IMG/VR virus record: IMGVR_UViG_3300033075_000545
Span: 65,974-129,973 of that record
DNA: 64,000 bases
Reading direction: 5' to 3' (one strand)
Source of the DNA: a virus
Lineage: Duplodnaviria > Caudoviricetes
The position numbers were made by a program, and so were the translations under genes. This document shows, in pieces, positions 1-64,000 of this stretch. Numbering within the stretch: the first letter of the stretch is position 1; the number at the start of each line of letters is the position of its first letter. A model generated the notes under the pieces. It had not been told where the DNA came from. It saw only the letters and a program-made list of their open reading frames with translations, and made no database searches.

Positions 1-2
1 AT

Positions 3-2204
3 TACGAGAGGAAGTTTAACTTCCAATCGCAGTACAACCAGGAAGGAGCATCTCGGATTCAAACCGAGATGAAAACGTTATATGCGAGACACCCACGTAC
101 GAACCTGTTGACATTCCCGTTGGGGCTCCGGCCGCGGATTGCGTCAGAGCTCAACAAGATCGGGTTGGAGGTGCGGTATTTTTCGAAGCCACTTCTGACA
201 CCAGAAGCTGAGAGCTTGGACTGGGACGGACTGTTTGCGGACTTCCAAATTTTTAGCGGTCAGGATGAGTGTCTGTCGAAAATCATCGCTGCGGATGGGG
301 GTGTGGTTGCCGCTACGACCGGAGCTGGAAAAAGTGTAATTATAAGAATGTTATGTCGTCTCTACAATAAGGCTAAGATCCATATCATTACGAAGTCAGC
401 AACACTGGCGGACGAGATTGTTACCGACGTTGCCAAGGTTATTCCCAACGTGGGTTTCGTTGGGGCGGGGAAGAAGAAGTTTAGTAGGGTGACGGTGTTT
501 ATCGCGGACTCGATGCATCATGGGATGGGTGAGGCGGATATTGTTTTGGCTGACGAGTGTTTTACCGGAGACGTAGAGGTGCTGGTTCCAGGCGGATCGC
601 GTCGAATTGACAGTGTGCGTCCAGGCGACTTAGTATATTGTGCAACCGGCTTGGGAAAAGTCGACAGCGTGTTCTGTCGGCCAAAGTCGAATCTTTACCG
701 AGTTGAATTCTCTGATGGCACACAATTCGTCTGTACTGGAGACCACCCCGTCTTCACCGAAAAGGGGTGGATACCATCCCGACAGTTGGATGGTTCGACG
801 GCTTTCGGCCCAGAAGCCGTGCGCTTTTTGTGGGAAGCCGATCGTACCGTGGCAGAACAAATCAAAGACGGGAAGGCCACAACACCAATCGGAACCGAGT
901 TGGACCAAGCAAAAGACCTGCTCGCAATCCTGTGCGAAGAGGCTTGCGAACCCGATGAGCAAGCTACAGACCCGTCTCAAGGTCCGCGCGCGATTACGAG
1001 AGATCAGGCACAAGCCGATCAAGAGAGGCGGGAACGGGCAATTGCTACCCTTACCTCAACTTGCGCTGCTACACGCACTCGGGGAAGGGTGGGAGTCCGA
1101 AGTGTCGATTCCAACGAAGAAACCAGTGGGGAGTGGTTACCCGACGGCGTACAAATTGGACATTGCTCACAAGGACAAGAAGATCGCGATCGAATTGGAC
1201 GGAGGCAGTCACTGCTGTCTGGAACGGAGGACGCAAGACGCGAAAAAGATGATCTTGATGGCCGAGCTCGGGTGGTCCGTGTTTCGCGTGTCGAATGCGA
1301 AGGCCCTGTCCCTGTATTCAACCTTCGTGTCAGTGGACACCCTTCTTACTTCGCTAATGGGAAATTAGTCCATAATTGTCACCAACTAGCTGCGCCGACA
1401 TACTCTCAAATGTTGGGGCGGTACACTTCGGCGAAGATGATTGGATTCTCAGCCACTCCAAAGGGGAGAATGGACGGACGAGATGTGTTGTTGGAAGCGA
1501 TTTTCGGACCGATCCTATATGAGTTTCCCTACCAAGAGGCACAGAGCGCTGGCCGTGTGGTGCCGATCACAACAGAATTCCTCCGTGTGAAGGAAGGCCC
1601 GGACGTAAGTGGGATCGGTTCGATTCCCGTTCGGGAGCAGGTTGGAATCTGGACGAATCAACACCGCAACAAAGTCATCGCTGAGAGGGTCAAACAGTTC
1701 GAACCGGACGAACAGGTGATGATCATGGTTAAGACCATCGAGCACGCCGTTCGACTTAAAGAGCTCCTTCCTGATTTTACTCTCATACACGCAGCAGACG
1801 GTATGGACCCGGAGAGGTTCCGGGAGTACGTTCGGTCTGGGATGCTGCAAGCCGACGAGCCACAATTGACCAAGGATCGATTGAAGACGCTGCGTCGCGA
1901 CTTTGCCAGTGGGAAATTGAAGAAGGTCATCAGCAACTATGTATGGTCCACTGGGGTGAACTTCGTCAATTTAGCGGTCTTGGTGCGAGCAGATGCTGCG
2001 GCCAGTGAGATTGCGGACGGACAGATCCCGGGGCGAATTTGTCGCCGGGTGCCTGGAATTAAGGAGTCTGCTCTCCTAATCGACGTTTACGATGAGTGGG
2101 ATCAGACTTTCTTGGAGAGATCGAGAAAGCGCCGTGTGAACTACGCTAAGAGGGGGTGGGAGATCACCTTCTCGGACCCGAGTTTAGCTTCTAAGGGTGG
2201 TTGA
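3..2204 (+). CDS. SF2 (DEAD/DEAH, UvsW/ResIII-like) helicase containing an intein; 5' end probably outside the window
   Basis: Walker A ATTGAGKS, motif II DE|CH split by an intein, motif III FSATP, motif VI QIPGRICR. The frame is open from position 3 to the ATG at 69. Confidence 0.9.
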   Translation, partial: YERKFNFQSQYNQEGASRIQTEMKTLYARHPRTNLLTFPLGLRPRIASELNKIGLEVRYFSKPLLTPEAESLDWDGLFADFQIFSGQDECLSKIIAADGGVVAATTGAGKSVIIRMLCRLYNKAKIHIITKSATLADEIVTDVAKVIPNVGFVGAGKKKFSRVTVFIADSMHHGMGEADIVLADECFTGDVEVLVPGGSRRIDSVRPGDLVYCATGLGKVDSVFCRPKSNLYRVEFSDGTQFVCTGDHPVFTEKGWIPSRQLDGSTAFGPEAVRFLWEADRTVAEQIKDGKATTPIGTELDQAKDLLAILCEEACEPDEQATDPSQGPRAITRDQAQADQERRERAIATLTSTCAATRTRGRVGVRSVDSNEETSGEWLPDGVQIGHCSQGQEDRDRIGRRQSLLSGTEDARREKDDLDGRARVVRVSRVECEGPVPVFNLRVSGHPSYFANGKLVHNCHQLAAPTYSQMLGRYTSAKMIGFSATPKGRMDGRDVLLEAIFGPILYEFPYQEAQSAGRVVPITTEFLRVKEGPDVSGIGSIPVREQVGIWTNQHRNKVIAERVKQFEPDEQVMIMVKTIEHAVRLKELLPDFTLIHAADGMDPERFREYVRSGMLQADEPQLTKDRLKTLRRDFASGKLKKVISNYVWSTGVNFVNLAVLVRADAAASEIADGQIPGRICRRVPGIKESALLIDVYDEWDQTFLERSRKRRVNYAKRGWEITFSDPSLASKGG
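558..1376 (+). mobile_element. Intein (273 aa) in the helicase DExH motif
   Basis: Starts CFTGDVEV, block B CTGDHPVF, ends VFNLRV...GKLVHN followed by Cys+1. Removal restores LADE-CHQ. Confidence 0.93.
640..1368 (+). CDS. Zn-finger plus DUF559/Vsr-like endonuclease overprinted (+1 frame) inside the helicase intein; true start may be ATG 715 or 790
   Basis: CAFC...CSQSC, then YKLDIA..KIAIELDGGSH..QDAKK..AELGWSVFRVSN, the typical DUF559 pattern. Confidence 0.82.
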   Translation: MQPAWEKSTACSVGQSRIFTELNSLMAHNSSVLETTPSSPKRGGYHPDSWMVRRLSAQKPCAFCGKPIVPWQNKSKTGRPQHQSEPSWTKQKTCSQSCAKRLANPMSKLQTRLKVRARLREIRHKPIKRGGNGQLLPLPQLALLHALGEGWESEVSIPTKKPVGSGYPTAYKLDIAHKDKKIAIELDGGSHCCLERRTQDAKKMILMAELGWSVFRVSNAKALSLYSTFVSVDTLLTSLMGN

Positions 2205-2205
2205 T

Positions 2206-2913
2206 ATGCCCAAGTACATTGATGATCTTCCGCCGGATACGTGGGAGATGGACGCGGACCCTGTTCCGCGGGGGATCCCATCTCGATCGATACTGGACCC
2301 AGAATCTGAAAAGGTCCGCACCGCGTGGATTCACGGTGTTCGTAAATTGGAAAGCCAGCGGATCGGTGCTCCGTCAAAGTACGTTCCACCTGTGCTTTTG
2401 GATGGTGGAGCTACATCGACGGGAAAGAAGTATAAGCCCGTATGGCCCGAGATTGTACGTAAAGCCAACCGAGACGGTCACGATCCGGTGGACCTGGTCC
2501 ATACGTACTTCGAGCGACACGTTTCCAACTTTGATCCTGCGGAGCACCCGAACAACATTTTCCGGGCAGAGAATCTGGAGTCTGTGCATAAGGCACGGCG
2601 ACAGGAACTCAACCGGATTCGGATTTTGATGGTCACCCACGAAGCAACCTGGCGGACGGCTGTTTGGGCTGCTATGGTGATCCTCCCTGATAAAGTTGCC
2701 GCTCACCGTAAGGCCCTCAAAGACGTGAGCAACGGTTTGACTCCGTTGTTCCGTTACTGTGTGGCCCGCCTGTACGAGATTGATGACCTAGCGGAAGCGT
2801 GGAAACAACTGGCCCACCAACAGTTCAATGGGTATCCGGAGGCGTACCTACAGTACTGGTTCAACATCCTTCCCAAAGAATTCATTCCCAAGGCGCCAAA
2901 CCGCGCCTCTTGA
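2206..2913 (+). CDS. Hypothetical protein in the replication module
   Basis: Long ORF abutting the helicase stop, with SD-like AAGGGTGG. Confidence 0.7.
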   Translation: MPKYIDDLPPDTWEMDADPVPRGIPSRSILDPESEKVRTAWIHGVRKLESQRIGAPSKYVPPVLLDGGATSTGKKYKPVWPEIVRKANRDGHDPVDLVHTYFERHVSNFDPAEHPNNIFRAENLESVHKARRQELNRIRILMVTHEATWRTAVWAAMVILPDKVAAHRKALKDVSNGLTPLFRYCVARLYEIDDLAEAWKQLAHQQFNGYPEAYLQYWFNILPKEFIPKAPNRAS

Positions 2914-2922
2914 GGTTCAGTC

Positions 2923-5625
2923 ATGCCCGAGATCGTTGACGCGACAGACCCCATTGGGTCTGCCGTGAAGCTCGCTCACCGTCCGCGACTGACACAACTG
3001 CAGATTTGTTGGATGCTCGCTGGGTGCATCAGAATCCCGAGCGTATTTGCCGCAGCGCAGCGGAACCTGACAACACAACTGTTTGAACCTTCAGAGACGA
3101 AGTTCATTTTGCTTTGGCGAGGGGCACTCGCAACTGCCGCGGATCATCGGGGGGCTATGCCGTCCGTGGATTCGGTTGCAAAAGACATCCTCGTCGTGAA
3201 GTGCGACGCGGAGATGGCCAACGACCCGACGGGCACGTTTTACACGCCTACGGTTCGACAAGCTGTAATGGGCGAGTCGGGTCTCCTAGATGAGATTTAC
3301 ATGCTGGCCGTTGGGCCAGAGACTGAGGTCGAAGCGTTTAAACTCCTAGCCGAGTTCATCAACGAGCGGGCCTCGTTCGATCCATTCCGTCGTGCTGTGA
3401 TGGGGATGGGGCCTAACCAAAGCGTGTCGGATTTCGGCAAGATCGTTGATGAAGTCCAAAAACAGACATTGAACATTGTCGGTTTGGGACGAGATCCCGG
3501 CACTTTAGCTGTGGATGAGGAAGTCGAGTTTCGTCCTGAGTCCCCAAATTTGTTCACCACAAGGGTGAACTGGATGGACCAGATGTTTAATGGGGGACAA
3601 GCGCCTAATGAGTGTTACTCGATCCTAGCCGCAACCGGTGCGGGGAAGTGCCATGGTATTAATACGCCCATTTTGATGTTCGACGGATCTGTGAAGATGG
3701 TTCAAGACGTTGTGGTCGGTGATTTGGTAATGGGGCCGGACTCTCGACCGCGGACTGTGCTGTCGCTTGGACGCGGTCGAGAGATGATGTACCGCGTGAC
3801 CGGAACAGACGAATCAAGTTACGTGGTGAACGAGTCGCACATTTTGAGTATCAAGATTACACCACGACGTGTGGGACAAAAGCATTGCGTACTAAATATC
3901 CCTCTACGCGAGTATCTTAAAGCAAATGAGACATTTAAGCATTGCGCCAAAGGTTACCGCGTCGGCGTTGAGTTCGGTACTAAAACGCTTCCGCTGGACG
4001 CGTATTACCTTGGTTTGTGGTTAGCTGACGGCTCCGTTGACGCGCCAACGATTCACAAACCGGATCCTGAAGTATTGGAGACCGTTACTACTATCGCGGA
4101 ATCTTATGGTTTGCGTGTTAACACGACCGGTCGTAATCGTTGCCCATCGCACCACCTGTCACGGAAGACGCGATCGGAGACAAACCGCTTACGCCAGAAG
4201 ATGTCGGAAATGGAGTTGTTCAACAACAAACACATTCCTCACGACTATCTGACAGCATCCAGGGATCAGCGTCTCCAGTTGCTTGCAGGCTTGGTGGACG
4301 GTGATGGGAGCCTGAGCCACGGAGGATACGAGTACAGCACGGTTTTGGAATCGTTGGCGGATTCCGTGCAATACTTGGCGAGATCCTTAGGGTTGGCGTG
4401 TCACAAAAAGCAACGAACGACGCGATGTCAGACGGGTGTGACTTGTGTGTCCTACAGGTTGTTTATTTCTGGTGACTGTTCCGTAATTCCTTGCCGCATC
4501 CCGAGGAAAATGGCGTCCCCACGTAAGCAAATCAAGGACGCGACTGTGTATGGCATCAAGATTGAACCTATCGGGGAAGGGGACTACTACGGGTTCACAA
4601 TTGACGGGGACCATTTGTACCTTCTGGGTGATTTCACGGTAACACACAATACATCGATGGGTGTGCAACTGTCGTTAGAAGGGGCGATGCTTCAAGCATC
4701 CCTCGTAGATGAGATCGGTCCAGAAGAGGCAGGACACTGGTATTACTTCACGTACGAGTTGACACGGAAGCAACTTCAATCTCGGGTATACCAGTACGGC
4801 GCGAAGATTCACGCGGATACCTTGCAACGGAACGAACCGTACAGCAGTTCGGTACGAAACCCAGGCGGGCTCAAGGCGTACGAACGGGATCCGTATGTGA
4901 ATTCAGATCCTGATCAGATGTTGGGAGAGTCCGAGCGTGTCGCGGCGTTCACGAAACGTATGTCGGGGGTGAAGAATCGCCTCCATTTGGTGGATTACTC
5001 AGGGGCGTGTGAAGGTCACGGGAATGGGTACATCCCAGAAATTGCAATGTACTTGAAACGACAACAGTCGATGGGTCGGAAGGTTACGGGGTTTGTGATC
5101 GACTACGCGGGTTTGGTTGTGGAGCGTTGGATCTCAAGCCAGAGAAAATTAAAGCCGGACGACGCGTTTCCTCTCTTGTCGTCGTTCATCGACAACGTAC
5201 GAAATACGATTGCCCTGCCGCTTGGGTGTACTGGTTGGATTCTGCACCAGTTGAAAGGGGCGGTTACCAAAAAGAGCGCGGGTACTAAGATGCACCACTC
5301 TGAAGCCCAGGGGTGTGCCAGCTTCGCCAACAACGCCGACTTCGCACTTCAGTGGGGTATGTACAACCGGGTAAACGGATTACTCACGGCAACGTGTACG
5401 AAACACCGTCGAGCCCCGGGAGTCGAAGACGGGATCATCGTTCAGTTCCGCGGCGAGTTCGGGGCCTTTGTCTCTCCGGACAAGGAGTATGCGATCGACC
5501 CGATGACGGGTGGATTCGTCCCGAAGGAATTCTTGGACAAACTCGACAACACTACTCAGTCACGAGGGCACGTCATGTCCGGGGCACCAATCGGTTCCCG
5601 GTTTGACCCGCTGGGTGACTTCTAG
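2923..5625 (+). CDS. DnaB-like (SF4) replicative helicase with intein
   Basis: P-loop ATGAGK|TS, FTYEL, VIDYAG, ILHQL, NADF motifs. Confidence 0.85.
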   Translation: MPEIVDATDPIGSAVKLAHRPRLTQLQICWMLAGCIRIPSVFAAAQRNLTTQLFEPSETKFILLWRGALATAADHRGAMPSVDSVAKDILVVKCDAEMANDPTGTFYTPTVRQAVMGESGLLDEIYMLAVGPETEVEAFKLLAEFINERASFDPFRRAVMGMGPNQSVSDFGKIVDEVQKQTLNIVGLGRDPGTLAVDEEVEFRPESPNLFTTRVNWMDQMFNGGQAPNECYSILAATGAGKCHGINTPILMFDGSVKMVQDVVVGDLVMGPDSRPRTVLSLGRGREMMYRVTGTDESSYVVNESHILSIKITPRRVGQKHCVLNIPLREYLKANETFKHCAKGYRVGVEFGTKTLPLDAYYLGLWLADGSVDAPTIHKPDPEVLETVTTIAESYGLRVNTTGRNRCPSHHLSRKTRSETNRLRQKMSEMELFNNKHIPHDYLTASRDQRLQLLAGLVDGDGSLSHGGYEYSTVLESLADSVQYLARSLGLACHKKQRTTRCQTGVTCVSYRLFISGDCSVIPCRIPRKMASPRKQIKDATVYGIKIEPIGEGDYYGFTIDGDHLYLLGDFTVTHNTSMGVQLSLEGAMLQASLVDEIGPEEAGHWYYFTYELTRKQLQSRVYQYGAKIHADTLQRNEPYSSSVRNPGGLKAYERDPYVNSDPDQMLGESERVAAFTKRMSGVKNRLHLVDYSGACEGHGNGYIPEIAMYLKRQQSMGRKVTGFVIDYAGLVVERWISSQRKLKPDDAFPLLSSFIDNVRNTIALPLGCTGWILHQLKGAVTKKSAGTKMHHSEAQGCASFANNADFALQWGMYNRVNGLLTATCTKHRRAPGVEDGIIVQFRGEFGAFVSPDKEYAIDPMTGGFVPKEFLDKLDNTTQSRGHVMSGAPIGSRFDPLGDF
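3649..4650 (+). mobile_element. Intein (334 aa) with LAGLIDADG endonuclease in the DnaB P-loop
   Basis: CHGINTPI...NESHIL...LGLWLADG...LLAGLVDGDG...YYGFTI...VTHN followed by Thr+1. Confidence 0.95.
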
Positions 5626-5632
5626 GACAACC

Positions 5633-6739
5633 ATGAGGCACGATCAACCAGTCTCGAACCCGGAGCTGGTGAGCAAGATGTCACAGCTCTTCGGGTCGGT
5701 TCAGGTGACACACGTTGGGGAGCCCTTAGAGGGGTACTACTGTCAGGACCCAGAGCGACCTGGGTCACAACGATTGAAGGTGGTGCGGTGGGGGGAACGG
5801 TACTTAGCGAACTGTCCGTTTTGCGGGGATAGCCGCAATCGGTTGGCGGTAAGTCATCGGTGTGGGATCCGGGACGAACAAGTGTTCTGGCCCAAGGATG
5901 ATGGCTTTGGGGTGTGGCATGGATCGGGTTGGGAATTGTGGAAGTGCTTTAACGAGGAATGTCAGAAGGATCCGGAGAATCGCAAAAAGTTCCGTACAGC
6001 GATCAGTACGGCGAGGTTTGATGGTCCGCTGTTGAGAGCGACAGACGTCGCGGTACGAAACAAGCCAACGTTGGAGCCGTACGAATTTCCGGGATTAATT
6101 GTTCCGTTGACGGAGTTGCCGAACGGGCACCCGGCACTAAGGTATTTGGTGAACCGGAAATTCGACCCGGCGGAGTTGGTAGCAAAATGGGGCATCGGAT
6201 ACGCCGCGGAGGTCCCGATAAGGTTGAAGGAGTCGATGGCACAAGGTCGAATCTCGATACCTGTGATGCGGGATGGTGTCGTAGTGGGGTACCAGTTTCG
6301 ATACCCAGACGACTTGGATTGGAAAGCAGCAGGGGTGATGAAGTACCTGACGTACTTTCCCAAATCCCTCACGCTTTATGGGATTGATGAAGCCGAGGGT
6401 GAGGGGATTTTGGTTTACTGCGAAGGTGTCACAGACGTGTGGCGGTACGGTCCTGGGGCGATCTGTAGCCTGGGTAAGGACATGTCGGCGGACCAGGTGA
6501 GTTTGTTGGTCAGTAGAGGGAAGACTCGACCGTTGGTACTCGTTCCTGATTGTGATGATCCGAAATCGGAAGAGGCATTTTTTAAGTCGGCTAAAGCGTT
6601 GGTACAGGCCGGATATCAGGGGAAGATTGGGGTGGCTGAATTGCCGCCTGGTAAGGATCCGGCGAGTATGCCGCTGAGGGACTTGCGGTTCCTCGTGATT
6701 AATGCTGCGGCTAGCGCGGAATCGTTTGTTACTACATGA
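5633..6739 (+). CDS. DNA primase (Zn finger plus TOPRIM)
   Basis: CPFC...C..EEC zinc finger, RISIPV, YCEGVTD, PDCDD, GKDPA. Confidence 0.88.
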   Translation: MRHDQPVSNPELVSKMSQLFGSVQVTHVGEPLEGYYCQDPERPGSQRLKVVRWGERYLANCPFCGDSRNRLAVSHRCGIRDEQVFWPKDDGFGVWHGSGWELWKCFNEECQKDPENRKKFRTAISTARFDGPLLRATDVAVRNKPTLEPYEFPGLIVPLTELPNGHPALRYLVNRKFDPAELVAKWGIGYAAEVPIRLKESMAQGRISIPVMRDGVVVGYQFRYPDDLDWKAAGVMKYLTYFPKSLTLYGIDEAEGEGILVYCEGVTDVWRYGPGAICSLGKDMSADQVSLLVSRGKTRPLVLVPDCDDPKSEEAFFKSAKALVQAGYQGKIGVAELPPGKDPASMPLRDLRFLVINAAASAESFVTT

Positions 6740-6787
6740 CCTTCCGGCTCGGCACTGCCAGACCGGTTACTGTCACAGGAGCCTCTC

Positions 6788-9700
6788 GTGATCAACCACG
6801 CTACAGTGGATTTGGCATCTCCGTCTTATCGCATTCGTTTTTTCGGTGGCCGTTCGGCCAAAGAAGTCGCAGACACCATGCCGATACTGCCTGTTGATGC
6901 TCCGGGGTTACCCCCGTTGGGGACATCACTGGTTCAGTTTGCTCGGACGTTGGGGGATGCTTCCCCGGAAGTTGTTACTACCAAGGGGCGAACTAAGGCG
7001 AAACCGGCTCGTGCGCACGGACCCTGGTTGACTGCGCTCACGCGATCGTTGATCTACCAGAATGGGACGGCGGTGACACTGGACGCAGGGTTGGACAAAG
7101 TCAGTGTCCCGTTTATGACCGGAAGAACCTACATTGAGGGTGACAACTACGTCGGCCCAGGGGCGTGCCGATTGATGATTATCGGTAAGTGTCTCGGGCG
7201 AACCGAGGTGGAGCAGCAAAAGCCGTTTTGTGGTGCCGGGAGCGAACCCTTGTGGCGGGCGTGGCGAGACGTGGGGTTACCGACTCGTCGGGGTGACGTT
7301 GGTGTGTATCTCACCAATCTTATTCGGTTCGAGCCGCCAAACGTGATGGGGACCAAGATTCCCAAGGAGTGGATGAACGATGGTGTTCACCTCTTGTACC
7401 AGGAGCTCGTCATTTGCCGCCCGGAGTTCGTGCTTGTTCTTGGTGCCGATGCTCTCAAAGCACTATTCGGTCACAAAGCTAAAGTCTCGGACTACAAGGG
7501 TCGTTTGGTGCCGTTGGAGATTGATTGTCGCCCTGATGTGAACTCTCCCGAGAACAAGTTTACGTGCAACGTCGTCGTCGCGGACCACCCGGCTGCGGTG
7601 TCACGGGATCCGGATCTTTACCCATCTCTGATTTCGTCGATGCGGTACCTGGCTCGGCATATGGGATATGGGGAGGCCATGGGTCAGGACCTGCCCACAG
7701 ACTACAAGGCGGTACTTACACTGGCGGAGCTTAAATCTGCAGTTGCCGAGACGGTGCGAGAGTCCGCTAACGGTGGGTACGTTTCGTTTGACTGTGAGTG
7801 GGAAGGTGCACACCCAAAAGACCCCGACGCGTATCTGTACACTGTTCAGTGGTCACACAAACCAGGACACAGTCGCGTTGCCTATCTACGTCGGTGTGGC
7901 GGTAGCGAGAATGCGGCTATGCCGTTACATGGGGCCGTTCCTTTGTTGCGGCGATTGTTTTGTGACGCAGGGGACCGCGGAGCGCGGTTGGTAGGACACT
8001 TTGCCAAGGCGGACCTTCCGTGGCTTGAGTCAGTTGGGGTCGATCTGTACCCACATTTCACAGCACCTGTGGACGACAAAGACGCGGATGGGACGGAGGG
8101 TAGGTACTGGGATTGGCAGCGGTGCTATGTCGAGGGTGCGTTCGATACGTATATTGCGGCTCACGCCGTGGATGAGAGTCAGCCTCGCGGGCTTGAGGTA
8201 CTCTCGTCGACACTTCTGGGTATGGACCGGTACGACGTTGATATCAGCAACTGGGTCGCAGAATACTGTAAGGCACAAGGCATTAAGCGATCCGCCCTTA
8301 AGGGGTACGGTAACATCCCTGAGGACCGTATGACTCCGTACGCAGCGAAAGACTGCGACGCAACGGGTCGGCTTTATCTGATGTACAACGGCGACCCGCG
8401 GAACGGGACTACAGGTCTTCTCGATAAGGATCGGTTTGGTAACAACTGCCGGCAAATCTTCGTGACGCGGATGCAGGCGTGGTCAGCGATTGCGGAGATG
8501 GAGCGGTATGGTATGGAGGTCGATTACGAAGCCCACAAACGTCTTCGTGGGTACCTGTCGTCGAGACGGGAGGAGTTGATTTCATCACTTCGGAAGAAGA
8601 TCGACTGGCCGGAATTTGATCCTGCCAAGCGTCTACAACGGTTGGAATTTTTGTTTGGTGAGCTGCACGCAACCAGCACCAACAAAAAGCCGCGACCTAA
8701 TGGGGCTTTGAGTCTCTATTTGACACCGTATAAGGCTACGCAATCCGGCGGGGGGAAGTTGTGGGATGAGGCTTGCAAAGCCGCGGAGCATAACGGCCTC
8801 CCAATGCCTACTCCGGCTGCGGACAAGGAAACACTGATCACGTTGAGTCGCGGGAACCCTTTGGTGGGACAACTTCTGGACATCGACTACCTCGGTACGG
8901 CCATGAAGATCATGTTCCGGTTGCCGACTGAGGTGACGAGGGTCAACGACGAGGATGAAGGGGAGGAGATCCACGACCGCGGGTTTATGCATTACGTCAA
9001 CCACGACAATCGCATTCGGACGCGGATAGGTCACGTGGAGACAGGTCGGTATTCCAGCAGTAAGCCCAATCTCCAAAACAACGTGTCGGAGGGTATGGAC
9101 GAGAACTACGATCGCATTTTAGGTTGGGGGAAGAATGCACCAGAGGATAGTGAACTCCGTAAATTGGCGTTCAAGTCGCGCACCATCATGAAGGCACAAG
9201 ATGGGTGGTTCATTGCGAACGCGGACTTGAAGGGTGCGGAGATCGCGATGGCCGGTTGGTACAGTGGTGATGAGAAGCTTATCGAACACGCTCGTCGGTC
9301 TACTCTGGACGAGTCGGATCTTGAGTGGTTGGACTTACATTCCGACCTTGCCGCCGAGGCGTTTGGGTTGAAGATTCCTTTGAAGGAAGTGAAGAAGCAG
9401 TTCAAGTCATTGCGGACTGCAGCGAAGCGTGCTCGATTCGGTCACTACTACGGCGCATCTCCAGATACGATCTGGCGACAGGTTACGGTCGAGAGTCCCG
9501 ATGTGACGGTGGAACAGATTCAGAAGATTGTGTCTGGTCACGACAAGATGTATCCGGTCCTTGCCGGATTCTTCGCAGCATGCCGTAGACGGTCTATGAA
9601 TCCGGGATGGATGTGTAACGGACACGGCGGGTACCGACGGTTTCGTCAGGTTACTGATCGGGAGCTTCAAGCGGCCCAGGAACGTGAGGCTCAAAACTGG

Positions 9701-10012
9701 GCGTGTCAGGGAGGTGTTGCGGATCATATCGCTAAGGCGCTTGGAATTCTGTGGTATGACCTGAGAAAGGCGAAGATGCGGTCGCGGATCGTTTTGTCGG
9801 TTCACGACTCGATCATGGTCGAGTGCCCACCGGACGAAATCAAAATCGTCGCGGAAGAGATGCTACCCGCGGCGATGACGACGAAGACGCCCGTGGTTGT
9901 GACGTCCTTGGATGGAATGCCGTTACCCCGTGGGCCGTATTTCTTCGGCGTGGATGTGACGGTTTATCGGAACTGGGGTGACGAAGTTCCAGAATCTGAG
10001 TGGCGCCGTTGA
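6788..10012 (+). CDS. Family A DNA polymerase with N-terminal uracil-DNA-glycosylase-like and 3'-5' exonuclease domains
   Basis: UDG4-like IIGKCLG..E..KPFCG, YLTN, HPAA. Exonuclease FDCEW, YAAKD. Polymerase ETGRYSS, ADLKGAEI, RTAAKRARFGHYYG, VHDSI. Confidence 0.92.
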   Translation: MINHATVDLASPSYRIRFFGGRSAKEVADTMPILPVDAPGLPPLGTSLVQFARTLGDASPEVVTTKGRTKAKPARAHGPWLTALTRSLIYQNGTAVTLDAGLDKVSVPFMTGRTYIEGDNYVGPGACRLMIIGKCLGRTEVEQQKPFCGAGSEPLWRAWRDVGLPTRRGDVGVYLTNLIRFEPPNVMGTKIPKEWMNDGVHLLYQELVICRPEFVLVLGADALKALFGHKAKVSDYKGRLVPLEIDCRPDVNSPENKFTCNVVVADHPAAVSRDPDLYPSLISSMRYLARHMGYGEAMGQDLPTDYKAVLTLAELKSAVAETVRESANGGYVSFDCEWEGAHPKDPDAYLYTVQWSHKPGHSRVAYLRRCGGSENAAMPLHGAVPLLRRLFCDAGDRGARLVGHFAKADLPWLESVGVDLYPHFTAPVDDKDADGTEGRYWDWQRCYVEGAFDTYIAAHAVDESQPRGLEVLSSTLLGMDRYDVDISNWVAEYCKAQGIKRSALKGYGNIPEDRMTPYAAKDCDATGRLYLMYNGDPRNGTTGLLDKDRFGNNCRQIFVTRMQAWSAIAEMERYGMEVDYEAHKRLRGYLSSRREELISSLRKKIDWPEFDPAKRLQRLEFLFGELHATSTNKKPRPNGALSLYLTPYKATQSGGGKLWDEACKAAEHNGLPMPTPAADKETLITLSRGNPLVGQLLDIDYLGTAMKIMFRLPTEVTRVNDEDEGEEIHDRGFMHYVNHDNRIRTRIGHVETGRYSSSKPNLQNNVSEGMDENYDRILGWGKNAPEDSELRKLAFKSRTIMKAQDGWFIANADLKGAEIAMAGWYSGDEKLIEHARRSTLDESDLEWLDLHSDLAAEAFGLKIPLKEVKKQFKSLRTAAKRARFGHYYGASPDTIWRQVTVESPDVTVEQIQKIVSGHDKMYPVLAGFFAACRRRSMNPGWMCNGHGGYRRFRQVTDRELQAAQEREAQNWACQGGVADHIAKALGILWYDLRKAKMRSRIVLSVHDSIMVECPPDEIKIVAEEMLPAAMTTKTPVVVTSLDGMPLPRGPYFFGVDVTVYRNWGDEVPESEWRR

Positions 10013-10036
10013 CATATTTTTTGCAGTGCGTACATT
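10009..10036 (+). promoter_or_regulatory. Putative sigma70-type promoter
   Basis: TTGACA-N16-TACATT upstream of ORF 10100. Confidence 0.45.
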
Positions 10037-10099
10037 ACCTGAGCCACCGTTTGGGTGGCGTAAAAAGAAGTCCCCGTTTAGGGGCAAAATAAGGAGCCG

Positions 10100-11539
10100 G
10101 TGATGGCGATTTTCGATAAGCGCAATTTTCGCGATTCGGTTGGTTCGAACAATTCTGGTGACAAGTTTAGTCACCTCAACCCGATTGTTGTTCCCAACAA
10201 GGCTGTAGCTCGATGCCCCGAGATGGGCGGTGTGGGGACTACTGTTGTCTTCCTGCCATACCCCAACTTCGAAAACCCGAACTATAAGCGGGAACGGGAT
10301 GTTCTGCCAGATCGACTCTCAGACGATCCCGGTGACTGGGGGCCGTGGATGTTTGCGGCTACGGGAGTTTGGAAGTTCGGCCCTCGGAACATCACATACC
10401 TGTTCGACGATCCTGATGACGCTGGGTTCATTTCGTCGGAGCACAATCCGGCACATATGATCTATGAGGCCGCAGAACGGGCGGCGAAGCCGGATGCTCT
10501 CATCGAGACTCCGTTTGGTACATCGGATACGGATCGTTGGGGCCTTTTGCTCAATGGTGGGAAGACGAACGAGCGAGAGATCTTCTCGTGTATTAGCCGC
10601 CCGCAACCGTTGGTGATGGCGTATGCCCTGGTTTACGCTTCCGGCAAGGTAACGTACATCAACGAGGGTCAGGCACTGGGTGGAGCCCAGGGCGACCTAC
10701 CTGTGGTGTTTGTGATGTCCCGCTACACTGCGGTCGAGTCAATGGGTCGGCCTCTGAACGCGACAGTGGGTGAGGACGACAATCTCCGTTATCGGCACAA
10801 GGACGTGACCGGCGTGAAGTACATTCACTTCTACGACAAGAAGAAGCAAAACGCTCCGGCGCTTCAGGGACAGGCAGCGGCAATGGCTGCAAACGCGTTT
10901 GGCGGTGTTCGCCGCGCAACTAATCCCATGGCACCGACTGAAGAGAAGAAGGACTTCGGTTTCGGGGTGTTGGTCACGGATACGTTCTCCGGTCGTGCTG
11001 GGGATCCTAAGCAGGACCGATCGTTGGCTGTTAATTATGCTTGTGCCACGTTGCGGCCGTGGGAGGAGACCATCAAGGGGTACACGCCAATTGAGGCGGC
11101 TAACCTGATTGCGACCCAGTGCGGGTTTCCGTTCTCGCTCTTGTACCACGCATGGAAGTCGCATCCCGAGTACTACCCTGACGAACTGAAGACGCGGCTT
11201 AAGAGTCCTAAGTCTGTGGTGATTGCGGCTCAGGACGTCCATCAGGATACACCCGCTCCGGTTGCGGAACACCGCACAGGCTTTAGCGGGTTTGTGGGTA
11301 CGGTTCCGGCTACGACGGGTATGGACCCACACGCCGATGCACCGTGGGGTGGTAACATCGGCGATACTACGACGACGGAACCTGATGGGTTCCTGCACGA
11401 CCAGGACGATGCGGATGATGGGGAGCAGGCGTTCGATCGCAAGAAGGCGGCTGAAGCCAATCAGCGTCTCAAGCAGTACATGAACCAACAGAACAACCCG
11501 ACAGCTATGCGTTCGCGGGCTCAACACCCGCCGAAGTAA
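10100..11539 (+). CDS. Hypothetical protein, possibly ssDNA-binding or recombination mediator
   Basis: Lies between polymerase and RecA, strong SD AAGGAG, acidic disordered C-terminal region. Function inferred from position only. Confidence 0.4.
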   Translation: MMAIFDKRNFRDSVGSNNSGDKFSHLNPIVVPNKAVARCPEMGGVGTTVVFLPYPNFENPNYKRERDVLPDRLSDDPGDWGPWMFAATGVWKFGPRNITYLFDDPDDAGFISSEHNPAHMIYEAAERAAKPDALIETPFGTSDTDRWGLLLNGGKTNEREIFSCISRPQPLVMAYALVYASGKVTYINEGQALGGAQGDLPVVFVMSRYTAVESMGRPLNATVGEDDNLRYRHKDVTGVKYIHFYDKKKQNAPALQGQAAAMAANAFGGVRRATNPMAPTEEKKDFGFGVLVTDTFSGRAGDPKQDRSLAVNYACATLRPWEETIKGYTPIEAANLIATQCGFPFSLLYHAWKSHPEYYPDELKTRLKSPKSVVIAAQDVHQDTPAPVAEHRTGFSGFVGTVPATTGMDPHADAPWGGNIGDTTTTEPDGFLHDQDDADDGEQAFDRKKAAEANQRLKQYMNQQNNPTAMRSRAQHPPK

Positions 11540-11549
11540 CACACGCAAC

Positions 11550-11577
11550 CTCCCCGGATCTGTGTCCGGGGAGTTTT
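11550..11577 (+). terminator. Intrinsic terminator
   Basis: CTCCCCGGA-tctgtg-TCCGGGGAG-TTTT. Confidence 0.7.
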
Positions 11578-11597
11578 CCGTTCCGATCAATTCGTAG

Positions 11598-12938
11598 GTG
11601 ATCCAACTCATGGCTAAGAGAAAAGGCTCGTCCCAGGCTTGGGACGCTGCGTCTGCGTCCGCGTATATGGCCGAGCAGTTTCGGGCTCAGATGGTAAAGG
11701 GTAGCGGCCTCCAAGACTCTGTTACCGCTGCGTGCGGCGATGTGGGTATGCCGTTGCGTCATCTTTGTTTGCGGTTGTTCTTTCAACGCACCTCGTACCC
11801 GTTCGAACGGACCATGATTGTGTTCGGGCCGACGGGGTCGAATAAGTCAACGTTCGAATATTACATGTACGACCAATGTCGTCGTATCGGCGGTATGTAC
11901 CTTCACGTTGAGGTTGAAGACAAGGACACTCCGATCCTTCGACTTTCAATGACGGGGTATGACGCATACGCTGGCAACCTGTACCAGTGTCAGACGATGA
12001 ATGACTTCATGTCTGCGGTGGACAGCAACATCGACTTTTACAAGAAGACTTGCGAGGCGCAAGGCGGTCCAGGACGACGGATGCCGTTGACTATTGGTGT
12101 TGATAGTATCGTTGCGAAGCTGACGCAGGAGGCGTCGGACGTGATCGTTCGTAACGACGGTGTACCTGGACGTCGATTTGCGGATGAGGCCCGCGCTCTT
12201 TCGGATTGGTTTAAGTACATCCCCACGAAACTCCAAGGGTGGCCAATCAACCTGATCGCAATCAACCACGATAAGCCCAAGCCCGGCGCCCACCCAGGTA
12301 TGGTTATTCACGGGTCCCCTGGAGGTTCCGCACCTAATTTCTATGCAACGTACCGGGTGCTGATGCAACGTACTAAGCAACTCAAGCAAACAACGTCAGG
12401 ATGGGAAGGGAACCGGATCAAGTTCCAAATGGAGAAGAACGGTCTTGGGGCTGATAAGCAATCGTTTGAGGCAGAGTTGGTGTGGCGTCAGGTGGCGTGC
12501 AAGTCGCGGTCGGGTAAGGATATCATGGCCCAACAGACTCTGTGGAATTGGGATAAGGCCACGACGGAATATCTGTATGCAATCTCGGCGAAGAAGCTTG
12601 GGGCTCGCGCCGCGGCGATTGATGACTTGTTAGGTATCACAAAGTGCACCGGGGGTCGGTATGCGGCGCCGGGTATTGGTGTGAAGACGTCGGATCCGTT
12701 GCCTGCAACGGAAATGGGTAAACTCATCGAGAACAGTCCCGAGCTGTTAGCGGCTCTTGAGCCGCGTCTGGGTATCCAACCTAGCTACGCGTTTGTACCA
12801 GGAATTGAATACCAAGAGCAGATCGCTGAAGCCGCGAAGATGGCCGACGATTTTCTTCCCGTGGGCGTTCTGGGTGAAGACATGAACGATGGCGAGGAGG
12901 TACAGGTATCCACGTCGGAGGAACCCGATGGCGAGTAA
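11598..12938 (+). CDS. RecA/UvsX-like recombinase
   Basis: GPTGSNKST, IGVDSI, EARALS, INH, PGGSAPNFYATYRVL, MEKN. Confidence 0.88.
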   Translation: MIQLMAKRKGSSQAWDAASASAYMAEQFRAQMVKGSGLQDSVTAACGDVGMPLRHLCLRLFFQRTSYPFERTMIVFGPTGSNKSTFEYYMYDQCRRIGGMYLHVEVEDKDTPILRLSMTGYDAYAGNLYQCQTMNDFMSAVDSNIDFYKKTCEAQGGPGRRMPLTIGVDSIVAKLTQEASDVIVRNDGVPGRRFADEARALSDWFKYIPTKLQGWPINLIAINHDKPKPGAHPGMVIHGSPGGSAPNFYATYRVLMQRTKQLKQTTSGWEGNRIKFQMEKNGLGADKQSFEAELVWRQVACKSRSGKDIMAQQTLWNWDKATTEYLYAISAKKLGARAAAIDDLLGITKCTGGRYAAPGIGVKTSDPLPATEMGKLIENSPELLAALEPRLGIQPSYAFVPGIEYQEQIAEAAKMADDFLPVGVLGEDMNDGEEVQVSTSEEPDGE

Positions 12939-13431
12939 CCGCTTTCCCAAGTTTCCTGGCAGTGGATTTGCTGCCGATAACACCGAAGACGCCGCCTGTC
13001 GTTGCGCCCTTCGTGTTATCGGGCTGTCCGCGGCGTTGTTCGCTAAAGTGGCTGATCTCCCGAGTGCGGCGTCCAAAATCACGTTTGCGAAGCTGTGCGA
13101 CCCAGGACTGACGGCGTTCCCTGTACGTCCCTTAGTGAGCGGGGAGACTCCGGACGAACCGTCAGACTTGTTGAACAAGTTCCACAAATCCCAGATGCTT
13201 TCTGTTTGGGAGGCATCTGGACGTCCCAGGGTCGTCGTATTTCGTGGAGGGTCGTTGGGTCTATGCGTTCTGTACCCAACGAAGCAACCGCCTGCGAGGG
13301 CCCACATTTGTTTGGTCCACCCAGAGCGGTTCTTCATGGCGGTCGAGGAGTTTCGACCATGGTGCGCGGCTATATCCTCGTGGGATGGTGGAGAGCTAGC
13401 CGAGTACCGTAAGGTCTCGGAACCAGACTAA
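12928..13431 (+). CDS. Hypothetical protein
   Basis: GGAGG SD and an ATG overlapping the end of the RecA gene. Confidence 0.6.
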   Translation: MASNRFPKFPGSGFAADNTEDAACRCALRVIGLSAALFAKVADLPSAASKITFAKLCDPGLTAFPVRPLVSGETPDEPSDLLNKFHKSQMLSVWEASGRPRVVVFRGGSLGLCVLYPTKQPPARAHICLVHPERFFMAVEEFRPWCAAISSWDGGELAEYRKVSEPD

Positions 13432-13462
13432 ATTACACTGCACTGACTGGCATAATTACTTG
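13429..13462 (+). promoter_or_regulatory. Conserved promoter-like motif, copy 1
   Basis: TAAA-N16-GGCA-TA-ATT-AC-TTG. Confidence 0.6.
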
Positions 13463-13616
13463 CTGGTCGGTGTGCTCCTGTTTACGGACTACGTTAGGAA
13501 GGACTTGAGAGAATTTTTAGATTTCTGTTCGCGGACGTCTGGACCAGGATCGATAACTGCTTATCATTCTCTTGGTCACCAATAGGTGGTGGCTCTCGAA
13601 AATGATTGGAGCAGTA

Positions 13617-14579
13617 ATGAGCATCGAAGCACCCGTGGTCAAACGGCCCCGTGGGCGCCCGCGTAAATACCCGTTGCCCGCAACTACGAACGGTACTTCC
13701 AACGACGTTCACACGGACACCCCAGAGGTAGCGGTCAAGCGACGTCCAGGTCGGCCTAAGAAAGACGCGACTGCAGATGTCACTGGGATCGCGGTTGTGA
13801 AGAAACCCCGTGGGCGTCCACGACTTGCTGACGCGGCCCCGCGACCTCAGGTTGAGGTAACGGTTGCACTGCGAGAAGAGATGACTAAGGTCCGGACGGA
13901 CCTGGACAAGCTCAACGAGCAAGAGATCGAACTGTATCGAAGTATCGGTGAGCGGTTGAACACCATTGTCGACGACGGTACGGGGAAATACGGTAAGCAG
14001 CCCGAGAAGGCGATGTACCAGGTGATGCCGTTGGGGCGGGACAGTCTGCGACCGATGATGGTCCTGGCTCGTACTTATTCGGCTGATGAAGTACGTCGAC
14101 TTTCGACGCTACGCAACAAAGAGACGGAAGAACGTCTGACGTGGACTCACGTCAGTGCCTTGATGCGAATCAAGGATAAGGCGAAGGCCATGACCCTGGC
14201 TGAAAAAGCCGTCGAGAGTGGGTGGTCGGCCAGGGAGCTGGTCAAGAACGTCATTAAGACTGCGGGTGGTCCGCGGTCGAAGGGGGCCCGCCCGATGAAG
14301 AAGGCGCGGTCTTTGGAGGAGGTCAACGAAGACATTCGGGACAAGTCTCAGAACTGGCTGAATACCGCTGAGAAGCGGTGGCTGACCGAGGGCGGTGTAG
14401 TCGACCTGTTCGCTGCGGAGCTGGCGAAGAAGAGGCCGACACAAAGCACTGTTGATGATATGGATCGCACCATTACAATCGTTGAAGAACTGATCGTCAC
14501 CGCACGTCAGGTGACACACCAACTCAACGCGTTGCGTGGGCAAGCGAATGCCGCTCGGCAGACCCGGTCCGTGCTATAA
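13617..14579 (+). CDS. DNA-binding protein: three AT-hooks plus a DUF1016/YhcG-N-like helical domain
   Basis: KRPRGRPRK, RRPGRPKK, KKPRGRPR; then LYRSIGE..KYGK and LTWTH...GWSAREL. Confidence 0.7.
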   Translation: MSIEAPVVKRPRGRPRKYPLPATTNGTSNDVHTDTPEVAVKRRPGRPKKDATADVTGIAVVKKPRGRPRLADAAPRPQVEVTVALREEMTKVRTDLDKLNEQEIELYRSIGERLNTIVDDGTGKYGKQPEKAMYQVMPLGRDSLRPMMVLARTYSADEVRRLSTLRNKETEERLTWTHVSALMRIKDKAKAMTLAEKAVESGWSARELVKNVIKTAGGPRSKGARPMKKARSLEEVNEDIRDKSQNWLNTAEKRWLTEGGVVDLFAAELAKKRPTQSTVDDMDRTITIVEELIVTARQVTHQLNALRGQANAARQTRSVL

Positions 14580-14689
14580 GTCCCGAGTGTCTCAGTCTGG
14601 GGCCAAGCGTCCTAGACCTGACTCCCCTAAGAAGCCCGGTCTCGGGCGCCCTAAGAAGGAGAAGTTCAAGGACGTCACAATAGCGGACG

Positions 14690-15559
14690 TTGCCAATGCA
14701 AACCGTGAACTTGGTGGTTAAAAGACGCAACCGGCTGATCGACATTCTTAAGTCGTCGGCCGGTTGTGACTTTTTATCGGGGGATAGTATCAATGCGGCA
14801 GCGGAAGCAGCCATCACAGTACTCCCTAAGGGATGTAAGTATGACGCCGTATATCGTTCACTGTTGCCTCTCTTAGCGAAGCATGCGGACGATGACGTTC
14901 GTAAAGTGTGCTGGTCTCTAGCTGCGGACGTTGAGTCTCTTCGTGCAGGGCTCCCGGTTGCGCCGGGGCGGTTACCGAACGAGCCTACGGAGTTGGTGGT
15001 TCAGGTCGTGGCTAACCGGAGGATGCCTAGCAAGAGGGCATCAAACGGTAACTTTCCGGTCTTGTTTCGGGTCCAATCCATGGTCGGGTTCGGTGCACCG
15101 CACCGGTTCGACTTCGTGTGCAGTTCGAAGTTCTTGTCCTATCTCGCAACGCAACCAAATGGGATCGGGTACGCCGGAAGACCCAAGTTCGGTCACGCCC
15201 CGCAGGGGAGGCCGTATAAGAGTTTCCGAACGTACGTTGGGATGCGGTTCGCGGCTACTGTTCTCGCGCAAGATAAGCGGGCGTCGGTGACCAAGTTCCG
15301 TTGTTCAGGGGCCATGCGGGAGTTTAACCGCAAGGTCATGGAGATGCGTTGGCGACAAGGATTCACATGTCCGTTCGGATTCACCCACCACTGCCACGAT
15401 TGTCCTAAAGGACAGAACTCGTGTCCGGCAGCAGTGCGTCCGTTGGATCTTGTGGATCAGTTGTGTCCGGCGTGTACAGCGATGGCGCCACACGATCCGT
15501 TCTGGAACCAGAACGTGTGCGTGACGTGTGCTTCGAAAGGTCGAAAACGAGATTCCTAA
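14690..15559 (+). CDS. Hypothetical Cys-rich (Zn-binding) protein
   Basis: CPF..HHCHDC..C and CPAC..CVTC at the C-terminus; start uncertain. Confidence 0.6.
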   Translation: MPMQTVNLVVKRRNRLIDILKSSAGCDFLSGDSINAAAEAAITVLPKGCKYDAVYRSLLPLLAKHADDDVRKVCWSLAADVESLRAGLPVAPGRLPNEPTELVVQVVANRRMPSKRASNGNFPVLFRVQSMVGFGAPHRFDFVCSSKFLSYLATQPNGIGYAGRPKFGHAPQGRPYKSFRTYVGMRFAATVLAQDKRASVTKFRCSGAMREFNRKVMEMRWRQGFTCPFGFTHHCHDCPKGQNSCPAAVRPLDLVDQLCPACTAMAPHDPFWNQNVCVTCASKGRKRDS

Positions 15560-15577
15560 CTTTATGAAAGGACAGTC

Positions 15578-16132
15578 ATGTCCAGTTCGAACAAACTACA
15601 TCCCTATTCGTGGAGGGCTGATTGGTTCGTTCATGTTAACGACGTACCTTATGTGTACGTGGTACAACTAGGTGCAGCGTTATACCACCCTGTTGATCAT
15701 GTCGTTCCGTTTCTGGTCAAACTAGACAACGTCATGGCTGGCAAGGAGAGAGTTACTGTTGCGAGTCTTGACGACAATGACCTGAAGCACACGGTTCCGG
15801 GGGCAGGAGTCCGCGTCCCGAATACACATACGCTCCATCTCAGACATGAGCCTACGGCGGATGTGGATATTCTAGGTGCGATGGAGTATCTCTGGCCAGA
15901 GTTCATCTTGGACTCCGAGATCCGCAAGCAGTACGACATTAGAAAGAGAATGTTTCCTCCGCCCGCGTATGTGTGGAATCTGTATCGGACTGGAGGGGAG
16001 GGGATTGAGGTGTCGTTCCAGTATATGGATAAGAACGGTGAGATGGTTCCTGACTGGGACCTACCGAGGATGTCCGTGACGGCGTTGTTGGAGGTGATGG
16101 CAGCGAAAGAGGGAGCGGTTAAGAGCGTGTAA
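15578..16132 (+). CDS. Hypothetical protein (paralog of 16187..16744)
   Basis: Shared WRxDWF, YVVQLGAA, YLWPEFILD, WNxY motifs. Confidence 0.75.
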   Translation: MSSSNKLHPYSWRADWFVHVNDVPYVYVVQLGAALYHPVDHVVPFLVKLDNVMAGKERVTVASLDDNDLKHTVPGAGVRVPNTHTLHLRHEPTADVDILGAMEYLWPEFILDSEIRKQYDIRKRMFPPPAYVWNLYRTGGEGIEVSFQYMDKNGEMVPDWDLPRMSVTALLEVMAAKEGAVKSV

Positions 16133-16186
16133 CCGCCTGATGTGTTGGTTTGGATTTTCGTAACCACTTTTTGATGGAGATTTGAG

Positions 16187-16744
16187 ATGCCGAAGCCGCT
16201 TGCACACACTTGGCGTGGTGACTGGTTCTTCTACCTCGATGGGGAGGAGAAGGATCCGATTTACGTGGTACAGTTGGGCGCAGCGTTCTTCTGTCCGGTC
16301 GAGGACATCCTGCCGTTCCTGTTCGAGGTCGAGAAATTGATGGCGGGCAAGTCGAAGGTGTCCATTAAGGACCTTCCGAAGTCGGTGGATTCAGAGCCCG
16401 GACAAAAGTCCGGCATCAAGGTCCCGAATTGTGATCACTACGCGGAGAATCCCAGACCGCAGACGATGAACTTGCCGAGCGTCATGAACTACCTCTGGCC
16501 GGAGTTCATTCTCGATACGGAGATCCAGAAGAAGCATGACGTCAAGAAGCGGAAGTTCGTGAAGCCCTCCTTCCAGTGGAACGTGTACTACAAGGAGGGT
16601 GAGCCGATGGAAGTCGAGTTCAGGCAGTTGATGAAGGAGGACGGGTCCAGCGACCCGATGTTCCACACGGAACGGTTGACCTTGCCTGCCCTACTTGAAC
16701 GTCTTAAGTTGCAGGATATCATTACCAGCACCATCCAAATTTGA
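16187..16744 (+). CDS. Hypothetical protein (paralog of 15578..16132)
   Basis: Same motif set as the upstream gene; SD GGAG. Confidence 0.75.
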   Translation: MPKPLAHTWRGDWFFYLDGEEKDPIYVVQLGAAFFCPVEDILPFLFEVEKLMAGKSKVSIKDLPKSVDSEPGQKSGIKVPNCDHYAENPRPQTMNLPSVMNYLWPEFILDTEIQKKHDVKKRKFVKPSFQWNVYYKEGEPMEVEFRQLMKEDGSSDPMFHTERLTLPALLERLKLQDIITSTIQI

Positions 16745-16753
16745 TATCCAAAC

Positions 16754-17290
16754 GTGAAAGGCGAGGTTATGCTCCAGATCCGAGGGTCCGACAATCGCGT
16801 GTACCGTCCTGGTCGCGACCTCGCCTTTCTTTTCGACCCGATTTGTCGGAAGGCCGCATACCGTTTGGCGGCTACGTCTTGGCACAGTGTCATCAAAGAC
16901 TACGCAGCGTTCTCTGGACTTACGGAAACTGCGTTAGTCGATGGCGCTGTGTGTTTGGCCAAGTTTCAAAAACTCTGCGGAAACTCGGACGTACCAAATT
17001 TCGCTGCGGCATTTACCAACTCGGGGCTGGCGGGGTTGCCGCACCCCGTTTTATTAGCGGTCATGTTTGAGGTTGGTCTTGGGACTTGTGCCGCGTTCTT
17101 CAACTGTGTTCGGGAGGCCATTAAACTCGGTCAAGCGTCTCCTGGGGCCGGAGCTGTTGAGGATATGGCTCAACGTGCGGCCTTTGCTATTAAGAAAGGT
17201 CTTCCCTCTGAGCACCGTGCTGCGACGGATGAGATGAATCGGGTGAACGTTTCCTACGACTCTGCACACCCTGCGCCCAAAGAAAGTTGA
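16754..17290 (+). CDS. Hypothetical protein
   Basis: Contiguous ORF in the operon. Confidence 0.6.
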   Translation: MKGEVMLQIRGSDNRVYRPGRDLAFLFDPICRKAAYRLAATSWHSVIKDYAAFSGLTETALVDGAVCLAKFQKLCGNSDVPNFAAAFTNSGLAGLPHPVLLAVMFEVGLGTCAAFFNCVREAIKLGQASPGAGAVEDMAQRAAFAIKKGLPSEHRAATDEMNRVNVSYDSAHPAPKES

Positions 17291-18021
17291 ACGTGGCAAC
17301 AACAAACACACAACGGCCGGATCCGTCCGTGGTCCGCGCCTGGGCCGATATGTACGGCATGCCCGTATCGTATGTGGTGTTGGACATTGAGACGTCGGGG
17401 CTGAACCACGATCACGATAAGGTCCTTCAAATTGGTTGGTGCACCGTACAGAATCGACGGTGCCAGGAGAACGCAGGGATCGTTATCGACCACACTGTAG
17501 GTATGTCAGACCTTGAATTGGCAATGTTGAAGTCGCGGATCGACGCGACAGCCGGGAAGATGAAAGAATTGGGGAAGCAGTACGGATGGTCAGTCTCAAG
17601 GATCCAAGAGAAGGGGGTATCGCCGAAGATTGCGGTGAACAAGTTGGTTGAAGTCACGGAGCCGTTTGACGACGTTTTGGCCCACTATGGTATCGCGTTC
17701 GACTATCCGATGTTGAGCAACCTGACCAAACCCATTAACGGATTCGAGCTCCCGAACTTGGAGTCTGGGCACATCCACGATAGCGCCCTCATGTATAAGG
17801 CGTGTGTCGCTCGAATTCGTCCTCGTCCACGTGAATCCTACGTGTCGTACATTAGTAGAATCATGGATACGCGTGGACCGTTCAAGTACTCGATGGCGAC
17901 GTGCATTACGTACTTTGGTTTGGAGGCACAAGGCGCTGTCGTTCGGCGATCACACGACGCGATCTACGACACGTGGCTTGCCCACCTCGTTTACGAGTCG
18001 ATTCGAAACCTTGCCCAATAG
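17287..18021 (+). CDS. DEDDh 3'-5' exonuclease (DnaQ-like)
   Basis: LDIETSG, AHYGIAFD, SHDAIYD. Confidence 0.88.
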   Translation: MNVATTNTQRPDPSVVRAWADMYGMPVSYVVLDIETSGLNHDHDKVLQIGWCTVQNRRCQENAGIVIDHTVGMSDLELAMLKSRIDATAGKMKELGKQYGWSVSRIQEKGVSPKIAVNKLVEVTEPFDDVLAHYGIAFDYPMLSNLTKPINGFELPNLESGHIHDSALMYKACVARIRPRPRESYVSYISRIMDTRGPFKYSMATCITYFGLEAQGAVVRRSHDAIYDTWLAHLVYESIRNLAQ

Positions 18022-18028
18022 GTCCAAC

Positions 18029-18583
18029 ATGATCTGCGTCGGAATCGATCCTGGTGGGGACGGCGGTCTTGTGGCGGTGACGTCAGATCCTAAGGATCCA
18101 CAAAAGACTTCTGTGGTAGCGCACCTCGTCATGCCACTTCTGAAGACGGACGATCGCGTCAAGGACGTGGACATTGCGACGGTGGCGGATTGGCTTCGCG
18201 TAATCAAACCCGACGCGATTTATATTGAGCGTGTGGGGTACATGCCCGCTAAGTTCCGTGCCGGTGGGGCAACCAGCGGGTTTGGGGACTCGGTATTGTC
18301 TGGGCGGTATCGAGAGTTGTTGGGGATGTTGAAAACGATGAAGCTCGCTTACTCCCCCGTGATGCCTGCGGTGTGGCAACGGGCGGTCGGGATTGTAACC
18401 CCGAAGATTCAGGGAGAAAACCGCGACGAGCGACGTAAGCGAATTAAGGCGGCAGTGAGGTTGTTCTGTACGCGCAACTATCCGCCGATTGATAACTTCA
18501 TCCCTCGACGGTGTCGGGTTCCTCACGACGGGTTGATGGATGCCGCAGCCATTGCTCACTACGGTATGACCCGAGGTTTGTGA
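18029..18583 (+). CDS. RuvC-like Holliday junction resolvase
   Basis: VGIDPGGDGG, IYIERV, PAVWQR, HDGLMDAAAIA. Confidence 0.85.
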   Translation: MICVGIDPGGDGGLVAVTSDPKDPQKTSVVAHLVMPLLKTDDRVKDVDIATVADWLRVIKPDAIYIERVGYMPAKFRAGGATSGFGDSVLSGRYRELLGMLKTMKLAYSPVMPAVWQRAVGIVTPKIQGENRDERRKRIKAAVRLFCTRNYPPIDNFIPRRCRVPHDGLMDAAAIAHYGMTRGL

Positions 18584-18584
18584 C

Positions 18585-19190
18585 GTGATCCTCCGACCTG
18601 AGTATGTGGGCGACACTCAACTCCCGTGGCCTGAAGGGGACCATGCAGGTCCGTCTGTGTACTACGGAGATGCTCACGTCGATTACCACCAGGGGAAATG
18701 GTCTCTCGCGGGGCTCGAGCGGGACCATGTTCTGCTCTCTTCCGTTCTGCTCCCGTTGGCTGGGTTCCCGACAGATCCGGTGGCCGTATACTGGTCGGAG
18801 AATAATTTACCTAAGAGTGTGGCTCCCTATTGGGTCGATGTGGGACGTCAAGTACTTAAAGGACTCCCTCCTCCATACGACCAGATTGTGTTTGCGTGTC
18901 CGAAGGAATACGCAACTGGACTCATCAAGTTTCTGGACTGGACTGCTTTGCGGACACCTTCAGGTCACTTACTCAAGTCTGTACGCCAGCGACTTCCCAT
19001 GGTGGATTGGCCTCTATTACGTGGGATGTCCGTAGCGCCTCCAAAACCTCCCACTGTATTTGTAGATCTGTACGGAATTGAAACTGACACCCACGCTGTT
19101 GTGTGGTCGGTTCCGAAGAATCCTTGGACAGACCCTATTAGTTTGGTCCAACGAGAGAAGCCGAAAGCGAGACCGTCCGATGGATCCTGA
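18585..19190 (+). CDS. Hypothetical protein
   Basis: Contiguous ORF. Confidence 0.55.
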   Translation: MILRPEYVGDTQLPWPEGDHAGPSVYYGDAHVDYHQGKWSLAGLERDHVLLSSVLLPLAGFPTDPVAVYWSENNLPKSVAPYWVDVGRQVLKGLPPPYDQIVFACPKEYATGLIKFLDWTALRTPSGHLLKSVRQRLPMVDWPLLRGMSVAPPKPPTVFVDLYGIETDTHAVVWSVPKNPWTDPISLVQREKPKARPSDGS

Positions 19191-19476
19191 ACCTCTGTTT
19201 CACGTCGTGTATTGGTGGGGTGAAGCTGCTCCCAACCGAGAATCGTTCACGACTCTTGATCAGCTCCTGACATTCCTAGGGGAGGCGTATCAAGAGGCTC
19301 GGAATTCGCCGGTCTCCAAGAGCTGTCCGTACAACGTAATTGTTTTTAAGGGCTCGCGGTGTTTGATTTCAGGGACACCCCCTAACGTCACCATCGACGG
19401 CGTGACTGTTGCGATCCAGGCACCTGTGGTGGTGGATCCAGTAGATTCTTCGGATCGTACTTCACTCCTAGGCTAA
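19180..19476 (+). CDS. Hypothetical protein
   Basis: ATG overlapping the end of the upstream gene. Confidence 0.55.
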   Translation: MDPEPLFHVVYWWGEAAPNRESFTTLDQLLTFLGEAYQEARNSPVSKSCPYNVIVFKGSRCLISGTPPNVTIDGVTVAIQAPVVVDPVDSSDRTSLLG

Positions 19477-19507
19477 ATTCACCACCGTTTGCGGTCAGTA
19501 TCAATTG
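19474..19507 (+). promoter_or_regulatory. Conserved promoter-like motif, copy 2
   Basis: TAAA-N16-GTCA-GT-ATC-AA-TTG, followed by GAGGG. Confidence 0.55.
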
Positions 19508-19560
19508 GAGGGTGGTACGTCGCCACCGGACGGTTGTTGGAAGGCTGCTAGGAGCTTCTG

Positions 19561-20493
19561 ATGCGAGAAGATTTGAAGGTCGCCAAGTTTGAGCGACGGG
19601 TCGAAGAGACGGCGCGTTTGGGTAACTACCCGTGGTTGTGGTATGACTTTGCTCACGAGGGGATGCCTCCGGCTGCTGCTGCAGCCGCGGCCAACAGTGT
19701 GTCGAACATGTGCCAAAAGGCCGGGAGGCACTTCCCGGACCAGTTTACGAAGCGGATTTGGGCCTCGTATATGGCGTCCCCAAACCCCGACAGGTTTGCC
19801 GAAACGGCTACTTCGCCCGTTCCCGGCAATCGGTACCCGATTCAGAACATGGCTATGGTTCTGGTTGGGGCGGTGGAGGCTGCGTTTACGCCGGGCGCGT
19901 ATCCGGTGATTTGGAGCATGCTATGCCCGCTCGAGATGGTTGAGCCGGGTCGCATTGTGGCGCGTCCTCAGTATGTTCGGGGCGTGACGGCTCTGGTGGG
20001 TACGGGGCTTCAGTACGACGCCCCGCTGTTCGTCGAAGATGAGATTCGATGGGGTGTTTTGGCGATGACGGGTATGCGGATCTTGTGCGATTCCCTCTAT
20101 CGGGAGTTCACACAGGAGGAGATGGTGCTTCGGAATCCCAAGTTTCAGGCCAAGTGTCGGGCTTACACGGAAGACGGGCTTGTTCGGGGCGTGTCTCAGG
20201 ATGTCTATCTGCCATACAACACGATCGCGTTCGAGTTCTTGGAGGCCAAGAAGAACGGGCTGAGTACTGATGATATGGTGTGGGTGTTCGATAAGTGCGG
20301 ACGTGATCGCGGACGTACTGATGCGGAATGGATCGATTGTCCGGCGATGGTGCCATGGGGGATTATCCAGGCACCGCTCCCCACCGGGTTTGGCGGCGAT
20401 CCGGATAACCCGGAGCACCACCGGATCACGTATAAACACGAAGACGACACCGACACGATTATCTACCCCGCGGATTCGCGGATTGTAAACTAA
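19561..20493 (+). CDS. Hypothetical protein
   Basis: AGGAG SD; 310-aa ORF. Confidence 0.7.
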   Translation: MREDLKVAKFERRVEETARLGNYPWLWYDFAHEGMPPAAAAAAANSVSNMCQKAGRHFPDQFTKRIWASYMASPNPDRFAETATSPVPGNRYPIQNMAMVLVGAVEAAFTPGAYPVIWSMLCPLEMVEPGRIVARPQYVRGVTALVGTGLQYDAPLFVEDEIRWGVLAMTGMRILCDSLYREFTQEEMVLRNPKFQAKCRAYTEDGLVRGVSQDVYLPYNTIAFEFLEAKKNGLSTDDMVWVFDKCGRDRGRTDAEWIDCPAMVPWGIIQAPLPTGFGGDPDNPEHHRITYKHEDDTDTIIYPADSRIVN

Positions 20494-20517
20494 CCCACAG
20501 TTCGCACACCGTACGGG

Positions 20518-21282
20518 GTGTGCGAATTTTTTAACCATCGGAGGTTTTTAACCGTGGCTGTTCCCGACGAAGATCTGTTTCAGGTTATGCCCAGCGGGGT
20601 ACCGCTTGTTCGGTGCCCGTCTTCCCAAGGTGGTGACGGTGTTATCCCAGGTTACGACGTCTCCAATCTCTCTCGTTATACGATTACTATTGAGGAAGAT
20701 CGGGGTGACGTCGATAAGGAAAAGACGAGCGAACGTATCGTGCTAACTCTCGACGGCCCTAATGATGCGGCTCTTAAGGAGGCGACTGAACGCGTGTCAA
20801 AACAAGTACCTGCCGGCCTCGACTCGGCTGCGGATCGTACAATGCGGGTCTACCGCGAGGCTGCGAGGATCAAGGCGACGCGGGAGTCGTTATCACTCCC
20901 AGCGGCTATTCCGCAGTCTGTGACTTCAGTCGTAACACCAGCGATAACAACCACCCTATTACCAGAACCGGCGACACAGAAGGCCACCATGAGTCCCGCG
21001 CCTGCAATGGTCCTAGTTGAGTATCTGTTGTCAGACGGCGCTACTGTTGTGGTCGGATATGATGACGTAGTGATCGATAGAAATACGCTCGCTCTGGCGA
21101 CTTCAATTGATCAGACTGCGCGGATGGGTATGTACACCCCGCCAAAGACCACAGACGAGAAAGAGCATAAGATCCGGCTGCGGATCCCTGGTGTAGATGA
21201 TACAATTGCCGCTTACATGCTCCAGGATCCGTTTGTGATGGGTGGTCGCCGGTACCTGGTGATGTTGATCGAACGCGAATAA
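20518..21282 (+). CDS. Hypothetical protein
   Basis: 254-aa ORF; start uncertain. Confidence 0.6.
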   Translation: MCEFFNHRRFLTVAVPDEDLFQVMPSGVPLVRCPSSQGGDGVIPGYDVSNLSRYTITIEEDRGDVDKEKTSERIVLTLDGPNDAALKEATERVSKQVPAGLDSAADRTMRVYREAARIKATRESLSLPAAIPQSVTSVVTPAITTTLLPEPATQKATMSPAPAMVLVEYLLSDGATVVVGYDDVVIDRNTLALATSIDQTARMGMYTPPKTTDEKEHKIRLRIPGVDDTIAAYMLQDPFVMGGRRYLVMLIERE

Positions 21283-21293
21283 GGTGATGTGAA

Positions 21294-23204
21294 TTGTACC
21301 CATACAATTACGCACAAACCGCGGGCATTGCTCCGTCGTTTGACGGCGCAGCCCCGTTCGCGGACCCCTATCTTGACGTCGCTTCGACGGCTATGCCTCT
21401 CAGTATTCCCGCGATGTTGCGGCATGCTGAGTGGTTCTCCGTAACCAACGAAACGTTCCGTGAAGCGCTGAACAAGGTCGCGGCGTACTTCGTTACGGAC
21501 ATCGAGATCGAGGGGGATCTTGGGGACGACGAGAAGCGGAATCAGAAGGACTACCTCAAAGACCAAATGCGGCTGATGAGCTCCCTTGTCGAGGCGAGCC
21601 TTAACCGTTTGGTTTACGGCAACCAATATACAAGTGTGGTACAGCCGATTACGCGGTATCTTGTGTGTCCAAAGTGCCACACCCAGTATCGTGCGGCTGA
21701 AGTTATTCAGCACCAGAAGCGGTTCGAGTTTGAGTGGAAGCAGGCGTTCCACTGCAAATGTCTGTCGTGCGGGCACAAAGGGAAGTTCGGCGGTGGGGCA
21801 AACGGAGGTCCGTTAGATCTACCCGACGAGAGCCGTCCGCCGATCATTAAGGTGTGGAACCCTCACGATATTCGCCACGTCTACGTCGAGTATCTTGGTC
21901 GAGCCACCAAGTTTGACTGGGTGATGCCAGCAGACGTACGGACTGAAATCAAACAAGGCACTAATCTCGAAACTCTGATCGAAACGCCGTGGGATCACAT
22001 CCAAGCGGCTCTTAACGACGAGAACGTGCGGTTCGACGAGGACTACATCCACCACTCTCGGGAGCCAGGACTTAACGGCCTTCGGATGCGGGGGTGGGGT
22101 GTCCCGCGGGCGATCATCAATTTCCGTCGACTGTTTCATATTCAAATCCTATATCGGATGAACGAGGTGCTTGCTTTGGGGCACATCGTTCCGATCCGCG
22201 TGGTCAGTCCGAAGACCACAGCGGGCCGGGGTATGGAAGACGGTGACATCCTAAAAATGTCGTTTATGGGTGACCTACGGGCTCGGTTTAATCAAATTGT
22301 CGCTAACCACCGGGCCGACCCGAACAGTATCCACTACTCTCCCACAGCTCTTCAGATGGATGCTTTGGGGGCTGATGCTAAGCAATTGATTCCGGCTGAT
22401 CTGATCAAGTTGGCGCAGGAGACGTTGCTTAACGGTTCAGGCGTGCCGATCGAGTTTTACAACATGTCTATGGGTACACAGGTAGCACCCGTAGGTTTGC
22501 GGCTGATTGAGCGGTATTGGGCACCACTTGTCGATGGCCTCAACGAGCTATTGTCGTTTATTCAGCGACGTATGCAGTTCTTGAAGAAGTGGGAGAAGAG
22601 TACGTATAAGCTTGCATCTGTGCGGGTCATCGACTCGATTGAGTTGAACCAACTCAAAGTTCAGATGGCCCAAGCCGGGCTTATGTCTCGCAGCTCTGCG
22701 CTCCAGGCGGTTGAGTCCGACTTCCGGACGGAGACGAAGAAGAAGCTTGAAGACATGCGTATTGAGCAGACGGAGCAGGCAGATTACCAACAGAAGATGG
22801 ACGCCTTCTCGTTTGGTCGTCAATTGGCCGAGGCTACACCTGTTGGTGGTCTTTCGCAAGGTGCTCCTCCTGCTCAGGGGGGCGGTGGAGATCCGTCGCA
22901 ACAGGGGCAGCCGGCTCCAGGACAAGCCCCTGGTGTTCCGGCCGGTGCGGATCCCATGGCTGGGATTATGCCGCAACCTGGGGCGCGTATTGATCCCCAG
23001 GAACTCGAGTCCCGCGCCGACGCTGCGGTCCAAGTGTTGCTGCAGCTTGACGAGAGTACGCGGTTCTCGAAGCTCCAGGAGATTCGGAAGAACAATCAAC
23101 TGTTCCATAAGATCGTCACCGGAAAGCTCGACGAGAAGCGCCGGGAGATGCGATCGGAAGGGCAGAGACTTGTTCAATCACAACAGTACGGGACACAGTC
23201 CTGA
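21294..23204 (+). CDS. Probable portal protein
   Basis: About 630 aa and helical. VYGNQY, GWGVP...MNEVLALGHIVPIRVV, GVPIEF; CxxC..CxCxxC insert; Q/P/G-rich tail. Heads the structural region. Confidence 0.6.
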   Translation: MYPYNYAQTAGIAPSFDGAAPFADPYLDVASTAMPLSIPAMLRHAEWFSVTNETFREALNKVAAYFVTDIEIEGDLGDDEKRNQKDYLKDQMRLMSSLVEASLNRLVYGNQYTSVVQPITRYLVCPKCHTQYRAAEVIQHQKRFEFEWKQAFHCKCLSCGHKGKFGGGANGGPLDLPDESRPPIIKVWNPHDIRHVYVEYLGRATKFDWVMPADVRTEIKQGTNLETLIETPWDHIQAALNDENVRFDEDYIHHSREPGLNGLRMRGWGVPRAIINFRRLFHIQILYRMNEVLALGHIVPIRVVSPKTTAGRGMEDGDILKMSFMGDLRARFNQIVANHRADPNSIHYSPTALQMDALGADAKQLIPADLIKLAQETLLNGSGVPIEFYNMSMGTQVAPVGLRLIERYWAPLVDGLNELLSFIQRRMQFLKKWEKSTYKLASVRVIDSIELNQLKVQMAQAGLMSRSSALQAVESDFRTETKKKLEDMRIEQTEQADYQQKMDAFSFGRQLAEATPVGGLSQGAPPAQGGGGDPSQQGQPAPGQAPGVPAGADPMAGIMPQPGARIDPQELESRADAAVQVLLQLDESTRFSKLQEIRKNNQLFHKIVTGKLDEKRREMRSEGQRLVQSQQYGTQS

Positions 23205-23216
23205 GAAAGGCCGAAG

Positions 23217-24179
23217 ATGGGTTATGACTCGAAGTTTCCGCAGGCGGTGTGTCCGATCTGTAGTGGAAACACGTTTGCGACTTTGGACGGTAGTACGACC
23301 ACACCTGCGGTGGTGTGCCAGTCTTGCTTTTTAGGTATTGAACTGTCTGTGTCTGAGGATCCGACGAACCAGTATTTTCCCGGGACGTATGATCCTGCGA
23401 GGAACAACACCAAAAGCACTACGTCCCGGTGGGGACGGTTTCATCACGATTGTGCTATCGCCCATCAACGAATGCAACAATGCGCAACGGTACTCAACGA
23501 CGCAGGACAGACGGGAGCGTTGTGGGTTGATGTCGGGGCGTGTAATGGTGCCACGCTGGTTACCGCCCGTCGTAGAGGGTGGGACGTTGTGGCGATCGAA
23601 TCCGATGACGCCGCGTGCGAGGCGCTCAATAAGGTTCTTGGTATCCATGCCGCGACGTTTAGCGAGTGGCTTGTCTCTGGGACGCTCCGCGACAAATGCA
23701 GCGTTATCAGTATGTTTGACGTGCTCGAACATATCCTCGACTTTCCGGCTGTGATTCGGGCAGCAGCAGGAGACCTCAAAGCTGGTGGCATCGTAATCGT
23801 TGAGGTTCCGGATTTAGAGCATTTCGTACGTACAGCCGGCGACGCTGTGTTTTCGGATTGGAAGCACCGTCGTGTCAACGCGGAAGTAACGGAGCACCAG
23901 TATCACTTTACACAGGCGTCTCTTAAAAAGGCGTTTGAGGTTTATGCTCCAGCCCTGAAGCTCATCCATGCCGAGGTTCCAGTAGAGGGTAAGCTCCAGT
24001 GTGTGTTTACAAAAACAGCAACGACTGAACCGACACCAGTTGATCCAATCGCCGAACTTGTACAATACGCTCTTACGCTCCCGAAGGATAAGTACACAGA
24101 ACTGTTAGAAGTGCTGAGGTCTCGGGACGCATCCGTTGCTGATGCCGTTGAGGCTCAAGTGCTCAAGGCTAAGAGTTGA
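23217..24179 (+). CDS. Class I SAM-dependent methyltransferase with N-terminal Zn ribbon
   Basis: CPIC..CQSC, WVDVGACNG, SMFDVLEHI, LKAGGIVIVEVP. Confidence 0.85.
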   Translation: MGYDSKFPQAVCPICSGNTFATLDGSTTTPAVVCQSCFLGIELSVSEDPTNQYFPGTYDPARNNTKSTTSRWGRFHHDCAIAHQRMQQCATVLNDAGQTGALWVDVGACNGATLVTARRRGWDVVAIESDDAACEALNKVLGIHAATFSEWLVSGTLRDKCSVISMFDVLEHILDFPAVIRAAAGDLKAGGIVIVEVPDLEHFVRTAGDAVFSDWKHRRVNAEVTEHQYHFTQASLKKAFEVYAPALKLIHAEVPVEGKLQCVFTKTATTEPTPVDPIAELVQYALTLPKDKYTELLEVLRSRDASVADAVEAQVLKAKS

Positions 24180-24192
24180 GAAAGGGTCGCTG

Positions 24193-25611
24193 ATGAGTTT
24201 TCGGAAGTACATGCCTGAAGGGTTTCCAGTCGAACCCTTTTATCATTTCAAAACACACGGCGGATTGGGCGACTTGTTGTGGGTCTACAAAAGGACTGCG
24301 CACCTTGATCACCCGATCTTCCTCAGCATTTCCGAAGAGAATCGTGCACGTCCGCGACGAAGCGGAATCCTCGCAGATCACCTCCCACGAGTTATTGGTT
24401 GGCGGTTTGATGGGGAGACCTTCGCTCCTGGTGGACAAGATTGGACGCCAGCTACAGACCCATGTTGCTTGATTGGGAAGACGTGGAAGGAGCTTGGCTT
24501 CAAACCCAATACGGCAATCCCATATAAAGTCGAATGTAATCGGTGGTTAGAGGCGGGTAACCGGATTGAAGGGTGGCTTCCGGATATCCCTGTAACGGCA
24601 CATCGTATTCAGTTTCAACCGTCAGATCCTCCTGATATCAGGTTAAAACCCGACTACGTAGTTTTCCACCTGGCTGGGTGGCCTGACGTATCCGACCAGG
24701 TGTGGCGGTCACTTATCACACTGTTCCGGTTGGTCTGTCACGTGTATGTGGTCGGCGGCAGTTACGATATCCGCCCCAGAGCCATTGTGAATGCGCTCGG
24801 TCAACTAGACTCCGTGACGCTTCTGGAAGATTTGAGTTGGCCTAACTTGTTAGCGGTGATTCAAGGTGCACGGTACGTGTTCGGCCATGCGTCTGGGTTC
24901 ACGGCGCTTGCTGACGTGCTTGGTAAGCGGGGAGTGATCAACAATCCGCGGTACGTACCCCGATTGGTGAACACGTGGAATGATTTGACCAATCGCGACC
25001 TTTTTTATGCAGCCAACGAGGTCGAATTCGAGTCTGCAGTGTACGAAGCGTATCAAGTTGTTACTAAAGAAGCGCCCGCGACCTGGCCTCCACATGCGGC
25101 CAAAGGTAAGCGAGTGTGTGCTACAACGACCGATCCAGGTGCCGCTATCGAGTCTGCAGCTCGGACAATCCTTCCACGGTCCATTGCAACGTTTGCGGAC
25201 GAGGGGTCTCCTGCGTGGTTATCTGCCAGTGCCATTAAAGGGGCCTACGACAATGGATGCCTACTAGATGTGGTACATCTCGTGAATCCGAGTGCTGATT
25301 CTCTAGCGGCTGTCTATCGAGAATCAGCAAGATCTACGCGACGGGCGCTTATTCAGACGTATCGGACGTCGGAGTTGGAAAAGAGCAGGATTTCGGGAGT
25401 GGACCTCGCGGTGGTGTACGTTACCGCGGATCCTTCGACTAGTTTTACAGCAGCCACAGATATGTGGAGGCGGCTGTCTTATCGCGGGGCTATATTGTTG
25501 GGCGGTCCGATGGGGGACACCGTTGTAAGCTCTCTAGCCAAGCTTCTCAAGATCGAACCGGGAACTGTGGACAACGCTCATGGATGGTTTTACATTCACA
25601 AGCGTCGTTGA
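24193..25611 (+). CDS. GT-B glycosyltransferase (GT9-like) with an extra C-terminal domain
   Basis: HGGLGDLL, YVVFH, LLAVIQGARYVFGHASGFTALA. Confidence 0.65.
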   Translation: MSFRKYMPEGFPVEPFYHFKTHGGLGDLLWVYKRTAHLDHPIFLSISEENRARPRRSGILADHLPRVIGWRFDGETFAPGGQDWTPATDPCCLIGKTWKELGFKPNTAIPYKVECNRWLEAGNRIEGWLPDIPVTAHRIQFQPSDPPDIRLKPDYVVFHLAGWPDVSDQVWRSLITLFRLVCHVYVVGGSYDIRPRAIVNALGQLDSVTLLEDLSWPNLLAVIQGARYVFGHASGFTALADVLGKRGVINNPRYVPRLVNTWNDLTNRDLFYAANEVEFESAVYEAYQVVTKEAPATWPPHAAKGKRVCATTTDPGAAIESAARTILPRSIATFADEGSPAWLSASAIKGAYDNGCLLDVVHLVNPSADSLAAVYRESARSTRRALIQTYRTSELEKSRISGVDLAVVYVTADPSTSFTAATDMWRRLSYRGAILLGGPMGDTVVSSLAKLLKIEPGTVDNAHGWFYIHKRR

Positions 25612-25678
25612 TGTTGCGTGTGACGTTCGTTTTGGTAACAATACAACGGCTTCACAACCCTACGTTCGAGGTCATACG

Positions 25679-25888
25679 ATGTCTCCACAGGAACGAACCC
25701 AAGTTACCCCGTCGTTGGCGTACGAACTGGGGTGTGCTGTTGCACTCGTCAAGTTCGCCGCGGAACACCTGAAGACGTCCGCGGAACACCAGGCGCTGCT
25801 GTCCCGTCTTACGCCCGACCACAAGCGACTCCTCGCGCACTTCCAGGGCGCGAACGAGAGTTTCAAGGCTGCGGCGGATCGGTCTTAA
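25679..25888 (+). CDS. Small putative virion protein
   Basis: GAGG SD; KFA and KAA motifs. Confidence 0.5.
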   Translation: MSPQERTQVTPSLAYELGCAVALVKFAAEHLKTSAEHQALLSRLTPDHKRLLAHFQGANESFKAAADRS

Positions 25889-25921
25889 AGCACTTCACAC
25901 GCCAGTTGACGTAGGACACCT

Positions 25922-28477
25922 ATGACTCCTTCGACCCTACTGTCGCTGGCGGTCAAGAACAGCGCGTGGCTTCCCATTGCGCCCCCGCCATCGCATCCCA
26001 TCAAGCCGGCAGTTCCTGGCACAACTGCCGCGCCTCCTGCTGCACCGACAGGTCTCTTGTCGGCACCATACCAACCGACTACTCCTGGCATCGACAAGCC
26101 GGCACCGCGTCCGCAGCTCACCCCGGTTTCTGCGCGGACATCTAACGGTTTCGTTCCAGGTGGAGGCTCTGTTTTGCAAGAGCCTCACCCGACAGGGTAT
26201 GCTAAGTCCACGAACAACGTTGACGGGTTCCCTACGGTGGATCGTTTTGGCGTTCCGGATCGTTTGGAGCAGTTGGGATCTAGCAAACCACCCCCTATTT
26301 TGCGTCAACACAATCAACCGACAGCCACCAACGACACAACGTTACTTACGTCGCATACAAAACCAGAATCACCAGTAACTACTGTTGAGGATACATACCA
26401 GAGGGCCGACCCGTTAGGGCGGCCAATTAGGGAGGTTGGTGCGCTCGCGCCGAAAGGGTACACGGATGTGGGACCTAGAGGGCCTATTGACGTAGCTCGT
26501 GGTATTTACAACGGTATTGATGAGGCGGCGTCGCCGCTACTGCCAAATATTCCGCTTCCTGGTGGTGGTAGCTACCGTACAGACTTGTCGGACGCACTGT
26601 TGACGTTTCCAGCCGCACGTGGTGCTAAATGGCTGGGAGGTCGGCTCGGTTCTGCATTCGGGTTAGGCGGCGCTGCGGCTGTCGAAGGTACCGGCGCTGC
26701 AGGGCTCGCGGGTGCCACAGGTGCTGCAGCAGCTCCCGCTGTTGCTGGGACGGTTGTACCGGCTGCTCCAAGTTTGGGTAAGTCGCTGTTGAGTACGGCA
26801 TACAACGTCGCGGCGTATCCTACAGGCGTCAAGGCGCTTGAATTGCTGCCTCGGATGGCTGTAAACATCGCTAAGGGGCAAGGAAAGGGTCTGGGTGGGA
26901 ATGCGCTTCGAATGATTCCCGCGACACAGGCTCCGGGGCTCGCTCAGAGTCTCGCTGAGCATGCTCAGTATGGACCATTACGTACTGAAGAAGATCTGCT
27001 TAAACAGAGGACAGAGGATCCACTTGGCGCCGCCCTGTCGGGAAACACTGCGGGTAGTTCACTATCCCAGGGGGCTTTCGATAATCTTACACGTACAGCT
27101 TTTGGACCATTTAAGGATATGCGGTCTTTGTTGAAAGGCGAAGGGATCTCTCCTGAGGGAACCCTTGCGACCGCGCGTCAAGGTCTACGAAACGTTGGAA
27201 CTATCTCTGAAGCTATAAAGCAAAACCCACGGGCTGCATTTAATCGTATGGGGGAGGGTTTGCGTGTTGAGGGTAACTCTCTTCTGGCGAAACATATCGA
27301 CCCGACGGATATGTCGAATCCAGCGGTCCAGTTGGAGACTCTTAATAAAGATCGCCAAGGACTCGCCGCGGAATACCGAAAAGCTGTAGAGACAGGAACA
27401 CTGAGCCCCGAAGTAGAGCAATCCTTTCAAGATCGGTTCGCAGCACTTTCAGGACGTGCTGCGACTATCGACCATCCGTCTAAGGGCGGTGTGGGTGCGT
27501 CGTCGTGGTATTCGAACCGCGTCAATGAAGATAAGGTCAAGGATTGGCTCGCAGCAAACCAGGGCAATCCTGACGCGACACGCGTTGCGGATACAACACT
27601 ACAAGGTTTGAAGACCCATTCGGTTACACAGGACATGCGTCGGGCGTTGGCGGGACGGGATCCTGGCGCGCAGGTTGTAGACTATCCGACAAAGTATGAT
27701 ATTGCGCACGGTACAGCCCTCACGGGAGGTTCCGATCCGTGGGGACACACACCAGCGAACGCAGCGTTCGCTAAAGAGAAGTTTGAAGCTGCGAAAGCTA
27801 AGAGCCTCCCGAATCTTGTGGATGTACTGAACAAACAAGTAGCGACACCTCCGGAAGGTGGTGCGGCTTCGTTGGGTGGAGACACATCTGCGGCAGGTGA
27901 AATTGCCAACGGTGCGCTTTTATCTTCGTCTTTAAATAAGAACAAAATTAATCCCGAATCTGGCACGGGAGCTGCAACAGTATCCACCCCGAAAGTGGAT
28001 TCCGGTCCAGCCGGTGTAAAGGATCCTGCGCCTGGAGCTCCAGGTGGACACCTGGCCCCCGTCGTACTAGATTCATCTCGGCCGAAAGAAGAGCTAGATT
28101 CGAGTCGACAAAACGTCCAAGCCGCTATTGCTGGTCCCGGTGGTGTGGCTGCTGCAATAGGTCTCGCGACTCAAGCGGAGCCACCTTCTGGATTCTCGCA
28201 GTACTGGAAGTCACTGGAGCCAACCTCCAAGGTGCTCGCTATTGCGGGCGTCTCCATGGTTGGAATCTCTTTGTTGCGGTCCATGTTCAAACATGAAAAG
28301 GACGGCGATGAGGAGGAGGACGAGTCGTTCCTGATGAAGGCTTTACCATTCATTGGGATTGGTGCCGCAGCGTGGGGTGTGGGTGGGGGAACCCTCTCTA
28401 GCCTCCCGAAACTCGAAAAATACAAAGAGTTAGGAAACGCTGTGGCCGGCTCATTCAATGGTCTTCTCAGCAAATGA
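25922..28477 (+). CDS. Large Ala/Gly/Pro-rich putative virion (internal/ejection) protein with C-terminal hydrophobic segments
   Basis: 851-aa ORF; composition; two hydrophobic helices near the C-terminus. Confidence 0.6.
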   Translation: MTPSTLLSLAVKNSAWLPIAPPPSHPIKPAVPGTTAAPPAAPTGLLSAPYQPTTPGIDKPAPRPQLTPVSARTSNGFVPGGGSVLQEPHPTGYAKSTNNVDGFPTVDRFGVPDRLEQLGSSKPPPILRQHNQPTATNDTTLLTSHTKPESPVTTVEDTYQRADPLGRPIREVGALAPKGYTDVGPRGPIDVARGIYNGIDEAASPLLPNIPLPGGGSYRTDLSDALLTFPAARGAKWLGGRLGSAFGLGGAAAVEGTGAAGLAGATGAAAAPAVAGTVVPAAPSLGKSLLSTAYNVAAYPTGVKALELLPRMAVNIAKGQGKGLGGNALRMIPATQAPGLAQSLAEHAQYGPLRTEEDLLKQRTEDPLGAALSGNTAGSSLSQGAFDNLTRTAFGPFKDMRSLLKGEGISPEGTLATARQGLRNVGTISEAIKQNPRAAFNRMGEGLRVEGNSLLAKHIDPTDMSNPAVQLETLNKDRQGLAAEYRKAVETGTLSPEVEQSFQDRFAALSGRAATIDHPSKGGVGASSWYSNRVNEDKVKDWLAANQGNPDATRVADTTLQGLKTHSVTQDMRRALAGRDPGAQVVDYPTKYDIAHGTALTGGSDPWGHTPANAAFAKEKFEAAKAKSLPNLVDVLNKQVATPPEGGAASLGGDTSAAGEIANGALLSSSLNKNKINPESGTGAATVSTPKVDSGPAGVKDPAPGAPGGHLAPVVLDSSRPKEELDSSRQNVQAAIAGPGGVAAAIGLATQAEPPSGFSQYWKSLEPTSKVLAIAGVSMVGISLLRSMFKHEKDGDEEEDESFLMKALPFIGIGAAAWGVGGGTLSSLPKLEKYKELGNAVAGSFNGLLSK

Positions 28478-28484
28478 GGCGACG

Positions 28485-28676
28485 ATGGAAACGTTTCTTT
28501 TTGGTATAAGCTTTCCTCAACTTTTGTTGTGTGTACTGTTCCCTCTTGCGATCATGAATGCGTCGCAAGCATTCGTTGCATGTTTGTCCTATTTGGGTCT
28601 GGAGATCAGTAGATATACTACGGTACGTCGCGTGGTTGTTATGCGTACCGACGACGATACCGACATGCATATGTAG
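28485..28676 (+). CDS. Small membrane protein
   Basis: GAGG SD; hydrophobic N-terminal half. Confidence 0.45.
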   Translation: METFLFGISFPQLLLCVLFPLAIMNASQAFVACLSYLGLEISRYTTVRRVVVMRTDDDTDMHM

Positions 28677-28694
28677 CCCCTACGGATCTGACCC

Positions 28695-29252
28695 ATGCCT
28701 GCGTTCGATCGATACAGTAAGATCCTCGCGACGGCGGCGAGGCGTGCTGACACCGACCCCACCGAGGCCCAGCGTGATGCTGGTAACGCTCGTGTGGGGC
28801 GGGCCCACATTCACGGCTTTGCTATTTCAATTACACATCCTAGAGGATCCATCCGTAAGGGCACGTCTGCAGACGGGAATCAATGGTCCCGGGTGCTCCA
28901 GAATAGCTATGGGTACATCCGTAAAACCAAGGCTGAAGATGGGGACTTTCTCGACGTGTTTTTGGCAGACCATCCCCAATCTCAACTTGTATACACATTC
29001 GACTTTCTTACTCCGGATCACGAGCATGACGAGACGAAGGCTGTGATGGGGGCTCGTAACATCAATGAGGCCAAGACCGTCATTCGCAAAAACTACCCGG
29101 ATGGGTGGTTGGATACGCGTATTGGTGAGATCCGGGGAATGACAACGCAACAGTTCCGTGAGTGGTTGAAGAAGCAGAAGATGTTGAAGAAGTCGGCGGG
29201 GGACGTTTGTTATAATCTGGCGAGTAAGTTACTCAAACTCGCCACGCTATAG
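28695..29252 (+). CDS. Inorganic-pyrophosphatase-like domain of phage polyvalent proteins
   Basis: PTEAQRDAGN, GSIRKG, YGYI..T..EDGDFLDVFL, DETKAVMG. Confidence 0.75.
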   Translation: MPAFDRYSKILATAARRADTDPTEAQRDAGNARVGRAHIHGFAISITHPRGSIRKGTSADGNQWSRVLQNSYGYIRKTKAEDGDFLDVFLADHPQSQLVYTFDFLTPDHEHDETKAVMGARNINEAKTVIRKNYPDGWLDTRIGEIRGMTTQQFREWLKKQKMLKKSAGDVCYNLASKLLKLATL

Positions 29253-29263
29253 GTAGGTGTCCT

Positions 29264-31948
29264 GTGCCCCTGAACCCCGACATCGAACTCCAGGAGCACC
29301 AGAAGCGCGTTCGGCAGCAGGCAGAACAGGCCGCTGCAAGCGGCGATCCATATCGGGTGCTGTTGAACTGGGGAACAGGATCAGGCAAGTCTTTTGGGGC
29401 TTTGGGTATTGCCGACGCACTCGGTGGTCCCGCAACCATTATCGGCCCCGCGGCACTTCGTAATACACTCAAGGCCGAATCCCAACGGTTGTTGGGGCAC
29501 AACAATTATCCGGTGTACTCCTACAACGCCGCGGCGCGGGGAAAGGTTCCCGACGCCCAGACGTTGATTGTGGATGAGTCACAACGTCTTGGGTCTCCGT
29601 CGTCTGCACAAGCTCGTGCCGTTCAGGATCTAGCATCTCGGGCGAAGAACGTCGTGATGATGTCTGCAACTCCGGTCCGAAACAACCCGGCGGAGTTTGC
29701 ACCATTGTTATCAATCCTTAAGAACCAACCCATCTCCCACGAAGAGTTTGCTAAGAAGTACGTCGGTAATGAGGAAACGAAACCAGGGATTATTGGGAGG
29801 ATTTTGGGACGCCCCACACTGACCCGACCAGCGTTGGTCAACACGGATGAATTGAAGCGTCAACTTGCGGGTCACGTGGACGTGTTCAATCCGGAAACAC
29901 CACCGGTGAACGTCACCAACGAGCGAATCAACGTTGAGATGCCTCGACGTCAGGCGGAGCTGTACCGTGGACTCATTGGCAAGCTCCCGTGGGTGATCCG
30001 TCAGAAGCTGAAGATGCATTATCCGCTGACGGATAGCGAGATGATGAAGGCCAAGTCGTTCTTGAGCGGAGCCCGACAGTCGGCCTTGTCGGAGTTGCCG
30101 TACCAAGGACGAGAGAATCCCCTTAAGGCGTTCAATCGTAGTGGCAAGCTAACCACGGCGTACGGAGAGATGCAGAAGACTCTGGCTGACCCCAGGACCA
30201 AAGGGATCGTATATTCCAACTTTATTGGTGCCGGGCTGAAGCCCTATGCCGCAGCTTTGGAACGGGACAAGATTCCGCACGGGATCTTCCACGGCGGATT
30301 GTCAGATCAAGAGCGGAAGGCTCTGGTGGACAAGTTCAACCAGGACAAGTTGCGAGTTGCCCTTGTGGCACCGGCAGGTAGTGAGGGGATCTCATTGAAG
30401 GGTGTACAGAATACGCAGCTTCTAGACGAATACTGGAATGCGGCCAGGAACACCCAGGCTAAAGCTCGAGGTATCCGATTCGACTCACACACGCACCTTC
30501 CCGAAGACCTGCGAAACGTAAAGGTCCAGCAATTCGCGGCGAAGCTGCCGCTGACGTTGAAGGATAAACTTTTGTCGCGGATGGGTGTGAACCGCGACCG
30601 AAGCAAGGAGACTGTAGACGACTACCTGGAACACATGTCGCAGAAGAAAGACGAACTGAACAACCAGTTGATGGATGTGTTAGCGCAGGCATCACGAAAC
30701 AAGGGCGCCGCACTGATTGCGCATATCGGTGGAGTGTCCGGCGCAGGTAAAACGACGGTATTGTCACAACTACGGAAAACGTATCCGACGGTGATAACGA
30801 AAGATATAGATGAATTTGATGAGGACGCAAAAAAGAAACTAGGTCTTCCGTACGCCATCAAAGGGCCGCTAACCGACGACGTCCTTTCAGCGCTTACAAA
30901 CGAGAAGCAAAGACTGCTCAGTAAGTTCTTATCCACCAACGTTAAAAAGCCAGTCGTGACTGGGGGCATTCATTTTGAACAACGTGGAGGTGGTTACGCT
31001 TTGGATTTACCAGCTACGCATAAGTTAATGTTGGATACGAGCCCGTTGCGAGGGTCGTGGCGGGCTTATCATCGAGCGAGGAGGTCTACGGAGCCGAATT
31101 ACACATTGGGAGAGATTATTCGTCACTGGTATGAAAATAAGCACATCCAACGAGATTATAAGGATATGGGCTATGAAATTGTACCGCCACAAACAGTTAT
31201 TGCTCGTGTAGGAGATGCCCTCAAGACGGCCGCAACCGCGGTTATTGTGAAAGGTAATCCCAAGTTTATCGCGAATAATCCCCACGCAGATTCGTTTTAC
31301 AAGAAGTTGGAGAATCTGTTATCGATGTCAGGTTACGAAGTATCAACGGATCCAGGTGAGCCACTCACAGAGCCGGCGGCTGCGGATCTATGGTTGGGTC
31401 ACAGCCGCGGTGCCGATCGCTTGAGGTTCGCGCCTGCGGGAACGAAGACTGTTGCCGTGGGTTCGTCTATTTCGGGAGCTATAAATCACCCCGAAGACGA
31501 TGTACATACACCATTTCACCAGACGGGGCAGCTACCGCCAGAAGCACACTACAAGCTGACACCGGAGATGACTACAGCGATTGGCTCAGCGATTAAGCGA
31601 GCGTCAATCACGACACAGGACATTGTGATCTTTCAGAAGCTCTCCCAAATCGTCCCCACATTGGGCATCACTGAGAACATCATCGCAACGCCTTCAGGTG
31701 TGTATCCGGACATTGTGCTTCTAAAGGATGCGAAGCGATATTCAGATATGGGCGATTACGATAAGAAGACCGAGATCCTTCGGAATATGATGACCAAGCG
31801 TCCGATGGATTGGACGGTGGATTCACACCAGCCTCATACGGTAGGACTCACACATAGGACCGGTTTCAAGTTCCACATGCCCAGGAAGAACGTAATCGAT
31901 CTGATGCCAACTGCAGACCCTCTGCACGGACTGAATCTGGACGTCTAG
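29264..31948 (+). CDS. Multidomain protein: SNF2-like helicase, P-loop kinase, GHSxG domain and C-terminal domain
   Basis: GTGSGKS, IVDESQ, MSATPVRN, AGSEGISLK, QAKARGIR; then GGVSGAGKTT; then LGHSRG. Confidence 0.8.
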   Translation: MPLNPDIELQEHQKRVRQQAEQAAASGDPYRVLLNWGTGSGKSFGALGIADALGGPATIIGPAALRNTLKAESQRLLGHNNYPVYSYNAAARGKVPDAQTLIVDESQRLGSPSSAQARAVQDLASRAKNVVMMSATPVRNNPAEFAPLLSILKNQPISHEEFAKKYVGNEETKPGIIGRILGRPTLTRPALVNTDELKRQLAGHVDVFNPETPPVNVTNERINVEMPRRQAELYRGLIGKLPWVIRQKLKMHYPLTDSEMMKAKSFLSGARQSALSELPYQGRENPLKAFNRSGKLTTAYGEMQKTLADPRTKGIVYSNFIGAGLKPYAAALERDKIPHGIFHGGLSDQERKALVDKFNQDKLRVALVAPAGSEGISLKGVQNTQLLDEYWNAARNTQAKARGIRFDSHTHLPEDLRNVKVQQFAAKLPLTLKDKLLSRMGVNRDRSKETVDDYLEHMSQKKDELNNQLMDVLAQASRNKGAALIAHIGGVSGAGKTTVLSQLRKTYPTVITKDIDEFDEDAKKKLGLPYAIKGPLTDDVLSALTNEKQRLLSKFLSTNVKKPVVTGGIHFEQRGGGYALDLPATHKLMLDTSPLRGSWRAYHRARRSTEPNYTLGEIIRHWYENKHIQRDYKDMGYEIVPPQTVIARVGDALKTAATAVIVKGNPKFIANNPHADSFYKKLENLLSMSGYEVSTDPGEPLTEPAAADLWLGHSRGADRLRFAPAGTKTVAVGSSISGAINHPEDDVHTPFHQTGQLPPEAHYKLTPEMTTAIGSAIKRASITTQDIVIFQKLSQIVPTLGITENIIATPSGVYPDIVLLKDAKRYSDMGDYDKKTEILRNMMTKRPMDWTVDSHQPHTVGLTHRTGFKFHMPRKNVIDLMPTADPLHGLNLDV

Positions 31949-31965
31949 GCTGGCACTATTGTTTG
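31932..31965 (+). promoter_or_regulatory. Conserved promoter-like motif, copy 3
   Basis: TGAA-N16-GGCA-CT-ATT-GT-TTG. Confidence 0.55.
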
Positions 31966-32016
31966 GAGAGGGAATGCCGCACCGACCTAACTGGTTGGCA
32001 ATACCCGGATGAGACC

Positions 32017-32050
32017 TAAATTCGCCCCGTTTGGCTGGCAGCATTGTTTG
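32017..32050 (+). promoter_or_regulatory. Conserved promoter-like motif, copy 4
   Basis: TAAA-N16-GGCA-GC-ATT-GT-TTG. Confidence 0.65.
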
Positions 32051-32094
32051 AGAGGGAGCCCCATATCGGACTCCACAAACAACGAGGCTTGACC

Positions 32095-32583
32095 ATGAAG
32101 AAGTCCCTTGCGATCAGTACGTTGATTTTGGTTGCAGTGTCCGCGGTGCTTGTCGCGGACACGGACCCTCGAAACCGCCGGACCCGTCAAGAGACTAGGG
32201 CCCAGGCGATGCTGGTCCAGTCCGAAGACACCCACAATTACGCGTTGATGCAGCAATGGAACGCTGTGGACAAGAAGGTGAACGGGCATGGCGGGGTGTT
32301 CCCGTGGCGGGAACTGGACAAGTTCCCGCTAGTGGATGACGTCGTCGGCCGTAACCGACTTATCACGACTATGGTTACGTTTTGCGAAGAAAACCAAGAG
32401 CTTCTTGCCACGCAAGGCAAGAACATGATCGTCCACACGTCTCGGAGTGTTGACGCTGATGGGAAAGTAGTGCGGTTCACGCTTAATACGCTCCCGGATG
32501 TGTTAGAGACGCTGGCGCTAAGCGCCGGGGACGTGGATCGTGCCGCGCTTTTGGCGGCTAAAAAACACATCGACGGTCGGTGA
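32095..32583 (+). CDS. Signal-peptide-bearing hypothetical protein (paralog of 32663..33235)
   Basis: MKKSLAISTLILVAVSAVLVA; WNAVDKK..F.W..LDKFPL..F.EEN. Confidence 0.7.
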   Translation: MKKSLAISTLILVAVSAVLVADTDPRNRRTRQETRAQAMLVQSEDTHNYALMQQWNAVDKKVNGHGGVFPWRELDKFPLVDDVVGRNRLITTMVTFCEENQELLATQGKNMIVHTSRSVDADGKVVRFTLNTLPDVLETLALSAGDVDRAALLAAKKHIDGR

Positions 32584-32601
32584 CAGTTTGGAGGTTGGTT
32601 C

Positions 32602-32637
32602 GAGCACCCGGTATGTTGCCGGGTGCTTATTTCGTTT
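32602..32637 (+). terminator. Intrinsic terminator
   Basis: GAGCACCCGGTA-tgt-TGCCGGGTGCTT followed by a T-rich tract. Confidence 0.6.
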
Positions 32638-32662
32638 GTAACCAGATTCATGGAGAAAAGTT

Positions 32663-33235
32663 ATGAACTCGAAGGTACTCGTTCTGGGACTCGCAGTGGT
32701 GGCCGTTGCGGCGTATCTGACATTTGGTCGGGTGAGCCCTCCGGTGCAGATTCATCAGGACGCGACGGATCTCGAACCGACGACAGTCGGTAAAGTCCAC
32801 GATGAGATGTCTGCAGTCCCGCCGATGTCTGACAAAGTGATGACAAGCGAACAAGAGGTCATGGCGAGGTGGAACGCCGCGGACAAGAAAGCGTTTTTCG
32901 GGTCGCATTCTCAATTTAAGTGGACACGATTCGACCAGTTTCCGCTGCCGGCCAGCGTGGACACGCAAAAGATGTTCGTCCGTACATTGGTCCAATTCGT
33001 GTCTGAAAACTACGACTGGCTGGTGCTGTACAAGCAGCTCGACTTCGTCTTGGTCTGGAACTACGGCCGCGGGCCGGACGAAAAGTATCGCGTCACTCAG
33101 TTTGGGACGTTGGCGCAGATCGTTGATCAATTCGCCAACTGGCAGGTGAAGTGGTGGCACGTCAACGGACAGAATCTGGACCAGGCTTATCGTGATGAAC
33201 TGGTGCGGCTCAATGAAAAGATCAAGAGCCGCTGA
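32663..33235 (+). CDS. Membrane-anchored hypothetical protein (paralog of 32095..32583)
   Basis: N-terminal hydrophobic segment; WNAADKK..F.W..FDQFPL..F.SEN. Confidence 0.7.
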   Translation: MNSKVLVLGLAVVAVAAYLTFGRVSPPVQIHQDATDLEPTTVGKVHDEMSAVPPMSDKVMTSEQEVMARWNAADKKAFFGSHSQFKWTRFDQFPLPASVDTQKMFVRTLVQFVSENYDWLVLYKQLDFVLVWNYGRGPDEKYRVTQFGTLAQIVDQFANWQVKWWHVNGQNLDQAYRDELVRLNEKIKSR

Positions 33236-33268
33236 CTGTTTGCCGGCACGGATCGCCCCCGTGCCTGC

Positions 33269-33671
33269 GGTAATGTATTGGTTGTGTTCGGTCAGGTAAG
33301 GGTTTAGTCCTGTATGGGCACAGTAAAACTGAGAGTGGTATTGGCATAGTTTGGCAGTGCCTTGGTGTAGTAAAGCTGTGTCTAGGTACGGTAGCGTTGG
33401 ATGGCGTACTGTACTGTTGCGGTCATGTTACGTTCCATGTCGTTGTGGCCGTACCATGCATTGGTGAGGTGAGGCGGCGTCGTGTGCCGTTTTGGTGTCG
33501 CCGTGAGATGCGCAGTCAAGGTCCCGTATCGCCGAGCAACGGTTGGGTTTCGTTATGTGTGGCATGGGTAATGCGAAATGACCTTACGTAAGGGAACCGC
33601 CCCGTGTGGTTAGGGTGATGTGTACTAAGGTACTGTCTTGGTCTTGTCAGGTGCTACGAGGTTGCGGTTAC
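33269..33671 (+). repeat. Non-coding period-5 array G(GYNNN)n, 77 pentamers in 18 blocks
   Basis: Gap-free manual parse: 66/77 pentamers start GY, 74/77 have a pyrimidine at position 2, and a single G precedes each block. Confidence 0.88.
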
Positions 33672-33677
33672 ACACTG

Positions 33678-33741
33678 ATGCGGGCGTGGGATTCTGTGCA
33701 ATTCCTGGAACGAGGGCGGTTCGAATCCGTCCCGCTCGCAT
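33678..33741 (+). ncRNA. tRNA-like element (acceptor-like stem plus T-arm, no canonical D-arm or CCA)
   Basis: GCGGGCG/CGCTCGC stem; GGCGG-TTCGAAT-CCGTC T-arm; internal hairpin GGGATT/AATTCC. Confidence 0.55.
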
Positions 33742-34080
33742 GGCACGCAGTCCGTAAGGTCTAACAGACGGGGCGCCGGACAACGCTTTCGGTCTGTTTG
33801 GGTGGCTTGTTGTTGCCCAGCGTGCCAGTCATTTCACGTACAACGTCACCGGTCACTAGCGAGATCTGCGGCGATACGCCGTGGGGGGATTATGTGCCCG
33901 CCTTGCCTGTACTATGAAAAGTTTACACGCGCGAGCATCCAGGGATGAACTTGCGCGGAAACTGACATGGAAAAGACATAGTAAGTTGGGGCCGGTGGCG
34001 TTGATCTACGGGGTAGGCTGAAAGGCGTAAGCAGGGTGATTGTGCGAATCGACCGGCTTGGGGGTCCTTGTTGGGCCCCG
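33741..34080 (+). ncRNA. Cluster of predicted structured RNAs of unknown family
   Basis: Three-way junction TGGCACGC/GCGTGCCA (33741-33827), rod TACTATG/CATAGTA (33910-33983), GCCGGT/ACCGGC domain (33991-34057). No credible ORF. Confidence 0.4.
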
Positions 34081-34089
34081 CCCCGTTTT

Positions 34090-34165
34090 GCTCCCCTAGC
34101 TCAATTGGAAGAGCAGAGAATTCTAAATTCTTTGGTTTCGGGTTCGAACCCCGAGGGGAGTGCCA
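34090..34165 (+). tRNA. tRNA with CUA anticodon (amber suppressor)
   Basis: GCTCCCC/GGGGAGT-G-CCA; D arm GCTC/GAGC; anticodon arm GAGAA-TTCTAAA-TTCTT; T arm TCGGG-TTCGAAC-CCCGA. Confidence 0.88.
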
Positions 34166-34167
34166 AA

Positions 34168-34598
34168 TGTATGCGATCCGTTTCGTACATTCTCGGTTTG
34201 TTGCAGTAACAGACTCTTCTGAAACATTAATGGAGATGATGATGATTACGCTCAACGACTGTCGCCGAATCGAAGAAATCGACATGCGTGGTCCCGGATC
34301 GTGTCAGTGGCCCGATGAGCAGGTTACCCGCCGCGCTCGCCAGTGGGAGCAATGGGTCGCCCCGCTCCTCACGGGTCAGTCCGTGGATATCGGCGAGGAC
34401 ATGGGTTCGTGTCAGTGTGGGGACATCGACGCCCGACTGTGGCTCACGCCTGAGGGTGTGCTGTGGTGCCGCACGCAGGGCCGGCATCAGTGGCAGTGCT
34501 ACGACGGCCCTGCGTCAAGGTGTCAAGTATCCTATCGCGTCGGCGTGCGGGCGCGGCAGTACGCCGCAGCGTTGGAGGCTTGCACGGCGTGCGTTTGA
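34168..34598 (+). CDS. Hypothetical protein
   Basis: ORF directly after the tRNA; start uncertain. Confidence 0.5.
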
Positions 34599-34672
34599 CG
34601 AATACGCCCGGGGTTTTCCCGGGCGTCTGTCGCTGTTAAGCGGCAATTGTTTCTCAACCACAGGAGAGTACT

Positions 34673-34864
34673 ATGTTTAATGACAGGGATTTGGTTGGGC
34701 TGACGGAGGAAGCCGCCCGGGAGAAGGCGGCGAGCGAGAACGTGAAGATGCGGGTCCGATCCAGGGATGGGGTGGAGCAGGTGGGTACGTGCGATTTTCG
34801 TACGGACCGCCTTAACGTGAGTGTCAAGGATGGGATCGTCGATGCGGTCCAAGGTCGAGGCTGA
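34673..34864 (+). CDS. Small protease-inhibitor-like protein (I78 / potato inhibitor I-like)
   Basis: LVGLTEEAA..RV..DG..TCDFRTDRLNVSVKDGIV; strong SD AGGAG. Confidence 0.65.
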   Translation: MFNDRDLVGLTEEAAREKAASENVKMRVRSRDGVEQVGTCDFRTDRLNVSVKDGIVDAVQGRG

Positions 34865-34900
34865 TTCCAGATTTCACGGGGTACAGAGACGAGGTACAAA

Positions 34901-35242
34901 ATGCAACCGGTACTGGATAGTTGGAGCGTGGTCGTCAAGGAGTGGGCGGTTACCGACGCGAGGCCCCTTTTGGGGTCTGTTGGTCCGAAGTGGTTTCGGG
35001 TGGGGCGCGAAGGCATTTGGGTACGCCTCCAACCGGGGTTTTTGAAGTTTCTCATAGGGAAATTTTCCTCACCATGGGTGGACCACTTGTGGGTCGAGCG
35101 CCACTCGTGGGGCATTGAGCTGGTCTGCGAAGATCGTGATCGTGTGCGGCACGCTCAGAGTATTCGGTTCCGAGATGTGCCTGAAGATGTAGCGCACAAG
35201 TTGAACCTGATTCCGCAGGAGCGGAATCCGATGTGCGCCTGA
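34901..35242 (+). CDS. Hypothetical protein
   Basis: GAGG SD; followed by a terminator. Confidence 0.55.
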   Translation: MQPVLDSWSVVVKEWAVTDARPLLGSVGPKWFRVGREGIWVRLQPGFLKFLIGKFSSPWVDHLWVERHSWGIELVCEDRDRVRHAQSIRFRDVPEDVAHKLNLIPQERNPMCA

Positions 35243-35276
35243 GAGTCTCCCCCACCGTACGGGGGGACTTTCTTTA
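35242..35276 (+). terminator. Intrinsic terminator
   Basis: AGTCTCCC...GGGGGACT-TTCTTT. Confidence 0.6.
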
Positions 35277-35303
35277 GTTATCAAAAGTGGCTAAGATTGT
35301 GCG

Positions 35304-36053
35304 ATGGAGTACACACCACCTAGGGCATGGGTTGAGGTTCCCGGGGCCGTACGTGCGGGGCTCGTTAAGCCTTTCTACAAAAAGGCGGACGGGATCCCTG
35401 GACTTACGCATCTCGCAGATGTTGCGGGTTGGCGACCAGGTGAGATTAACGAGACATGGGGCGGTCCGAGAGTGTTGGCCAATCTTCTTATCGGTTCTGC
35501 ATTGGGATCCTTGGGTGGGTATGGTGTTGGGCGGCTTGCCGAGGAGTTCCTCCCTGAAGAGTATTTCACTCCTGGTGAGATGCGAAAACGGACGGCAATC
35601 CTGGGGGGCGCGCTCGGCGCTCTTCCAGCAGCGTGGCAGACGTACGACGTCCTCCGTCAATCGGACGGTGACATTGGGACCCTTACACAACCGTACCCGT
35701 TCAAAGAAGCCGCTGCAGACGACATGTTCGATCCCATCATTCCTCGGGATCACTTCAATGCTATGGTGATGGGTGATTTTCAGACCCCGATGAAGCTCCG
35801 CGCCGCAACGGCAGGTCTGGTCGAGGCGGCTTCGGCGGTACGGGGTACGGAGTTGGTGAGTCCGTTTGACGTAGCCCGTATTGCAGTTGGTGCGGGTTCA
35901 GGTTTGGTGAGTGGACTTATCGCTGGTAAAGCTTTAGGATTATTGGCTGGGTTAACACCACACGCCCAAAAACAGATGCAACAAGCGGGCATGTGGTCTG
36001 GGGTTATTAGAAACGTTGTCCCACAAGCGTTAGGACTTCCGTATGGCTATTGA
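35304..36053 (+). CDS. Putative virion protein with Gly-rich hydrophobic helices
   Basis: Glycine-zipper segments; KKA and KEA motifs. Confidence 0.6.
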   Translation: MEYTPPRAWVEVPGAVRAGLVKPFYKKADGIPGLTHLADVAGWRPGEINETWGGPRVLANLLIGSALGSLGGYGVGRLAEEFLPEEYFTPGEMRKRTAILGGALGALPAAWQTYDVLRQSDGDIGTLTQPYPFKEAAADDMFDPIIPRDHFNAMVMGDFQTPMKLRAATAGLVEAASAVRGTELVSPFDVARIAVGAGSGLVSGLIAGKALGLLAGLTPHAQKQMQQAGMWSGVIRNVVPQALGLPYGY

Positions 36054-36534
36054 GCGGGGCCCCCACTCGACAGAACCGGGTGAGCGGCGACAGTGTAAGG
36101 AGTGGACGATGTGGGCCGAGGACGGCATCGTCTTTTTGGAAGATCGTAAAGACGGTCACGTACATGTGTTGAGCTGTAAGCAATCTCTTGAGCAGCTCCA
36201 TAGCTATAAAGCCGAAGCTAGCGGTTGGGATAAAGAGAAACAGAACGTTGACACCCAGAAACGGGCTTACGCAATCGATTATCACGGGTACCTGACGCAC
36301 TTAATCCGCATTCTCGAAGCAACCGTTGAGGATGCGAAAAGGCAAGGAGACCCGAACGACCAGCAGATCCGTGAACGGAAGATGCGGTACTTCCTGCGGT
36401 CCAAGTACTCAGGTACAGGACTCGATTCCAACAAGGAGCTGACCGCGCTATTCGGTGCTAACCAGGACCCGATTGTATTCCGTCCGGATGTGCCATGGCT
36501 CGCGACCGACCCCCGGTTCAATAAGAAGTCCTAA
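36043..36534 (+). CDS. Hypothetical protein
   Basis: Overlapping start/stop junctions with both neighbours. Confidence 0.6.
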   Translation: MAIERGPHSTEPGERRQCKEWTMWAEDGIVFLEDRKDGHVHVLSCKQSLEQLHSYKAEASGWDKEKQNVDTQKRAYAIDYHGYLTHLIRILEATVEDAKRQGDPNDQQIRERKMRYFLRSKYSGTGLDSNKELTALFGANQDPIVFRPDVPWLATDPRFNKKS

Positions 36535-37511
36535 TGGTGGGAACGGACGTGACGTCTAAAAGCTCGAAGCCGTCGACACATTATAGCCTTATTACTAAGG
36601 CTTGCGGTTGGTGTAATACGGGTTTGATTCTTAATAATCAGAGAGACGTTACCCGAAAGAATTACTGTTCTCACTCATGTCGACAAAAGAAACGATGTGA
36701 TCACGTAGAGCACATGGACCTTTTGGCTAGGATGCAGGCCAAATCGAGATGGGCAGATAAACGCCCGAAGTTGGAAGTTTCGTGTGAATTTTGTCGAGAA
36801 CTATTTTTACCAACGAGTGGTAGGCAAAAATGGTGTTCCACCTGTGTGCCGGATAAAAAGTTTCGCTGTCTGGCGCGCCGATACAAATTATCTAAACAGC
36901 AGTTCGAGAGTCTTAAAGCTAAGTGTTCAGGTTTGTGCGCTATTTGTAAGTCTCGAACCGCTGAATGTGTAGATCACGATCATTCGTGCTGTCCAGGGGA
37001 CGTAACCTGCGGGAGGTGCGTACGTGGTGTCGTTTGTGAAACGTGTAACCAGGCACTGTCGGCTGTTGAAACGCTTGGTTGGGTGGATTTAGCTTGGGCT
37101 TACTTAAAATCTGAGCGCACTTCGAAGGTGAAGGTGGTTGTGCGTAATCGTTGGGATTGTCAGGCTTGTGGGCAACCTTACCGACCAACGTCACCGAGAC
37201 AGAAATGGTGTAAATCGTGCGTTCCCGACCTTCGATCGCGAGGACGTATGCAACGATTTGGTTTGAGTCAGCCGCAAATTTCTGCGATGATCCAATTACA
37301 AAACAACGTATGCGGTCTATGTCAGATAGGGTCACCGGATGCGATTGACCACGATCATAAATGCTGCCCGAGTGATGTGACTTGTGGCAGTTGCGTCCGT
37401 GGCGTGGTTTGTTATCGGTGTAATATAGCTCTTTCACGTTTTGAGTCAGACGGGTGGATTACCGCCGCGACGACGTACCTTGGAGGGTTTAATAATTCCA
37501 CTACGAAGTAA
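36534..37511 (+). CDS. Free-standing homing-type endonuclease with two T4 EndoVII-like His-Me domains
   Basis: Two copies of CxxC..(V/I)DHDHxCC..TCGxCVRGVVCxxCN, plus Zn fingers; more AT-rich than the flanks. Confidence 0.85.
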   Translation: MVGTDVTSKSSKPSTHYSLITKACGWCNTGLILNNQRDVTRKNYCSHSCRQKKRCDHVEHMDLLARMQAKSRWADKRPKLEVSCEFCRELFLPTSGRQKWCSTCVPDKKFRCLARRYKLSKQQFESLKAKCSGLCAICKSRTAECVDHDHSCCPGDVTCGRCVRGVVCETCNQALSAVETLGWVDLAWAYLKSERTSKVKVVVRNRWDCQACGQPYRPTSPRQKWCKSCVPDLRSRGRMQRFGLSQPQISAMIQLQNNVCGLCQIGSPDAIDHDHKCCPSDVTCGSCVRGVVCYRCNIALSRFESDGWITAATTYLGGFNNSTTK

Positions 37512-38058
37512 GGCACAAAACCGTTGGTTTCACGCCGCGGAATCTCGCGGAGAACTCCCCAAGGGTACAGCACGGAGGTGGGCACACCACACGAAGGACA
37601 TGAAAACTTTGCCAGAGCACGCAAAAAAGAAAGAGCACAAAAAGGAAGCTGCGGACGACCTCGAAAAGAAGGCGTTCGTAGCGTCTTTTGTTCTCGCTTG
37701 TGCAAAACAGGGGATTACTTCTCCGGAAGCCGTAGCAAAAGCCGCGGAGCGTCTTGTAACGGTTGTGAAGCAGGCCGCGGAGAAGCAGGCTACTGGTGAG
37801 TCCGTACCAGGAACTATCGCTAACATCGGCCTCAATACAGCCCTCCTCGGAACAGTAGGTCTACCTTTATTTCTGGGAGGTTCGGCTGGGTGGCTCGCAG
37901 GTAAGATGCGAAATCAATCCGATACAGACGATGCCGAGCTCCTTCGGATTCAGGCTGAGGCCAACGCGTACCGCCGTCGGGCAGCGCAGTCGAAGACAGA
38001 CGCGCAGGTTCGTAAGGTTGTTGCGTCGGATCCAAAGAAGTACGTCGTAATTGGTTAA
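37495..38058 (+). CDS. Putative virion protein with a P-x-x-SKAQ N-terminus; probable AUU start
   Basis: GGAGG-N8-ATT-CCA; PLRSKAQNRWFHAAESRGE..RRWAHHT..LPEH; KEA and KQA motifs. Confidence 0.6.
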   Translation: MPLRSKAQNRWFHAAESRGELPKGTARRWAHHTKDMKTLPEHAKKKEHKKEAADDLEKKAFVASFVLACAKQGITSPEAVAKAAERLVTVVKQAAEKQATGESVPGTIANIGLNTALLGTVGLPLFLGGSAGWLAGKMRNQSDTDDAELLRIQAEANAYRRRAAQSKTDAQVRKVVASDPKKYVVIG

Positions 38059-38060
38059 GA

Positions 38061-38429
38061 ATGGAAAACCGCATGACTGGTTACTTCAACGATAAGGACC
38101 CGATTGATAATGTGCCGCTTAATTGGAGTGCACACCCGTCGGGTCTTCCAATTCGTAACGGCGACGCCCCGAATCTGATTGATAAGAAGCTTCTGGAGTA
38201 CGCCTCTCACGTAGTATTTGCTCGGTCAGAGGTGTTTGAGATTCCTAGGGATCTAGACAAGTACACGAAGATTATGGATTGGATTAGTAAGCTCGCCATT
38301 GTTGGTGGTGCTTCGATCCGCACGGAAGAGAAAACGCCGGACCCTGCCAAGCCGGGGACATGGCACGTGTGGTTGGTTTGGGTGGAACTCCGGGGTACCA
38401 TCCCCACCAATAGTCCGAGGATGCAATGA
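38061..38429 (+). CDS. Hypothetical protein
   Basis: Contiguous ORF. Confidence 0.6.
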   Translation: MENRMTGYFNDKDPIDNVPLNWSAHPSGLPIRNGDAPNLIDKKLLEYASHVVFARSEVFEIPRDLDKYTKIMDWISKLAIVGGASIRTEEKTPDPAKPGTWHVWLVWVELRGTIPTNSPRMQ

Positions 38430-39397
38430 CTACGAAGATCGCCAATTCCAGTGCTCTCGGTACGCTCCCCGAGAACCCGGAGCTTCAATCCGAGTTCATG
38501 AGGTCTATGATCCGCTTGGCGGGTACGGGACTTTTGGGCGGCGCTGCTCTTCGTACTGTGATGGGGCTGGCAGGTGACCCCAACTTAGAGTACAAGGCTC
38601 CGGAGCCGAAGAAGCCGATCATTGTGGACATGCCTGTACCGTCGTCTCATCAGGCTACGTCACTTCCTCCTGTTGCGGCGTCAAAGCAGAAGTCGAAGGA
38701 AGCCAATGTCCTAGGCGATATCAGCGAGGGGCTACGCGGTCTGTGGGACTCCTACACTCCGACATTCCATGCACCGCTCGGTAACGCAAATGCCCAAACT
38801 GCCGCGGATATTCCTGCGACAGCGCTGATTGGGGCGCCACTCGCAGTCGGTGCCGGTGTGGGCGGGTACGCTTTAGTGGACAAACTCATGCGGTCTTCGG
38901 CGCGGAACAAGGCGCGGGATGAGTTGGAGGCTGCTCAAAAAGAGTATCAACGGACCATTGTAAAACGCCTTGCGGAATCTCGGTTTCCGGCTAAGTCTGC
39001 TATGGATGCATCGCCTCTAACGAAGCTCGTTCCGAATTCAACGGACGGACGAATCAAACGGGCCTTGGACGAGGTCTACAACATCATCAAGTCGTCGGAG
39101 GAGGGGGAGTGGTGGCAGCGATTGGGATTAGGCGCACTGTTCCCCGGCCTTTATATGGGGCGGGATGCTGCCCTCGCTAACATGGGTTTGGCAGGCATCT
39201 TAGGAGGTACGGCAGGGTATCTCGGTTACAACGCAGGTCGGAGTGAACAGACGCAGGGGATGCTTCGCAACGAGATGAACAAGTTGGATCGGGCGAACGC
39301 TGACACTGTACCCGCTCCTATGGTCGCTCGGCTTGTTCCGGTGAGTCGCGACGAAGAGGAGCGTAAGAAGCTCCTGGGTACTTCGGCTAAAGGTTGA
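38426..39397 (+). CDS. Putative virion protein
   Basis: Gly-rich hydrophobic helices; KIA, KEA, KSA motifs. Confidence 0.6.
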   Translation: MTTKIANSSALGTLPENPELQSEFMRSMIRLAGTGLLGGAALRTVMGLAGDPNLEYKAPEPKKPIIVDMPVPSSHQATSLPPVAASKQKSKEANVLGDISEGLRGLWDSYTPTFHAPLGNANAQTAADIPATALIGAPLAVGAGVGGYALVDKLMRSSARNKARDELEAAQKEYQRTIVKRLAESRFPAKSAMDASPLTKLVPNSTDGRIKRALDEVYNIIKSSEEGEWWQRLGLGALFPGLYMGRDAALANMGLAGILGGTAGYLGYNAGRSEQTQGMLRNEMNKLDRANADTVPAPMVARLVPVSRDEEERKKLLGTSAKG

Positions 39398-39473
39398 GCC
39401 CAATCACTAATACCTGTAATATCAAACCCAGAGCCGAAATAGGTCTGGGTTTGTTCATTTGAGGGGATACGCC

Positions 39474-42400
39474 GTGCCTGCACTATCGCAACCGCCCATG
39501 CGGAAATTTGGTGATTACAAGACGATCCGCAACGCGGTGTTTGATAACGCTTTGGAGTCTGTGAAGGGGCTCAAGCCTGTAGAGAACTCGCGGTACTCCC
39601 TTGCGATCACCGAGCCGCATTACCCCTCACCGGCGGATTACACGACTGAGGATCATACTAAGGCGATGATTGAGGGTCGGTCTCTGTCGCGGCGGATGAT
39701 GGGTACGTACACATTGAAGGACAAAGCGACAGGGAACGTTGTTGACCACAAGACCACGACGATCGCGTCCGTTCCGGTGCTGACACAGCAGGGCACGTTC
39801 ATCATGGACGGGACGGCGATGCCCGTCTCCAGCCAACTACGTTTGCTCCCCGGGGTCTACTCTCGGCGGCGACAGAATAATACACTCGAAAGTCATGTAA
39901 ATTTAACAGGTCGCGGAGTTTCCCACCGGATTCACCTGGATCCGCAAACTGGTGTGTTCAAGATGACCGTGGGTCAGGCCGAGATCCCCGTGGTCAATTT
40001 GCTCCGAGCATTTGGTACGACGGACGACGAGATCAAGTCCGCGTGGGGCAACGACCTGTTCAACGTGAACAGGAAGCACGACAAGCCGCACTACCTCGAC
40101 CGCCTGTACGAGAAGTTCGGCCCCGCGGGAAAGCGCCCGGACGGTGTGGACCTCGCGAAGGTCGTTGCGGAACGCATTTCCAACTACGACATGGATCCCT
40201 GGGTGTCCCAACGGACCCTGGGAAAGCCCCTGGACAAGTACGGGAAGGACGCCGTTCTTAGTGCGACCAGTAGGCTTCTCAAAATCGCCCACGGCGAGAC
40301 TGAGCCCGACGACCGGGACAGCCTCGCGTACGCGACGGTGTGGGGTCCGGAACACCTCATCGCTGAACGATTAACTCGGGTCAATCCGATCCTGTCCAAG
40401 ATGATGTGGCAGGTGACAAATACGGGAAATCTCAAGCGACTTCCTGCTGGGCTTCTCACACAAGCTATTCGTACCGTGTTCACGAAGAGTGGCCTGGCGC
40501 AATGTTTCGATTCCGAGACGAAGGTATTAACCGCACGCGGGTTTGTTTCGTGGCCGGAGGTGACGCCCGAGGATAGTTTTGCGTGTCTTATTGAAGGGAA
40601 GGTCGAATTCCACAATGGTAAATTGCGGGAGTACGACTACGAGGGGGAGATGTACGGGTGTAAGACCAAAAAGTTCAGCTACTTGGTTACACCTGACCAC
40701 CGACTCTACACAGCGCCGTCAGCTAGTGCCAAGCGAGACGTTTTCCGATTCGAGTTTGCCAAAGATGCACATAATTTAGAGCGTCGATTCATCTCCACAA
40801 TCGGGGAGCGCTCAGCTACGCAGATTACGACACGTGTTGGCGACCTGATTCAAATTCCTACGTCGCCCAACTACAAGTACGATGTGGAACAGGCGGAGAT
40901 TTCCGTCAAGGCTGAAGTGTGGGCTGAATTCTTGGGATGGTTTTTGTCCGAAGGTTGCGTAATGACAGCTAAGCGTCGATACCAATATCAAAAGATTACA
41001 ACCAGCCCAGTACGAAGCACAGAAGGCACGCAATTAATTACCGCGATTGCGCAGTCGCCAAAAGCAAATCCTGAGAACTTCGCACAATTAAATCGCCTGT
41101 TGGCGCGCATGCCTTTCCGTTGGCATTTTTTGAAAGGGTGCAATCAGTTTAAGTGTACCCATCGACGACTCGGCGAGTTTTTGGAAGGGTGTGGTAAGTA
41201 TGCAAGGAACAAGCGTATTCCCAGCTACGTTTTCGGTTGGTCCGATGATTTATTAGATATTTTCCTCGACGCGTTCATTGCGGGCGACGGTAACGTTAGC
41301 GGACCGGAAGCGTGTACTAAGATTGAGTTGAGTTCTGAAGGTTTGATTCAGGATGTGGCAATCGTTGCTGGGTACCTGGGGTATGCCCCTAGGATTCGTA
41401 GCATCCCTTCGCGGACAAAGTTCTCGAAAAAGACAGGAAAGACTTACAACTGTCGCCCGACTTGGTCACTGTCTTTGGGTCAGAATCCTTACTCGATGGC
41501 TATGACTAGCAGGCAGTCACTTAAAGTTGGTAGTACACCCGCTTATTACACGCAGACATACTGCGGTAAGGTTTATTGCGCAACTGTACCTGGTGGTTTG
41601 CTGTACGTAATGCGGGACGGTAAGGGTCACTGGTCTGGTAACTCGGCTGAGGGCACAAACGCTGCGGAGTTCATGGACAACGGTGCGCGTATCACCAAGG
41701 TCGGTGAAGGTGGTATTGGACGCTCCGCGGACACCATCCCGGACTCGGCACGTTATGTCAATCCATCACAAATACCATTTATTGATATTGCGAGGATGTC
41801 GGAATGTTTCGATTCCGAGACCGAAGTGATGACCGCGGAAGGTTGGAAGAAATGGTCTGAAGTTACTGATGCGGATCGATTCGCGTGCTTGATTGACGAC
41901 CGGCTGGAGTTTCATCATGCGTCGAAGCTGCACGTCAGCGATTACGACGGTTTGATGTACGGCGTAAAGGGCGAGAACCTAAACTATCTCGTTACGCCCA
42001 ACCACCGCTTTTGGGTACAACGTCTCGGGTGCAAGCCGTGGCAGTTTCTCACAGCGGAACAAGTACACGGATGTAACGTGTCGCACCAATCCGCGGGGCA
42101 CAAGCCGCTGTTGGGCTTCGGTGATAGCTTTGCCGTTCCATTGATCGAAGCGAACGAGGCAGACGTAGCAGAAGACGAATCTGAAAATTCTTCTCGACGC
42201 ACCATGGGTGATCGCCGACTCAAGCAGTCGGAAACGTATCCCATCGCTCCGTTTGCGGAGTTCATGGGTTGGTATCTAGGTGAGGGCAGTACCCGCGTCC
42301 CAAATGCGGCCGGTACCGTAAGCGGGTACACCACGGTTATTACGCAGTCGAAATCAGCAAATCCTGCGAAGTGCGAGAGGATCGAGAAAACCATCGCGGA

Positions 42401-45400
42401 GGTGGGGCTACACGGTAAGTATTACGACAGTGCGCATGGGTTCTTAATTCGGAGTCGACAGCTTACGGAGTACGTGCGTCAGTTTGGGAGGTCGCACGAA
42501 CGGTGGATTCCTGAAGAATTGTTGGCAGCCCCTGTGGAGGCACGACAACGGCTGTTCGATGCGTTACTGCTCGCAGAGGGTACACGCAACGCGGTGCGTT
42601 ACACAAAATTTTCCAGCACCAGCAAAAGAATGGCTCAGGATTTCTGCCGTTTAGCGTTCTCGCTCGGATATTCGACCACCGTCGCTACGTACAAGGACCG
42701 GCGAAAAGACAGCTACCACCTGATGTACCTGGTGACGCTTCACACGCGTACTGTTCGACAGGTGCGTAAGGATTACACGCACAAGAAATCTGACAAGACC
42801 GGGGATTACTACACCCAGGCGTACAAGGGGAAGGTGTATTGCGCTACGGTTCCCGGGGGAAAGCTATACGTTCGACGTCAAGAAGCGTGCGGGTTCTGGT
42901 CGGGTAACAGTGAGACGATCGGAGTTGACCTGCGTACAGCTTTTGGGACGCGATTGGGTCACGACAAGCAGATCTACGCTCCTGTTAAGGACATGACGAC
43001 GAACAAGCTCGTCTATAAGTCCCCCCGCGATCTTGCTGACTCCACGGTGGGGTTCCCGGATGCGCTCCACTCTACTGATGCCGTTGTTCCCGTCATCAAG
43101 GGCGGGAAGCTAACGTACGCTCCGAAGAAGGAGATCAACTATCTCATTCCTAGTATGGAGCAGACGTTTTCACCATTGACGAACATGGTGCCCCTCAAGT
43201 CGTCCTCCAAGGCGCACCGGAGCTCCATGGGTGCGAAGATGTTGGTCCAGTCCTTGGAACTTTCCAACGCGGAAGCCCCGCTTGTAAGGACTGAAGTACC
43301 AGGACAACCAGGGAAGTCGTTTGAGGAGTTGTACGGGAAGCACACTGGTGCCGTGTTCTCCCGTCCAAACGCAGTTGGGCAGGTGAAGGAGGTTACGCCG
43401 TTCGCTGTGAAGATCGGGTACCCGGACGGGACGGAGGACAACCATCAGATCTACCACTATTTACCTAGTGGTCGGAAGAGCGCCACGCACCAGACGCCCC
43501 TCGTTAAGGTGGGCGACATGGTCAACCCGAACCAACTCATTGTGAAGTCCAACAGCGTGGACAAGAACGGCCACCTGGCATATGGGGCTAACGCTCGCGT
43601 GGCCTTTATGACCGCACCAGGTGTTTATGAGGACTCCTTGGCGATCTCGAAGTCATTCGCGAAGAGGCTGACGTCGGAGCACCTGTACCGACACCAACTG
43701 GAAAACGACGACGCCACTCGGTCTGGTAAGTCCGGGTACGTTGCGGCGTTCCCTGGACGACACTCTTTGGATGTATTGAAGACGATTGGGGACGACGGCA
43801 TCGTACAGCCCGGGACCGTGGTGAAGAAGGGCGACCCCCTCATCCTGGCCATCAAGAACAAGCAGTCCCAATACGGGCGTTTGTCTCGGTCTGGGCGATC
43901 AAACGTCGGGGACGCGTCGGAGACGTGGGACTATGACGAGCCCGGGACTGTGGTGGGCGTCCACCAGACAAAGAACGGCCCCGTCGTGCTGGTGAACGCA
44001 CAGAAGGCGGCGAAGGAGGGGGACAAGCTGTGTTACGACCCCCAGACTGAGATCTTTACGGGCAAGGGATGGAAGTCAGTTTCCGATCTGACTCCGACGG
44101 ATCTCGTTTTGTCCCGTAAGGAAGATGGGACGATTGAGTACCTGTATCCCACAGCAATCCACAGCTACGCGCACACCGGGAAGATGTTTCATCTGGAGCA
44201 TCAGGAGATCTCTCTGTGTGTTACACCGAACCACCACTTGTACGTAAAGCGGGATGATGCGTATACGTATGAGCTTATTGAGGCGCAGGACCTCAAGGGT
44301 GGGTACACGCTCCTATCGACAATCCGTACGAATGACGCCCCAGCGATCGTCGAGATCCACGTCGACGAGGAGACACATCAGAAAGCATGGGTAGACTATG
44401 ACGGGCACGTGTACTGCGCGACGCTGCCCCGCAACAACGTCATGTATGCCCGTCGCGGGAACAATATTGCGGTGTGGTGCGGGAACAGCGGGCGCCACGG
44501 TAACAAGGGCGTGACCGTTATCAAGCCCGATGAGGAAATGCCCCACGACGCGCAGGGACGTCCGATCGACATTATTATCTCGTCCCTCGGTACCGTGAGC
44601 CGCGCTAACCCCTCAGCAATCTTCGAAGCATTTCTCGGTAAGATCGCGGAGAAGCGAGGACAGCCCTACGTCGTTCCAGACTTCCAACACGGACAGGACA
44701 ACGCGAAGTTCGTGCAGAAAGAGGGGGAGAAGCATGGTGTGTCGTTTATGGAGGACCTGACTGATCCCCAGACGGGACGGAAGATCCCTCAAGTTGGTGT
44801 GGGCAACATGTACATTATGAAGCTCACGCACATGTCTGAGGGCAAGGTGAAGGGTCGAGGTTTGGGCGGGTACGATGAAACTGGTCAACCGTTACGCGGT
44901 AAGGCCGGTGCGGCAATGCGGAGCTCATTGGGCGACACAAACGCGTTACTGAGTTCCGGGGCTACGAATGTTATTCATGATGCCCACGCGTTCCGAGGTC
45001 AAAGTAACCCGGAGTTTTGGTTGTCGTACATGTCAGGGTACCCAGCTCCGCGACCCAATGTTTCCAAGCCATTCGAGCGGTTCTTGACGGAGCTTCGGGC
45101 AGGAGGTATTGACCCCGTACGTAAGGATTCCCGTTACCACTTGATGGCGCTCACAGACACCAAGATCAACGAACTCGCTGGTGACCGGGTTGTTGAGAAC
45201 GGGGAGACGTTGGATTTCTCTCGCAACGGCGAGCCTTATAAGAAGGGCTTGTTTGATGTTGGTACGTTCGGGTCTGTGGATAACGCCACACAGTGGGCCA
45301 AGGTTCCGCTCCACGAACCCGTACTGAATCCCGTGTTTGATGAGCCCGCCCGTAGACTTCTCGGTCTTACAGAACAGAAGTTCCGGGATACGATTGCAGG

Positions 45401-48044
45401 GAAGCACAAGATCGCAACGGGCACCGGCATGTCTGCGATTGTGGACGCTTTGAAGCAGATGGACGTGTCGACGGAACTGGCGAAGGTCCGAAAACTTTCG
45501 CAGTCTGCACGTAAGACCCAGCGGGATGAGGCCAATCGGACTATCGGGTATCTGAAGACGATGGAGGCGAATAAGACGAGCCCGAAGGATTGGGTAATCT
45601 CGTCGGTTCCTGTTATGCCTCCAGCGTTCCGCCCGGTGTCCCAAGGAGCAAACGGCCTCATCGTCAACGACCAGAACCTTGTGTATAAGGATCTCCTGGA
45701 CGCCAACTCTGTTCTTAAGGATCTATCTAAGGAAGTCAGCGATGTTGGTCAGGAGAGGTTAAACCTGTACGACGCGGTGAAAGCGACGTTTGGCCTTGGT
45801 GCTCCGGTAAACGCCAAGCACCAGGAGAAGCAGGTGAAGGGGGTCCTGGAGCGGCTTCTAGGGTCGACGGCGAAGTATTCGTACGCACAGCAAAAACTCT
45901 TGGGTACGCCGATCGATCTGTCGGGTCGAGGACAGGTTCTGCCGAGTCCGGACCTGAACCTCGACGAAATTGGTATCCCGGAGAAGATGGGGTGGCAGGT
46001 GTTCCACCCGTTTGTTGTGCGTCAGTTGGTCCGCAATGGTATGCCCAGGGTGGAGGCCGCACGTCACGTTGCGGATCAGACGCCTGTTGCACGGCAGGCG
46101 CTGTTGAAGGAGATGGAGCAGCGCCCTGTATTAGCCACACGTTACCCCGCTTTGCACCGGTATAACGTTCAGGCATTTTTTCCGAGATTAGTCAAAGGTG
46201 ACGCACTATTAACTAACAACTTGATCAATCGCTCGTTCAATCTTGACCATGATGGGGATCAACAGCTTGGTAGCGTATTGGTATTGATCCCGGACATGAA
46301 ACTTGATTCAATTCGAGAGCGAACAGCCACGACGGAATTGTACTGGGAGACCAGACGCGTGCCATTCTCGAAAACTGCCTTACCTATACACACCCAGAAC
46401 GGGATCTCTACGTACCTAGTCAACCTGGCAGATTTCCCACATGAATCCCACCTCGGTTCAAAGGTAGGCGAGAAGGGGTTGATCGATTTTTATGCGGTAC
46501 CGAGCGACGTGAAAGTAATTAGCTACGACGAAAGTACCAGCAACGTTGTGATGGCGACTGTCGAGAGCTGGTCCGTTCACCATGATCGCGAAGTGGAGAT
46601 CGTCAACCTTCGATCGGGACGTCAAATTTTTACAGACGACGATCCTCGCGGTGTGTATGGTATCGACCCGGAGACCTACAGTTTCAAACGAGCACGCCCG
46701 GCTGATGGGGTGGGGATGTACGTACCCATCGCGAGCAGGTTGGAATTACTAAACGAAGACGATCGTACGGTTAGTCAATTTTCGCTTCCGGACGACGAAC
46801 GGTTGAATAAGTCGATCATGGCTGATCGAGACATTGGATACTTCTTCGGAACTATGGTCGGTAACGGATGGGTTACGGAGGGGGAGGATCGATACCGAAG
46901 GTTGTATCTCGCCTGCTCTGACGACAACGTGGGAGATGAATTTCGGAAAATTCTTCTAGAGAAGGTGTTCTGCGATCCACCCACAATTGGTCGCTACAAG
47001 ATGACCTCGGAGTACGGCGTTGGTTGGAGGTACGACGTCGCGTCTCCCAAACTGGCGGAATTTGTTGAACCCCTTATCGGAATCGGGGCACGTAACAAAC
47101 ACCTTCCACCGTTCTTTGCATCATGCGGTCGGGCGTTTGCAAAAGGTCTGTTGGAAGGACTAATCGACACGGATGGTACGGTGAGTACGAACGAGGACGG
47201 CGACCGAACTACGGTTTCTTATTCAACTACGTCCGTGCGATTGGCCCAAGAAGTTCAACACTTATGTCGACTGTTAGGTGTGTACGCAACGGTATCGCCG
47301 ACGAAAACTCCAGCCGGTTTGTCCAACTATATAGTCAACATCGTCACGAGGGACTTCGCAGCGTTGAAGTGTAAACTGCTACACAAATTTAAGAGTTCTA
47401 ACTTAGCTCGGACGCAGATTATTCAAAAAGCCGGGCCGAGGTATGCAGCCACGACTTGGGTACCGTATCCAAAACGCCACGGTCATGTGGTTCGAAAGAT
47501 CGTTAAAGCACACGGAGACGCCTTTTATGAAAGGTTCCGTCGCGCCGGTCAGTCCGGTTTGTTGACGCGAGACGTCGCACGTGAGGTGATTGCTGTCGTG
47601 GGGGACCGCGTTACGGCCGACGATTGGGAGCTGTTCAAACAGCTTGCGGCCAATGACAACGTCTCATGGGACGTCGTAGAGAATTATGTGAAAACAGGGA
47701 TTCTTGAAACAGGTTACGACCTTACGGTCCCGGGCTTCGAAACGTTCATGAGTGTCGACGGGGTGATCCTGTCCAACACGATGACGGTGTCCGTACCACT
47801 CTCGGAGGAGGCAGTGAAAGAGGCGTATGAGAAGCTTCTGCCTTCGAAGAATCTGTACTCTCCGGCGTCGTTCAAGGCCACGAATTTCGTTCCGAACATG
47901 GAGTACATCCAGGGACTCCACGCCGTATCCAACGCGGACGAAAAGAATCCGCACGTGACGTTCCGTACAAAGAAGGAAGCCTTCGCTGCGTATAAGCGCG
48001 GCGAGATTAATGCAGGTACTCGAGTCCGGATCGTCGAGGACTAA
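39474..48044 (+). CDS. Phage multisubunit RNA polymerase: beta fused to the N-terminal part of beta', with 4 inteins
   Basis: beta motifs GTFIMDG..SQL, GDKL|SGRHGNKG, YIMKLTH, GQPLRG. beta' motifs GLFD, PVMPPAFRP, LLG..DLSGR, RYPALHR, catalytic NLDHDGD|TMTVSVPLS. SD GAGGGG before GTG 39474. Confidence 0.95.
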   Translation: MPALSQPPMRKFGDYKTIRNAVFDNALESVKGLKPVENSRYSLAITEPHYPSPADYTTEDHTKAMIEGRSLSRRMMGTYTLKDKATGNVVDHKTTTIASVPVLTQQGTFIMDGTAMPVSSQLRLLPGVYSRRRQNNTLESHVNLTGRGVSHRIHLDPQTGVFKMTVGQAEIPVVNLLRAFGTTDDEIKSAWGNDLFNVNRKHDKPHYLDRLYEKFGPAGKRPDGVDLAKVVAERISNYDMDPWVSQRTLGKPLDKYGKDAVLSATSRLLKIAHGETEPDDRDSLAYATVWGPEHLIAERLTRVNPILSKMMWQVTNTGNLKRLPAGLLTQAIRTVFTKSGLAQCFDSETKVLTARGFVSWPEVTPEDSFACLIEGKVEFHNGKLREYDYEGEMYGCKTKKFSYLVTPDHRLYTAPSASAKRDVFRFEFAKDAHNLERRFISTIGERSATQITTRVGDLIQIPTSPNYKYDVEQAEISVKAEVWAEFLGWFLSEGCVMTAKRRYQYQKITTSPVRSTEGTQLITAIAQSPKANPENFAQLNRLLARMPFRWHFLKGCNQFKCTHRRLGEFLEGCGKYARNKRIPSYVFGWSDDLLDIFLDAFIAGDGNVSGPEACTKIELSSEGLIQDVAIVAGYLGYAPRIRSIPSRTKFSKKTGKTYNCRPTWSLSLGQNPYSMAMTSRQSLKVGSTPAYYTQTYCGKVYCATVPGGLLYVMRDGKGHWSGNSAEGTNAAEFMDNGARITKVGEGGIGRSADTIPDSARYVNPSQIPFIDIARMSECFDSETEVMTAEGWKKWSEVTDADRFACLIDDRLEFHHASKLHVSDYDGLMYGVKGENLNYLVTPNHRFWVQRLGCKPWQFLTAEQVHGCNVSHQSAGHKPLLGFGDSFAVPLIEANEADVAEDESENSSRRTMGDRRLKQSETYPIAPFAEFMGWYLGEGSTRVPNAAGTVSGYTTVITQSKSANPAKCERIEKTIAEVGLHGKYYDSAHGFLIRSRQLTEYVRQFGRSHERWIPEELLAAPVEARQRLFDALLLAEGTRNAVRYTKFSSTSKRMAQDFCRLAFSLGYSTTVATYKDRRKDSYHLMYLVTLHTRTVRQVRKDYTHKKSDKTGDYYTQAYKGKVYCATVPGGKLYVRRQEACGFWSGNSETIGVDLRTAFGTRLGHDKQIYAPVKDMTTNKLVYKSPRDLADSTVGFPDALHSTDAVVPVIKGGKLTYAPKKEINYLIPSMEQTFSPLTNMVPLKSSSKAHRSSMGAKMLVQSLELSNAEAPLVRTEVPGQPGKSFEELYGKHTGAVFSRPNAVGQVKEVTPFAVKIGYPDGTEDNHQIYHYLPSGRKSATHQTPLVKVGDMVNPNQLIVKSNSVDKNGHLAYGANARVAFMTAPGVYEDSLAISKSFAKRLTSEHLYRHQLENDDATRSGKSGYVAAFPGRHSLDVLKTIGDDGIVQPGTVVKKGDPLILAIKNKQSQYGRLSRSGRSNVGDASETWDYDEPGTVVGVHQTKNGPVVLVNAQKAAKEGDKLCYDPQTEIFTGKGWKSVSDLTPTDLVLSRKEDGTIEYLYPTAIHSYAHTGKMFHLEHQEISLCVTPNHHLYVKRDDAYTYELIEAQDLKGGYTLLSTIRTNDAPAIVEIHVDEETHQKAWVDYDGHVYCATLPRNNVMYARRGNNIAVWCGNSGRHGNKGVTVIKPDEEMPHDAQGRPIDIIISSLGTVSRANPSAIFEAFLGKIAEKRGQPYVVPDFQHGQDNAKFVQKEGEKHGVSFMEDLTDPQTGRKIPQVGVGNMYIMKLTHMSEGKVKGRGLGGYDETGQPLRGKAGAAMRSSLGDTNALLSSGATNVIHDAHAFRGQSNPEFWLSYMSGYPAPRPNVSKPFERFLTELRAGGIDPVRKDSRYHLMALTDTKINELAGDRVVENGETLDFSRNGEPYKKGLFDVGTFGSVDNATQWAKVPLHEPVLNPVFDEPARRLLGLTEQKFRDTIAGKHKIATGTGMSAIVDALKQMDVSTELAKVRKLSQSARKTQRDEANRTIGYLKTMEANKTSPKDWVISSVPVMPPAFRPVSQGANGLIVNDQNLVYKDLLDANSVLKDLSKEVSDVGQERLNLYDAVKATFGLGAPVNAKHQEKQVKGVLERLLGSTAKYSYAQQKLLGTPIDLSGRGQVLPSPDLNLDEIGIPEKMGWQVFHPFVVRQLVRNGMPRVEAARHVADQTPVARQALLKEMEQRPVLATRYPALHRYNVQAFFPRLVKGDALLTNNLINRSFNLDHDGDQQLGSVLVLIPDMKLDSIRERTATTELYWETRRVPFSKTALPIHTQNGISTYLVNLADFPHESHLGSKVGEKGLIDFYAVPSDVKVISYDESTSNVVMATVESWSVHHDREVEIVNLRSGRQIFTDDDPRGVYGIDPETYSFKRARPADGVGMYVPIASRLELLNEDDRTVSQFSLPDDERLNKSIMADRDIGYFFGTMVGNGWVTEGEDRYRRLYLACSDDNVGDEFRKILLEKVFCDPPTIGRYKMTSEYGVGWRYDVASPKLAEFVEPLIGIGARNKHLPPFFASCGRAFAKGLLEGLIDTDGTVSTNEDGDRTTVSYSTTSVRLAQEVQHLCRLLGVYATVSPTKTPAGLSNYIVNIVTRDFAALKCKLLHKFKSSNLARTQIIQKAGPRYAATTWVPYPKRHGHVVRKIVKAHGDAFYERFRRAGQSGLLTRDVAREVIAVVGDRVTADDWELFKQLAANDNVSWDVVENYVKTGILETGYDLTVPGFETFMSVDGVILSNTMTVSVPLSEEAVKEAYEKLLPSKNLYSPASFKATNFVPNMEYIQGLHAVSNADEKNPHVTFRTKKEAFAAYKRGEINAGTRVRIVED
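40503..41642 (+). mobile_element. RNAP intein 1 (380 aa, LAGLIDADG)
   Basis: CFDSETKV..VTPDH..FLGWFLSEG..FIAGDG..KVYCATVP..WSGN|S. Confidence 0.93.
41805..42908 (+). mobile_element. RNAP intein 2 (368 aa, LAGLIDADG)
   Basis: CFDSETEV..VTPNH..MGWYLGEG..KVYCATVP..WSGN|S. Confidence 0.93.
44031..44486 (+). mobile_element. RNAP mini-intein 3 (152 aa) in GDKL|SGRHGNKG
   Basis: CYDPQTEI..VTPNH..HVYCATLP..WCGN|S. Confidence 0.93.
46260..47777 (+). mobile_element. RNAP intein 4 (506 aa, LAGLIDADG), atypical: Gln1 and no block-B His
   Basis: DHDGD|QQLGSVLVLI...GLLEGLIDTDG...TGYDLTVPGFETF..GVILSN|TMTV. Confidence 0.85.
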
Positions 48045-48075
48045 ACTCGAGTTCTGCGACTGGCACTATTGTTTG
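48042..48075 (+). promoter_or_regulatory. Conserved promoter-like motif, copy 5
   Basis: TAAA-N16-GGCA-CT-ATT-GT-TTG, followed by the hairpin AGGCCACCC/GGGTGGCCT. Confidence 0.65.
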
Positions 48076-48123
48076 AGGAGGCCACCCGTTCTGGGTGGCC
48101 TTGTTACTTTTATGGAGGGAGAC

Positions 48124-48990
48124 ATGTTACCTGACTACTTGGAGCCATTTGCGACAATCACGGAACAAGAGGTGAGGGCGCTCTGTCAAGCTACTCCGTC
48201 CACGCTCATCGATGAGGTATTCACTGCGACTCGAGATGTCTTGTCATGCCTGACTGAGGCAACTTACCAAATCTTTCTGTGGGACGTAATTGATCGACAC
48301 CACAGGTGGTGGCTGAACGACCCGAGTCGGGTCAGTACCAATATGGGCCGGTGGCCCCAAATCGAACACACCCAGAAGCTTGTTGACGAAGTACTTGCAA
48401 GTTTGTCCGATCCGATCGTTACGCCCTCCCAGGCTGAACAATGCGTTACGACCCTGCTTGAATGGGCGCAGACACACCTCAGTCGTGAAAAGAGAACGCA
48501 CCGTACGTCCGATACGCACAACATGGCAGGGTTCATTGCAGCGGTACGTCGATCTGTAACCGGCGCCTCCATCACGCCCGCAGGGGCTCCACGGGACCAC
48601 GCGAGACTTGAGCGAATGATGGACATCATCGCGACCTGTGCGAGGTGTGCGGGTTATCTGCCGCAAACGACTGGCGGCATCGTCGACGGTAAGCTATCAG
48701 ACGCGGGATTTAATAGATCCCGCGCTGTTTTGGCTCTTACGAGATGGACGAGACGTGCGATTCAAGGCGCGGCGCCGGTGGTAATTGACTCGAGTTGGAG
48801 AACCGATACGGTAGTGTCTTTGGTCAAGTTGATTTACCGCAACTCGACGTACCATGATCTCCCCATTCTAGCGGACGCCCTCCAGGACGCGGGGTGCGAC
48901 AATGAGGAAGTGTTGATCAATCTGCGGGATACCCATCGAGTCCGTACACGTGCAGATGGCGTCCTCACATCGATCTTGGGCATTAGCTAA
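48124..48990 (+). CDS. Gemmata-type protein with C-terminal WRTxTVVxL...PILADALQDAGC domain
   Basis: SSWRTDTVVSLVKLIY..LPILADALQDAGCDNEEVL; SD GGAGGG. Confidence 0.8.
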   Translation: MLPDYLEPFATITEQEVRALCQATPSTLIDEVFTATRDVLSCLTEATYQIFLWDVIDRHHRWWLNDPSRVSTNMGRWPQIEHTQKLVDEVLASLSDPIVTPSQAEQCVTTLLEWAQTHLSREKRTHRTSDTHNMAGFIAAVRRSVTGASITPAGAPRDHARLERMMDIIATCARCAGYLPQTTGGIVDGKLSDAGFNRSRAVLALTRWTRRAIQGAAPVVIDSSWRTDTVVSLVKLIYRNSTYHDLPILADALQDAGCDNEEVLINLRDTHRVRTRADGVLTSILGIS

Positions 48991-49021
48991 ACTCGACCTG
49001 TTTGACGGGCAGTATTCCTTG
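48988..49021 (+). promoter_or_regulatory. Conserved promoter-like motif, copy 6
   Basis: TAAA-N16-GGCA-GT-ATT-CC-TTG, followed by GAGGGG. Confidence 0.65.
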
Positions 49022-49066
49022 GAGGGGCGTACTGCCCGTTGAAAATTTCATGTACTGGAGAATTTC

Positions 49067-49714
49067 ATGAACAGCGAAGAGACAGCCTTCTACGCACAGA
49101 TGGAGAACTACGCCGATGACACGTGTCGGTTGGTGTTCGCGGACTGGTTGGAGGAGCACGACCTCTCGATGAGTGCTGCCCGGCTCCGGTGGTGGGTTGA
49201 TGCTCGCAACAAGGTGCGGGCGGGGGTGATCTGGGACCGCCACACGACTCGGCGTGACGTGACTACGGCAATTGCGAGGTTGTCTTCAGAATGGGTCCGC
49301 CGGCTGTACACTGTTGAAGTCGCACGTATCGTGCTGGAGAAGTACCCGCTTGCCGCGTCGCAGGACGAGCCCGCCGCAACGGTGAATAGGACGTTCGCCG
49401 TTGCGGAACGGTATGCTCTTCTGCTCGCGACCAATAAGGAATTAGCGGCGACACGGTCGGCGGCAGAGTCGGCGGCATTGACTGTGACAAGATCAGCGAC
49501 AGCGTCGGCGGCATGGTCGGCGGCATGGTCGGCGGCATGGTCGGCGGTAGAGTCGGCGGCATGGTCGGCGGCATGGTCGGCGGTAGAGTCGGCGGTAGAG
49601 TCGGCGGCAAGGTCGGCGGTAGAGTCGGCGGCAGGTTCGGCGGCATGGTCGGCGGCAGGTTCGGCGGCAGGTTCGGCGGCAGAAATCCTTGCGAGTCTTC
49701 CCATACCAGAATAG
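49067..49714 (+). CDS. TIGR02996-like domain protein with a SAAx tetrapeptide repeat tail
   Basis: EETAFYA..DDTCRLVFADWLEEH; (SAAW/SAVE/SAAG)n. Confidence 0.8.
   Translation: MNSEETAFYAQMENYADDTCRLVFADWLEEHDLSMSAARLRWWVDARNKVRAGVIWDRHTTRRDVTTAIARLSSEWVRRLYTVEVARIVLEKYPLAASQDEPAATVNRTFAVAERYALLLATNKELAATRSAAESAALTVTRSATASAAWSAAWSAAWSAVESAAWSAAWSAVESAVESAARSAVESAAGSAAWSAAGSAAGSAAEILASLPIPE
49505..49684 (+). repeat. 12-bp coding tandem repeat, 15 copies of TCGGCGGYANNN
   Basis: Read directly from the sequence. Confidence 0.9.
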
Positions 49715-49764
49715 CCGTTCAGGTCTTAGCCCAATTTTTGGGGTACTACAAACGAGGAACCAAC

Positions 49765-50154
49765 GTGTCACAAATAGTTTATGGTCTGTCACACCAGATT
49801 CAGATGCGGAATCTGGTGTGTCGGATTTGGCGGAACCGGGGGGCCCGCGGCCCATGGTATACGGTGGGTGTTGACCGAGAATATACGGACGGCTTCGGTC
49901 AGAAGAAGACCGCACGTACGTTTGGTGTTGATGATCTGTTGCCACTAGCCGAGATCGTCCGAGCGGCATGGCGGTGGATCGACGCCCAGAACGACCACGG
50001 ACAGGGTGAGACCTCACGTGCGTTTGGTGTTGGTGACCTACTTCCACTGTCGGAGAGCATCAAGGCTGCGTGGAAGTGGGCTGAAGAGCAGGAAGAAGGT
50101 ACAACAGAGACCCAGTACTATGGGTCCATCGAAGAAGACACGCCAAAAGAATAA
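49765..50154 (+). CDS. Hypothetical protein with a duplicated FGVxDLLPL helix
   Basis: GAGG SD and GTG start; IWRN..PWYTV; internal duplication TxRxFGVxDLLPLxExxxAAWxW. Confidence 0.65.
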   Translation: MSQIVYGLSHQIQMRNLVCRIWRNRGARGPWYTVGVDREYTDGFGQKKTARTFGVDDLLPLAEIVRAAWRWIDAQNDHGQGETSRAFGVGDLLPLSESIKAAWKWAEEQEEGTTETQYYGSIEEDTPKE

Positions 50155-50210
50155 TGTTACGGTGCCCTTGGGACTCGAGTCACTCGGGTTCGTTGCTCGT
50201 CAAGGGTCTT

Positions 50211-50241
50211 ACCCACACTCACTTCGAGTGTGGGTTTTTTT
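50211..50241 (+). terminator. Intrinsic terminator
   Basis: ACCCACACTC-acttc-GAGTGTGGGT-TTTTTT. Confidence 0.85.
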
Positions 50242-50257
50242 GTGAAGGAGTGGTTTC

Positions 50258-51535
50258 ATGTTGGGACTTTTCACACGTCGGTCGGCGCGGAAGCCCGTGA
50301 ACAATCGGGTGCGTTTGGGTGGCGACGCGTTTGGGATGGTCGAGCGGTTGGAGGACCGGGAGGTACCTGCGGTGGTGACGTGGTTGGGCACCGCCTCGAC
50401 CAGTTGGGGTACGGGCAACAACTGGGATACGGGGAACGCGCCCACGGCGCTGGACACGGTCGTGGTGCCACAAAACAGTCCGGTTTTGGTGGTGAACGTC
50501 GCCGCAGCATGTCAGTCTCTGACGTTTGGGACGCCCACGACAACGTGGACGCCGACCGTCAACGTCAACAACAACCTCACCGTCGGTAACGGCGGCATCT
50601 CGGGTACGGGTGTATTGTTCAACGTGGGATCCACGTTATCGTCCTCGGGGACGATCGCGGCGAACGGATGTACGTTCGCAGGATCCGGAACGTTTAAGGT
50701 CGCGTCGGGTGGAACGTGGACCATGACTGACACGACGGCGACCTTCCGCGCTGTCGGGTTGACCGTCGAGTCCGGTGGGACTCTGACGATGAACAATTCG
50801 ACGATCACGTCCCCGGCAACGGGGCCGATGAACATGTACGTGTATGGGAGTCTGTACTCCCATACCGGCACCAACACGTTGGACAACGTGAATGGGAACC
50901 TAATCACGTACGGTACGGTTCAGGTCAGCGCAAGCCCGACCAACCAGACGTACCAGATGAAGGTGTTCGCTGCTGCGGCGGGGTTCATGTGGGGAAGCGT
51001 CCTCACCGTGTTGGACGGCTCCACCTTTGCAGCGGATCGCGGTAACGTGATCTCATCTCCGGACCTGATGGGCACCGGTGCTACCGTTACGGTAGCCGCC
51101 AATGCCATGCTCAAGGCTGAGCATGCCATGGGTTGGATGAACAGTACCGTCTCGCTGCCGGGAGCGGGGACGCACTTCATCACGGCGCCGACGGTGACGT
51201 TCAGTTCGTCGCAACTGAACTTCACATCGGCGTTGGGGGACATCAACGGCGTAAACGGCGATTGGAACCTGTTCACTACGCAGTTCAATGGCGTGGTTGA
51301 CGAGACGGCTGGGCGCGTCTCCAACCTGACAGTGCGCACGTTGAACTACATGGGTTTGTCGTGCACGTTGGCGACCATGAACCCCATCGCTCCGGTGGCG
51401 AACACGTGGTGGACGTGGATGAACGCCACCAACGGCGCGACCGGGAACATGCTGAGCTTCACGATCGACAACAATCTGCAACACCGGGAGATCGCGGTGA
51501 ACAACGGCAAGGTGTTCCAGATCGGATGGAACTAA
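50258..51535 (+). CDS. Planctomycete-type extracellular protein (LExRxxP leader) with beta-helix/adhesin-like repeats
   Basis: RRSARK..VERLEDREVPA leader, W.G..TSW..NW, Thr/Gly/Asn-rich beta repeats. Confidence 0.8.
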   Translation: MLGLFTRRSARKPVNNRVRLGGDAFGMVERLEDREVPAVVTWLGTASTSWGTGNNWDTGNAPTALDTVVVPQNSPVLVVNVAAACQSLTFGTPTTTWTPTVNVNNNLTVGNGGISGTGVLFNVGSTLSSSGTIAANGCTFAGSGTFKVASGGTWTMTDTTATFRAVGLTVESGGTLTMNNSTITSPATGPMNMYVYGSLYSHTGTNTLDNVNGNLITYGTVQVSASPTNQTYQMKVFAAAAGFMWGSVLTVLDGSTFAADRGNVISSPDLMGTGATVTVAANAMLKAEHAMGWMNSTVSLPGAGTHFITAPTVTFSSSQLNFTSALGDINGVNGDWNLFTTQFNGVVDETAGRVSNLTVRTLNYMGLSCTLATMNPIAPVANTWWTWMNATNGATGNMLSFTIDNNLQHREIAVNNGKVFQIGWN

Positions 51536-51565
51536 GTTGGGTTGCCCAACTAAGTGATTGGTAAC

Positions 51566-51597
51566 GAGCAGGGGGTGTGGGCCCCCTGCTTCATTTG
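51566..51597 (+). terminator. Possible terminator
   Basis: GAGCAGGGGG/CCCCCTGCTT, followed by CATTT. Confidence 0.45.
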
Positions 51598-51806
51598 TTG
51601 GAGGTGCGATGGCAAAGACTGTCGTTCTGTAACTCGAAGAGCCTTCCGCAAAAGGTCAACATTCGGGATCGGTTATGGGAGTGGGTTGGGATTGGTTGGA
51701 TCGACATCGGTGGATTTGATCCTAAGTACCCGATCGTGGTAAACGACGAGTGATTTGTAAGTAAGTTGATCAACTTCATGAACTGAAACTGAACAAGGAG
51801 ATTCTT

Positions 51807-52487
51807 ATGGTTGAGGTTGTCGATCGATCGCCGCTGGCGTGGATGTCTTGCGTCGATCAGGTTTACAGTGCGTGGTTTGATGCCCTCATGGTGGAAGACG
51901 ATCTGAGTGAGTTGGTGCCGTATCTACCGTTGACCGACCGGAACAGGGTGGATCTGTCCATCATTGCGGTCCATGAACTTCCGGGTTCAGCCTTGACGAT
52001 GCGGAACGCAGCGATGTTTGATGCCGCGGACCATTACCTCAACTGGGGGTATCGACCGGAGGGGATTTACAAGTTCGTGGTTAAGGTCCGTGAAGGGTTT
52101 ACAATCCCGCTCGTCAACTGCGATATGGTGATTGATCTGTTGCTGGACGACGAGAGCCAACAGGTGCGTAGTCCGTGGATGGGGACGCACAGGCGCAACG
52201 CGAAGGATCACATCGTTCGTCGTAACGTGGCCGAAGCCACCGCCCATGCAGCGTCGGTCATGATTCATCCGTATGGGTGGGTGTTCAATCCGGAGTGGCG
52301 GACACAGACGGTCGTCACCCTAGCAAACGCTACTCTTGGTGGCGTTTACAACTGTATGCCGATTCTCGCGGATGCCCTGCAAGATGCGGGGTGTGAGGAC
52401 ACGCGAATCTTGACCATGCTCCAAAACCCCGATATCAAGTGGTGCCGTGGATCGTGGATCATTGACAGCATTCGCGGTCTCCGCTAA
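51807..52487 (+). CDS. Second Gemmata-type PILADALQDAGC domain protein
   Basis: FNPEWRTQTVVTLA..MPILADALQDAGCED..RGSWIIDSI. Confidence 0.82.
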   Translation: MVEVVDRSPLAWMSCVDQVYSAWFDALMVEDDLSELVPYLPLTDRNRVDLSIIAVHELPGSALTMRNAAMFDAADHYLNWGYRPEGIYKFVVKVREGFTIPLVNCDMVIDLLLDDESQQVRSPWMGTHRRNAKDHIVRRNVAEATAHAASVMIHPYGWVFNPEWRTQTVVTLANATLGGVYNCMPILADALQDAGCEDTRILTMLQNPDIKWCRGSWIIDSIRGLR

Positions 52488-52517
52488 TTCCAAACTCTAG
52501 ATTCAAGGAAGAATCCG

Positions 52518-52673
52518 ATGAAGAAGATCATGACGATCGTTGCCATGTTCTTGACCGGTTGCGCGACAACAGAGACCGCTAAGGTGAAGACTACTGCAGT
52601 GGTTTCTGTTGAGATGCCTATCGAGAACCACAGTCGGCCAGTGTTGAAGGCTGAAATCAAACTCACAAGATAA
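52518..52673 (+). CDS. Small lipoprotein (51 aa; below the ORF-track cutoff)
   Basis: MKKIMTIVAMFLTGC lipobox; SD AAGGA. Confidence 0.65.
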   Translation: MKKIMTIVAMFLTGCATTETAKVKTTAVVSVEMPIENHSRPVLKAEIKLTR

Positions 52674-52677
52674 TCTC

Positions 52678-53043
52678 ATGACGACTCTTGAAGAGTTGCT
52701 GAAAACAGTGATGCGCACCCGGGCTAACGACCCGGGAGCCATCGCTGTTTTTACGGATTGTTTGCTGGAGCACACACCAGATTTCGGGGAGTCGCTTAAG
52801 GTGCGTGTGAAGTTCAGAGTACGACAAGGGGTTGTGATTCTAAAGAACTCCACGTCAGGGTCGAAAGTCTGCGCTTCGGTCAACATGCTAAAGGTGAGTG
52901 TGTTTCACATTCGTCCTGAGCCGCACCCGAACCGCTGGGGTCGTGTAGATTCGGGCGTGCGTACGCGGTTTGGGTGGGCCCCGGTTGGGGACCCAGCGAT
53001 CATCGAGGTCATTCGCGATGCCTGTCAAATATTCCGGTCCTGA
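52678..53043 (+). CDS. Hypothetical protein with a degenerate TIGR02996-like N-terminus
   Basis: RANDPGAIAVFTDCLLEH resembles PDDDxxRLVxADWLEEH. Confidence 0.5.
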   Translation: MTTLEELLKTVMRTRANDPGAIAVFTDCLLEHTPDFGESLKVRVKFRVRQGVVILKNSTSGSKVCASVNMLKVSVFHIRPEPHPNRWGRVDSGVRTRFGWAPVGDPAIIEVIRDACQIFRS

Positions 53044-53141
53044 CCTATTCGATAATCGCTTGGATGATGGGGACGGATTGATTACTATAAAACCAAGCCA
53101 CCCGCGCTTGGTTTTTTAGCCGTCACAAGGGCCCGCGTGCA

Positions 53142-53993
53142 ATGTCTGAGAAAAACCACGACCTTCTGGTCTTCGACCTGCTTGCTAACATTCGTCGCGC
53201 CGCGATGCAGGAGACAAACCGGAAGGAAGCGTTCACTCCCGCCCCCGCGGTGGCACAAGCAATCATGGAGCAGGCCCAGGGTGCCGGCGGTGCCCCTCCT
53301 GGCGGACCGGGGGGTGACCCCTCGGCACAGGGGGGAATGCCTCCGGGTGCGCCTCCTGGGCCTGCTCCTGGTCCTATGTCTGGCGGCGATCCTGCTGCGG
53401 CAGGTCCGGCTCCGGGTATGGATCCGAATGCACCTCCTGGTGGTGCGGCACCAGCTCCGCAGTTGGATCCGGCGATCGTGCAGATGATTACTCAGCAGGT
53501 GCAACAGGCCATGCAACAGACGCAAGGCCAGCCGGGTGCTCCGGGTGCGCCAACGCCTGGCGGTGGCGGTAAGGGTGGCAAGATTGACCCTGCAGCGTTT
53601 GCGGAAGTCCAGCACCACGTGAAGGTACAGAGCGCGGTTATGCGTCAGTTGGCAGATGCTCTGGGTATTCAAGTACCGGCTTCTGCTCTGTTTGATGCCG
53701 GTCCTTCGGCGAATGCTCCGGCCGCGCCAACACAAACGCCTCCTGGTGCACCTCCGCAACCGGGGGCTCCTGCAACACCGGCTCCGGGTGGGGATCCAAA
53801 CGCTCAACCGTCGCAGATTGCCCAACAACTCCCATCGTTGCCGCCGGTAGCCGCGAAAGCTGCGGTTAGCAAAGTAGCCTCATTGGCTGACCTCGAGAAG
53901 ATCCGTGCCGGACATCCGGTTCCTGCTGAGGTAGGCGATTTGAAGCCTGTGAAGGGTGTTGCAGGGCTTCTGTCTAAGTTGAAGAAAGGCTGA
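53142..53993 (+). CDS. Pro/Gly/Ala/Gln-rich putative virion protein
   Basis: Low complexity; KEA, KAA, KVA motifs. Confidence 0.6.
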   Translation: MSEKNHDLLVFDLLANIRRAAMQETNRKEAFTPAPAVAQAIMEQAQGAGGAPPGGPGGDPSAQGGMPPGAPPGPAPGPMSGGDPAAAGPAPGMDPNAPPGGAAPAPQLDPAIVQMITQQVQQAMQQTQGQPGAPGAPTPGGGGKGGKIDPAAFAEVQHHVKVQSAVMRQLADALGIQVPASALFDAGPSANAPAAPTQTPPGAPPQPGAPATPAPGGDPNAQPSQIAQQLPSLPPVAAKAAVSKVASLADLEKIRAGHPVPAEVGDLKPVKGVAGLLSKLKKG

Positions 53994-53995
53994 AC

Positions 53996-54229
53996 ATGCT
54001 AACTGTAGAAGCCTTTGAAACGTCCGGGAAGAACCCCCGGACGTTCTCCGCTAGTCGGGTCTTGATTCGGGATGGTGTGGGTAACCCGGTGTGTGTTGTA
54101 GTGGTGTACGTAGATGGCGAGCGACCTGTAACACTTGTGGCGCATCTTGGGGATGACGACTTCGACACGATTCTCCAAACGTTCGGAACACCCAATACGG
54201 TAGTTCTGAATCACATTCACACTGACTAA
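53996..54229 (+). CDS. Hypothetical protein
   Basis: Contiguous ORF. Confidence 0.55.
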   Translation: MLTVEAFETSGKNPRTFSASRVLIRDGVGNPVCVVVVYVDGERPVTLVAHLGDDDFDTILQTFGTPNTVVLNHIHTD

Positions 54230-54240
54230 TACGGACGATC

Positions 54241-57200
54241 ATGCGGGAAGCGACTCTCGGACGCTTGTTGTTGGAAGATGCGGTCCCGCCCGCTCTCCAC
54301 GGACATCTTTCGAATCTCAACGCGAAGAATATCCGCGTTCTATTCCAAAGACTCGCTGACGAGCATCCAGATAAATACAAGGATATCTCCCACCGACTTT
54401 CGCAGATCGCGTCCAAGGGCGGGTACGAGTCAGGTGGGTACTCGTTTGGACCGCAGCACCTCCAGGCCGATCCTGAAACGGAACAAATCCGACAGCAATT
54501 CCGTCAGGAAGTAACGAAAGCTCTCAACGACAATAGCCTCTCGCCGAAGATGCGAGAGGCTACCCTCGTTCGTATTGCTGCGGAGTATTCGAACACCCTC
54601 CAGGACTCTGTTGTTCGGAATGGTCTGGCGCATAAGAACCCTATTGCTCTTCAAGTTGAGAGTGGAGCCAAGGGCAAGGCCGAGAATCTCAAGGCGCTTA
54701 TTGCCGGCGATACGTTGTATACAGACAGTTACTACAACCCCGTCCCATATCCCGTGGTGCACTCGTTCGCGGAAGGACTACGTCCTCACGAATTTGTCGC
54801 AGGCAGCTACGGTGCCCGGTTGGCTATGATTTTGACGAAGTTAGGTACTGCCAAGGGCGGATGGTTGTGTTTGGATGCAGCCACCGAGGTTCGAATGGCG
54901 GATGGATCCGTCAAAGCGATCAAGGACGTTCGACAAGGGGACCGTGTTTGCGGCGTGTCCCGCGCCGGCGATGTGCGGCCGGTTACTGTCCTTGCCCACA
55001 TTGCAACGGGGAACAAAGAGGTCTTTCGGTACCGATTTCGCCCCGGACGATCTCGGACCGAGTTAATCCACGTCGACGCCACCCGAGACCACAAGGTGCT
55101 TTTGAAACACAAGACTTATTTGCGAGTTAACACGGAAACAGGTGCTGAACAGCAGATCCAATCATCGGTGGATATTCGACCGCTGAGTTACTTAGACTAC
55201 CGACCGGGAAATCATCATTACAGTTTGACTGCGACAAACACGTTCGACGATTCTGGTTTTCAACACGAGCCTCGCGCGTTGTTGATGGGCTTGTTGCTGG
55301 GTGACGGGTGTTTGACGTACCCTACAAAAATAACTTGGGCGTGCGCGGAGGCGGACTACGTTGAGGAAAGGCGACAATACCTGCAGCAATTTGGGTTACG
55401 CGCTGATTTACACCAGGGTCCAGGTACGCGTATTGAGTACACGCTCAATAGCACAGATAATTCGGCCAAACGTCACTCACGAGACTCCGTCAAGTTTCGC
55501 GAGTGGCTCGACACGTTCGGGTTACTTGGACATAAAGCGAAGACGAAATTTATCCCTAAAGAAGTGTGGCGGTGGGACAACGCATCTTTGGCTCAATTGA
55601 TTACAGGACTTTTTGTTACTGACGGCTCGTTCTCGATCTCCAAGCAAACATCGAGACCTGTTGTTAAATTTGCCGTAACGTCGCAAGCGATGGTTGCGAC
55701 TCTTCGTGAACTGTTGGCTGTAAGATTCGGTATTCATTCAAGTCCAAGCTGGGCAATGAGTGAGGAATCCCTGGAGCGATTTAACGCGACTTCGAAATCG
55801 CGCGGTGAGCGTTTGGGTGCGTGTCCTAAACTTTCTGGGCGGACACATGTGATTCATCGAAATCCGCTTCACGCTATTATCATCAGCAACCGCGAACACC
55901 TACGACGGTTTGCTGAACTGGTAAAAGACTCCAAACACCCTCGCGCTGTTAAATACGCGACCGCGGTTGCGTCGATGACAGACTCCAATGACGATTTGGA
56001 GTACGGTTACACGTACGTGGATGTTGAACCGTTAGGTATTCGAGAGACGTTTGATATCGAGGTAGATCACCCCGATCACCTTTTCTTGTTGGCGAACGGG
56101 GCAGTCGTATCGAACTCGAAACGTTTGAATGGACTTGCTCACCGCTTGGTTGTGACTGCTCCTGACGCTAAAGAACACGACGCTTCAATTGTTCGAGGAT
56201 TTGAAACGTCCGTGGATGATCCGGACAACGATGGCGCTTTGCTGGCCCATCCGGTGGGCGGGTATCCACGAAATACGGTGCTTGATCGTCACGTGATCGG
56301 TGATCTGAAGAAGCAGGGGATCCAAGACATTTTGATTCGGAGCCCTCTCGTCGGAGGACCAATCAACGGGGGTGTTTACGGGCGCGATGTAGGGATCCGT
56401 GAAAGGGGTAAGGTTGCGCCAGTTGGTGATTTTGTGGGCTTGGCTGCTGCTCAAGCAGCATGTTTGGCGGAAGGGACGATGGTGGCAATGGCGGACGGGA
56501 CATCAAAAGCAATCGAGAGTGTCATACCCGGTGATATGATTTTAGGTGCATCGCGAACGGGCGAGGTGCGTCCTGTGCGTGTGTTAAATAGGTTCGATAA
56601 CGGACCAAAGGAAGTCTACGAAACCGTATTTCGGAACGGTACAGGAAGATCGAAAGCCGAAAACATGCTTAAGTTACGCTCGACTTTGGATCATAAAATT
56701 TTAAGTGTGCTGGTGAAGCGGTCGAATATGACACAAGGGAATCGCCGTCCTGCGGCTGAGGTGCAACCTGTCCGCCGACCCGAAGGGTATAGTAGGTTCT
56801 ATGCGAAACTGCCGACTGGCTTTGATGACACAGGGACTGAGGATGAGCCGTACGCATTGGCTCTGGGGTTATTAATCGGCGACGGTTGTTATACAGGGGG
56901 CGTAACTTCCAACGGAATCGCTTTTTCGTGTCATGACCGCAAACTCATCATGGACGTTGAAACGTACCTTCGCGACATCTGCGGATGTTATTTGTGTCCG
57001 CAATCGACTGTTGGAGAGTATCGCGTCTCCAGTGTGCACGGTGCGGCCCCAGTAAATGGCGGACGGGTGACGGACGTACGTAACCCGATGCGTAAAAAGC
57101 TATTGGACTATGCGCTTTGGGGGCAACGGTCGCATACTAAAACGCTGCCGAATACCGCTAAATGGAGCAATAAATCCGTCGCCGCGCTGATCTCCGGATT

Positions 57201-58968
57201 AATCGCTACAGATGGTTATGTGTCGTTCGATCCAAATCGAGGTGCGGTTGTAGGATTTGGTTCTACGTCAGAATCGCTCGTACGCGAGCTACGTCGGTTA
57301 CTTGCAGTGCGTTTTGGTATTTATGCATCGGGTGTGTCTGCTAACTACAAGAAAAGGAAAGATGGGGCGACGTATCGTCCAATATTTAACATGGCGGTTG
57401 GCGGGTATGTCAATGTGATGCGGTTACATCAGATTTTGAATATCCCTGGTGTAAAACAAGAGCGCCTCCGGAAAGCTTGCGAATCATGGGAAATAACCAA
57501 CAAGGCATCTGAATCGGGACGTTGTTCATTCGTGTCCCAAACTTATTTGGGAAAGATTTCCACTTACGATTTAGAAGTGGATCATCCGGATCATCTATTT
57601 GTTCTCGAGAATATGTTAGTGGTACACAATTCGGAACCGCTGACGCAGATGCTCATCTGTCTACGTGAAGGGACTGAGGTCAGGATGGCGGATGGTACCG
57701 TTAAGCGGATTGAGTATATTCAGCCTGGCGAGCTTGTGATGGGTTCAGACATCAATGGGTATACGTCACCGGTTAAGGTTCTCAACCGATTAGATCAAGG
57801 TACTCAGAAGGTTTACCGCACTGCTTATGCTGTGGGGAGCGATCTCTTACACGTAGATGCGACGTTGGATCATAAGATCCTGTCGCAGGTTCTCACATCC
57901 CGCGTCGATTTTGTGAATCAGGTACAACCCGTGCGGGACCAATGGGACGTTGTGATTGTCCGCGATAGGGACGTCGTATCTGCGGAGTATGCAGGTCAAT
58001 CGTTCCTCGGAGCCTATCGGACATACGATCTCAGTGTCGACAGCGAGTCACACCTTTTCGTCCTTGCCAACGGAATGGTCGTGTCGAACTCCAGCAAACA
58101 CTCCGGGGGTGTGGCCGGTGCGACTGGTGGACAACAGGGCTTTCCCGTAATCGATAGAATGTTTTCCATCCCGAGTGAGTTTCCGGGTGGTGCGACTCAC
58201 GCGCAAAAGGACGGTGTGGTAGGGAGCATTACTGCAGCACCGCAAGGCGGGTTCTACATCGACGTTGGCGATGAGCGGCATTACACTCCTCCAGATCAGA
58301 AGATTACGGTCAAGCCTGGGGATTCAATTGAGGCCGGAGACTCACTTACTGATGGTCTGTTGAATCCTGCGGAGTACGTACCTACCAAAGGTATTGGGGA
58401 GGGTCGGCGACTGTTTGTTAAGTCGTTCATGGACGTCGCTCGGAAATCAAACTTTATCCCCAACCGGCGGAACATTGAGCTTTTAGCGCGTGGGTATATC
58501 GACACAGTGAAGTTTGATCAAGAACACGGCCACTACGCGCCAGGGGATACAGCGTCATATACGACGTTGGAGAACCAGTATGAGCCTCGTGACGGACACG
58601 AGACTCACGCTCCGGAGAAAGCCGTGGGTCGGTATCTGGAGCGTCCTATTCTGCATTACACGGTCGGTACAAGGGTTACTAAGGCGATGCTTCCGACATT
58701 GCAGAAATGGGGCGTCGGAGCTGTAACGACGCATGCAGAATCTCCACCGTTTTCACCAGTTATGGTTCGTAGTCAGGACATCCTTGCTAACGATTCGGAT
58801 TGGATGACACGGATGCTGGGTTCGGGATTGGAGAAGAGTCTTTTGAAGGGGGTCCACCGCGGAGCAGTCTCGGATCCTAGTGGAACCTCGTACGTTCCGG
58901 CTCTAGCCGAGGGTACGAATTTTGGTTCGAAGGGTTTGACTGTTGGTTGGAAACCCGAGAAGGGGTAA
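54241..58968 (+). CDS. RNA polymerase beta' C-terminal part, with 3 inteins
   Basis: TLGRLLL, SGAKG, SFAEGL, GAR, bridge helix TAKGGWL|SKRL, trigger loop VGLAAAQAA|SEPLTQMLI|SSKHSGG, QGFP, RRNIELLAR. Confidence 0.93.
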   Translation: MREATLGRLLLEDAVPPALHGHLSNLNAKNIRVLFQRLADEHPDKYKDISHRLSQIASKGGYESGGYSFGPQHLQADPETEQIRQQFRQEVTKALNDNSLSPKMREATLVRIAAEYSNTLQDSVVRNGLAHKNPIALQVESGAKGKAENLKALIAGDTLYTDSYYNPVPYPVVHSFAEGLRPHEFVAGSYGARLAMILTKLGTAKGGWLCLDAATEVRMADGSVKAIKDVRQGDRVCGVSRAGDVRPVTVLAHIATGNKEVFRYRFRPGRSRTELIHVDATRDHKVLLKHKTYLRVNTETGAEQQIQSSVDIRPLSYLDYRPGNHHYSLTATNTFDDSGFQHEPRALLMGLLLGDGCLTYPTKITWACAEADYVEERRQYLQQFGLRADLHQGPGTRIEYTLNSTDNSAKRHSRDSVKFREWLDTFGLLGHKAKTKFIPKEVWRWDNASLAQLITGLFVTDGSFSISKQTSRPVVKFAVTSQAMVATLRELLAVRFGIHSSPSWAMSEESLERFNATSKSRGERLGACPKLSGRTHVIHRNPLHAIIISNREHLRRFAELVKDSKHPRAVKYATAVASMTDSNDDLEYGYTYVDVEPLGIRETFDIEVDHPDHLFLLANGAVVSNSKRLNGLAHRLVVTAPDAKEHDASIVRGFETSVDDPDNDGALLAHPVGGYPRNTVLDRHVIGDLKKQGIQDILIRSPLVGGPINGGVYGRDVGIRERGKVAPVGDFVGLAAAQAACLAEGTMVAMADGTSKAIESVIPGDMILGASRTGEVRPVRVLNRFDNGPKEVYETVFRNGTGRSKAENMLKLRSTLDHKILSVLVKRSNMTQGNRRPAAEVQPVRRPEGYSRFYAKLPTGFDDTGTEDEPYALALGLLIGDGCYTGGVTSNGIAFSCHDRKLIMDVETYLRDICGCYLCPQSTVGEYRVSSVHGAAPVNGGRVTDVRNPMRKKLLDYALWGQRSHTKTLPNTAKWSNKSVAALISGLIATDGYVSFDPNRGAVVGFGSTSESLVRELRRLLAVRFGIYASGVSANYKKRKDGATYRPIFNMAVGGYVNVMRLHQILNIPGVKQERLRKACESWEITNKASESGRCSFVSQTYLGKISTYDLEVDHPDHLFVLENMLVVHNSEPLTQMLICLREGTEVRMADGTVKRIEYIQPGELVMGSDINGYTSPVKVLNRLDQGTQKVYRTAYAVGSDLLHVDATLDHKILSQVLTSRVDFVNQVQPVRDQWDVVIVRDRDVVSAEYAGQSFLGAYRTYDLSVDSESHLFVLANGMVVSNSSKHSGGVAGATGGQQGFPVIDRMFSIPSEFPGGATHAQKDGVVGSITAAPQGGFYIDVGDERHYTPPDQKITVKPGDSIEAGDSLTDGLLNPAEYVPTKGIGEGRRLFVKSFMDVARKSNFIPNRRNIELLARGYIDTVKFDQEHGHYAPGDTASYTTLENQYEPRDGHETHAPEKAVGRYLERPILHYTVGTRVTKAMLPTLQKWGVGAVTTHAESPPFSPVMVRSQDILANDSDWMTRMLGSGLEKSLLKGVHRGAVSDPSGTSYVPALAEGTNFGSKGLTVGWKPEKG
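54868..56115 (+). mobile_element. beta'C intein A (416 aa, LAGLIDADG) in the bridge helix
   Basis: CLDAATEV..ATRDH..GLLLGDG..GLFVTDG..TFDIEV..VVSN|S. Confidence 0.93.
56461..57630 (+). mobile_element. beta'C intein B (390 aa, LAGLIDADG)
   Basis: CLAEGTMV..STLDH..GLLIGDG..GLIATDG..TYDLEV..VVHN|S. Confidence 0.93.
57658..58089 (+). mobile_element. beta'C mini-intein C (144 aa)
   Basis: CLREGTEV..ATLDH..TYDLSV..VVSN|S. Confidence 0.93.
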
Positions 58969-58999
58969 ACTCGAACTGTATTTCTGTAATAATTATTTG
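58966..58999 (+). promoter_or_regulatory. Conserved promoter-like motif, copy 7
   Basis: TAAA-N16-GTAA-TA-ATT-AT-TTG. Confidence 0.5.
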
Positions 59000-59042
59000 C
59001 AGTCGCGAGTATGTCGCGATCATTTAGCCATCAGGTACGTCA

Positions 59043-59702
59043 ATGGCCCAACAACCTGCTTCCATGACGGCGCCTGCGGCACCCGCGCCCGACATTACGT
59101 CGCCGGCTCCGCAACCTGTTGGGACTAACGCACCCAAATCCAACCCGTTTCGTACAAGTGCAAGTGGTGTTCTCGAGCCGCCGTACACTCCGGCGCCTCC
59201 AAGTCCCGCACCGGATCCGACGCTTTCGATGGGTCCGTTGAGTAAGTACGCCCCAGCAGCGGGATCTTTGGGAACCACCGCGGACCCCGCGGCTTCAACG
59301 CGGGCACAGGCTCAGAAAATCGCTCCGTCGAATAATTGGTTATCGTCTGGACTGTCCGCTATCACCAACCCTGGAAAGGCGTTCGGAGACGCAGTAGGAT
59401 CTGCACAGAAGTCCGTGGAAGCGGCGAGTGCAACACCTCCACTGAGTAAGTTCACGGGGAATCTGGGCTCGTTCAAGGGTGTCGCCGACTCGTTTCTTGG
59501 GGCTGCAAAGGGGTTCCTGGAGAACCATCCCGAACGGACAGCTATGATTGGTGGGACGCTTGCTCCGTCACTGGTCGAGGGCTTGGGGCCACTGAGTCTT
59601 CCTGCAATGCTTGGGGCGCATGGCTTGATGGCGGGAGGAGAGTCAGGATTGATGGCGAAGCATTACTTCGACCCGCTTCTGTCTAAGCTCGGACTGTCGT
59701 AG
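59043..59702 (+). CDS. Pro/Ala-rich putative virion protein
   Basis: Composition and hydrophobic C-terminus. Confidence 0.55.
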   Translation: MAQQPASMTAPAAPAPDITSPAPQPVGTNAPKSNPFRTSASGVLEPPYTPAPPSPAPDPTLSMGPLSKYAPAAGSLGTTADPAASTRAQAQKIAPSNNWLSSGLSAITNPGKAFGDAVGSAQKSVEAASATPPLSKFTGNLGSFKGVADSFLGAAKGFLENHPERTAMIGGTLAPSLVEGLGPLSLPAMLGAHGLMAGGESGLMAKHYFDPLLSKLGLS

Positions 59703-59723
59703 ATGCCGAAGTGAGTTTCAGAT

Positions 59724-60173
59724 ATGGCAGCGGACCGCGTATATCACATCGGGACCGTGAGTGCTGGACACGCGAAGTGTTCGGAACTCCAACGGTCCCC
59801 AAGTGTTTTGAACCACAACGTCACGATGACGTTTTCTTTAACGTGTGAGAAGCGGGCCGGCGACTTACTTCGGATACTGACTACCAGTCCACAGTACAAC
59901 CAGGCGGTGAGGTTTGCGATTGAGGCTGGGTTTGCACACCGTTCTGCAAACTGCGGTCAGCTCCAGGTGGCTGCTTTGTGTAAGCCAAGCGATCTTTGGG
60001 CTACTGTGGTTTACACACGTGACTATCCGATGATTTTTTCGGGTGGGTCTTTGGATGTTGTTAAAAGGGTTGCAGACTTGTGGAAGGAAGGAAAGGCCCA
60101 TAACGCGACGTTTCTCCCCCCTGAAACCATCTTTGCACGCACGGAAGTTTCCTCGTTTGCCGTACTCATCTGA
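59724..60173 (+). CDS. Hypothetical protein
   Basis: 149-aa ORF. Confidence 0.5.
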   Translation: MAADRVYHIGTVSAGHAKCSELQRSPSVLNHNVTMTFSLTCEKRAGDLLRILTTSPQYNQAVRFAIEAGFAHRSANCGQLQVAALCKPSDLWATVVYTRDYPMIFSGGSLDVVKRVADLWKEGKAHNATFLPPETIFARTEVSSFAVLI

Positions 60174-60234
60174 AATCAAACTGGCTTCCGTGTACATTAC
60201 ACAGTAAATTGAGCTGATCATTCGAGGGACAACC

Positions 60235-62634
60235 ATGACCGTTGAGATGCGAAAGGAAGCCGTTGGCGACATTCAATCCTTTGAATCGTCGCTTGCCGCC
60301 ATCGGCCGAACGGTTATGGCGAGCAAGTGCCCGTCGCTGTTCAAGCACGAGATTGGGTTTCAGGTGTTGGACTCCGACGAGGATAACACCCGTGCCGTTG
60401 GTGTGTTTGGGTTCCGCGTCGGTAAACGGATCCTGTACGCCCCTCTTTTTTATCGTGAGGGGCAAGTTAAGGGTACGGAGCAGCTCCGGGATCCCAAGCG
60501 TGATCTGACGGTGCCGCTGACGGATAACTGGGTCAATAAAATTCTGACGGATGTGGGTACCGACCACGGCACGCGGACTCCGCGGTACGCCAACAAAGAT
60601 ACCGCGCAGCCGTCTCTGTGGCAGATGCGGTTCCCGCCAAGTAAGTACGCCTCGGACGACCGCAATGAATTTAATGCGGCGGTTGCGGAGATGAAGTCTG
60701 CGTTGGCACATGCGATCGGTAAGCGTCCCAGCCTTCCGGGGACGGGCGTGGATCTAATTGAGACCGCCGCGCAATATCCGGCAATCATGCGGAAGGTGGC
60801 GTCCTTGATGCGGACGTACCCGTGGTTCAAGGAGGCGATTTTCAAGTACCACGGCGAGGAAAAGCTTAACAAGGCGATCGAACGTTACCGCAAGGTGGCT
60901 GCTACGCGCCCCAAACCTGTTGATTTGACGTTGTTGGCTCCGCGGAAATCGGCTGCGGCCAAGGTGACCGTTACGCACTACAAGTCCGTAAAGCTTACAA
61001 ACGGGCCGCTGTTGAACATCCTTGATTTCTTCCCTCAAGAGGCCAATGACCTCACAAATGGGAAGAACCTGTATACGGATAACCGTGGGGATGACGAGGT
61101 CTCGAAGATCACCATCTGGGTGGGTGGTCAGACCGGGCACGATCGGTCCGTATCCAATCCGAACGGCGATGGTGTTTACAAGGTGTTGTGCTCCGATTTG
61201 GAGCTCCACGACTGTCTCGTCATTTGTCCGCCTATTGGTTGGGGTACCAAGGACCCGGATAACCGCGGTCGATGCCTCGTTGTACGTCTTAAGGATGGTG
61301 CCTTTAAGATGACACACCACGGGTCCATTTGGACTCAAGGAGAGGCGGACCCGCACGAGTACAACGTATGGGTCAAGGGTCTCCCCGAGGTTAAGGACAA
61401 GATCACAGAGAACAAGTGGTACGTGGCACTCACCCAACCGTCCAAGTTCAAGGCGATGGGGACGTCTCCATTTTGCGTCCGTGACAACGTGACGGGCGAA
61501 GCCGTGACCTCGTATGCTTCGACCAAGTGCGACGCGCCGTTTTGGGATGAAGACCCGCATCCGATGCCGGAGTTAATTCTTACTCCGCGACGTATGAAGG
61601 AGTACACGCCAAAGCGGGTTCGGGTGTGGGATCGTCCAGGTGTCCCGTTCCGGTCGGGGACTATTCTGTACATCCCTAAGGGTACCCACCTGTTTGAGTT
61701 GGATTACGAGAAGCGTTTAGACCTCGCTGAGAAGTCTGATGTGGATGAGTTCCTCCTGCAGATTAAGGAGGCCGCTGCGCAGGACATGTTGTCCGTTGGA
61801 ACAGGCGGTAGCGGATACTACAAGGACGACTCTCGGGTCGAAAAGCGAAGTTGGTTTACGGATCCTATGGATCTCGAAATTGACCTCGTCATCAACCACG
61901 GATTGCGTGTACCGGAGGCGCGCCAACTATTGGACGCGGCTCGTACTAAGGGCGCCGCAACGGTTGCCATCAAGTACGCGAAGGGTCATTACCAAGGGAT
62001 GGACAACGACTGGCCCAACGCTCCGGTGTTGGACAACGACGCCAACGTGACTCCCGGCGGATTCGCTGACGACGTGATCCCTACGCAGACGAATAACAGT
62101 CTGGCAGTAGTGATTAACGATCTGCTGCAGCAACCCGGCACGACGGATCGTTACCGACCATGGCCGATCCAGGCGGGCTCTCGTGGTCCTATGGAGGGTA
62201 TCGGTAACGGTCCGGTTGGTGGCGGGTATAAGAACATCGAGGAAGACACAGAAGCAGGTCCTGGCGATAAGGACCTGAAGACTGTGGCTACTGGCGCCGC
62301 GACTGGTCGTCGGGAGATCTTCGACACCGCCGCGCTGGCTTCGTTGGTCAAGCACACCCGCCTTCAGCGTCTTCTGGATGAGGTACTACCGCGAGTTGCC
62401 AAGTCCGTGAGCGACCTTGCGGATTTGCTGGCTCACATGTACTGGAACGTGGACGAATGGGTTGAGCAGTTCGGCGAGTCCGAAATCGGACCGCTAGAGG
62501 ATCAGCTTAAGGACGTGTTTGAAGGTTTAGGGGATGTGTACTTGCAACTTCAAGAGAAGCAAGTCGTTGACCCACGTGACCATGGTATTCTGCCAGGTCA
62601 ATTTAAGAGCGATGGCGCTGACGCCAACTCGTAA
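60235..62634 (+). CDS. Large putative virion structural protein
   Basis: 799 aa; GAGGG SD; segments punctuated by KEA, KYA, KSA motifs. Confidence 0.6.
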   Translation: MTVEMRKEAVGDIQSFESSLAAIGRTVMASKCPSLFKHEIGFQVLDSDEDNTRAVGVFGFRVGKRILYAPLFYREGQVKGTEQLRDPKRDLTVPLTDNWVNKILTDVGTDHGTRTPRYANKDTAQPSLWQMRFPPSKYASDDRNEFNAAVAEMKSALAHAIGKRPSLPGTGVDLIETAAQYPAIMRKVASLMRTYPWFKEAIFKYHGEEKLNKAIERYRKVAATRPKPVDLTLLAPRKSAAAKVTVTHYKSVKLTNGPLLNILDFFPQEANDLTNGKNLYTDNRGDDEVSKITIWVGGQTGHDRSVSNPNGDGVYKVLCSDLELHDCLVICPPIGWGTKDPDNRGRCLVVRLKDGAFKMTHHGSIWTQGEADPHEYNVWVKGLPEVKDKITENKWYVALTQPSKFKAMGTSPFCVRDNVTGEAVTSYASTKCDAPFWDEDPHPMPELILTPRRMKEYTPKRVRVWDRPGVPFRSGTILYIPKGTHLFELDYEKRLDLAEKSDVDEFLLQIKEAAAQDMLSVGTGGSGYYKDDSRVEKRSWFTDPMDLEIDLVINHGLRVPEARQLLDAARTKGAATVAIKYAKGHYQGMDNDWPNAPVLDNDANVTPGGFADDVIPTQTNNSLAVVINDLLQQPGTTDRYRPWPIQAGSRGPMEGIGNGPVGGGYKNIEEDTEAGPGDKDLKTVATGAATGRREIFDTAALASLVKHTRLQRLLDEVLPRVAKSVSDLADLLAHMYWNVDEWVEQFGESEIGPLEDQLKDVFEGLGDVYLQLQEKQVVDPRDHGILPGQFKSDGADANS

Positions 62635-62760
62635 TACTGATCCTTTACCCTGGACGAGAAGTCTCTCCAGGGTTTCGGTGTTGTGATTGCTGTTATCTGT
62701 CGCGTGGCGGAGGGCGAGCTGCGCTAAAAACTGTTGATCGTCGCCCAGTTAGGTTGACCC

Positions 62761-63705
62761 GTGATTCGGCCGATTGACCTACTGACGTACCGACCAGATT
62801 CCCGTCTCCGTCCATCATCGTGGCGGTGGGACTTGGCGAGGTACTTCCGCGATAGGAGCTACGACGATCCGAACGTAGATCACCCAGATCTGGACGTCGT
62901 TGCAGCGTATCGGCTCATGTTTGTTGTTGAAGGGGAGCGAACAGAGACTGATCGCCTGAGTAAGCTTCTTAGTCTTCCCACATCCCAAACGGACGCGTAC
63001 GCGTTCCATACTCGGGCGATTTTGGCTCGCGATACTGACATTCCGGGGAACGATCCAGACTCTGATTACCCGATGTGTGGTCCGTTAACTGCGGATGCTA
63101 TGGCGAAAGCTCAGTTGGAGGCATTCGTCCTTGCAGGTAAAAGTGCTGAGCACATCTCCAAGGTGACAGGGCTCGACCCAAGCGCTGTAACGCAGTACGA
63201 AAAGTGGTGGTTTGATGTGAGGGATCGGCTTGCGAATCCTGGATGGGTCGCGACGTCGGTTATTGGGTCCTTACAACAAGGACCGCCGTCAATGCTTCTT
63301 CCATCCCTGATTCGAGCATATGGGTATTACACGAAGTCGTCACGTATTGTACGCGCGGTGACGGGATTGTTTGATGCGCCCTCTGCGCGAGCCAAAGCCA
63401 AGGATCCTGCGCAGTACTTTGCTGCAGATGCCGTATTCTCGGGATCGTTGAAGGCTGCGTTGGCAGTTCGCATGATGCCGCTGGGTCGCCGTACCTACGC
63501 TCGCGTGATGGAATTGCACCACGCAGCTATGGATGTGGCTTTGAAGTCAGGGCAGGATGCGGGCACCGAAGACGCGAATACCTTCCGCGAAGCGAGTGCT
63601 CGACTCTTCAAGCAACTGGATCGGAAGTATCACGAGGCTCCGATCGAAACGCCCGAATCTCCGCCAGTTCCCCGTCTCGTACAACATGTCGATCAGGTGG
63701 GTTAA
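62761..63705 (+). CDS. Hypothetical protein
   Basis: 314-aa ORF. Confidence 0.65.
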   Translation: MIRPIDLLTYRPDSRLRPSSWRWDLARYFRDRSYDDPNVDHPDLDVVAAYRLMFVVEGERTETDRLSKLLSLPTSQTDAYAFHTRAILARDTDIPGNDPDSDYPMCGPLTADAMAKAQLEAFVLAGKSAEHISKVTGLDPSAVTQYEKWWFDVRDRLANPGWVATSVIGSLQQGPPSMLLPSLIRAYGYYTKSSRIVRAVTGLFDAPSARAKAKDPAQYFAADAVFSGSLKAALAVRMMPLGRRTYARVMELHHAAMDVALKSGQDAGTEDANTFREASARLFKQLDRKYHEAPIETPESPPVPRLVQHVDQVG

Positions 63706-63767
63706 CTCCTTTATTTAACGGGTCCATACCGTTAATATGGGGCAAAGACTTTTCCGAGGTACTTCAT

Positions 63768-64000
63768 ATGCCCCCGCCGTCGCTGTCCGCGCAGTCCGCA
63801 GAAAAGATGGCCGCTGTTGTAGAGGCGGCTCAAGACCTCGTCGACGGGGGTGAGAACCCGGATGAGGCCATTGCAAAGTCCGCTCGTGATAAGGGCCTGC
63901 CGTTGGGGCACATCCATAAGGTAGTCCACGCCTTTAACACCGCACGCGCTGTTCAGCAATTGAGTCAGGGCGATGTGTGGACTAAAGCGTCTGGTTACCC
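63768..64000 (+). CDS. Hypothetical protein, truncated by the window end
   Basis: GAGG SD, ATG 63768, open to the end (MPPPSLSAQSAEKMAA...). Confidence 0.6.
   Translation, partial: MPPPSLSAQSAEKMAAVVEAAQDLVDGGENPDEAIAKSARDKGLPLGHIHKVVHAFNTARAVQQLSQGDVWTKASGY

What the first reader, a model, noticed from the sequence alone, without database searches (positions are those of the whole stretch)
46260..47777. Gln-initiated intein lacking the block-B His, inserted right after the RNAP catalytic aspartates
Seen: NLDHDGD is followed by QQLGSVLVLI... instead of Cys/Ser. The block-B region reads GRQIFTDDDPRG (no TxxH). Block F has Asp (GYDLTV), not the class-3 Cys. The C-terminus SN|T is normal, and LAGLIDADG motifs are present. 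Removal gives DGD-TMTVSVPLS, matching the canonical DGD-QMAVHVPLS. Established: class 1 inteins need Cys/Ser1, class 3 inteins use a block-F Cys, and class 2 (KlbA) inteins begin with Ala and retain the block-B His. Inference: either a non-canonical splicing chemistry, a cleavage-only element that splits beta' at the active site, or a dead intein that inactivates the enzyme.
Basis: partly seen in the sequence, partly recalled or inferred. Interest (0 to 1): 0.75.

Follow-up and report, generated by a model that had tools for sequence, protein, structure and literature searches.

The report
Nucleophile-less intein in phage RNA polymerase
A mobile self-removing protein insert (intein) sits right after the magnesium-binding DGD loop of a large phage's RNA polymerase; it is an intact member of a big, conserved and apparently undescribed family that has given up the first-residue nucleophile and the usual catalytic histidines, so it must come out by a splicing route nobody has tested.

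Summary
Window 46260-47777 encodes a 506-aa HINT + LAGLIDADG intein, Gln1 ... Ser-Asn|Thr+1, directly after NLDHDGD in a 2861-aa fused RNAP beta-beta'N gene of an uncultured jumbo phage.

It is not a private degeneration. More than 250 clusters (at 50% identity) carry the same insert at DGD|T. In 110 main-clade members:
- Residue 1 is almost free (Q44, E17, D11, A9, L7 ...; only 4 Cys/Ser) and changes state at least 52 times on the intein tree.
- Thr+1 is 110/110. Intein-less alleles have Ala/Thr/Gln there.

Loss of the residue-1 nucleophile co-varies with block B T-D-D-D-P-R, Glu at F:13 and Ser-Asn at the C-terminus. A small sister clade keeps Cys/Ser/Thr1, a [ST]xxH block B and a C-terminal Asp.

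Class 1 and class 3 features are not met. The family shares the class 2 hallmark (non-nucleophilic residue 1 + Ser G:6) but has Thr+1 and no block-B His.

Best reading: a working intein that splices by direct Thr+1 attack or a new variant. Naturally split forms with 13-54-aa N-fragments exist.

This scan had already met the family in other genomes. I found no paper describing it.

The parts
39459..48044 (+). Host gene: 2861-aa fused RNA polymerase beta + N-terminal half of beta'. It carries three ordinary Cys1 inteins in the beta part plus the intein studied here.
   Evidence: ORF list and translation. Pfam Rpb2_6 at 1.2e-42, plus Rpb1_1 and Rpb1_2. It is the only DGD-bearing frame in the 130-kb contig.
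46239..46259 (+). N-extein end: NLDHDGD, the Mg-binding catalytic loop. Asp-1 is the third catalytic aspartate.
   Evidence: The motif aligns with DxDGD of all homologs.
46260..47777 (+). The intein: 506 aa, from Gln1 to Asn506.
   Evidence: Boundaries are fixed by the intein-less alleles P0096, P0098 and P0233.
46260..46295 (+). Block A region QQLGSVLVLIPD. Residue 1 is non-nucleophilic. Residues 5-11 form strand beta1, modelled at pLDDT about 93.
   Evidence: Residue 1 is variable across the family, residue 2 is Gln in 66/110, and residues 6-10 are hydrophobic.
46296..46403 (+). Poorly conserved helical loop (residues 13-48) between strand beta1 and the xLxDFPH strand. This is where relatives are naturally split into two genes.
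   Evidence: No column reaches 60% conservation except M34. pLDDT is lower here, 67-83. Split points are shown.
46569..46580 (+). W104-S105-V-H107. His107 is 87/88 conserved and aligns with the motif-NX histidine of cysteine-less oxyester inteins.
   Evidence: Motif NX is described in PMC10189870.
46617..46661 (+). Block B, GRQIFTDDDPRGVYG. T125-D126-D127-D128-P129-R130 replaces [ST]xxH. Arg130 lies where the sister clade has His.
   Evidence: D126 79/79, D128 79/79, R130 79/79 in the main clade. Aligns with 'ITSG-HSLF' of PI-PkoII.
46827..47630 (+). LAGLIDADG homing-endonuclease domain (about residues 190-457). Motif 1 is GYFFGTMVGNGW (46836-46871) and motif 2 is GLLEGLIDTDG (47145-47177).
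   Evidence: Pfam PF14528 at 1.3e-11 and PF05204. Motifs are conserved family-wide. Foldseek hits I-DmoI and PI-SceI. In this copy the acidic residue of motif 1 is Asn202, as in 19/88 relatives.
47712..47750 (+). Block F, GYDLTVPGFETFM. Asp487 (F:4) is invariant. Glu494 lies where class 1 inteins have His F:13.
   Evidence: Aligns to the Ssp DnaB intein 1mi8 'FDLTVPGPHNFVA'.
47757..47777 (+). Block G, DGVILSN. The penultimate residue is Ser505 (79/79 in the main clade) and the C-terminal residue is Asn506.
47778..48044 (+). C-extein, starting at Thr+1 (47778-47780): TMTVSVPLSEEAVK... up to the stop codon.
   Evidence: Thr+1 is 110/110 in the main clade.
54241..58968 (+). Context: a separate 1575-aa gene for the C-terminal half of beta' (Rpb1 domain 5), itself carrying further inteins.
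   Evidence: Pfam LAGLIDADG_3, Hom_end_hint and Hint, plus a weak Rpb1_5 match.

Best explanation
This is a working, mobile LAGLIDADG intein. It belongs to a large phage family that always sits between the third catalytic Asp of the RNA polymerase DxDGD loop and a Thr.

The family's main clade descends from Ser1/Cys1 hydroxyl-type ('oxyester') class 1 inteins but no longer uses residue 1 as a nucleophile. The Gln1 seen here is just one of at least 15 residues tolerated at that position.

Inferred mechanism:
1. The hydroxyl of Thr+1 attacks the Asp(-1)-Gln1 peptide bond directly, as Cys+1 does in class 2 (KlbA) inteins. This gives the block-G branched ester.
2. Asn506 then cyclises.
3. An O-to-N shift restores ...HDGD-TMTV....

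Activation of the amide and of the weak Thr nucleophile is proposed to come from two groups of residues. The first is retained from the ancestor: the motif-NX-like His107 and Asp487 (F:4). The second arose together with the loss of the residue-1 nucleophile: Asp126-Asp127-Asp128-Pro-Arg130 in block B, Glu494 at F:13 and Ser505 at G:6.

Shown here: the anatomy, family-wide conservation and covariation, mobility, and the dependence of Thr+1 on intein presence. Inferred: that splicing happens, and by which route.
For: Real intein:
- Pfam, AF2 (pLDDT 86.8) and Foldseek hits to TliVMA, PI-PfuI and PI-PkoII.
- Block F/G and block B align to solved inteins.

Large conserved family at one site:
- 254 clusters at 50% identity with E<1e-30, and about 100 clusters at 90% identity.

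Residue 1 is not catalytic:
- Among 110 main-clade members it is Q44, E17, D11, A9, L7, G4, Y3, K3, C3, F2, H2, M2, R, S, N.
- It changes state at least 52 times on the intein tree. The four Cys/Ser cases are scattered among Gln, Ala and Asp neighbours.

One evolutionary switch:
- The 7-member sister clade all have C/S/T at residue 1, an S-E-D-H type block B and a C-terminal [W/Y/Q]-Asp.
- The main clade has invariant D126, D128, R130, E494, S505 and N506.
- One main-clade member changed E494Q and S505H together.

Thr+1 is needed by the intein, not by the polymerase:
- It is T in 110/110 intein alleles. The 75 intein-less alleles have A37, T16, Q11, S4 and others (Fisher p 7e-34).
- On the extein tree there are 25 phylogenetically independent intein+/intein- pairs. 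About 17 go the same way and about 0 the other way, median p 1.5e-5.

Removal is required:
- Five phage genomes that are at least 94% complete each have a single DGD-bearing frame, and that frame carries this intein.
- Intein presence changes at least 42 times on the extein tree, and the nearest relatives P0233 and P0096 lack it. This fits an active mobile element.

Class 2 resemblance:
- The review PMC4031507 states that all class 2 inteins combine a non-nucleophilic residue 1 with Ser at G:6 and need Asp F:4. All three are present here.

His107:
- It aligns with the motif-NX His. In solved oxyester inteins that His lies at the N-terminal scissile bond, 3.3 A from the F:4 Asp (PMC10189870).

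This copy keeps every main-clade invariant residue.
Against: - No experiment shows processing of any member.
- Direct attack on an amide by a Thr hydroxyl has no precedent. Class 2 inteins use Cys+1 and need His B:10, which is absent here.
- I could not obtain model coordinates, so no distance between Thr+1, Ser505, Thr125, Ser105 or His107 and the scissile bond was measured.
- Co-conversion of flanking sequence during homing could contribute to the Thr+1 association. However, positions +2 to +4 vary freely.
- In this copy the first LAGLIDADG motif has Asn instead of the catalytic Asp, so its endonuclease may be weak.
Confidence: 0.5

Rival explanations
1. Class-3-like route with a hydroxyl branch point. 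An internal Ser or Thr of the intein first attacks the N-terminal amide, and the N-extein is then passed to Thr+1. Candidates are Thr/Ser125 in block B, Ser505 at G:6, or Ser105 next to His107. This would be a new mechanistic class.
For: - Thr/Ser125 carries a hydroxyl in 79/79 main-clade members, and Ser505 is 79/79 and specific to the main clade.
- Ser105 and His107 lie two residues apart on one strand. His107 is the motif-NX-like His, which in solved inteins faces the scissile bond and the F:4 Asp. This would make a Ser-His-Asp arrangement thinkable.
- Class 3 shows that an internal nucleophile can replace residue 1.
Against: - Ser105 and His107 are equally conserved in the Ser1/Cys1 sister clade, so they are not tied to the loss of residue 1.
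- There is no conserved Cys anywhere in the splicing domain.
- Ser G:6 also occurs in class 2 inteins, where it is not a nucleophile.
- No distances were measured.
Confidence: 0.2
2. Other chemistry at the N-junction that exploits the acidic environment. One option is that Asp(-1) of the extein cyclises to a succinic anhydride, which is then opened by Thr+1 or by the freed C-extein amine. Another is that a metal ion, held by the DDD/Glu494/Asp487 cluster and the extein DxDGD, polarises the amide.
For: - The -1 residue is Asp in nearly all alleles, with six acidic intein residues conserved around the site: D126, D127, D128, E483, D487 and E494.
- The sister clade ends in Asp, which presumably cleaves by side-chain cyclisation to an anhydride, the analogue of Asn succinimide formation. 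The family therefore already uses side-chain cyclisation chemistry.
- From my own knowledge, not checked here: Asp at -1 is known to promote N-terminal cleavage in engineered inteins.
Against: - Asp(-1) is fixed by polymerase function anyway, so its conservation says nothing about the intein.
- Anhydride opening could give an iso-Asp link in the catalytic loop.
- No such intein mechanism has been reported. This is purely inferential.
Confidence: 0.1
3. Cleavage-only element. Both junctions are cut without ligation, and the polymerase works with a nick right after DGD, like other naturally split RNAP subunits.
For: - This phage group already tolerates unusual partitions of the polymerase: a beta-beta'N fusion plus a separate beta'C gene.
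- It also tolerates genes physically split at this very site.
Against: - C-terminal cleavage by Asn cyclisation needs no +1 nucleophile, yet Thr+1 is invariant only where the intein is present.
- N-terminal cleavage of an amide would still need unexplained chemistry.
Confidence: 0.1
4. Unprocessed or dead insert: a decayed intein that stays in the protein, leaving the polymerase inactive or tolerant of the insertion.
For: The textbook catalytic residues Cys/Ser1, His B:10, His F:13 and His G:6 are all missing.
Against: - Splicing blocks are strongly conserved in more than 100 lineages that are only 30-45% identical overall.
- ORFs of 2000-3000 aa are intact.
- There is one catalytic gene per complete genome.
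- The site lies in the buried catalytic loop.
- Intein-less alleles exist among close relatives.
- A decayed element would not keep Asn506, Thr+1, Asp487 and His107 invariant.
Confidence: 0.05

Closest known systems
Class 2 inteins (Methanocaldococcus jannaschii KlbA and its orthologues; Southworth 2000, Johnson 2007, as reviewed in PMC4031507)
   Same: Non-nucleophilic residue 1, Ser at G:6 (penultimate), Asn at G:7, Asp at F:4 and Thr at B:7. They cannot form the linear (thio)ester, so the +1 residue is the obvious first nucleophile.
   Different: Here +1 is Thr, not Cys. His B:10, which class 2 requires, is replaced (TDDDPR). F:13 is Glu. Residue 1 is free to vary rather than being Ala. The host is a phage RNAP, not KlbA, and the family arose independently from Ser1/Cys1 relatives at the same site. 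The mechanism is untested.
Cysteine-less class 1 'oxyester' inteins with the motif-NX histidine (PolB16 OarG, PI-TkoII/PI-PkoII 2cw7, Mja TFIIB 5o9i, Psp Pol-1; Pasch et al. 2023, PMC10189870)
   Same: Hydroxyl-only chemistry (Thr+1, no conserved Cys). A conserved His about 20 residues upstream of block B aligns with the NX His. These are the best sequence and fold matches among solved inteins. In PolB16 the block-B His is dispensable. PolB16 is also atypically split, with a 15-aa N-fragment, as some relatives are here.
   Different: Those inteins all have Ser1 and use it, and all keep the block-B His in sequence. The residue before the NX His is Arg/Lys in them but only about one third Arg/Lys here. 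The main clade here lacks Ser1 altogether.
Class 3 inteins (mycobacteriophage Bethlehem DnaB; Tori et al. 2010, PMC2807308)
   Same: Phage origin, non-nucleophilic residue 1 and Thr/Ser at +1. They were recognised by covariation of the missing N-terminal nucleophile with other positions, which is the same logic used here.
   Different: The defining Trp B:12 / Cys F:4 / Thr G:5 triplet is absent. Here these positions are Arg130, Asp487 and Leu504. There is no conserved Cys at all.
Tko CDC21-1 intein (lacks His B:10 and is compensated by Lys58; cited in PMC4031507)
   Same: A functional intein without the block-B His. A basic residue elsewhere activates the N-junction. Here the invariant Arg130 could play that part.
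   Different: Tko CDC21-1 keeps the residue-1 nucleophile and is a single case. Here the loss is family-wide and is combined with loss of residue 1, His F:13 and His G:6.
Sister clade at the same DGD|T site: Ser1/Cys1/Thr1 inteins ending in Trp/Tyr/Gln-Asp (P0090, P0091, P0093, P0242, P0244, P0298, P0311)
   Same: Same insertion site, same LAGLIDADG domain, same F59-P60, S105-x-H107, D487, T495-F496, G501 and Thr+1.
   Different: They keep a residue-1 nucleophile and an [ST]xxH block B. They end in Asp rather than Ser-Asn and have an aromatic residue instead of Glu at F:13. They read as ordinary, if Asp-ending, class 1 inteins.

Membership tests
Intein (HINT splicing domain with inserted LAGLIDADG endonuclease) | HINT fold with blocks A, B, F and G around an endonuclease domain | tested here: met
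   AF2 model with pLDDT 86.8. Foldseek hits TliVMA, PI-PfuI, PI-PkoII and PI-SceI at E 5e-20 to 1e-8. Profile alignment to PI-PkoII block B and to Ssp DnaB block F/G. Pfam Intein_splicing matches only partially and below its cut-off.
Intein (HINT splicing domain with inserted LAGLIDADG endonuclease) | In-frame insertion at a conserved host site, with intein-less alleles that define exact boundaries | tested here: met
   P0096, P0098 and P0233 read DGD|T(A)MT... 75 intein-less alleles were parsed.
Intein (HINT splicing domain with inserted LAGLIDADG endonuclease) | C-terminal Asn (or Asp/Gln) followed by Cys/Ser/Thr at +1 | tested here: met
   Asn506|Thr+1 in the window. SN|T in 110/110 main-clade members.
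Intein (HINT splicing domain with inserted LAGLIDADG endonuclease) | Demonstrated protein splicing | not testable with these tools
   There is no experimental or proteomic data. The family is known only from metagenomes, with no hit in 50,697 GenBank phage records.
Class 1 inteins | Cys/Ser/Thr at residue 1 | tested here: not met
   Gln1 in the window. 106/110 main-clade members have a non-nucleophilic residue.
Class 1 inteins | Block B Thr-x-x-His | tested here: not met
   T125-D-D-D128-P-R130. The His is replaced in 79/79 main-clade members.
Class 2 (KlbA-type) inteins | Non-nucleophilic residue 1 together with Ser G:6 and Asn G:7 | tested here: met
   Gln1, Ser505 and Asn506. The hallmark is as stated in PMC4031507.
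Class 2 (KlbA-type) inteins | Cys at +1 as the attacking nucleophile | tested here: not met
   Thr+1 in 110/110 members.
Class 2 (KlbA-type) inteins | Thr B:7, His B:10 and Asp F:4 required | tested here: not met
   Thr125 and Asp487 are present, but His B:10 is absent.
Class 2 (KlbA-type) inteins | Orthology to the KlbA intein (all known members) | tested here: not met
   The host protein is a phage RNAP beta'. The nearest relatives are Ser1/Cys1 inteins at the same site.
Class 3 inteins | Trp B:12, Cys F:4 and Thr G:5 (WCT triplet) | tested here: not met
   Arg130, Asp487 (88/88) and Leu504. The definition is from PMC2807308.
Cysteine-less oxyester class 1 inteins with motif NX | Conserved His upstream of block B (motif NX) | tested here: met
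   His107 is 87/88 conserved and aligns with the His of PI-PkoII and the TFIIB intein. The preceding residue is Arg/Lys in only about 33%.
Cysteine-less oxyester class 1 inteins with motif NX | Ser1 nucleophile and conserved block-B His | tested here: not met
   Both are absent in the main clade. Both are present in the sister clade.
LAGLIDADG homing endonuclease | Two LAGLIDADG motifs, each ending in an acidic residue | tested here: inconclusive
   Both motifs are present (PF14528 at 1.3e-11). Motif 2 has Asp305. Motif 1 has Asn202 in this copy, where 65/88 relatives have Asp and 19/88 have Asn.
Bacterial intein-like (BIL) domains | No +1 nucleophile, located in non-conserved regions, and cleavage dominates | tested here: not met
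   Thr+1 is invariant and the insertion lies in the most conserved motif of the host protein.

The most novel reading that the evidence does not exclude
The main clade is a fourth mechanistic class of inteins. It would be all-hydroxyl protein splicing with no residue-1 nucleophile and none of the three catalytic histidines. The N-terminal amide would be broken either through an internal Ser/Thr branch point or through carboxylate, Arg or metal-assisted chemistry (block B Asp-Asp-Asp-Pro-Arg, Glu F:13, extein Asp-1), rather than by the class 2 route.
Probability: 0.3. Interest if true: 0.92.

Novelty: new variant of a known kind. Interest (0 to 1): 0.8.

Why it matters
Mechanism:
- Inteins are textbook single-turnover enzymes, and only three mechanistic classes have been recognised since 2010. 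Per PMC4031507, class 2 and class 3 each arose once.
- This is a second, independent and much more diverse lineage that dispenses with the residue-1 nucleophile. It does so with Thr, not Cys, at +1 and without the block-B histidine.
- A sister clade keeps the ancestral state. The residues that changed together are therefore pinpointed, which makes the question of how an intein can activate an amide without a first (thio)ester directly testable by a handful of mutants.

Practical use:
- An intein that needs only a Thr at +1 and accepts almost any residue at position 1 would be attractive for redox-independent protein ligation and semisynthesis.
- The same applies to its natural split versions, whose N-fragments are only 13-24 aa.

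Biology:
- The only RNA polymerase catalytic subunit of a whole group of uncultured jumbo phages depends on this reaction.

Tried and rejected
Explanations rejected:
- Sequencing error or private degeneration. The same features occur in more than 100 independent sequences.
- Shifted N-terminal boundary, with the intein starting at a nearby Ser/Cys. Positions 2-5 hold no conserved nucleophile, and the intein-less alleles fix the junction at DGD|T.
- Group I or II intron instead of an intein. There is no Rfam match, the frame is open, and a HINT fold is present.
- Class 3. The WCT triplet is absent.
- His107 as a 'relocated' block-B His specific to this family. It is shared with the Ser1/Cys1 sister clade and with PI-PkoII and the TFIIB intein, so it is the known motif-NX His.

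Searches and tools that led nowhere:
- DNA (blastn) and protein (tblastn) searches of 50,697 GenBank phage records found nothing.
Split forms were studied through the search for related loci and the genome search instead.
- Model coordinates are not exposed to the script box, so no active-site distances could be measured. The second structure job was therefore not used.
- Literature searches for a description of RNAP DGD-site inteins or a fourth intein class found none. The paper that defined these RNAP-encoding Caudovirales (PMC7481178) does not mention inteins.

Full report
**1. What is there**

The window is the last 64 kb of a 129,973-bp IMG/VR viral contig, estimated 65% complete, so a jumbo phage of about 200 kb. 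ORF 39459-48044 (+) encodes a 2861-aa protein in which RNA polymerase beta runs directly into the N-terminal half of beta' (Pfam Rpb2_6, Rpb1_1, Rpb1_2). The C-terminal half of beta' is a separate gene at 54241-58968.

The beta part carries three ordinary inteins (Cys1 ... Gly-Asn|Ser). The fourth insert is the finding. Translation and the DNA at both ends give NLDHDGD | Q1-QLGSVLVLIPD ... G120-RQIFTDDDPRGVYG ... G485-YDLTVPGFETFMSVDGVILS-N506 | T+1-MTVSVPLSEEAVK, at 46260-47777 exactly as reported.

- An AlphaFold2 model built on 42 homologs is confident (pLDDT 86.8, pTM 0.88).
- Its best structural matches are homing-endonuclease inteins: TliVMA 5e-20, PI-PfuI and PI-PkoII.
- No RNA family matches the region.
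- Close intein-less alleles of the same polymerase read DGD|TMTISIPL, DGD|TFTVSLPL and DGD|AMTISIPL (P0096, P0098, P0233). This fixes the boundaries.

**2. It is a family, not an accident**

A search with the C-terminal 662 residues of the protein found about 100 clusters (90% identity) of fused phage polymerases with the same insert. An exhaustive HMMER search found 254 clusters (50% identity) at E<1e-30. IMG/VR scans gave about 40 loci.

In an alignment of 88 inserts the splicing blocks are strongly conserved:
- F59-P60-H61
- W104-S105-x-H107 (His in 87/88)
- T125-D-D-D128-P-R130
- D487 (88/88)
- P-G-x-E494-T-F-M
- G501
- L-S505-N506 | T507

Both LAGLIDADG motifs are conserved too. The window's copy keeps every one of these residues. 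The one exception is Asn202 in place of the acidic residue of LAGLIDADG motif 1, a state shared by 19/88 relatives.

**3. Residue 1 is unconstrained, and its loss co-varies with other changes**

After a second, extein-based search I parsed 110 main-clade inteins (450-700 aa, ending Ser-Asn).
- Residue 1 is Q44, E17, D11, A9, L7, G4, Y3, K3, C3, F2, H2, M2, R1, S1, N1.
- On a tree of the inteins, built without residues 1-2 and the last two, residue 1 changes state at least 52 times. The four Cys/Ser cases are scattered among Gln, Ala and Asp neighbours.
- A 7-member sister clade has Cys, Ser or Thr at residue 1 in every member and ends in Trp/Tyr/Gln-Asp.

Column-by-column comparison of the two clades:
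- Main-clade-specific invariants: D126, D127, R130, Y133, G134, R144, E483, E494, S505, N506.
- Sister clade: block B reads S-E-D-H, a normal [ST]xxH, with His where the main clade has Arg130, and an aromatic residue where the main clade has Glu494.
- Shared by both clades: S105, H107, D487, T495, F496, G501 and Thr+1.
- One main-clade member (P0073) has changed Glu494 to Gln and Ser505 to His together.

So one evolutionary switch replaced {residue-1 nucleophile, block-B His, C-terminal Asp} by {any residue 1, Asp-Asp-Asp-Pro-Arg, Glu F:13, Ser-Asn}.

**4. Evidence that the element has to be, and is, removed**

(a) The site is the buried Mg-binding loop.

(b) Five phage genomes that are at least 94% complete each contain a single DGD-bearing frame, and it carries this intein.

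(c) Intein presence changes at least 42 times on a tree of 183 N-exteins (shuffled mean 58). The closest relatives of the window's polymerase lack it. This is the pattern of an active mobile element.

(d) Thr+1 is present in 110/110 intein alleles. The same position in 75 intein-less alleles is A37, T16, Q11, S4, M2, K2, L, C, V (Fisher p 7e-34).
- With phylogenetically independent pairs (25 pairs on supported branches), Thr goes with the intein in about 17, against it in about 0, and is unchanged in about 8. The median p is 1.5e-5.
- Positions +2 to +4 vary freely among intein alleles, so this is not just co-conversion.
- A +1 nucleophile is needed for splicing but not for Asn-driven C-terminal cleavage. 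This argues for real splicing.

**5. Comparison with known classes**

- Class 1 requires a residue-1 nucleophile and normally His B:10. Both are absent.
- Class 3 is defined by Trp B:12, Cys F:4 and Thr G:5 (PMC2807308). Here these positions are Arg130, Asp487 and Leu504, and no Cys is conserved anywhere.
- Class 2, per the review PMC4031507: all members are KlbA orthologues with Ala1, Ser at G:6 and Cys+1. They need Thr B:7, His B:10 and Asp F:4, and Cys+1 attacks the N-terminal amide directly.
  - The present family shares the non-nucleophilic residue 1, Ser G:6 (which appears exactly when residue 1 is lost), Asn G:7, Asp F:4 and a block-B Thr.
  - It differs in Thr+1, no His B:10, Glu F:13, a different host protein and an independent origin.
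- His107: in a profile search of PDB sequences it aligns with the His in 'IRHD' of PI-PkoII and 'SRHP' of the TFIIB intein.
  - This is the motif-NX histidine that Pasch et al. 2023 (PMC10189870) found to be specific for cysteine-less Ser1/Thr+1 inteins.
  - In those structures it lies at the N-terminal scissile bond, 3.3 A from the F:4 Asp. In PolB16 it matters more than the block-B His.
  - Here the residue before it is Arg/Lys in only about a third of members.

The family therefore descends from the hydroxyl-chemistry branch of class 1 and has converged on the class 2 sequence hallmark.

**6. Most likely mechanism (inferred)**

Thr+1 attacks the Asp(-1)-Gln1 amide directly, giving the block-G branched ester. 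Asn506 then cyclises, and an O-to-N shift restores HDGD-TMTV.

Proposed roles:
- His107 and Asp487 activate the nucleophile or the scissile bond.
- Arg130 and the Asp triad replace His B:10 in polarising or straining the amide.
- Glu494 and Ser505 replace His F:13 and His G:6.

I put about 0.5 on this route and about 0.8 on the broader statement that the element is a functional intein that splices without a residue-1 nucleophile.

Rivals:
- An internal hydroxyl branch point at Thr/Ser125, Ser505 or Ser105 (0.2).
- Asp(-1)-anhydride or metal-assisted chemistry (0.1).
- Cleavage only (0.1).
- Dead insert (0.05).

**7. Split relatives**

Several relatives are naturally split in the poorly conserved loop after strand beta1.
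- In contig IMGVR_UViG_3300045988_182353 the polymerase ORF ends ...DFDGD|CQWGHVFLLIKS-stop. About 5 kb downstream, a 323-aa ORF encodes an endonuclease-free C-half (...FTDDDPRAIYG...GYDLTVPGYETF...VVLSN|TMNVHVP).
- In L041, L042 and L048 the N-gene ends 24, 54 and 21 residues after DGD, with residue 1 = Phe, Gln and Leu. In L041 and L042 the C-half gene starts at its own ATG behind a Shine-Dalgarno sequence (AAGGAG / AGGAG); in L048 the C-half also starts at its own ATG, but no such sequence is evident upstream.
- P0301 has Ser1 in an N-fragment otherwise nearly identical to that of L041 (Phe1).
- Many cluster representatives start with Met just before the xLxDFPH strand.

Here the catalytic loop can only be completed by trans-acting intein halves, again with or without a residue-1 nucleophile.

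**8. Novelty**

Literature searches found no description of inteins at the RNAP DGD site, nor of a nucleophile-less family other than classes 2 and 3. GenBank phage records contain no member.

The scan's own index shows that the same family has already been noted and followed up in several other genomes, with concordant conclusions. My analysis was done independently before those look-ups. The exception is the pointer to the motif-NX paper, which I then read and checked against my own alignment.

I file it as a new variant of a known kind: an intein with an undescribed active-site make-up, and possibly a new mechanistic class.

Noticed in passing
L029 ORF 1..1725 and L018 ORF 2953..3924 (same contig, about 5 kb apart); L041, L042, L048, L021: Naturally split versions of this intein exist. 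The N-fragments are 12-54 aa after DGD, with residue 1 = Cys, Phe, Gln or Leu. The C-halves have their own ATG start, preceded in L041 and L042 by a Shine-Dalgarno sequence. Some C-halves lack the endonuclease, while others keep it, which is unusual for split inteins.
   Followed up: partly
Proteins P0180, P0192, P0195, P0210, P0212, P0085, P0087; locus L043: A subclade with about 630-aa inteins of this family has D-x-N-G-D instead of D-x-D-G-D. The middle catalytic aspartate of the polymerase is encoded as Asn. This is unexplained for an enzyme thought to need all three aspartates.
   Followed up: no
Proteins P0242, P0244, P0095, P0288: Sister-clade alleles read D-x-D-G-N|Cys1 ... [W/Y]-Asp|Thr. 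The -1 residue, which is the third catalytic Asp, is encoded as Asn while the intein ends in Asp. This mirrors the main clade's Asp(-1) ... Asn arrangement.
   Followed up: no
Proteins P0097, P0102, P0235, P0245, P0247, P0268: A second, unrelated intein family with Ser1 (S-x-x-T-x-L...G-x-x-F-L-G-x-F-E) occupies the same DGD site in other alleles, mostly together with D-x-N-G-D. The site is therefore a hot spot for independent intein invasions.
   Followed up: no
window 46836-46871: In this copy the first LAGLIDADG motif ends G-N-G-W (Asn202) where most relatives have G-D-G-W. The homing endonuclease of this copy may be weakened or a nickase. 19 of 88 relatives share the Asn.
   Followed up: partly
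window 39459-46238 and 54241-58968: The same polymerase carries three canonical Cys1...Gly-Asn|Ser inteins in the beta part and further Hint/LAGLIDADG inserts in the separate beta'C gene. Roughly half of the coding length of the two genes is intein.
   Followed up: partly
window 46263-46265 and the family alignment: Residue 2 of the intein is more conserved (Gln in 66/110) than residue 1. Class 1 inteins usually have a hydrophobic residue there. It may contact the scissile bond.
   Followed up: no
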